From Wallemia ichthyophaga EXF-994 (taxonomy: Eukaryota; Fungi; Basidiomycota), in contig NW_008806279.1 in NCBI RefSeq assembly GCF_000400465.1, forward strand, positions 296,107-328,106: a DNA stretch of 32,000 bases, given 5' to 3'. Below are positions 1 through 32,000 of this stretch, piece after piece (the first letter of the stretch is position 1; each line of letters begins with the position of its first letter). The notes below the pieces were generated by a model. It had not been told where the DNA came from and ran no database searches. It saw nothing but the letters and a program-made list of their open reading frames with translations. The position numbers and the translations under genes are program-made.

Positions 1-14
1 CCCAAGCGTTTAGT

Positions 15-236
15 ATGAACGTTACTCAACCTAGGAATGGTGTACCCGTTGACCCAACTGATAACGGGCCACCACTGCTCAATCCAGATGGAAGTGAACC
101 TAAACTTGTAGCATTTGGACTGGTAGTTGTAGGATTGGTTTGCGTGTTCTGGTTTATTGCTTTGCTTGTCTGGTATTGGATCATACAAGCGAGAAAGCAA
201 GGTAACGATCGTCGCCGTAGACGTATTGGAGAGTAA
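15..236 (+). CDS. Candidate single-pass membrane microprotein (73 aa); could instead be the last exon of a gene starting left of the window
   Basis: One hydrophobic stretch (LVAFGLVVVGLVCVFWFIALLVWYWII) followed by a basic cluster (RK..RRRRR); N-terminal NVT sequon; A/T-rich terminator-like sequence follows. No recognised family. Confidence 0.5.
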   Translation: MNVTQPRNGVPVDPTDNGPPLLNPDGSEPKLVAFGLVVVGLVCVFWFIALLVWYWIIQARKQGNDRRRRRIGE

Positions 237-358
237 ATAGCTTTAACTTTTATCTATTTCCATGGATTGGATATTGCATTATACTAGATCAACAGCTTGG
301 AAATAGATATGCTAAACAGACAAACAAATCATAATAATAAATAAAACTCTTACAATAA

Positions 359-1833
359 TTAAACTATTTCGTTGACTCTAGCAAGACCTTCCTGATCAAA
401 GTGCTGAGGAACACTTTCACTAGAATTTTGCCTTTGGAAACGTTTCTTCTTTTCTCTCTCTACAGCCATCGAGGCTTGCATTTTGTGACCAGGAGGATTG
501 GTTGGATTGTAGTCGAGATGAACAAAGCCGCGTTCTATGCCTTCTAAAGATTCGATTACATACTGAATAGTTTCACCCCAATCGTGAGCAACAGGTAGAG
601 AAACACTCGGTGGGAGAACTACGTCAACTTCAACTATGACATTGTCACCAACGTGATAGCATTCAATGTAGCTGACAGATTGCACAGGAGTGAAACGTGT
701 GACACAGTAAAGAACTTTTGAGAGTTCCACTGGATCTGCAACCCTACCACTAAGTCTGCTGAAATTATCAATGAGAGTTCCTGTCCACTCAATGATAATC
801 TAGTATTGTTAGCATGATGACGAAATGTTCTGGTTGTACAATTCAACTCACATATAATGAGAGAATAATACCACCGATTGGATCGAGTTGGGGTATATTT
901 AACACTTGACCCATGTAAGGAAAACTAAGAGAAATAATGTTAAAGACAACATCGTTCAAGCTGTCTTGAGCTATGGCTTGTACGCCGGAGGATTTAATCT
1001 TGAAGCAGAAAACCCAGATGAAGGCTTTAACAATGACGGTGATCACCATGCTGAGTATACCAGCAAGAGGAAGCAAAGTAGTTATGGGTATGTGTTGTAG
1101 TCTGGATATAGACTCGAACAGGACTTGAAGGAAAGAGCCAATCATGAACACACTGAAAATGATAACGCCAAGTGGTTCGAAACGCTGCTTTCCAACAGGG
1201 TACTTAAATCTAGTACTGTCATCCCTATGACCTGCACAAAGAGTTGTACCGTATATGATCAAACTTGATAACAAGTCAAGTACGGATTCCACCAATGACG
1301 CAAATAATGAGACACTGTCAGAAAGGAGGACAGCGGCACCTTTCGCACCAAGTAGGAGGATGTTAATGATTAAATTAACTTTATCGTATTAGAATAGGTG
1401 GCTAAATCGGTATCACTCACCGTTCAAAACGACATTCACGGTTTTATTGTGGTTCTTCTCATTTTGTTCACTGGGGAAGTGCAGTAAAGGAGTCTGCTCA
1501 TCACCAGCTGCTATACCGCGCAGTCTAGCCAGTACATCGTGTGGGTAGCTCGACTCAAGTAAGTCATCGACAGAAGCGTAAGCATCGAGAATTTCATTTT
1601 GTTTTTGATAAAAACTTTTTATCTGATGTGTAACAGTTATATAATTATCACGATAATGGCACTAGACTGACTTTCTTGGGCATTTTCTTCAGATCGCGTT
1701 CGGACTTTCTAGCGAACTCAAACTGACGAAGGATGGGAGAAATGATTCTGTGTACATTATGGACATTGTGCTGATGAACAGTTCTACGCCGCTCAGAAAA
1801 TGGTGACGAAGGCCTTGAACTTGACCTGGACAT
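359..1833 (-). CDS. Cation diffusion facilitator (CDF/MTP, Mn-type) metal transporter; exons 1833-1672, 1622-1421, 1378-852, 799-359
   Basis: Spliced frame gives KK|IKSFYQKQNEILDAY, ASLVESVLDL (TM2), YPVGKQRFEPLG, AQDSLNDVVFN (TM5), HVGDNVIVEVDVVLP..AHDWGE..IERGFVHLDY. Introns of 49, 42 and 52 nt with GT-AG ends keep frame. Confidence 0.92.
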
Positions 1834-1860
1834 TGATGGACAGGAGAAACAAGATTAATT

Positions 1861-2625
1861 TCACTTTTGGAACCAAAAATTTACACTGAAAGAATCTGAT
1901 AGAGATTTAAACGAGTGGTAGTAGCCAGGTGGTATGTACACAGCATCGCCTGGATTCAATACACCGCTTTCAACTTGAATTGGGAGATGCGCATTGGGCA
2001 ATTCATCTAGAAATCTGCTAAAATTGCGCATTGGGGAGTTATCTGGGTGTAAATTAAGTTTGTCAGCGTAAATTGGATCGATCACATTGACCCTTTTTGA
2101 GCCGGTAACCTGAAGGAGGAGATTGCCTTCGGTTGTTGCGTCCCTATGGATTGGAGTGAGGGTAGATTGAGGACCAAGCCAGCTGCTGGATTTGGGTTTT
2201 AACCGGTGTAGCTCAGGGATCATCGGAAACATCCGCTGAAGATACGGACTAGCGGCGATGAGATCAAATTGAGCTAGATAACCAATCTTAGGCTTTAATT
2301 GTTGCTGATTTTGTATAAAGAGCTTAATGAATAAATCTAATGTAATTTCGTTTAGATATTTAGGGTACTGATATGGCACTAACTCACTCAACGGAATCTC
2401 GTGCCGAGAGTCAGCAGATAACGGGAATCCAGGCTGCTGAATTTCAATGGGTACTGTAATGTTTGCAGTGTGCTCATCTCGTGTGAGTATATCAAAATCC
2501 GCTTCAATAGCTCTGCTGATATTGAGCCACGGCTGGGTGAATAAACCGCTAACGAAGCAAGAATTGAATGGAATGCATTTAAAGAACTCATCAGCTGATT
2601 TTACTGGTAGCGAATTTAATTTCAT
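1861..2625 (-). CDS. JmjC/cupin-8 2-oxoglutarate Fe(II) oxygenase (JMJD5/KDM8-like); probable 51-nt intron at 2337-2387
   Basis: GYLAQFDL, WLGPQSTLTPIHRD (HxD), LLLQVTGSKRV, LNPGDAVYIPPGYYH (distal His) and SFSVNFWF match the JmjC consensus. Confidence 0.9.
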   Translation of the reverse strand: MKLNSLPVKSADEFFKCIPFNSCFVSGLFTQPWLNISRAIEADFDILTRDEHTANITVPIEIQQPGFPLSADSRHEIPLSELVPYQYPKYLNEITLDLFIKLFIQNQQQLKPKIGYLAQFDLIAASPYLQRMFPMIPELHRLKPKSSSWLGPQSTLTPIHRDATTEGNLLLQVTGSKRVNVIDPIYADKLNLHPDNSPMRNFSRFLDELPNAHLPIQVESGVLNPGDAVYIPPGYYHSFKSLSDSFSVNFWFQK

Positions 2626-2742
2626 TTCGTTGATTGCTTAACTCAATCAAAGGGTGCCTTGCAGATCGCCCAATTAAAATGACTGCCTTCTTGAATAATT
2701 AACTCAATTCCGAACAGCGAACATCAAATATACAAACTTCAA

Positions 2743-4661
2743 ATGGAATTACCTTCAATAAACAGCTCTACTTTCACTCATCTACGACTCTTTCAACCAA
2801 AGTCTGAGTCTTATCAGCAGCCTTCACCGGCAGTACCCCAGCAGACCCCTGCAACAGCCACCGCAACCCGCAGCCACCAATCTCATACAAGGAAGGATGG
2901 CAATGAATCTGGTGGTAGATTCCCCGACAAGCTCTTTCAGTACGTTCAACTCACATGCTGTGTTGTCAACTAACCAATATCGCAGCCTTTTAGAGAATCC
3001 TGATTTACACAATGTTATTGCGTGGTCGGAAGATGGCAAATTCGTCCTTATCCATGATGTGAGTCTCTCTTTTCGGCTTCTGAGAAGATTCCCGCCTCCA
3101 CCGGGATCTAGCGCACGCGTCTTCCTCCCAAATCCGGGTTCTCTCGGTTTATGCCACAAAAAAATACAATTTACTTACTTTACCCTTACAGCCTGCTGAG
3201 GTTAGTCGAGATCTCAATTTATGCATGCATCACGCCTTTGCGGCGTCACATCACGTCACGGGTCTTTGTACCTCAGTGATGTGATGGCGTGAATGTGTGT
3301 ATAAATATTCAACTAATACTAATATTTATTCAGCTGGAGAAGGTTATGGGAACTATGTGGAGATCTTCGGCTTACCCAACTTTCCAACGTCAGATGAACG
3401 TGAGTTCGGAACTATTCATAGAATTATAACTAAACTATAAACTTAGATTTATGGATTCTCACGTACTTCAACTGTAAGACGCAATAAACCTGGTCAAGCT
3501 AATCGCATGATGCCTTCTACCTGGTCTCATCCGACTATCTCCCGTGGTTCAACTGCAGATGATCTCGCCAAGATTGAAAGGAACGCACCGCGTAGAGACC
3601 GTAAATCTAAGAAGAGCGATTACAGCAAGTCGTACGATGATGAAGATGATGAGTCAATTAAGCAGAAATCTCGTAACTCAACTACGCTCACTCCCGCCCT
3701 CAATAACGTCTCGCTCCCTGCGTTGGAATCGGAGTTGCCTCATGAATCTCGCAAGCACTTGCACAATGATGAAGAGGAGCACCCACCTGCTAAACGTGCA
3801 AGAAGACCTTCAGCTACACTCTCGAGAAGTGCACCTTCAGCACCTGCAATGTCACGCAATTTATCAATTACATCTCAATCTAACAGCATCGGTTTACGCA
3901 GCTCAAGAAGACTCGCCTCGTCGTTACCACGCGACAATAAGATACAGATGAACAACTCTTTTACTCAAATGCGCTCACCAAATAAGTCAGACGTGTTTAG
4001 TGACGATGAACCTGAAATGGCAGTCTTACTTCCTCAAATTGAGGATGAAGAGGATGAAGATAATGTTGAGCATTTCAAAAATAATGACTCAGCATCCGGA
4101 GAAGAGCTTTCAAGTGATGAAAGCGAAGATGAGGACGACGCAACACCAGCTACAAGCTCTTCTTTAGGATTAAGAACATCATTCGGTACGAACGCGTCAA
4201 AGGCATCGAACACTTCAATGGATATACTCGCAGCTGCAGCTTCAATAAGAAACCCAGTCCCAACTGTCAACCGTCGTTCATCCAACTTTTTATCAATGAA
4301 CCCAATCGGGATTGATGCGAGGAAGCAGTTCAATAATCTCAACGAACAAGACCCATCTTCATTTGATTCAGACTCCTCCATCTTCAATCACCGCAGATCA
4401 TCATACAAGGATTCATTCTTACGCTCTCAACCAAACCCTATCTCTATACCAAATCTGACTGATAATCCAGTCGGAGATTCAAGTGATGGTGAGAGCTTTG
4501 ATGAGGAAACTCTTATCACTCCACCTAGTGTCGCAGCCGCTAACTATCGTCCACCAACATTGGATACACTTAACAATGTAGCTGCGATAAATGCTAAGAA
4601 GGAAGGTGAAAAGACACGCAAGCTTTCCTTCTTGCCTACATTTAGTTTCTTCAAACCATAA
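2743..4661 (+). CDS. HSF-type DNA-binding transcription factor (~519 aa); exons 2743-2939, 2986-3058, 3192-3200, 3334-3399, 3447-4661
   Basis: Spliced product RFPDKLFHLLENPDLHNVIAWSEDGKFVLIHD-PAE-LEKVMGTMWRSSAYPTFQRQMN-IYGFSR...WSHPTISRG aligns to the HSF winged helix (FPxKL, IxWsxdG, SFxRQLNxYGF, F/WxHP). The remainder is a long Ser/acidic disordered tail. Confidence 0.88.
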
Positions 4662-4869
4662 CAAACAGAAGTGGTTGATTCACTCTTTTTCTTCTTCAAT
4701 CAGGCAGTTTACCCTTCTTTCAATCTTTATGACCACGTGTACAATAGCACGACAAACCTTTTTTTTTTCCTTTCATGCTTTCACAGTAAGATATAGCTAG
4801 AATCCTTGAACGGACAGTAAGTTAAGCAAGCAATCAAGGATGTTTTATCCAGAACTCAAGCACGAATTA

Positions 4870-4883
4870 ACACACACACACAC
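4870..4883. repeat. (AC)7 microsatellite between the HSF and Med13 3' ends
   Basis: acacacacacacac read directly. Confidence 0.8.
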
Positions 4884-5109
4884 GCATCATTTCAATTATA
4901 TAATTGAGATCCATTCCTCTCATTGACATGACTTTACCTCAATCAACAATTAGCAGTAAGTTTCTCTGTCAAATCCGATATCATTTGGGATTTTCTGATT
5001 TTGTGTTGTAATACAAATTTTGTACTTTCTTTTTGAGCTCTCATTTATGTCTTTATATTCAAATTAATGTGAATGCTGTTATACACGAGGTTAATATTAC
5101 ATATATCCA

Positions 5110-7149
5110 TCAATCAGAAATTTCTGATTGAGAGATGCTGAACAACTTATGCAGATGAAAAGGTAAGTGGAATCGTTGCGCCGGATGGGTTTTGTGTTTC
5201 GTAATAAACGTTAAGTTATGCAGTGATTGAATGTATGATTCAAAGTCGGCAACATTGCTGAGTGATGCGTCTGGATTGTTCTTTGTTGATGCTGAGGTAA
5301 TCTCCTTTACCTTTAATACTCTGTTTTCTCCGATACCAATTGTACAATATCTTGCGTCGTGTTCCGTTCCATACTCGGTTTTTTTACTATGCCTTCCTTC
5401 AAGTATGTCATAAGTGTAAGAGTGTAGCATTTCACCTGGTTTGTTCAATCCCCATTCTGTATACTTATCAGTCACTTTAATAAAGTTACTAATGAAGAAC
5501 CCACCCTCAACCTCATCACTCGATATATCTGGTGAAGTGACTAAACGCAAGCTCCATTTTATTGATGACTGTAGCTCGAATGTTTTCCAGTAGCTATAGA
5601 TTGTTTCTCCCATAGTGTGCTCGCTTCTGCGTAGTATCTGTACGTCACTGAAGTGGGCGTACTCATCAATGGCTGCAACTAAAACGGTATCTTCAAAGCA
5701 ATGATATGCAATATGTAACTTTCTTGCATTGTTAAATGCACTCGACTTGTCATCTGTTATATCTATCTGCTCTTGCGGGATTACGTTCCTGGCTACAGTG
5801 AATGCAGGAAATTCAAAATTCACTGCAATTTCATTACTTTCGTGATTCCCAGAAGTCCATTTTTGCACAGGTAGGGATATTTTTTCGTAAATCCTAATTG
5901 CGAATGATCGCGCACAGTCACGTGATTTAATTATATCCTTTATCTTCTCTTCGTCTAGCACTTGATAGACTTCATCTACTAGTGCTGCTTGTGTTGCGCG
6001 TGAAAGATGTAGAGAGCTTTGAAAATTCCTCGCTATATCCAATCTGACGACATAGAAGCCAGTTGGAACGATTTCCTTTCTAAGCTTTTCACTATCAATT
6101 ATTCGTGTTCTACCCAAGTTGCAAAATGCGTATATATCGCAAAATGCTTGACTAAACTCATGTAGTAGCTTTGTATCTATTTCCGTTGATGTGTTAGTCG
6201 ATAGCGCTATCATTATGTCTTTACGACCTCCGAATGGAGCGAATCCAGCTTTCTCCCAATAGCTTATTCCTACAGGAGCTGTATGAATGACTTGGTCATC
6301 GTATCCTAACGCGAACTTTGGTGGTATAAGGTCTTTTGATGAGACATCTCCAGGGATATATTTACGGGCAGGCAGATTCTCAAGAGTACTCCAACGACAC
6401 TCTGAGATTGCTAGCCTAGCTTCTATGCTGTATTCATTCGTGTTACTTTCAAATACCATGTCTGATCCCCGACTATCCCGAGTACCTCGACTACCATTGG
6501 AATGTAGTTTTAGCGGTAATGAAGGGAATTGATTCGTGTCAAACTGAAATTCCTCATCGGAAGAATTGTAGACAGGTTCGTCGTCGAATTCTTCTTCTGT
6601 AGAAGACGGAGAAGCAGATGGATTGCGTTTGATAAGCTTCCGTCGAGTGTCCTTCTTCTCCTTGTTGCGCTTTTCTAGATGCGGCCTGGATAGGGATTCA
6701 TACCAAAGCGGAGGAAAGCTTGCTGCGGGAAGCATGCCTTCCTCGACGGCATACTTGCCGTGATTACTGTAATTGACTAAGCGTGTCGGCCTATTAAATG
6801 CAAGTCGCTGAAATCCATTAGGAATCACACTGTTGGTTGGCTGTAGACTGAAATTATCCAAGCTGTGATCGATGAATGAGTAATTGAGGGTGGGTGTAGC
6901 GGGGGTGAACGGTGTGATTGGTGTTTGCTGTGTAGTTGCAGTTTTTGGAGATTCGTCGAAGAAATCAAAGTCGTCGTCGTTGATCATTCCATTATCGTCG
7001 ACTAACATACTCCAATCCTGGTCCTCATCGTCCTTGTTACTGGCTTTGTAAAAGGGAACGCTATCTGGCTGTTCTGCCACTTCTTGCTTCACGCTCAAAG
7101 ATTGCAGTTTTTCCACATATTTTAGACTCTCCTCCAGAGCTGACTGCAT
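5110..7149 (-). CDS. MED13: Mediator CDK8-module subunit Med13, short form; probable 48-nt intron at 5457-5504
   Basis: INDDDFDFFD (TEDDFxFFD-like motif), PVGISYWEKAGFAPFGGRKDI (MID-domain alxFWExxGxxP..gpKd), FCDIYAFCNLG, and C-terminal YIQSLHNLTFI...LPFHL. Confidence 0.8.
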   Translation of the reverse strand: MQSALEESLKYVEKLQSLSVKQEVAEQPDSVPFYKASNKDDEDQDWSMLVDDNGMINDDDFDFFDESPKTATTQQTPITPFTPATPTLNYSFIDHSLDNFSLQPTNSVIPNGFQRLAFNRPTRLVNYSNHGKYAVEEGMLPAASFPPLWYESLSRPHLEKRNKEKKDTRRKLIKRNPSASPSSTEEEFDDEPVYNSSDEEFQFDTNQFPSLPLKLHSNGSRGTRDSRGSDMVFESNTNEYSIEARLAISECRWSTLENLPARKYIPGDVSSKDLIPPKFALGYDDQVIHTAPVGISYWEKAGFAPFGGRKDIMIALSTNTSTEIDTKLLHEFSQAFCDIYAFCNLGRTRIIDSEKLRKEIVPTGFYVVRLDIARNFQSSLHLSRATQAALVDEVYQVLDEEKIKDIIKSRDCARSFAIRIYEKISLPVQKWTSGNHESNEIAVNFEFPAFTVARNVIPQEQIDITDDKSSAFNNARKLHIAYHCFEDTVLVAAIDEYAHFSDVQILRRSEHTMGETIYSYWKTFELQSSIKWSLRLVTSPDISSDEVEGGFFISNFIKVTDKYTEWGLNKPGEMLHSYTYDILEGRHSKKTEYGTEHDARYCTIGIGENRVLKVKEITSASTKNNPDASLSNVADFESYIQSLHNLTFITKHKTHPAQRFHLPFHLHKLFSISQSEISD

Positions 7150-7667
7150 TTGGGTGCGCTTAACCGGGCGGCTTTGTGGTGATCGTTGGTGTGAGAGATA
7201 TCAAAGATGATCAAAGGGATTAAACCGCGTATCTATCTAAAGCACATATTATGTTCTACAAATGGGCCTTATATTCCTGCGCATGATTGCCTCAGCTCGT
7301 GCAGCTGTCAATCTACTCCTCCTTAAATTCAATCGATTCATAGTGATTCTATAGAGGCGGACGAGCTCTTATATGAATACATCTATAAGAGTACGCGTAG
7401 ACGATTGGTTGCTCGATCTAACTTAAGCAATTGACACATTCTCGACTGACATGGAAAATTCCATTTGAAGCTCAAGCAGCTGCCAGTGAACTCCAAACAG
7501 CAGATATTGCTACTTTACATTGATGTATCAATTTATCAAGCTCACCATGCCCAGGTTCCGAACTCATCAGGGCGCCGGCGGATGAGTTTCAGGACAAATT
7601 GCTGACAGGAATGCACAGACGTCTACGTCCTCCGGTTCTCGCAGCTGCAGGTCTAGAATCCGACGTA

Positions 7668-7673
7668 TAAATT
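7668..7673 (+). promoter_or_regulatory. TATA box of the secreted repeat-protein gene
   Basis: TATAAA about 90 nt upstream of the ATG at 7761, followed by a pyrimidine-rich leader. Confidence 0.5.
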
Positions 7674-7760
7674 GGTCGCATCTACACTTGGTTCTTTTCA
7701 ATCACCCATCCAGCTCAACGTAACTTTCAACTATCCACACTCGTTTACAAGTCACTCATT

Positions 7761-9057
7761 ATGAAACTCTCTATGATCCTCTTGGCAGGCTCGGCTACTG
7801 CTGCTCTTGCCCGGGACTCTCTCTTTAAGCGTGGTCAATCTCTTGAGGTGAGACATGAATGTCTTGGTAGTCAGTCTGCTCACATTCACCCAGCACGCTG
7901 TTCGCCAATCACCAGAGCTCGCTGCTCAGATGATCAGACGTCACTACGACGATCAAGGAAACCCTCTCTGTAAATGTCCAAGTGACCACCAAGACCAAGG
8001 CTCACACGATGGATCAAAGACGTGGTGGGGCCATAACGGCACCCACGGTGATCATGGTGGTGAAAAAAGCGAGGAAGACTGCGATGATACCAATCCTGCA
8101 CCTTCAAAGCCAGATAAACATGGCGATCACGGTGGCCATGGTGGTGGCCATGGCGGTGACAAAGGCGAGGAAGACTGCGATGATACCAATCCTGCGCCTT
8201 CAAAGCCAGATGAACATGGCGATCACAGTGGCCATAACGATGACAAAGGCGGACATGGTGGCCATGAGGATGAAAAAGGCGGTGATAAAAGCGAAGAGGA
8301 CTGCGACGAAACCACTCCTGCACCTCAGCCAACTAAGGCACCAGCACCAGCACCATCTCCAAAACCATCTGACAATGGTAACGGCAATGATAAGAAAGAC
8401 GAAGAAGACTGCGATGAAACCACCACCCCATCGCCTCAACCAACTAATACTCCAGCACCAGCACCAGCACCATCACCAAAGCCAAAAGACAACGCAAGTG
8501 AAGACTGTGATGAAACAACAACACCACCACCACCGCCATCAACTTCAACGACACCACCACCATCAACTACCCCAGCTACGCAAAACAGCTCTAAACCAGT
8601 AGTCACATTCACTAACTCAGGTAAAGTGACTTCTGCCGCGGTGTCTGGGACACCTACTAGTGGAAAAGACGATGGAAACTGTGGTGACTCAACTGCTCTC
8701 ATTGATCTTGACACTGGTCTCAACATTGGTGACGGATCACTTTTGGATGTCGGTGCATGTGCACATGTTGGTCACCTCCTCAACCTCGGTGCAGGAATCA
8801 AGCTTGGTAAGCGTCATGCTATCGTTCGCAACGAGTACATCAAGACATTTAAGCGTGACGATCTCGTTGATGCCGACCTCGACGCTAGCGTATTGAGCGG
8901 TGGCAACAACAAGCGCAATGTCATTGATGTTGATGCTCTCGTCAAAATACTAAGCAGTGACCAGCAAAAGCGCGACGAAAGTGGAATCAAAATCTTCAGT
9001 CGCAATAGCCACAAAAACCACCATCACAAGATGCGTCGCGTTCGCAACCTTGCCTGA
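7761..9057 (+). CDS. Secreted repeat-rich protein (~416 aa) with signal peptide and several KR (Kex2) sites; exons 7761-7847, 7894-9057
   Basis: MKLSMILLAGSATAALA signal peptide; 46-nt GTGAGA..GCTCAC..CCAG intron keeps frame; five EDCD(D/E) repeats, His/Gly and Pro/Thr tracts; KR at LFKR, LGKR, TFKR, NNKR, QQKR. Confidence 0.85.
8071..8235 (+). repeat. Internal tandem duplication, 96-nt period, in the secreted protein gene
   Basis: gaggaagactgcgatgataccaatcctgc(a/g)ccttcaaagccagat(a/g)aacatggcgatcac(g/a)gtggccat at 8071 and 8167; more diverged copies follow. Confidence 0.9.
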
Positions 9058-9176
9058 ACTAAATGATTGATGGATCAAACGGACTCTAGCCTTCTCTTGG
9101 ATTTTTTTTAAAAACAACCTAGGAACACTATCTCATAAAGGACTTTTCTTATATCCTGGAATCCTAAACGGACACT

Positions 9177-9192
9177 TATATATATATATATA
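9177..9192. repeat. (TA)8 microsatellite in the convergent 3' region
   Basis: Read directly; may act as a 3'-end efficiency element (inference). Confidence 0.8.
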
Positions 9193-9257
9193 TTTCATTG
9201 GTTTCTAACTAAGTGATAAGAAGTTTGAAATGAATGAGCTTAGAACAAATTGAAAGT

Positions 9258-10390
9258 CTAAAGAACTGTACCGAAGCTGTTTGTTCGGTCAGCAGTGGGA
9301 AGAATTTCAAACAAGATATCAACTTACAGCAACTTGAGAGGTTTGATGTAGTACTGTTCTAAGCTAGGCTGAACATCATCCTCAAGTCCGATTGGTACGC
9401 CATTCAAGATGAACTCAGCAGCAGTTGAATCATCACTCTGGTTTAGATCGATAGTCAAAGAAGCCTTGTGTCCTTTGAATTGTTAAATGTGCAGAATAAG
9501 CCTAACGTAACTCACCTTCTGGCCACTTTCCGCCTGTGAGTGTCCAGTCCATCGTAATCTTCTTCTCAGCCTCAACGTCGGTAACCTTACCTCTCACACC
9601 GCCGCCAAAGAGAACAACATTGGCACCAACCTTTGGCTCAATCTCTGCAGGTGCACGAGTCCACATGGGCACGCGCTGCTTGTTGGTGAGAACATCAAAT
9701 AACTCAGACGCAGAAATCTGGTAGCGCTCTTCCAATTTTATAGTGGAGGTATTGAGTGAGCCTTTCTGAGCCACAGGTTTCTTTGGAACCTCTACTTTCT
9801 CAGTTTTCTTCACAGCTGAAGCTTCTGGAGCGGGTGTGGATGGTTGTGAAGGGGTGGTCGACTGAGATGAAACTTGTACGTGAGAGGCATATTTTTCACG
9901 GAGATCAACAGGGAATTGATCAAAGATAGATTTGAGGGTTTGGGGGATAACTTGTTTGCGAATGTGGTCGAACTTTCCATCTGGTTTGCCGTTGAGTATC
10001 GATGAATCGAAAACGTACTCGTCGAGACCATCGATAGCCTCATGAGATACTTCTGGTACGTGTGTGCGGCCTCTAAGCTCGCCGACTGTCCATTCGATGA
10101 CTATCTTCAAATCGTAGATCGTTACTAATCTAAAATGAGCGTCAGTACCAAATACAAAGCTTGAATAGCACCTGAAACACACTTTGATTTACGTTGCCCG
10201 AGAGTTACATCTCCATCACACTCCTTGAGTTCTTCTATAGTGAGTTCATCGTTGATTTTCAGTCCAACGAGCTTCTCCTTGAAGTATTCTTTTGCGAAAT
10301 TGCTGCAATCCAATTGCTTCCTGTGCGCTGTATGAGTTATGTTCTTCATTTCTCTCGAGCTACTTACCAGTGCCAGTTGGCTGATGACAT
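9258..10390 (-). CDS. AHA1: Hsp90 co-chaperone Aha1; exons 10390-10368, 10320-10183, 10129-9516, 9472-9328, 9276-9258
   Basis: MSSANWHW|KQLDCSNFAKEYF (NxNNWHW motif), GDVTLGQRKSK|LVTIYDL, C-terminal AHSA1/START domain (SASELFDVLTNKQRVPMWTRAPA..LFGGGVRG). Confidence 0.93.
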
Positions 10391-10576
10391 AGCGACGTAC
10401 AAAGAAGAAGATCACTCGATCATGCGAGAAACTTGAAGGAAAAAATGAAAAAAGTTTAGAAACCATGTTTAATTATAAGCTTATATGTTCTCTCCTACCC
10501 TGCGATTGCTTTCTTTGTTCAATGTTCCTCTAAGACATTCTCTCTATAAGCAGTGAGTATGAATAAATTACTAAAA

Positions 10577-13500
10577 TTATACAATAAGGCTAGCAATCTT
10601 GCTAGTAACGGCTAAGGGATACATCCTTTCTTCCATTCTTGAAATCAGCTTCTTCGCATTCGTTACCGATTTAGCTTCTAACTCAGCCTTGATCATTTCT
10701 GTCCATGTTGATGGTTCACGGAATACAACAGCGCTATCAATGCTATCCAAGTCATTTGGATGGTTGCCATTCGCTGCTGCTCCCATTGGTGGGTCTACCA
10801 TTGCTTCAAACACCTCCCGAGACTTGCTCATGTCTCCACTCGATGCGTATCCTCTAATCAATAGATTCGATATGTAGGCGGTCTGGTGTATGTTTGAAGC
10901 TTTGATTGATTCTAACAACTTTGGTATAAGATCTTGACGTTGGTTCTCAACAAAGACATTCAACAATGCTACGCTTGTCGTTAGTTTGGCTCTTCTAAAC
11001 AACACATCAACTTACATTCATATACTATCGCATCTGGAAGCTCTCCCTGTCTATTAGAAGGATGCGTCTCTATACTATCGAATATCTCAACAGCTCCATC
11101 GACATCCTTCTCAATGCATCCAGCGGAATGAATAAGCGATGCCCAATGTGTGTCAGACACTTTAACACGTGGATCGTTGACGACAGTTTCGAAAACCTTG
11201 TACAGACTACCCTTGTCTACGGGTTCAATTGATCCATAAGCGTCTAGAAGGAGCTTGTACGTATGTGCTGAAGGTGCAACACGACAAGCCAACATTTCCC
11301 CGTAGTAGTACAAAGCGCGATCTCTATTTGGCTTCGTTTGCGTGTAAAATTGTATCATAGTGTTGAATGGCGGTACTCTAAGCTGACCTTTGCTCTGCTT
11401 GACCATAGTATTGAAGAAATTAATGGCTGACTGCTCATCTCCAATACGTGTGCATGCGTTGATTATTGCACCGTAAGTAACACTTGATGGTCTCACACGC
11501 TCTGCCATCATTTGGTCCAATATCTCAAGAGCTTCGTGTGCCTTTCTTGCTTTACTCAGTTTAGATATGATAGAGTTGAACAAGAAAGTGTTGGATTTAA
11601 CACCAAACTTTCTCGACTCTTCCCACAATTCCTTTGCGAGTGTAGCGTCATCAGTCGTTTCCTTGACGTTGTTAATGCACGCAGCATAAGAGTCCGCTGA
11701 TGGTGCACCTCCAGCCTGAATGATACGTAAGCGGTGTTGAGTAGCTCCCTCAATATCTCCGCCATGTCCGAGACCAGAAATCATGGCATCTTCCAATCTA
11801 AACCAGCCAGATGAACGCTCTTCCACACTAGTAAGGAGTTGAAGGACTTCGTAGGCATGCGTATATACCTTCTTGGCTTTGTCAGTTTCACCAATCCTTC
11901 CAAGAGCATTAGCAAGACCGGCAAGAGCACTGATCGAAGCAGTCAAACCATTGGATACACCATCCATCAAAGTCTTATAACAGTCTGAAGGAGATATACC
12001 CATATTCCTGCGGTAGTCATGCCTGCTGACGAGTTCAGATAATTCATCATCGAAGACATATTCAGGCTCGACTGATCCTGGCGTTGTCGGTGGAGTTTGG
12101 TCGAGTGATGCATCACTGGAATCAAATGATGGGTACGACATTGCGACAGCCTGCTCCGTTTGCATTTTATCAGCTGGTACGTACCCACTTGTGTAGCTTT
12201 CTGCACCGTTAAATCTGTAACCAAGACCCTCAATGAGTTCTGCTGAAGCTTTGTAGTCCAGCATTTTGGATAACACGAAACCAAGATCATTGACATTGAT
12301 AACTCTGCCTACATCTTCTGCATTTTTGCCAAATGTGTTGATAATATCAGCAACAAACTGCTCAGCTGACTCTGCGTTGACAAATCCTTGACTTTCGTTA
12401 TTAATTTCGTTCTTGGCAGACTGCAACCATACGGTAGTGTACATCTTCCATTGCTCGAGGGTGAGATTGATCAACTTAAAGTCGCCTTCACAGTCTACTC
12501 GAGCTTGTTTAACTTTTTCAAGGATGAGTTTTAGAGTTTCAACCGAGCAGACAACATTGTTGTCATAGGCCATACGGAACGCGTCGAACATCTGCTGAAG
12601 AGAGATATTTGGTGTTTTGATGACAAGATTCACTACCACAGCTATGTATTTATGCCAGATACGTCTACCAGTAAGATGACCTTGATCAACAAACTGAATC
12701 TTGCCAGCTTGAGCCCATTGAATGAACAATCCCATGGCTAAATCGAAGCGACCGAAAGATGCACAAGTATAGATGAGAGTTTGAATTGCAGGGTAATAAA
12801 TGCCTTTAGAAGACTTTTCAATCATTTGCTGACGGAGAACTTGGTTGGCAAATTCAATGACTTGTTCTGTTTGTTCAGGTTTGGTGATTATAGCTTCCAT
12901 TACATTCTCACTAAAGGTGTTCAACTCAACACCCGTTGGGTCCATCGTGTATAAATTTTGACACTCTTTAAGAAGCTCGTGGGTGGCTACAGCTTCGTCA
13001 AACTTGGCTTCCTTTAACAAAGACGTCATAATAAAGTAGAAGGATGAAACTGGTGGATGTGGAATCTGGGAGCCTTCCATTGCTGTCTTGGCAGTGCGCT
13101 TGAGCCATTCTAAGCCACTTGAGCTATCACCAACGCGAGCAAATCCTTCAATTACAGCGGCTACAGTGTCCGGACGAAGCCTAAGTGATGACTCGAGCAT
13201 AGTTTGGAATACCTCGACACCTCCGAGTGGCTCGTTGCAGCTAAAGTTTGTAGAGATCATTGAATTGTATACCGTTGAAGATTTATTGAGTGGGAGGGTA
13301 GCAAATGAAGGCTTGTTGTCGATCTTGTGTGAGTTCAAACCATTGACGTAATCTTCGAAAATAACAGTAGCACCTTCCAAATCAGCAACAGAGCCGTAAA
13401 GCTGCAACGGTTAGCTGAGAATCAGCGCTTTAACCTTACTCACATCGATCATAATTGCGTATGTGCAGTGTTGGGACTTGATCTTAGGGTGAGATTCCAT

Positions 13501-14513
13501 AATTGAGAAAACATTAATAGCTGTGTCGATATCTCTGTGATGCTTGCAAGCCATGAGAAGCCAATTGTATGTGTGAACGCGTCCAGGGAGTAGATCAAGT
13601 CTAACGGCCATATTGAAGATAGACATGGCAATCTTGAAGTTTTGTTCCGATTCGAGTGCTTGAGCTTCAGCCTCGAGCGAAGGGTCTAAAAGCTTACGAG
13701 CATTGATGGAGCTGAGGTTGTTGTGAACAAAGTTATCCCTGAGACACAAGATAGTGATCAGATTGGCGTAAGTATTCGCTGTGGGCTTGAGATCCCTAGC
13801 TATCATGTCATTGTAGAAAGAGACAGCATCATCAACAGTGAAAGAGTCAGGACGGGTGACGCAGAGGGCTTCAAGAGCAGTGTCCCATAATTCGACGGTT
13901 GGATCAGTGACCGTGTATACTGAGCTAACAATCCGTTTAACCGCATAAAAGTCATTAGAGTCTTTAGCCGCGCTAATACGTGAGATGAGTTCGTTACCGA
14001 GTTCAGATTGTGTGTTACCGAGTTGAAGATTGTGCAAGTCATGAGTATTCTGTGGCGGGGAAATATGATCAGCTGCATCTTCTATACCGCTTTTAACATT
14101 TTCTACAGAAGTCGTTGAATTACTCCTAGGGCGCCCGCTTTGCTCAATCTGAGCCGGATGAACACTTTGTGTGGTGATATTTCGACGCTGATCACGAATA
14201 GCCCTAACGACTTCGCCACGCGATGAGTTGCTAACGCTCTGGCGTCTAGAAAGTTTATTCCTATAAGCCTGCGAAGGAGAGCGGCCTTCTTCGTCGTCGT
14301 TTGAGTTGTTGTTGGCTTGAGTAAAAGCGCGTCCGTAGCCCTGTAAAGAATAAGGATAAAGCAAACGAGTTCAAATTTAAAACCCACGTGATATCCTTGA
14401 TAGAAATTGCGGCCAGGATGGAAACCTGTGCCGGGACCACCAGAAGTTGCAGACGGGCTTTGAGCTACGATGCTCCTAAATTGGTGCTGAAATGAACGAA
14501 AGAATGTTTTCAT
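10577..14513 (-). CDS. Large pentatricopeptide-repeat (PPR) protein, probably mitochondrial (~1266 aa); exons 14513-14388, 14340-13444, 13401-11016, 10968-10577
   Basis: Many 35-aa PPR units (PSADSYAACINN, NTFLFNSIISKLSK, PSSVTYGAIINAC, PSAHTYKLLLDAY); basic Ser-rich N-terminus resembling a presequence; introns of 47, 42 and 47 nt keep frame. Confidence 0.9.
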
Positions 14514-14578
14514 CCCACTTCTCTATAGGAGTTCTTTATTCTTTAGCTGTTGGGCGTTTTATCTAAACCATCACTAAA

Positions 14579-15809
14579 ATGCCAAATCGTAACGACGTCG
14601 TAAATTTCGCAGCAGGTCCATCGACGCTGCCAACCGTAGTGCTTGAGAAAGCTGCTCAAGGTCTTCTCAACTACAATGGCCTCGGTATGGGCGTTGCTGA
14701 GATTTCTCACCGCTCAAAGGAATTCAAAGCAGTTAGCGAGAAGACTGTGAGCGATTTCAAGACCCTAATGGATGTCCCAGATACGCATGAGGTTCTTCTT
14801 ATGCAGGGTGGCGGTATGGGTGCCTTCTCCACCGTTGTACTCAATTTGCTCGCTGCCTGGAAACTGCAGAACCCTGAATCGAACGCTAAGACTACGTTAG
14901 ATTACATCGTCACAGGCAGCTGGTCTAATAAAGCGGCAGGCGAAGCTAAGAGATTGACTCAAGGTACCGATGTCTCCGTCAATGTCGCTTTGGACGCACG
15001 CAATCACAGCCAAGACGGCAAATCATTCTCCAATATCCCACCAGCTAACGAATGGAAGTACTCAGAGAACCCAGCCTTTGTCTATTACTGCGATAATGAA
15101 ACGGTCAACGGAGTAGAGTTTGATAAGAGCTTCCCATATGATTCACTCCCACCAAACACAAATCTCGTTGCGGATGTTTCGTCAAACATACTCTCTCGCA
15201 AGATTGACGTGAGCAAGCATGCTGTTGTTTACGGTGGTGCACAGAAGAATGCGGGTATCGCTGGTCTTACACTGGTGATTGTCCGCAAGGATCTCCTCGT
15301 AGACACAGACGCAGCTTTCAATCTCGGCGGTATCCCTCAAGTCCCACACCTGTGTGACTACAAACGTCACGCGGACAATGAGAGTATGTACAATACACCA
15401 CCTATGTTCGCAATCTACGTTTCAGGACTCACATTTGAGCATATTTTGAACCACGGAGGCGTTGATGAATACTCAAAGCGCAGTGACAGAAAGAGTAGTA
15501 AACTCTATCAAGTGATTGACAACTCCAACGGGTTGTACAAACCAAAGGTATCACCAGAAAGCAGGAGTCGAATGAACGTTGTGTTTACTCTTCCAGATGA
15601 GGAGACGGAGAAGAGATACCTTAATGAAGCTGACAAGTTGGGATTGAAGAACCTCAAAGGACACAGGTAGGTATTGGTGTACTACTGGGAGAAGCCGTAG
15701 TAAGCTAATCCCCCGCAGATCCGTTGGAGGAATCAGAGCATCGTTGTACAACGGCATAACGGAAGAAGACGCAGATAAGCTTATAGAGATGATGAAGTCG
15801 TTCAAGTAG
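14579..15809 (+). CDS. SER1: Phosphoserine aminotransferase; exons 14579-15666, 15719-15809
   Basis: NFAAGPSTLP, EISHRSKEF, LMQGGG, YCDNETVNGVEF, GAQKNAG (PLP lysine), NTPPMFAIY, KGHR|SVGGIRASLYN. Confidence 0.97.
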
Positions 15810-16073
15810 ATTGTAATTGATAGATGTATGCAAATGAATGAATATTGAGTGTCTATATTTCGGTGATAGCGCCTGCACGCCATTTCACCAGTGCAACACA
15901 AGGAAAGAAGTTAGAGCTATAAAGCATCAAAAGAGATTGCTATAATATAACTAGCCACCCAATTTACATGAAAATACAATAAAAACAAAATAATTGGCAA
16001 TAAAAATAAAATTTGTGTTGATGAGAGAAGCACTCGCAAATTTCAACGTTGCGTTCGAGCTACTAGCAGCAAA

Positions 16074-16584
16074 ATGGTAAAAAGACAGCGGGAGGCGATA
16101 ATACCAGGGCTAACACGACGTATAGGATCCAACCGGTGCCATTACATTGAGAACTCGCAAATTCACCGCAAACCCATTGCTGCAAAGACGTCAATTCGTC
16201 TTGGACGTTCTCCACCCAACACGTCCAAACGTCTCAAAGGCTGAGCTCCGCGAGAACCTTGCAAAGATGTACAAGGCTGAGCTCGATTCCGTATGTCTAT
16301 ACTTTATCGTTGGTTTGACCAGCTTTAGTCTTACAAAACTGCAGGTCACCGTCTTTGGTTTCCGTACTCACTTTGGTGGTGGTAAATCAACCGGTTTCGG
16401 TTTAGTCTACGACTCTCCTGCCGCTGCTAAGTCGTTCGAGCCTAAGTACAGATTGGTAAGATTCGGTCTCGCTGAGAAGGTACAAAAGCCATCTAGAAAG
16501 CTCAGAAAGGAGAGAAAGAACAAGAGCAAGAAGGTTCGCGGTACCGCCAAGAACAAGGCAGCTACCTCTGACAAGAAGAAGTAA
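16074..16584 (+). CDS. RPS24: 40S ribosomal protein S24 (eS24), 135 aa; exons 16074-16076, 16126-16290, 16345-16584
   Basis: ATG-only first exon; [59 protein letters not shown]. Confidence 0.97.
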
Positions 16585-16850
16585 ACTGGTTCTAATCCTG
16601 CTAGTTAAAAGTTCAGTCAGATGTATGCATTTTCTCAACGTATATGATATATGGGTCCTAAAACATCTTGCTACTTGATAGTGACTGACTTTCGATGGAT
16701 TTCCGACTGACTTTAGCGTTATTGCAAATTTTCTTTGACAAGTGCACGCGCGCGAGTTATCCGTTGAGTGAAAAGTATTTCAGTGACTGAGCGTTATATT
16801 ACAATAGTCTTTGGCTTATTGCTTATTACTTTTTACTTGATCTAGCACCC

Positions 16851-17809
16851 TCACTTGTCTGCTTCGTAGACATATCCACCTTGGCGCTGCACTACTTTCA
16901 GCTCAAGTCTGTCGAGCTCCTCCTTCCCTTGCGTGACACCCGCACTGACTGTTTGACCTGGTATCAGCGGTCCAACGCCAGAAGGCGTACCGGTGAGCAA
17001 AACATCACCTTCCTTTGGTGAGTGGGTAAGTGATTGACACTGACTAAGCACGCGATTCATACCTCCAAACGCATGATGGATGAAACGTGCTGGATAAGTC
17101 TTGGAATACGGAATATCATATCAGAAGTGCGTCCCATTTGTCTGATGGCATCATCTGCCTATACGATATGAGTTATTTGCCAGAGTGGATTAACAAGCGT
17201 ACCTTTAACCACAAGCCCAATTGATGTGGATCGAATACTTTCTCCCTAGGGATGAAATCACTGCTACTGTTAGTCGTTCTTGAGAGGTGCAAGTGACATA
17301 CCCAATCGGAGTGAAGCTATCAAAGCCTTTCAAGGTAGACCAAGGCAAACCCTTCTTCTTGATTTCGTCTTGAATGTTTCTAGCCGTCATATCGATAGCT
17401 AGCGCTGTATCTGTGTGAGGAAGATATCAAGAAAGATACGGGAGACGAACAGTAACCAGCAATATGCGATAGGGCGTCGTTGTGCGAAATGTCCCTTCCA
17501 GTCTCGCCAATGACGACACCAAGCTCAACTAACCAAAGATCAGACACCGGACTCAAGACGCTGATAAGAAGCTGAGCTCACCTTCGTGATGCGCAACGAC
17601 GCCTTGTGGAATCTCAATGTTGCCCCGGGTGCGTACAAAGGAGCTTGTTGGCTTTAAGAAGAAGAAAGGTTCCTTTGGAATTGCGTTTTGAAGCTCTGCT
17701 GCACGTCAGACCATAATTTGGGCCGGAATAACGGACCTTTGGCGTGTTCAGAGTAATTGCGTCCAATTGCGACAATCTTGCGAGCTGTAGAGTGAAATTT
17801 CTGTGCCAT
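16851..17809 (-). CDS. Fumarylacetoacetate-hydrolase family protein (FAHD1/Fmp41-like), 6 exons
   Basis: Spliced motifs KIVAIGRNYSEHAK|ELQN, PFFFLKP, HHE|VELGVVIG, ALAIDMTARNIQ, WSTLKGFDSFTPIG, E|EGDVLLTGTPSGVG. Confidence 0.93.
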
Positions 17810-17853
17810 GTTGAGTGTACTTGAACAACTGTTTCCGCAGCTTGTTGGTGGTT

Positions 17854-18142
17854 CTAATCGTTTTGAAGGGGATATGACTGTAGCATGAGCGAGTGCTACG
17901 TGTGTACACCAAACCACACGCTTAGAATCACACTGTACAACGTCACTGCTCACAGCTTCCGAGCACAAATTTTCGAGGGAAATGTAACGAATCGGATGTA
18001 AAGAAATAAACGATACACGCAAGATAACAAAAAGAAATAAGAACAAGCTACAAAAAAAAACCAAATAAGCTCGGTTATGTATGATTTTTGCGAGTCGTTG
18101 GAGCAATTGGCGAAATTTTGTTTCTTCCAGACCAACAGCCAT
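17854..18142 (-). CDS. Candidate ~70-aa type II membrane microprotein (exons 18142-17954, 17877-17854); unspliced frame runs into the FAH ATG
   Basis: ATG 18142, amphipathic/basic N-terminus, hydrophobic AYLVFFCSLFLFLFVIL, GTGAGC donor (17953) and GCTCAT..CTACAG acceptor (17878). No recognised homology. Confidence 0.3.
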
Positions 18143-18291
18143 CTCTTTGGATTTGCGAATAACTCAATCCCAGCCAGGAGAAAGAGTAGCACTTAAAGAG
18201 ACAGCAGTAGAAATCCCAAGTACTTCATTGGCTCTCAAATCACGCAGAGTCAACTCAAGCAACAAGCCTTAACTAACTCCACTTCGTCGGA

Positions 18292-18408
18292 ATTCGATCT
18301 CCCTCGCCACACGCTTTAGGCCTCACAGTGAGTTTATTGTGGTGGGCGCAGACACCCATCTAATGTGTCCCACAGTTCACTGGCTGGGTATCTTTTAAAC
18401 CTCCTTGA
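18292..18408 (+). promoter_or_regulatory. Spliced non-AUG (AUU) uORF in the ODC leader, 22 aa, ending PP-stop; intron 18328-18375
   Basis: GTGAGT..CTAAT..CCACAG 48-nt intron in phase 0 joins ATT CGA TCT...ACA to TTC ACT GGC TGG GTA TCT TTT AAA CCT CCT TGA. ATT is the only near-cognate codon in frame. Confidence 0.65.
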
Positions 18409-18630
18409 CTTGCGTAGACCTGCACAAGCTCAAGCAGTTTATCGTTTCGACTTTTCCACTTGCTGCCGCTAGAAACCTTGTTCAAGCGTCAGCACCTAAA
18501 CTTTATATTCTTAGATCCTCGCGAATCGAAGCGGGGATTTTGAACTCGACTGACGGCCACTATAAGCGAGAGGCCAATCAGGCACTTCTCGCGTTCAACG
18601 GCTACCTCACCACAGTCAAAGAGCGACACA

Positions 18631-20136
18631 ATGCAATTTTATGAATCCACACCAGCCACAGGCCATCCTCAATTATCTCCTACAGCCTCAAACAACTCAA
18701 ACAACTCCCCAAAGAACCACGTTATCCGTCATAATCTTCCTACTCCCCCACCATCACACTCCGCCAGTCCTGCCCCATTAGATAGGCAGAAATGCGTCTA
18801 TGAATCCCTCCCAAATCTCTATCACGGCTCAACTGAATCTCAACTCGCTAAGCAAATCAAATTACTTGAAAGCCACAAAGATTTCGCTGAAGAAAATCCT
18901 TTCTTCGTTGCAGATATTTCTTCCGTCTACAAGCAGCACATTAGGTGGAAGAATGAACTACCTCGAATCGAGCCTTTCTTTGCCGTAAAGTGCAATCCTG
19001 ATCCTTATGTCATTAGACTGTTAGCCGCTTTGGGCTTAGGTTTCGATTGCGCTTCTCAAGCTGAAATTAACACCATCCTAAGCTTACCCACCAGTTGCCC
19101 TGCAACTGAAGATCCTTCCAATAACATTATATTCGCAAACCCATGCAAAGCTGCTTCAATGGTCAAGTTCGCACGTCGAAACCAAGTCAAAATGATGACA
19201 TTCGATAATACCGATGAACTCCACAAGATAGCCAAATTATATCCCAGTGCTCAACTAGTCATCAGAATTCTTACAGATGACTCAAAGAGTGTTTGTAGAT
19301 TCGGTATCAAGTTCGGCGCTCCACTCGATGCAGTCCCACACTTGTTGAAGACAGCGAAGGATTTGAGTTTGAATGTCATCGGTGTCAGCTTCCACGTTGG
19401 ATCGGGTTGTTATGATCCTCAATCATATGTAGATGCTATTCAACGCTCAAAGAAGACATTTGAAGTTGGTGAATCTCTTGGTTACAAGTTCAACCTTCTT
19501 GACGTAGGTGGGGGATTTGGTCATGACAACTTTGAATTACTCGCAAGATCATTGGGTCCAGCTGTGGACGAATATTTTCCAGCAGAAACTGGAGTTCGTG
19601 TGATCGCTGAACCCGGTAGATTCTACGTCCATGATGCCTTCTCATTGGCTACGAACATAATTGCAAAGAGAGGATCGGCTGATGATATTGATGAAGATAT
19701 GGATGATCAGTCACCTAAAGTCATGTACTACCAGAACGACGGTGTCTATGGAGCCTTTAATTGCGTCATGTTCGATCACGCTGAGCCTAAAGCAAGACCA
19801 TTGACAGTACAATCACAGTTAGTGCTTGAAGATGTTCAGCTCAACGAAAGAAAGGTTGACAGTGAGGAAATATCTTGCTCAATCTGGGGACCAACGTGTG
19901 ATAGCTTAGACTGCGTAATGAAGTCTCACAAGCTGGCGAAAGGGTTACAAGTTGGTGATTGGTTGAGGTGGGATGAGATGGGAGCATACACGATCTGCGC
20001 TGCATCAACATTTAATGGCTTTAGCAGAGCTGACGTTCACTACACGTCTGGTGCAGATTCGATGGAGGCTCAAGAAGTTCGGAGGATTTTACAGCAAACA
20101 GCGCCTGATTTACAAGGCTTAATAATGTATCCATAA
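18631..20136 (+). CDS. SPE1: Ornithine decarboxylase (501 aa)
   Basis: PFFAVKCNPD (PLP Lys), GVSFHVGSG, LLDVGGGF, IAEPGRFY, WGPTCDSLD (catalytic Cys), MGAYT. Confidence 0.97.
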   Translation: MQFYESTPATGHPQLSPTASNNSNNSPKNHVIRHNLPTPPPSHSASPAPLDRQKCVYESLPNLYHGSTESQLAKQIKLLESHKDFAEENPFFVADISSVYKQHIRWKNELPRIEPFFAVKCNPDPYVIRLLAALGLGFDCASQAEINTILSLPTSCPATEDPSNNIIFANPCKAASMVKFARRNQVKMMTFDNTDELHKIAKLYPSAQLVIRILTDDSKSVCRFGIKFGAPLDAVPHLLKTAKDLSLNVIGVSFHVGSGCYDPQSYVDAIQRSKKTFEVGESLGYKFNLLDVGGGFGHDNFELLARSLGPAVDEYFPAETGVRVIAEPGRFYVHDAFSLATNIIAKRGSADDIDEDMDDQSPKVMYYQNDGVYGAFNCVMFDHAEPKARPLTVQSQLVLEDVQLNERKVDSEEISCSIWGPTCDSLDCVMKSHKLAKGLQVGDWLRWDEMGAYTICAASTFNGFSRADVHYTSGADSMEAQEVRRILQQTAPDLQGLIMYP

Positions 20137-20172
20137 ATCAAATTTCATGATAAATATTCTTAATTACTAACT

Positions 20173-23100
20173 ATGAAGAGGTCGCACACAGATGCGCCTC
20201 GAAACAACCGTCAGCGTAAGAATATTCTGACTAGGACATTCACAGTCCAAGGCCCCAAAGATCCAAGAGTCGCTGTTGATGAATGGCGCGGCGTGAAGAA
20301 GAGTGATGATAGCAAGGAGAATGATGGTAGTGGGAGTGATTGGATTTCATCTGATCAAAAGAAAGACGTCATCAAATGTGCAATCGCTTACACTATTGCA
20401 ACTTTATTCACCTTTAATCCAACATTAAATCGTCTAATAAGTGCCTTAGACTTTAATGACCAATCTAAATATTCCAAAGTGGCAGTGAATGCCCATAATC
20501 TGGCATCTGCTACCGTCTGGTTTAATCCTGCGCGTAGTCGCGGCTCTATGCTACAAGCTATTCTCTTTGCTTTGACTGCTTTAGCATTCGTCACAGTTTT
20601 ATCTTTAGCCGCTACTTTCACGTTGACTTTCGTGGATTTTGATCCGGAAAATGAGTACTGGTCTACAGATATCGATGAATTCATCGTCGCTTTTGTTTGG
20701 ATCGGTATTGGCTCAGCTATCGCCGCTTTCGCTAGACTCAAAATGGCCAATCAGACGTTCAACTCAGCAGCGACCATGTCTTGCATTGTTTTCTACTCAG
20801 TTGTGGTAAACAATGGCGGTATAGCCAGGCTAATCCAGTATCTGGGTATGGCGATGATTGGTATTATCATCTCATCCACCGTCTGCCTCTTAATCTGGCC
20901 GAAAAGCTCAACAAGTGCACTGCGAAGAGATCTCAGTGACAGCATGGATAGTTTTGCAATGCTATTAGATACACTGTTCTCCAATTTCACTCAAGACGGC
21001 GAAAAGCCACTCGATAAAGATGCTTTCGATAAAGCTGTCAAAGCGCACGACGAAGCTTTTGTCACTTTGAAAGCTGAGCTCCCACACGCCCTTCGTGAAA
21101 GATGGTTGAAAGATCAGCGCGTTAACAAGAGTCAGATACGTCAAACATACAAACACGCAGTGGAAGCTATCGAACGTTTAGCTCAGCATTTGACAGGGTT
21201 TGTGGGGTATACTTAGGCAGGCTGGTTAGCTGACATTATTTACAGATTGAGAAGCTGTCTTAATATGCGTGATGAGATGATGCTTCAGGATGAAAGCTTC
21301 TCAAAAGCATTCCAGACAAGCATTGACATAGCAAGAAAACCCATGCAAGAACTTACGGTGGGGTATAATATTAAACTCTGGATTATGGCTAACTCACTTT
21401 CAAGGAGACAACTGTGAACGTGCTGAAAGAAGCAAAGTTGGTGTTCAAACGTGATTCAAACCCTGACGTGCTTACTGAAACGCGCCGCTCTATGTTGATA
21501 GCTAGTGAAAGAATGCAACGTGCAATAAGAAAGTTTGATATTTCTTCCGGTATAGTGCTCGAGTCTTCGCAGCCAGACATTAGAATAGATGTCAAGTCAA
21601 TACAGGAGCCATCGCTGATAACTCAGTTCTATTTATTCAATCTAAGAGAGCTAGCAACAGAGCTATACCACCTTCTATTATTGATAGATGAGATAAGCGA
21701 GCATGATTTAATGTTCGTCTTTAAAATCTCATTGAGAAACTCCAATATTCTTGATGAGAATTATCAAGATGACGAAAGTGTCTTTGACGAGAGCAGCTCT
21801 TATTTCAGCACTAAGCTACAGCGTCCACCAATGTTGCGCAGAAGAATGAGAAAAACTCTATCCAAATTAATTCCCATTGATCCCAGTGAATTTAAGGTAG
21901 ACGATCAATCTAAATACTGGAGAAGCAGTAAGGTTGTTGAGGAGGAGAGTATTGGTTTCCCAGATCGACTCAATCAGATGCTATGGAAAGTACTCAGATT
22001 TAGCAGAAGAAGGGATGTTAAGTTTGCTATTAAAACGGGTGGTGCTTTGGCTATACTCTCGATGCCCTCCTTCCATTCCAACTTACGAAAGTTTGCTATG
22101 AACCTAAGGCTGGAATGGGCGTTGATTAGTTGCTTTGCATCTCTCTCTCCCACAGTCGGACAGACAAATTTCATGTGGTGAGACATACCAAGGTGTGATT
22201 AACACTACTCACAATATATCAGCTTCCAGCGTATTCTCGGTACGCTTGTTGGTGCTGCTGTCGCAGTCATTTCATTCATCGCACTGGGTCATTCACTAGT
22301 CGGTGCTATAGGATTTCCTATTGTCGGCTTGTTTTTCTCGCTTCCATGTTTTTATATAGTTGTTGGATCGAGCAGATATTCTTCGACTGGCCGTTTCATT
22401 CTTCAATCGTACAACCTCGTAGCATTGTACGCATTTAATTTGCGCGAGCAAGATATGAATCCTATAACAATAGCCGCAAAGCGCTCAGCGGCTGTTACAT
22501 TGGGAATTACATTCAGTATGATAGTTTCAAGACTTTGGTGGCCAGTTGAAGCTCGCAAAGAGTTAAGAACTGGACTAGGTGATTTGATTCTAGATTTAGG
22601 ATATCTTTATAACAGACACACATTAGCGCAGTCAGTCTCGCCAGTGCCTTTCTGTCTCAGTCCACAGTCTGTCGATTCGTTCGATCTGGCATCGGAAGCT
22701 GAGCGTGCTTCGGAAACAACAAACTTGCTTAGTCCACAAAAAACAATGATGGGAGAAAAGAGAGAGGAGCAGATATCCAAGGAGTTCATGTCCATGGAAT
22801 TGCACATACAAATACACTTGATCAAATTGCGTAACTTGCTAGCACAGACCAAGAATGAACCCAGAATAAAAGGACCATTCCCAGTAAAGAAGTATGCAGA
22901 CTTACTTGGCTCATGTCAAAGAATACTTGAGGTAATGCATATTCTGGGAATGGTAACGCAGCCGCAGAACTTGTACGCACGACGCTTCATGGACAAATTC
23001 AGAGAAGAGAGGAGAGAAATGGTTGGAAACGTCCTGCTCTTCTTTAGCGTGATTGCTAGTGCACTCTACTCCAAGTCGCCACTGGCACCGTATCTCCCAC

Positions 23101-23427
23101 CTGCTAACAAATCAAGACAAGCACTGATGGATAAAATTCAGGCAGCAAGCTCAACAGCATCGGCGACAGCAGCAATGGCTGCTCAAGCTTCTACTTCCTC
23201 AACGCAAGACTTGGAAATAAACTCAACTGCGTCACATCTTCTAGTTTTTGCCTACGCTCTTTGCATGCGTTCGCTTATAAATGAACTTGAAGTATTGGGA
23301 ACACAGCTGCAGGGCACGTTCGGTGTTATTGGCAATACAGACACAGGAGTGCTTGAATTCGGTAAGTGTTAAATGTCTAATATCAATCAAATTAAGCATC
23401 ATTACAGAGAGAATGTTTGAGGATTAG
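20173..23427 (+). CDS. FUSC-like / ArAE_2 multi-pass membrane protein (YGL140C/Bre4 family); exons 20173-21197, 21246-21357, 21405-22177, 22223-23361, 23408-23427
   Basis: VIKCAIAYTIATLFTF, VWFNPARSRGSM, KFAIKTGG, EWALIS..SPTVGQTNFM|CFQRILGTLVG, WWPVEARKELR, QTKNEPRIKGPFP, RREMVGNVLLFF, SPLAPYLP; four introns keep frame. Confidence 0.88.
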
Positions 23428-23463
23428 TTGCACTAAACCCACATATCACACTAGGAATCACAT

Positions 23464-24017
23464 CTAGTACATCTCGAGCGACATACCTAAACACTTGTCA
23501 GCTCATATCGCGGGATACCCCACCAATAGTAACTTACCATCATTTCTACAAACTGTTAGAGCAGTTTGAGTCAAATAGAAATTCACGTACATTTCATACT
23601 GCAAAATGATGAGTATATTAGGTAAATGTGAATATCTAACTCACGTCATAGAGTGTGATGTGCTGCAATGTGTGAGAGTCTTTCATGGTGGTGTAAAGCG
23701 AGTACGTACATCCTTGAATTCCGAGTACTTGGGTTGGTCAGAGGAGAAGAAACACATCCAAGACAACTCACCCATTTCTTCAGTCTGATTTTCTCGCTGG
23801 GAATAGTCAATACAAATCATATGTCCGCCATGTTCAAACGTACGGCTTGGTGCCGGATTGTGCAGCAATCATCTTCTTGAGGTCACCAACGGTATCGTGC
23901 GAATCGCACTTAACGCGGACCTTTGTGCCGAGTCTATCGTTAGCAATAACCTTGAGCGGGAGCATATAAGCCGTGAATAAGAATTGCAGTCTAGCAGCCC
24001 ACTTCGATTAAGCCCAT
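23464..24017 (-). CDS. HUB1: Ubiquitin-like splicing factor Hub1/UBL5, 73 aa, 8 exons: 24017-24003, 23950-23844, 23796-23772, 23727-23710, 23662-23645, 23598-23591, 23545-23538, 23486-23464
   Basis: Splicing seven GT-AG introns (44-52 nt) gives exactly 222 nt: [73 protein letters not shown], matching the Hub1 consensus (NDRLGxKVRVKC..DTxGDLKK, KKWY, DGMxLE). Confidence 0.96.
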
Positions 24018-24057
24018 TTGGGAGTTTGGGTGCAAGTGAATCTCTTTAAGAGCAACG

Positions 24058-25300
24058 ATGATGATTTGCGATTATTTAACAAAATTTGGCTTTCGTGGGT
24101 GAATTGCTGTTCGGCGTGTGCTGCTGACATAATTCCCAGCGTCAGATACCCCACCGCTAACACTTGCACTGGCAATGCTTGGAGCGACAGTCGCTGGAGT
24201 CACGCTGCTCAGACTGCTCAGCGTGCTCTACGACGTCACACTTAGGAAGGGAATCAGTGTATGCGCTGCCATCTATCCATTTCTCGATTCTGACGTCCAT
24301 CTCCAGTTAAAGAAGTTCGGCGCAGGTAAAGGCAGTTGGGCGGGTGAGTGAGCCTTATTCGCTGTAATCATCTCTTATCGTCTCATTAAAGTCGTCACTG
24401 GCGCCACGGACGGCATCGGAAGAGAATTCGCGTTTCAACTTGCCAAAGCTGGTTTCAATATTGTTTTAGCATCAAGATCTGCTGAGAAATTGGGCGCTGT
24501 TGCTGCTGATTTGGGTGCGTCAATCTTTGTCTCATTGAATTGCTCACAAAGCTCCGTCAGAGTCCAAATACAACATTCAGACCAAGACTCAATCAATCGA
24601 CTTTTCAGCTGGCGACGATAAGTCTTATGAGGCATTCGATAGGTCCATTGAAAGTCTTAACATTGGTGTGCTCGTTAACAATGTCGGTAAATCGCATGAA
24701 ATGCCTGTTCCATTCGAGGAAACTCCACTCGATGAAGTCAAAAGTATAATTGAGATCAACATAAATGCAACACTCCGTGTCACTCAAGCTGTTCTACCAA
24801 AACTGGTTGAGCGGTGAGTGAAATTTTTGATGCATTGCGCCATCTAAAACTGCAAATACAGCAAGAACGGACTTGTTCTTAACATCGGCTCATTCGCAGG
24901 CACAGTACCAACACCATTACTTGCCACCTACACAGGCTCAAAATCGTTTTTGGTCAGCTGGTCTCAAGCCCTTGGCGAGGAAGTCAAATCAAAGGGTGTG
25001 ACTGTTGAATTGGTTAACACCTACTTTGTCGTTTCGTCCATGTCCAAGATTCGCAGACCATCTAAGTTAATTCCTTTACCTGCTACATACGTACGCTCCG
25101 TTCTTAGAAGAATTGGCCTCTCTGGCGGTTCAATTTCAAGACCATACGCTTCTACGCCTTACTGGTCGCATGCAATTGTCGACGCCTTCCTCTGCTTGAG
25201 TGGCTTTAAGAAGCTCGAACTGTGGTACAACCACAAGATGCAAAAGGATATCCGCATCAGAGCTCTACGTAAGAAGGAACGCGAGGCTAAGAAGCAGTAA
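24058..25300 (+). CDS. IFA38: Very-long-chain 3-oxoacyl-CoA reductase (SDR); exons 24058-24094, 24140-24258, 24307-24343, 24392-24514, 24561-24813, 24862-25300
   Basis: WAV|[13 protein letters not shown] (TGxxxGIG), [28 protein letters not shown] (YxxxK), [11 protein letters not shown]-terminal KKQ ER-retrieval signal. Confidence 0.93.
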
Positions 25301-25374
25301 GCAGTAAAGCAACATGCAACAAACATATTCACATTCTTGTCAAGGCAATAATTTACATGATTTAATGCGTCTAT

Positions 25375-27187
25375 TTACAAATCAGTTCCAAATAACTTGA
25401 ACGAGCGTGACCATTCGCCCGTCGCTATGTGCTTTCCGTTGGTTGATATATCAACTGACATTATCTTAGAGTTTTCGCGGATTGCCTTCTGGCATATCCA
25501 GTCGTCTGCACTCCAAAGCTTGGTGTAACCGTCAAATCCAGCGCTAGCTAAGAACAAGCCGTTGGAGTAAGGTTCTTTCACAATAGGTGTCATTTCGTCA
25601 GTGTCAGTGCTTTCGTCCATCTTCACATCTTGAGTGTCGCCTCTAGATCTGAGAATAGGTTCAGGTTGTCTATAGAACTTGACATCTCCAACAGAGATAT
25701 TGTGTGCAGGCATCGACGTTATAGATTTTAACGCTCGAAGATCCCATATCATGATATTACCATCGCCAGACCCAGTTGCACATTGGTAGCTGCACAATAA
25801 GTCAGTTGAATTCATTGAATATAGCCCTTCACTAACCCATTCGGCGAGAAGTCCATTGCGAGAATCTTGTCTGCATGTCCATCTAACACCATGGCAGTCC
25901 TTCCAGTGCGCATATCCCAGGTTCGTCCAATAGCGTCCATACCTGCAGATCCCACCAGCGCACCGTCGTCTTGGAAAGCGAGTGCGTAGACCTCCTTCGA
26001 ATGTCCCTCTTGCAACAGCAGCTCAGTTTGTGTTTCAACATCCCACAATCTCCATGTCTCGTCGAATGATGCACTGCCTACGTATCTACCTGAAGGATGG
26101 AACGCAACTCTTCGCACTTGGTGGGTATGTCCCTTGAGAGTCGCCAACGGTGTATCCTTGTCCAAAGACCACAGGGCGACTGTGTTATCCTGAGAACCTG
26201 ACGCTAAGTTGACGCTTGCTTTGCTCTGACTAAGCGTGGATTCAGGATGCCAGGCAACGCCACCTACTAGGCCTTCATGGCCTCTGAAAGTCATCTGGTG
26301 GTTGCAGTTGGGTATGTCCCACAGCTTCAGGCTGCCAGACCAGCTACCGGTAGCTAACAGCTGGTTGTTAGGTGAGAACTTGACCTGGGATATCGGTCGG
26401 CTGTCGCCAACCTGCGATCCCAGTACGCTGAATGACTGACGTTTTGTGAGTCTCATACTAGTTTATTGATGCACGCACCTTTATGTATTCGAACGTGCGC
26501 TTTCTCGCGTCGATGATTGATTTTAGTGGTGTTTTCCAGTCTTGGCGCTCTATCTCTAACTTGTTTTTTGTACTGATATTATCAGCACAGTAATACGTAC
26601 GAGAAGATTAAACTAACCGAGGTATTGAGTACTCTGCGATCCATTTCCTGGCGTTTAGCAGATCCTGTGGACCGACGGTATAGAACTCCTCTTCATCCTG
26701 GCATTCTCGTTAGAGGTTTAGACTGGTATTGGTATGCGCACCTCCGATTCACTCTCGCTTTCTACTTTAGAGCTTTCGCCAGCCTCTTGCTGCATATCTG
26801 CAATAATCGACTTGAGACGATTCCTTCTGTCTTCGTTCTGCGGTTTTTTGAGCCATTGCATAGAGGGATAAACGAGAACGTACACGTTCACCGAACAGAG
26901 TCATTGGCAGTGCCATTGCTCGCAGCCTCTCTCTAACTTTGGTATCGTCTGTTGGTACTGCGAGAGTCCTAAGCACTTTCCTTCTCTCGAACATGTCCTC
27001 GGAAGCCTGAGCCTCTGCCCTGGCGAGTTCCTGGCCAGTGCCCATTTCGTACTTGTCGTCATAGACTTATAAGGTTAGCTGTGCAGGGTGTATGATACAC
27101 ACACATACCGAGATCGTCGAAATCCTTCATTTGCTGATTAAAGTCAGAAAATAATCAAACCCAAATAAGAAAACTCACGCTGTCCAT
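25375..27187 (-). CDS. PRP4: U4/U6 snRNP WD40 protein Prp4, 7 exons (first two are 9 and 25 nt)
   Basis: AVPTDDTKVRERLR..PMTLFGE (PRP4 motif), EEFYT, SQVGDSRPIS, seven WD repeats (LATGSWSG, GHEGLVGGVAWHP, LKGHTHQVRRVAFHPSGRY, QEGHSKEVY, DFSPNG|YQCATGSGD). Confidence 0.95.
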
Positions 27188-27263
27188 CTTTTTATATTTC
27201 CACCAGTTGATTGAATTGAACTGAGGCGCATCTCGATACGCGTTTCAATTTGACTTCCATCTC

Positions 27264-29891
27264 ATGAGTTCAGATACAGATAGCACGATGACGCCTCCAA
27301 GGCCTACGAAGAGAAACAAGAGGCAGGATTTAACAGCCCCTTTAAACGATTCAGGTTCTCCCGATAAAAGTACTTCCAATGGTTCGCGTAGGCAGTCACT
27401 CATTAGACCGCGCAAATCCCTTCTAGCTGCTGCCGCAACTAATAGGAGGCAGTCTATTAGTGCTGATGGCGATGACGACGCGGCTGAGAAGCGTAGAAGA
27501 CGGAAATCACACTACTTGGATGACGACAGCAATAAGCACTCTCCATCTCACAAATCCAAGGGCGCAAACGTCGGATCACGCGTAGCTAGGCACAAGCTTG
27601 CTACTACTATCGCCCCTCAGCCTGCTGGTAATGCACCCGCTCTAAGTATGGATGTTATGACGACCAACTTTGAAGAATGGATGAAAATGGCCACGGACAA
27701 CGTGCGTGTTTAATTGAGGCGTTCTTACAGTCATCCTGACATGCGATAGAAAATTAACGCGGCAAATACTTGGAATTTCGCTCTGATTGATTATTTTGCA
27801 GACATGTCTCTGCTGAGAAATGACGACAGCCAAAATTCAATCAATTTCCAGAAAGCTAGTTGCACCTTGGACGGTTGTGTTAAGATTTGGACTTCGAGAG
27901 TTGATAGTGTCGCAACTGAAGCTGGCAAGCTCATCAACGGTCTTTCTGCAGGCGGTATGTCTCTTATACTCAGTTTAATCACGCTCTAACTATTACATCA
28001 GGTACTAATGACCGCGAAGAAGCCTCTGAAGATAGAGATGATAGTGACGCTGAGGAGGTGACAGAGAAAGTCAGCAAGAAAAGAAGAGTAAGTCAGCTTC
28101 AGATGAAACTATTCACACTCTGATATATTTCACAAAGGCACCACGAACTGGCTCGACGCTTGTCAATGATTTCAACTCCCTCAAGGCCAAGGAGTTCGAA
28201 CTTGAACTTGCAATTGATCCACTTTTCAAGAAGACTTCGGCTGATTTCGATGAAGGTGGTGCAGGTGGATTGCTTATGAATCACTTAGGTGTCGATGGCG
28301 TAGGCCGTGTTATTTTCGATTCCTCCGACGTAGCTATGGTCGAAGATGAAGACGAGTACAACGAAAATGAGCAGGATCCCCGCATAGACATAGCAGAATT
28401 GCAGTGTGAGTTACTGCATATTCATAGTACATACTAATAATGATTACAGCGAAATTCTTACCATCTATTCAAGAGCTAGATGAAAAAGAAATTTGTCCAT
28501 CTTTGTCAACTTTCAAATTTTCCCTCAACCCAACAGAAGACGATGTAACAGAAAATCCATTTGAGCGACCAGTAACTCCGCTGGAAGATAGAGCGGCAGC
28601 TGAAGACGCCGAAGATGACTTCAATGGTGGTGGTGCAGATATGGCTGACGCGCCTATGGATGACTTCTTTGAGTCGGCAGCAAATGAAGAGCCGGTTGAG
28701 ATTGACGATGACGCCTGGGCAGTTAATCCAAATGTCGCGGCCAATGCAGGAGGCGTTGATGACGATGGTTGGAATATTCCAGACTCGGTCGCTGAAGGTG
28801 GCAATCAGCAACAACAACTCCCGACTTTAAATGATCCTTTCAATCCGTCTGCCGGAGGTAATATGGTTATGTCGTCAGTACCCATTAATTCTGAAGGCAT
28901 GTTTGACTACTTTGATAAGAATTTGACAAAAGGTTGGGCTGGTCCTGAACACTGGGGCGTGCGTCGGTCGGTAAACCGAGACGCCGCCTCTGCACCAAAG
29001 AAAGAAAAAAGCAAAGAGGACAAGACCATCCCCATGATAGATTTTGATGAGCCCACCACCTCGAACAGCAAAACACTGTTTGCACCACCAACAACTAAGG
29101 GAGCAGGATCAGCATCCATATTTATGCCCAAAAAGAACCGCGATGGAGATAACCTTTTACCAGACGATATACATTTCAATTCAAAGCAACTGTTAAGATT
29201 ATTCCTCAAACCTAAGGTATCACTCCGGATGAAATCAGGCAAAATGGTCCCAGCAGGTAAGGGTAATGGCGACGACGCTGGTGCTGATGCTGCATTTTGG
29301 GCTGGTGCTCCTGATGGTATGGAGTTCGACGGTGAACAACCACCAGCTGCACCTCTTGATTCGCAATTCTTCCAAGAAGACGACCTGGATATGGGTGAAG
29401 ATCTTGTCAGTGGTGAGATTGATCCTGGCAATCAGAGCTCGCACTTGAATGAAGATGACGCACTGGCTGAGACACATCTCCAACAATTGAACAGAGTCAG
29501 GCCTGAGTTCGTAAACTATTCCAAGCGCGCAAAGCGTGTGGATGTCAGAGCATTGAAGGACAATATCTGGAATAGCTTGGAAGCCCCAGAAGATGACGAT
29601 GATCGGGAGAATCTACCACCCGGAACAACAGATAACGAAAACAAGGATGTTGGCAAACGGTTCTCGAGTGTCATCGATGGTCTTAAAGCTAGCTATCCCG
29701 CTGAGAAGCTGGATGACTTGTCTACGAGCTTCTGCTTTATTTGCCTGTTGCATCTTTGCAATGAACACAACCTTAACTTGGAGACATTTGCTAAGCACGC
29801 CCTCGAGCCAGAGCAACAAGAGAGTGGATCGGTTGTTGGCTTGGATAAGGTTATGGTCAACAAGCTGGCCAACTATATTATGGCTAAATAG
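27264..29891 (+). CDS. BRN1: Condensin I kleisin subunit (Brn1/Cnd2/CAP-H); exons 27264-27701, 27750-27954, 28002-28087, 28138-28405, 28450-29891
   Basis: DDAAEKRRRR, FEEWMKMATDN|KINAANTWNFALIDYF, NFQKASCTLDGCVKIWTSRVDSVATE, DPLFKKTSADFDEGGAGGLL, WAGPEHW, LLPDDIHF, YSKRAKRVDVRALK, STSFCFICLLHLCNE. Confidence 0.96.
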
Positions 29892-30343
29892 TCGCTATGA
29901 TTTGTAAATCGCAATTTATGTATTTTAAGTAAATATGAGAAGCAATGGCCTCTGCGCGGTGAAGTCCACTAATCATGAATTGCGAGCAACACCGATACTC
30001 TAGGGAAGTTGATACAGATATCCAGTGCATTTGATCGAATTAATTGATTATGGCAGCCATCTTTCTTGTAAACCCCATTACTGCACAATGTTGGGACTCT
30101 TTTATCCAGTCTGATAACTACAAGAGGTGTTCACGGGATAACAGGTTATTTTTATAGCTCTTTGAGTGTTAATGACGCTTAACGCAGTATGAGGTATTTG
30201 ATGGAACTACGTTTGCTCAAATCACTCTGCAAATGCCAAGTCAGACGAACGTAGAGATAATGAATACTGACAATTGGAACAAATGAGCAGAATATTAGTT
30301 CTTAGCAGCTCCGGGATTTTAAGCATATCCCTATAGCAGCACT

Positions 30344-31723
30344 CCGCTCAATATCTATCGAGTTGCATTTCTCGACTATCACCTTTCCTATCTCCATGGC
30401 TGGATTCACGAGTTTTGATGATCTCTAAATAAAAAAGCTTGAAAGATAGCCCTGCACGAGCTCTACATGATATCGCCAGATTTATATCCCTGTGCCTTCA
30501 ATAGCGCCCTGTAGGCTGTTCGGAAGTTGCAATCCGACATCGCTCTGGAGCATGCTATAGGATAGATATGGAGGACTATACGCGCTTCATCGATGGATAC
30601 AAACATCGCTAGCTAATGGAGACTAAAAACACTCAAAATTCAATAGATTCGGCTCTATGTACGAGATTTGGCCATCTGCCGTGAAATAGGTCGGCATGAA
30701 CTGCGAACAGCAGAGAACGAATAATGCGTCAGAGTCAAAGAAGCGAAAAAACTTGTGATAAATAGTACTGCTCAATGATTTAGGGCTATGGTCGCCCTGT
30801 AAAACGCTGAATGACACAGGTGCAGGAGCATTTACTAGCAATCAACAGATTTAAAGTCCGCCTTTAAATTAACATGCCTTTCAGGACTCTAATTTACCTT
30901 TAATTCCTTCATTTGCCCAATATCCACCGACTTTAAATTTACTCCTGTCACCGATCTCATCTCAAATGGTTGATTTACAACTTGTGGTGGTCTCCAAATA
31001 AAAGAACTTGGTTGATAGCTGTGGCCAGAACAAATGTGATTTTGCCAGATTTGTATCCCTGGCGTTCCAAATTGCACCCTGCACGCTGATCGGAAGCAAC
31101 GACCCAAAATCGCTCTAGAGCACGCTACTGGATATTGGCGAAGGATCTCACACGCTTAAACAATGTTAGCAAAATTCGAATTCATAGGCCGCAAGCACTT
31201 AATTTTATAATTATACGACTCTATAAACGCGAAACCCGTTTTACGAAACATGTCGTTCACAGCTATCAAACCTGACACCTGGGGAATACTATTGCTGTTT
31301 CGTCTCACTTGGCAGTTGGAAGAAGAGATTTAGACATAGAAAGTTGGGGTCAGCCCAACTCTGAAATCGGGTTTTTGGCTTCACTAGGTACATTTCAAGA
31401 CGTCACATTGTGGGGTTGTGAATTTGATTAAGGCTGAGTTGGAATTGTGGAAGTTAGGGTGGTAGGAACCCATATTTTTGAGTTTTAGATCATACTCTTT
31501 GCAGCATGTCACATCTAGCTGGACAATTGTAGAGCACATAACTAAGCTAATCATGACAAATATACCCGCAGATTTCTCACAGTTATTTGTTACAGAATGT
31601 TACAAAATTGTCAATTATGCAGCCTGGCGGTGTTATGGTGAACTCGTCATTGAGCATGCTTTTCTCGGCCGGAGATCCCACCTCATCGCCATGCACCAAT
31701 TTACTTGGAGGATTAAATACTGA
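30344..31723 (+). pseudogene. Three tandem degenerate copies of an unidentified coding unit
   Basis: GAGCA(T/C)GCT (EHA) at 30548, 31118 and 31652, all in the same frame. Copies A and B share PDLYP and IALEHA, with 47/63 identical nt over 30502-30564 vs 31072-31134. Copy A has TGG>TGA stops; copy B has a 1-nt frameshift. Confidence 0.6.
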
Positions 31724-32000
31724 AGCATACCTACAACCACTCTATACACCACGTTGCTGTTAAGATCCATTAAATCCGCTTGTCCCCGCCCTCTGGATGA
31801 CGTTGGTGATAAGGCGGTCGAAGGCGAGAGACAATGGGAAGCAGTAAATCAATCCAAAGCATAAGCGTTCTCATGTCATCATATTTATAATTACAACACA
31901 TGCCATCAAAAATTAGTTGATCATTTAGCGAGACTATCTAAAGCTTTGGCTTTCCTCGATACTTTGCGAATGTTTCCTTTACGCCTGCACCTTCGAGTAG

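Follow-up and report, generated by a model that had tools for sequence, protein, structure and literature searches.

Upstream coding elements called uCCs have been described in the leaders of ornithine decarboxylase (ODC) homologues from animals, Pezizomycotina, Basidiomycota and Zygomycota (Ivanov 2008; PMC2811004). According to that account, uCCs span 22-100 codons, nearly all of them are without an AUG and mostly have a conserved AUU start, and two adjacent prolines are found near the C-terminus, where conservation is concentrated; the four groups are deemed there to be of independent origin (PMC2811004). Repression by a uCC, as reported in the same account, was tested directly for AZIN1 and indirectly for Neurospora spe-1, and the repression in AZIN1 is polyamine dependent and requires the AUU as well as the final 10 codons (PMC2811004). 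For AZIN1, the mechanism has been described as a polyamine-dependent pause at Pro-Pro-Trp, in which eIF5A is the sensor and ribosome queuing enhances initiation at the weak start (Ivanov et al. 2018; PMC8705083). Polyamine-responsive uORFs are also present on AdoMetDC mRNAs, the mammalian one encoding MAGDIS and the plant one being a small uORF that ends Pro-Ser (PMC2811004; PMC4505036). The initial annotation of the locus considered here had stated that non-AUG, mostly AUU, proline-bearing elements occur in ODC leaders, and this is documented, including for Basidiomycota, in the published description of the class (PMC2811004).

The locus lies in a window of 32,000 nucleotides, by which we mean the whole stretch of Wallemia ichthyophaga DNA that was analysed. 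The leader of its ODC gene contains a short uORF that has the features by which the uCC class is recognized in sequence: its place in the leader, coding conservation, a non-AUG AUU start and adjacent C-terminal prolines. The kind of element is already known; what is new is a diverged Wallemia member of the basidiomycete ODC uCC. On the basis of sequence comparison and of analogy with described members, we consider it probable, at roughly three chances in four, that this uORF is a diverged uCC working as a polyamine-responsive negative feedback on ODC. The features of the leader are collected in Table 1.

Table 1. Features of the W. ichthyophaga ODC leader and main ORF (positions within the window).
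Feature	Position	Strand	Details	Basis
In-frame TAA closing the uORF frame 5′ of the ATT	18274..18276	+		frame inspection
Proposed non-AUG start, ATT	18292..18294	+	G at -3, C at +4; context gtcggaATTc	
uCC exon 1	18292..18327	+	12 codons, peptide IRSPSPHALGLT	sequence and Wallemia alignment
Leader intron	18328..18375	+	48 nt, GTGAGT...CTAAT...CAG	motif and interlineage comparison
uCC exon 2	18376..18408	+	10 codons and TGA, FTGWVSFKPP-stop	sequence and Wallemia alignment
Pro-Pro-UGA-C, proposed stall or slow-termination site	18400..18409	+	codons CCT CCT TGA at 18400-18408	
Leader hairpin	18515..18538	+	AUCCUCGC-loop-GCGGGGAU; stem 18517-18522/18531-18536	comparison and covariance model
CGACUGA motif	18547..18553	+	10 nt past the hairpin	
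Wallemia-conserved block	18554..18627	+	GGCCAYWAUAAGCGAGAGGCC...CUCGC...GGCU...AGUCAAAGAGCGAC	alignment; predicted nested helix
ODC main ORF	18631..20136	+	501 aa, intronless	ORF; Pfam PF02784, PF00278

The uORF (18292-18408) is upstream of ODC, on the same strand and separate from it. Its start is closely bounded on the 5′ side: the five codons between the in-frame TAA and the ATT (CTC CAC TTC GTC GGA) include no near-cognate codon, and within the uORF frame of W. ichthyophaga the ATT is the sole AUG or near-cognate codon. As far as can be read from the sequence, the ATT has no more than a fair context, with a purine (G) at -3 yet C or A at +4. In the intron, the branch-like CTAAT lies 11 nt 5′ of the terminal CAG. 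The predicted spliced product of the W. ichthyophaga leader has 22 codons, IRSPSPHALGLT being joined directly to FTGWVSFKPP and the stop. The only ATG from 18082 to the ODC ATG at 18631 is that at 18363, which sits within the intron. Without splicing, the uORF frame would end inside the intron (...VSLLWWAQTPI-stop), and the intron-retained version would contain a 23-codon ORF without prolines and an AUG-started uORF of 11 codons. The initial annotation had this anatomy right base for base (ATT, two exons, 48-nt intron, Pro-Pro-stop), and inspection of the frame agrees with what it further stated about the leader's only AUG, the only near-cognate start and the early stop of the unspliced frame. 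A Pro-Pro-stop is expected by chance in a 340-nt leader with a probability of about 0.08, as roughly estimated from base frequencies. Since it is not rare in a single sequence, the weight of the case lies on conservation.

The ODC leader was compared among four Wallemia lineages: W. ichthyophaga (the window, L001 and L011-13), W. hederae (L010), the Logan assembly L101 and a mellicola-like lineage (W. mellicola/sebi-like; metagenome contigs L002, L004-L009 and L014) whose ODC is 75% identical. All four share one arrangement: an ATT-started run of 12 codons, a GT...AG stretch, then 10 codons closed by TGA. The peptide of the second exon is invariant in all four, with three synonymous variants in its codons (TCT/TCA, AAA/AAG, CCT/CCA); the first exon likewise has synonymous variants (TCT/TCA, TCG/TCA, CCA/CCG/CCT) and, in the mellicola-like lineage only, the replacements R2I, P4L and T12V, none of which falls in the last 10 codons. 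In total, six synonymous sites stand against three replacements, and any pair of lineages differs by 0-3 replacement codons versus 2-6 synonymous codon changes. The initial annotation had made its reading depend on conservation of the AUU and of the C-terminal peptide amid synonymous variation; across the four lineages the ATT and GWVSFKPP-stop are invariant, synonymous variation is present and the peptide has been kept. By identity, the uCC peptide is more conserved than the ODC enzyme: W. ichthyophaga is 100% identical in the uCC to W. hederae and 86% to the mellicola-like lineage, the corresponding values for ODC being 89% and 75%. The synonymous sites of the uORF are also more conserved than those of ODC, the same codon being kept at 19/21, 14/18 and 12/18 sites compared with fractions of 0.51, 0.43 and 0.33 in ODC, which argues for some constraint on the RNA itself or on codon choice. 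To judge from these fractions, selection on the peptide alone does not account for all of the conservation of the uORF. The 5′ boundary of the frame differs among lineages. In the mellicola-like lineage an in-frame TAG is located three codons 5′ of the ATT, and in W. hederae the frame is open for 23 codons 5′ of the ATT, none of them near-cognate, so that the ATT is the first in-frame near-cognate codon, followed by just one more, AAG at codon 20.

The putative intron has the size and the mode of evolution expected of an intron. Introns average 61 bp in W. ichthyophaga and 55 bp in W. sebi (PMC3849046). With a strict motif (GTDAGT...CTRAY...YAG), 11 other candidates were found in the window, five of which join frames of at least 199 codons; 10 of the 11 are 42-52 nt long, and 48 nt is therefore a normal intron size here. 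The same motif occurs in 2% of shuffled leaders. The orthologous introns of Wallemia (46, 50, 52 and 57 nt, compared with 48 nt in W. ichthyophaga) cannot be aligned between lineages and keep only the splice-site-like GT...AG ends and the branch-like motif, and their lengths are not all multiples of three. If they were not spliced, the frame would end early in W. ichthyophaga and in L002 and would shift in W. hederae and in L004 (L101 was left out of this comparison). Conserved exons next to a diverged intron, frame-breaking changes of length and retained GT...AG ends thus speak for the intron that had been proposed from the single sequence. The Wallemia contigs recovered are genomic or metagenomic, or end short of the uORF (L098, L100), none of them showing the leader in spliced form, and from them we infer splicing, the transcription start site and initiation at AUU. 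Intron retention is the commonest mode of alternative splicing in W. ichthyophaga (PMC3849046), and it may be speculated that splicing adds a second layer of control through retention of the leader intron.

The ODC protein encoded in the window is 100% identical to W. ichthyophaga TIB65573.1, and its AUG has A at -3. Between the window and L001, another strain of W. ichthyophaga, there are two SNPs in the region, both of them intronic. The gene 5′ of ODC is a divergently transcribed FAA-hydrolase that starts near 17808, leaving an intergenic stretch of 820 nt before ODC; the downstream neighbour begins 36 nt past the ODC stop. In each lineage the spliced leader would be free of ATG for 434-795 nt, that is, at least 430 nt 5′ of the ODC ATG throughout, and the ATGs that do exist in the leaders of W. 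ichthyophaga and the mellicola-like lineage fall within the intron. Depending on the lineage, zero ATGs are reached in only 0.6-9.6% of dinucleotide shuffles. Such depletion fits a long scanned leader that would begin well 5′ of the uORF.

How does this leader compare with those of other fungi? An ODC-alignment scan of metagenome and metatranscriptome contigs yielded 80 loci, to which the genomes of Sporisorium, Sporobolomyces and Dacryopinax were added. Leader ORFs ending with Pro-Pro-stop fell into two groups, Agaricomycotina and Pezizomycotina-type. The former includes contig L016, in which ATT-IPDQARNRDLRLLTLEWSSVRGEPP-stop, a hairpin and then an uninterrupted ODC coding sequence follow one another on the same molecule. 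A three-exon version of the L016-type peptide is present in nine genomic loci of Agaricomycetes (L024, L027, L031, L036-L038, L040, L046 and L050), with one intron just 5′ of the Trp codon and the other inside a Gly codon, and the uCC of Dacryopinax (L097), IPALDPRLLHREWCSVRGDPP-stop, is likewise encoded in three exons. In another contig, L018, the first intron is retained and the second is absent. The uCC contains two introns in the genomic relatives of L016; in L016 it is seen in spliced form, on one transcript with ODC. From Agaricomycotina and Wallemia together, intron-splitting of the ODC uCC looks general in basidiomycetes. The initial annotation had described the Wallemia element as assembled by splicing; the split itself stands, and it is not special, the Agaricomycotina uCC being divided by two introns. 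The leader of Sporisorium (L095, Ustilaginomycotina) contains neither a Pro-Pro-stop nor the hairpin. The Pezizomycotina-type ORFs are long, with an LPL.EEES.RPRQ core and an end of the form (F/Y)(K/R/E)PP-stop. Ends of this form or GEPP-stop are seen in dozens of ODC leaders, and the SFKPP end of Wallemia is also that of several Pezizomycotina-type ORFs and of L082, in which an ORF adjoining an animal-like ODC start ends SFKPP. Across fungi, the Pro codons of uCCs vary synonymously. The stop is followed by C in all three Wallemia lineages tested and in all 13 other basidiomycete candidates (16/16 together), and in 18 of the 26 remaining uCC candidates, Pezizomycotina-type and others; termination at UGA_C is weak (PMC9841425).

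A second element of the basidiomycete leaders emerged 3′ of the uORF. It consists of a hairpin, CCUCGC(U)-loop-(A)GCGAGG with a variable loop of 4-10 nt, which in most Agaricomycotina and in all Wallemia leaders is followed 9-12 nt further on by (CG)ACUGA. This hairpin-ACUGA element was found in Agaricomycetes, Dacrymycetes, one member of Pucciniomycotina and Wallemia; its distance from the uCC stop is 11-146 nt in Agaricomycotina and 108 nt in the window. Variation in the stem includes a compensatory change from C-G to U-A in Dacryopinax and Sporobolomyces, where both sides of one base pair are changed (CUUCGC/GCGAAG); at the seventh pair, six sequences have U-A and two have C-G, and the Wallemia hairpin, CCUCGC/GCGGGG, has a U-G pair. 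A covariance model, R1, was built from 14 non-Wallemia basidiomycete sequences. Its best match on both strands of the window (64 kb) is at 18511-18562 (13.4 bits, E 0.022); by our own arithmetic, the chance that the top match in 64 kb lands in the 220 nt between the uORF and the ODC ATG is about 0.3%. R1 also matches the mellicola-like leaders L002 and L004 at E 2e-4, and it gave no match in the Pezizomycotina-type loci or Sporisorium, nor, at E ≤ 1 with default filters, in W. hederae (L010). On this comparison, the Wallemia uORF occupies the same position in a leader that is orthologous to the Agaricomycotina leaders. As the peptide shares little with that of Agaricomycotina, orthology of the uORF rests on position and architecture and not on sequence. 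The R1 match further argues for transcription of this region of the Wallemia leader, as in L016.

The interval 17800-18700 matches no Rfam family, and a search of the searchable literature, a scope outside which the primary 2008 uCC paper fell, returned no description of hairpin-ACUGA. The element is a lead beyond the original finding and a new testable handle on the working of basidiomycete ODC leaders. It may steer ribosomes that have passed the uORF, bind a factor, or form alternative pairs with the region of the uORF stop. That the basidiomycete ODC leader is a two-part sensor made up of the uCC and the hairpin-ACUGA RNA element is a tentative idea, to which we give less than even odds.

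Between this element and the ODC ATG, a block of about 70 nt (18554-18627) is invariant within Wallemia; a fold is predicted for it, and all of its columns are invariant and hence give no covariation. From 18544 onward no stop interrupts the ODC frame, and indels between lineages are 3 and 21 nt. This open stretch includes a conserved CUG-ACG at 18550-18555, about 15 nt upstream of the beginning of a predicted hairpin; a weaker proposal, for Wallemia only, is that this arrangement could give rise to a non-AUG, N-terminally extended ODC. In other basidiomycetes, open in-frame stretches of 24-79 codons 5′ of ODC share no motif, and thus give no support for an extension outside Wallemia. Three ODC proteins of 531-532 aa that appear N-terminally extended (P0122, P0125 and P0130) were considered as an ATG variant and rejected: the L014 DNA has TTG, and the long starts are those of a prokaryote-style gene caller taking TTG, which is no evidence for an extension. 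In the RNAalifold prediction, UUGACUU of the uORF stop region is paired with AGUCAA close to the ODC AUG, again in invariant columns without covariation. In W. ichthyophaga, TATAAG (18561-18566) and CCAATCAG (18574-18581) lie 50-70 nt 5′ of the ATG, and at this place W. hederae has CAATAAG and the mellicola-like lineage CCTAATAG; a TATA/CCAAT block was accordingly discarded as a candidate for a conserved promoter, neither motif being kept across lineages.

How might such a short uORF control ODC? In the mechanism that we propose, the ODC mRNA would begin 5′ of 18292, and removal of the 48-nt intron would join the exons into the 22-codon ORF and discard the leader's only AUG. The uORF and ODC would share one mRNA in Wallemia, as the ATG depletion and the orthologous contig L016 suggest. 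Most scanning ribosomes would leak past the weak AUU to the ODC AUG, and the few initiating at the AUU would make IRSPSPHALGLTFTGWVSFKPP and then reach the two prolines and UGA-C. Both the making of Pro-Pro bonds and termination after proline require eIF5A, and termination at UGA-C is weak. High levels of polyamines would impair eIF5A, leading to a stall at Pro-Pro-UGA-C and to queuing of the following ribosomes. The AUU is 63 nt 5′ of the P-site (last) Pro codon, about two ribosome lengths, and the distance in Agaricomycotina uCCs is 60-75 nt; with two ribosomes queued, the scanning subunit behind them would be kept close to the AUU, and initiation there would increase. Fewer ribosomes would then arrive at the ODC AUG, resulting in negative feedback on polyamine synthesis. 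A stalled peptide of 22 residues would lie wholly within the exit tunnel, which would fit conservation along most of its length. Translation from the AUU, the stall and the geometry of the queue are inferred for Wallemia, and dependence on polyamines and eIF5A is transferred to it by analogy.

Several other readings have to be weighed against polyamine-responsive feedback. The one that survives best, though we think it unlikely, is that the uORF is translated as a constitutive brake or leader-quality element, its Pro-Pro-stop slowing termination regardless of polyamines. A sequence itself measures no polyamine response, and the tests cited for the class are confined to AZIN1 and, indirectly, Neurospora spe-1 in the account available (PMC2811004); against this, the same account describes the architecture as recurring specifically 5′ of ODC homologues in four independent groups (PMC2811004), and such repetition on a single polyamine gene speaks for a connection with polyamines.

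It is quite improbable that the conserved blocks are untranslated RNA or DNA elements, such as splicing enhancers, RNA structures, protein-binding sites or a promoter, in which the frame is incidental. The unusual conservation of the uORF synonymous sites would suit such elements, as would the UUGACUU-AGUCAA pairing if its lack of covariation is set aside. However, the frame, the 12 + 10 length, the ATT and the stop have all been kept while the intron changes by non-multiples of three, most of the variation in the blocks falls at third codon positions, and the Pro codons vary synonymously across fungi; an element acting only as DNA, moreover, needs no GT...AG borders exactly at the edge of conservation.

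A very unlikely possibility is that a separate upstream transcript, or an isoform from a rarely used distal promoter, carries the blocks and that the main ODC mRNA starts near 18590-18620. Although the W. ichthyophaga TATAAG and CCAATCAG would be suitably placed for a downstream start, neither is conserved in W. hederae or the mellicola-like lineage, and the region just 5′ of the TATAAG block is homologous to the hairpin within the transcribed leader of L016. The depletion of ATG over at least 430 nt 5′ of the ODC ATG in all lineages is also at odds with it, as is an intergenic stretch of 820 nt at a place where the next gene starts 36 nt past the ODC stop. Chance, that is, an ORF-like stretch and an intron-like motif without function, could account for a single sequence (a Pro-Pro-stop at about 0.08 per leader, the intron motif in 2% of shuffles) and is effectively refuted by conservation of the blocks across lineages in which ODC is only 75% identical and the flanks and the intron cannot be aligned.

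Read as a diverged uCC, the Wallemia uORF brings Wallemiomycetes, an early-branching class of extremely halophilic basidiomycetes, into the range of the ODC uCC. What it retains despite near-total replacement of the peptide would mark the indispensable features of a uCC: the AUU, a span of some 22 codons, a single Trp, a basic residue preceding the prolines and the Pro-Pro-stop-C. The SFKPP-stop common to Wallemia, Pezizomycotina and an animal-like ODC leader suggests that selection has acted convergently on a minimal motif for stalling. Regulators of this kind are missed twice over by annotation, as they are both AUG-less and split by an intron.

Several known systems invite comparison. The AdoMetDC uORFs resemble the Wallemia uORF in that their nascent peptide arrests the ribosome at the termination step and blocks a main ORF for polyamine synthesis (PMC2811004; PMC4505036), but they start with AUG, encode other peptides, precede another gene and have no queuing-dependent weak start. 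Like the Wallemia uORF, the AZIN1 uCC precedes the main ORF of an ODC homologue, starts with AUU and has adjacent prolines close to its end, and for both a stall with queuing is proposed to make initiation at the weak start more frequent and to reduce main-ORF translation. It pauses at an internal PPW, whereas in Wallemia the two prolines occupy the final codons, immediately ahead of UGA-C, and hence the stall in Wallemia would occur at termination. The AZIN1 uCC is about 50 codons long. AZIN1, moreover, is an antizyme inhibitor and not an enzyme, the animal uCC ends Pro-Ser, and the origins are deemed independent in the published account (PMC2811004).

The uCC of the Pezizomycotina ODC (spe-1) ends ...LGFAPFKPP-stop, ...YRPP-stop or ...FEPP-stop, and the ...SFKPP-stop of Wallemia matches FKPP-stop exactly. 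This uCC belongs to a different phylum, is about 100 codons long, four to five times the length of that of Wallemia, and has the LPL.EEES.RPRQ core, which Wallemia is without; its leaders contain no hairpin-ACUGA detectable as R1 matches. The common FKPP-stop is most likely convergent, as far as can be judged from these sequences.

The closest system is the Basidiomycota uCC, the consensus of which we rebuilt from Agaricomycotina loci as ATT-(P/T)xQxRNxDLRLLTLEWSSVRGEPP-stop. The peptides are largely different (HALGLTFTGWVSFKPP in Wallemia versus DLRLLTLEWSSVRGEPP), Wallemia and Agaricomycotina having in common only the Trp, a Ser, a single basic residue and the terminal Pro-Pro; an alignment by eye of ALGLTFTGWVSFK--PP to DLRLLTLEWSSVRGEPP gives L, L, W, S, K/R and PP in common and is too short and divergent for statistics. 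The base at -3 of the ATT is G in Wallemia and A in the Basidiomycota uCC. Intron positions, which serve here as a test of common descent and are not a published defining feature of the Basidiomycota group, are not shared either: Wallemia has one phase-0 intron 9 nt (three codons) 5′ of TGG, whereas Agaricomycotina have a phase-2 intron 1 nt 5′ of TGG and a second one in the Gly codon before EPP, so that the Wallemia intron is 8 nt off relative to the Trp codon. The likeness lies in the architecture: the Wallemia uORF is found on the same gene and at the same place in the leader, starts with ATT and is followed downstream by hairpin-ACUGA, and with 22 codons, compared with 21-26 in Agaricomycotina, it is likewise interrupted by an intron, has a Trp in its C-terminal third and ends in Pro-Pro-stop-C.

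In the leader of the ornithine decarboxylase (ODC) gene, the hairpin CCUCGC(U)-loop-(A)GCGAGG precedes (CG)ACUGA, and ODC leaders from Agaricomycetes, Dacrymycetes, one member of Pucciniomycotina and Wallemia keep this arrangement, with compensatory changes among the leaders compared. It was found neither in Pezizomycotina-type ODC leaders nor in that of Sporisorium, it matched no family in Rfam, and no description of it was found in the searchable literature. Downstream of ACUGA, the Agaricomycete leaders (L016, L018, L027, L036) have in common a further conserved stretch, UUACCGUCCUC...UCCGCC-loop-GGCGG...CAGGU, the sequence of which suggests a second hairpin.

Positions of features in the window and in other ODC loci
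Feature	Window	Other loci
Hairpin and ACUGA	18515-18553	L016 (Agaricomycete):247-285; L097 (Dacryopinax):1420-1455; L096 (Sporobolomyces):1160-1185; further loci
Additional Agaricomycete stretch		L016:293-360
UUGACUU at uORF stop	18406-18411	
UGAC within CGACUGAC	18550-18554	
AGUCAA	18614-18619	
Open frame upstream of ODC ATG	18544-18630	
ACG aligned to TTG start	18597-18599	
'MANFNN' N-terminus		L014 (mellicola-like metagenome contig):432; L098 (Wallemia contig):165
Block GCTCGGTTATGTATGATTTTTGCGAGTCGTTGGAGC	18070-18105	
ODC stop to FUSC/BRE4-like gene	20136-20173	
Merged W. hederae model		L010:1501-6332
Pro-Pro-stop leader ORFs		L096:970-1097; L082 (animal-like ODC transcript contig):370-470

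In Wallemia, the AGUCAA just 5′ of the ODC ATG is complementary to UUGACUU at the stop of the spliced, ATT-started upstream frame (uORF), and the UGAC within CGACUGAC is an alternative partner for it. A ribosome stalled at the uORF stop would mask UUGACUU, the first of these partners. All three segments are invariant in Wallemia, and thus the pairings show no covariation.

In the window, the ODC frame itself is free of stop codons for 29 codons upstream of the ATG; in W. hederae and the mellicola-like lineage this open stretch reaches 43-47 codons. The frame crosses the invariant Wallemia block, the first codons of which are CGA CUG ACG GCC, and about 15 nt 3′ of this ACG a hairpin is predicted to begin. 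Indels that separate the Wallemia lineages measure 3 and 21 nt. The frame may be a non-AUG N-terminal extension of ODC; alternatively, it may be no more than an RNA element. No similar motif was seen in other basidiomycetes. Separately, three database ODC proteins of 531-532 amino acids (P0122, P0125, P0130) begin with 'MANFNN', a start that was rejected: the gene caller chose TTG, aligned to an ACG in the window, and the DNA has no ATG there.

About 550 nt 5′ of the ODC ATG, the block GCTCGGTTATGTATGATTTTTGCGAGTCGTTGGAGC is common to W. ichthyophaga and W. hederae and is not conserved in the mellicola-like lineage. Beyond this block, which contains the last upstream ATGs, the leader is ATG-free; the block is a candidate for the promoter or the region of transcription start. 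At the other end of the gene, a FUSC/BRE4-like membrane protein gene begins 36 nt past the stop codon of ODC. For W. hederae, the deposited model merges the two into one protein of 1511 amino acids, and this looks like an annotation error.

Leader frames ending in Pro-Pro-stop also occur elsewhere. In Sporobolomyces, the ODC leader includes an open frame with the C-terminal end ...ANSPKPP, its stop followed by C, 63 nt 5′ of the hairpin; this frame may correspond, in Pucciniomycotina, to the upstream conserved coding region (uCC) of ODC leaders. On the animal-like ODC transcript contig, a leader ORF ends in ...FRWGLGIFHSFKPP and a stop, which lies 1 nt 5′ of the ODC ATG, and the last five residues of this ORF are identical to those of the Wallemia uORF.
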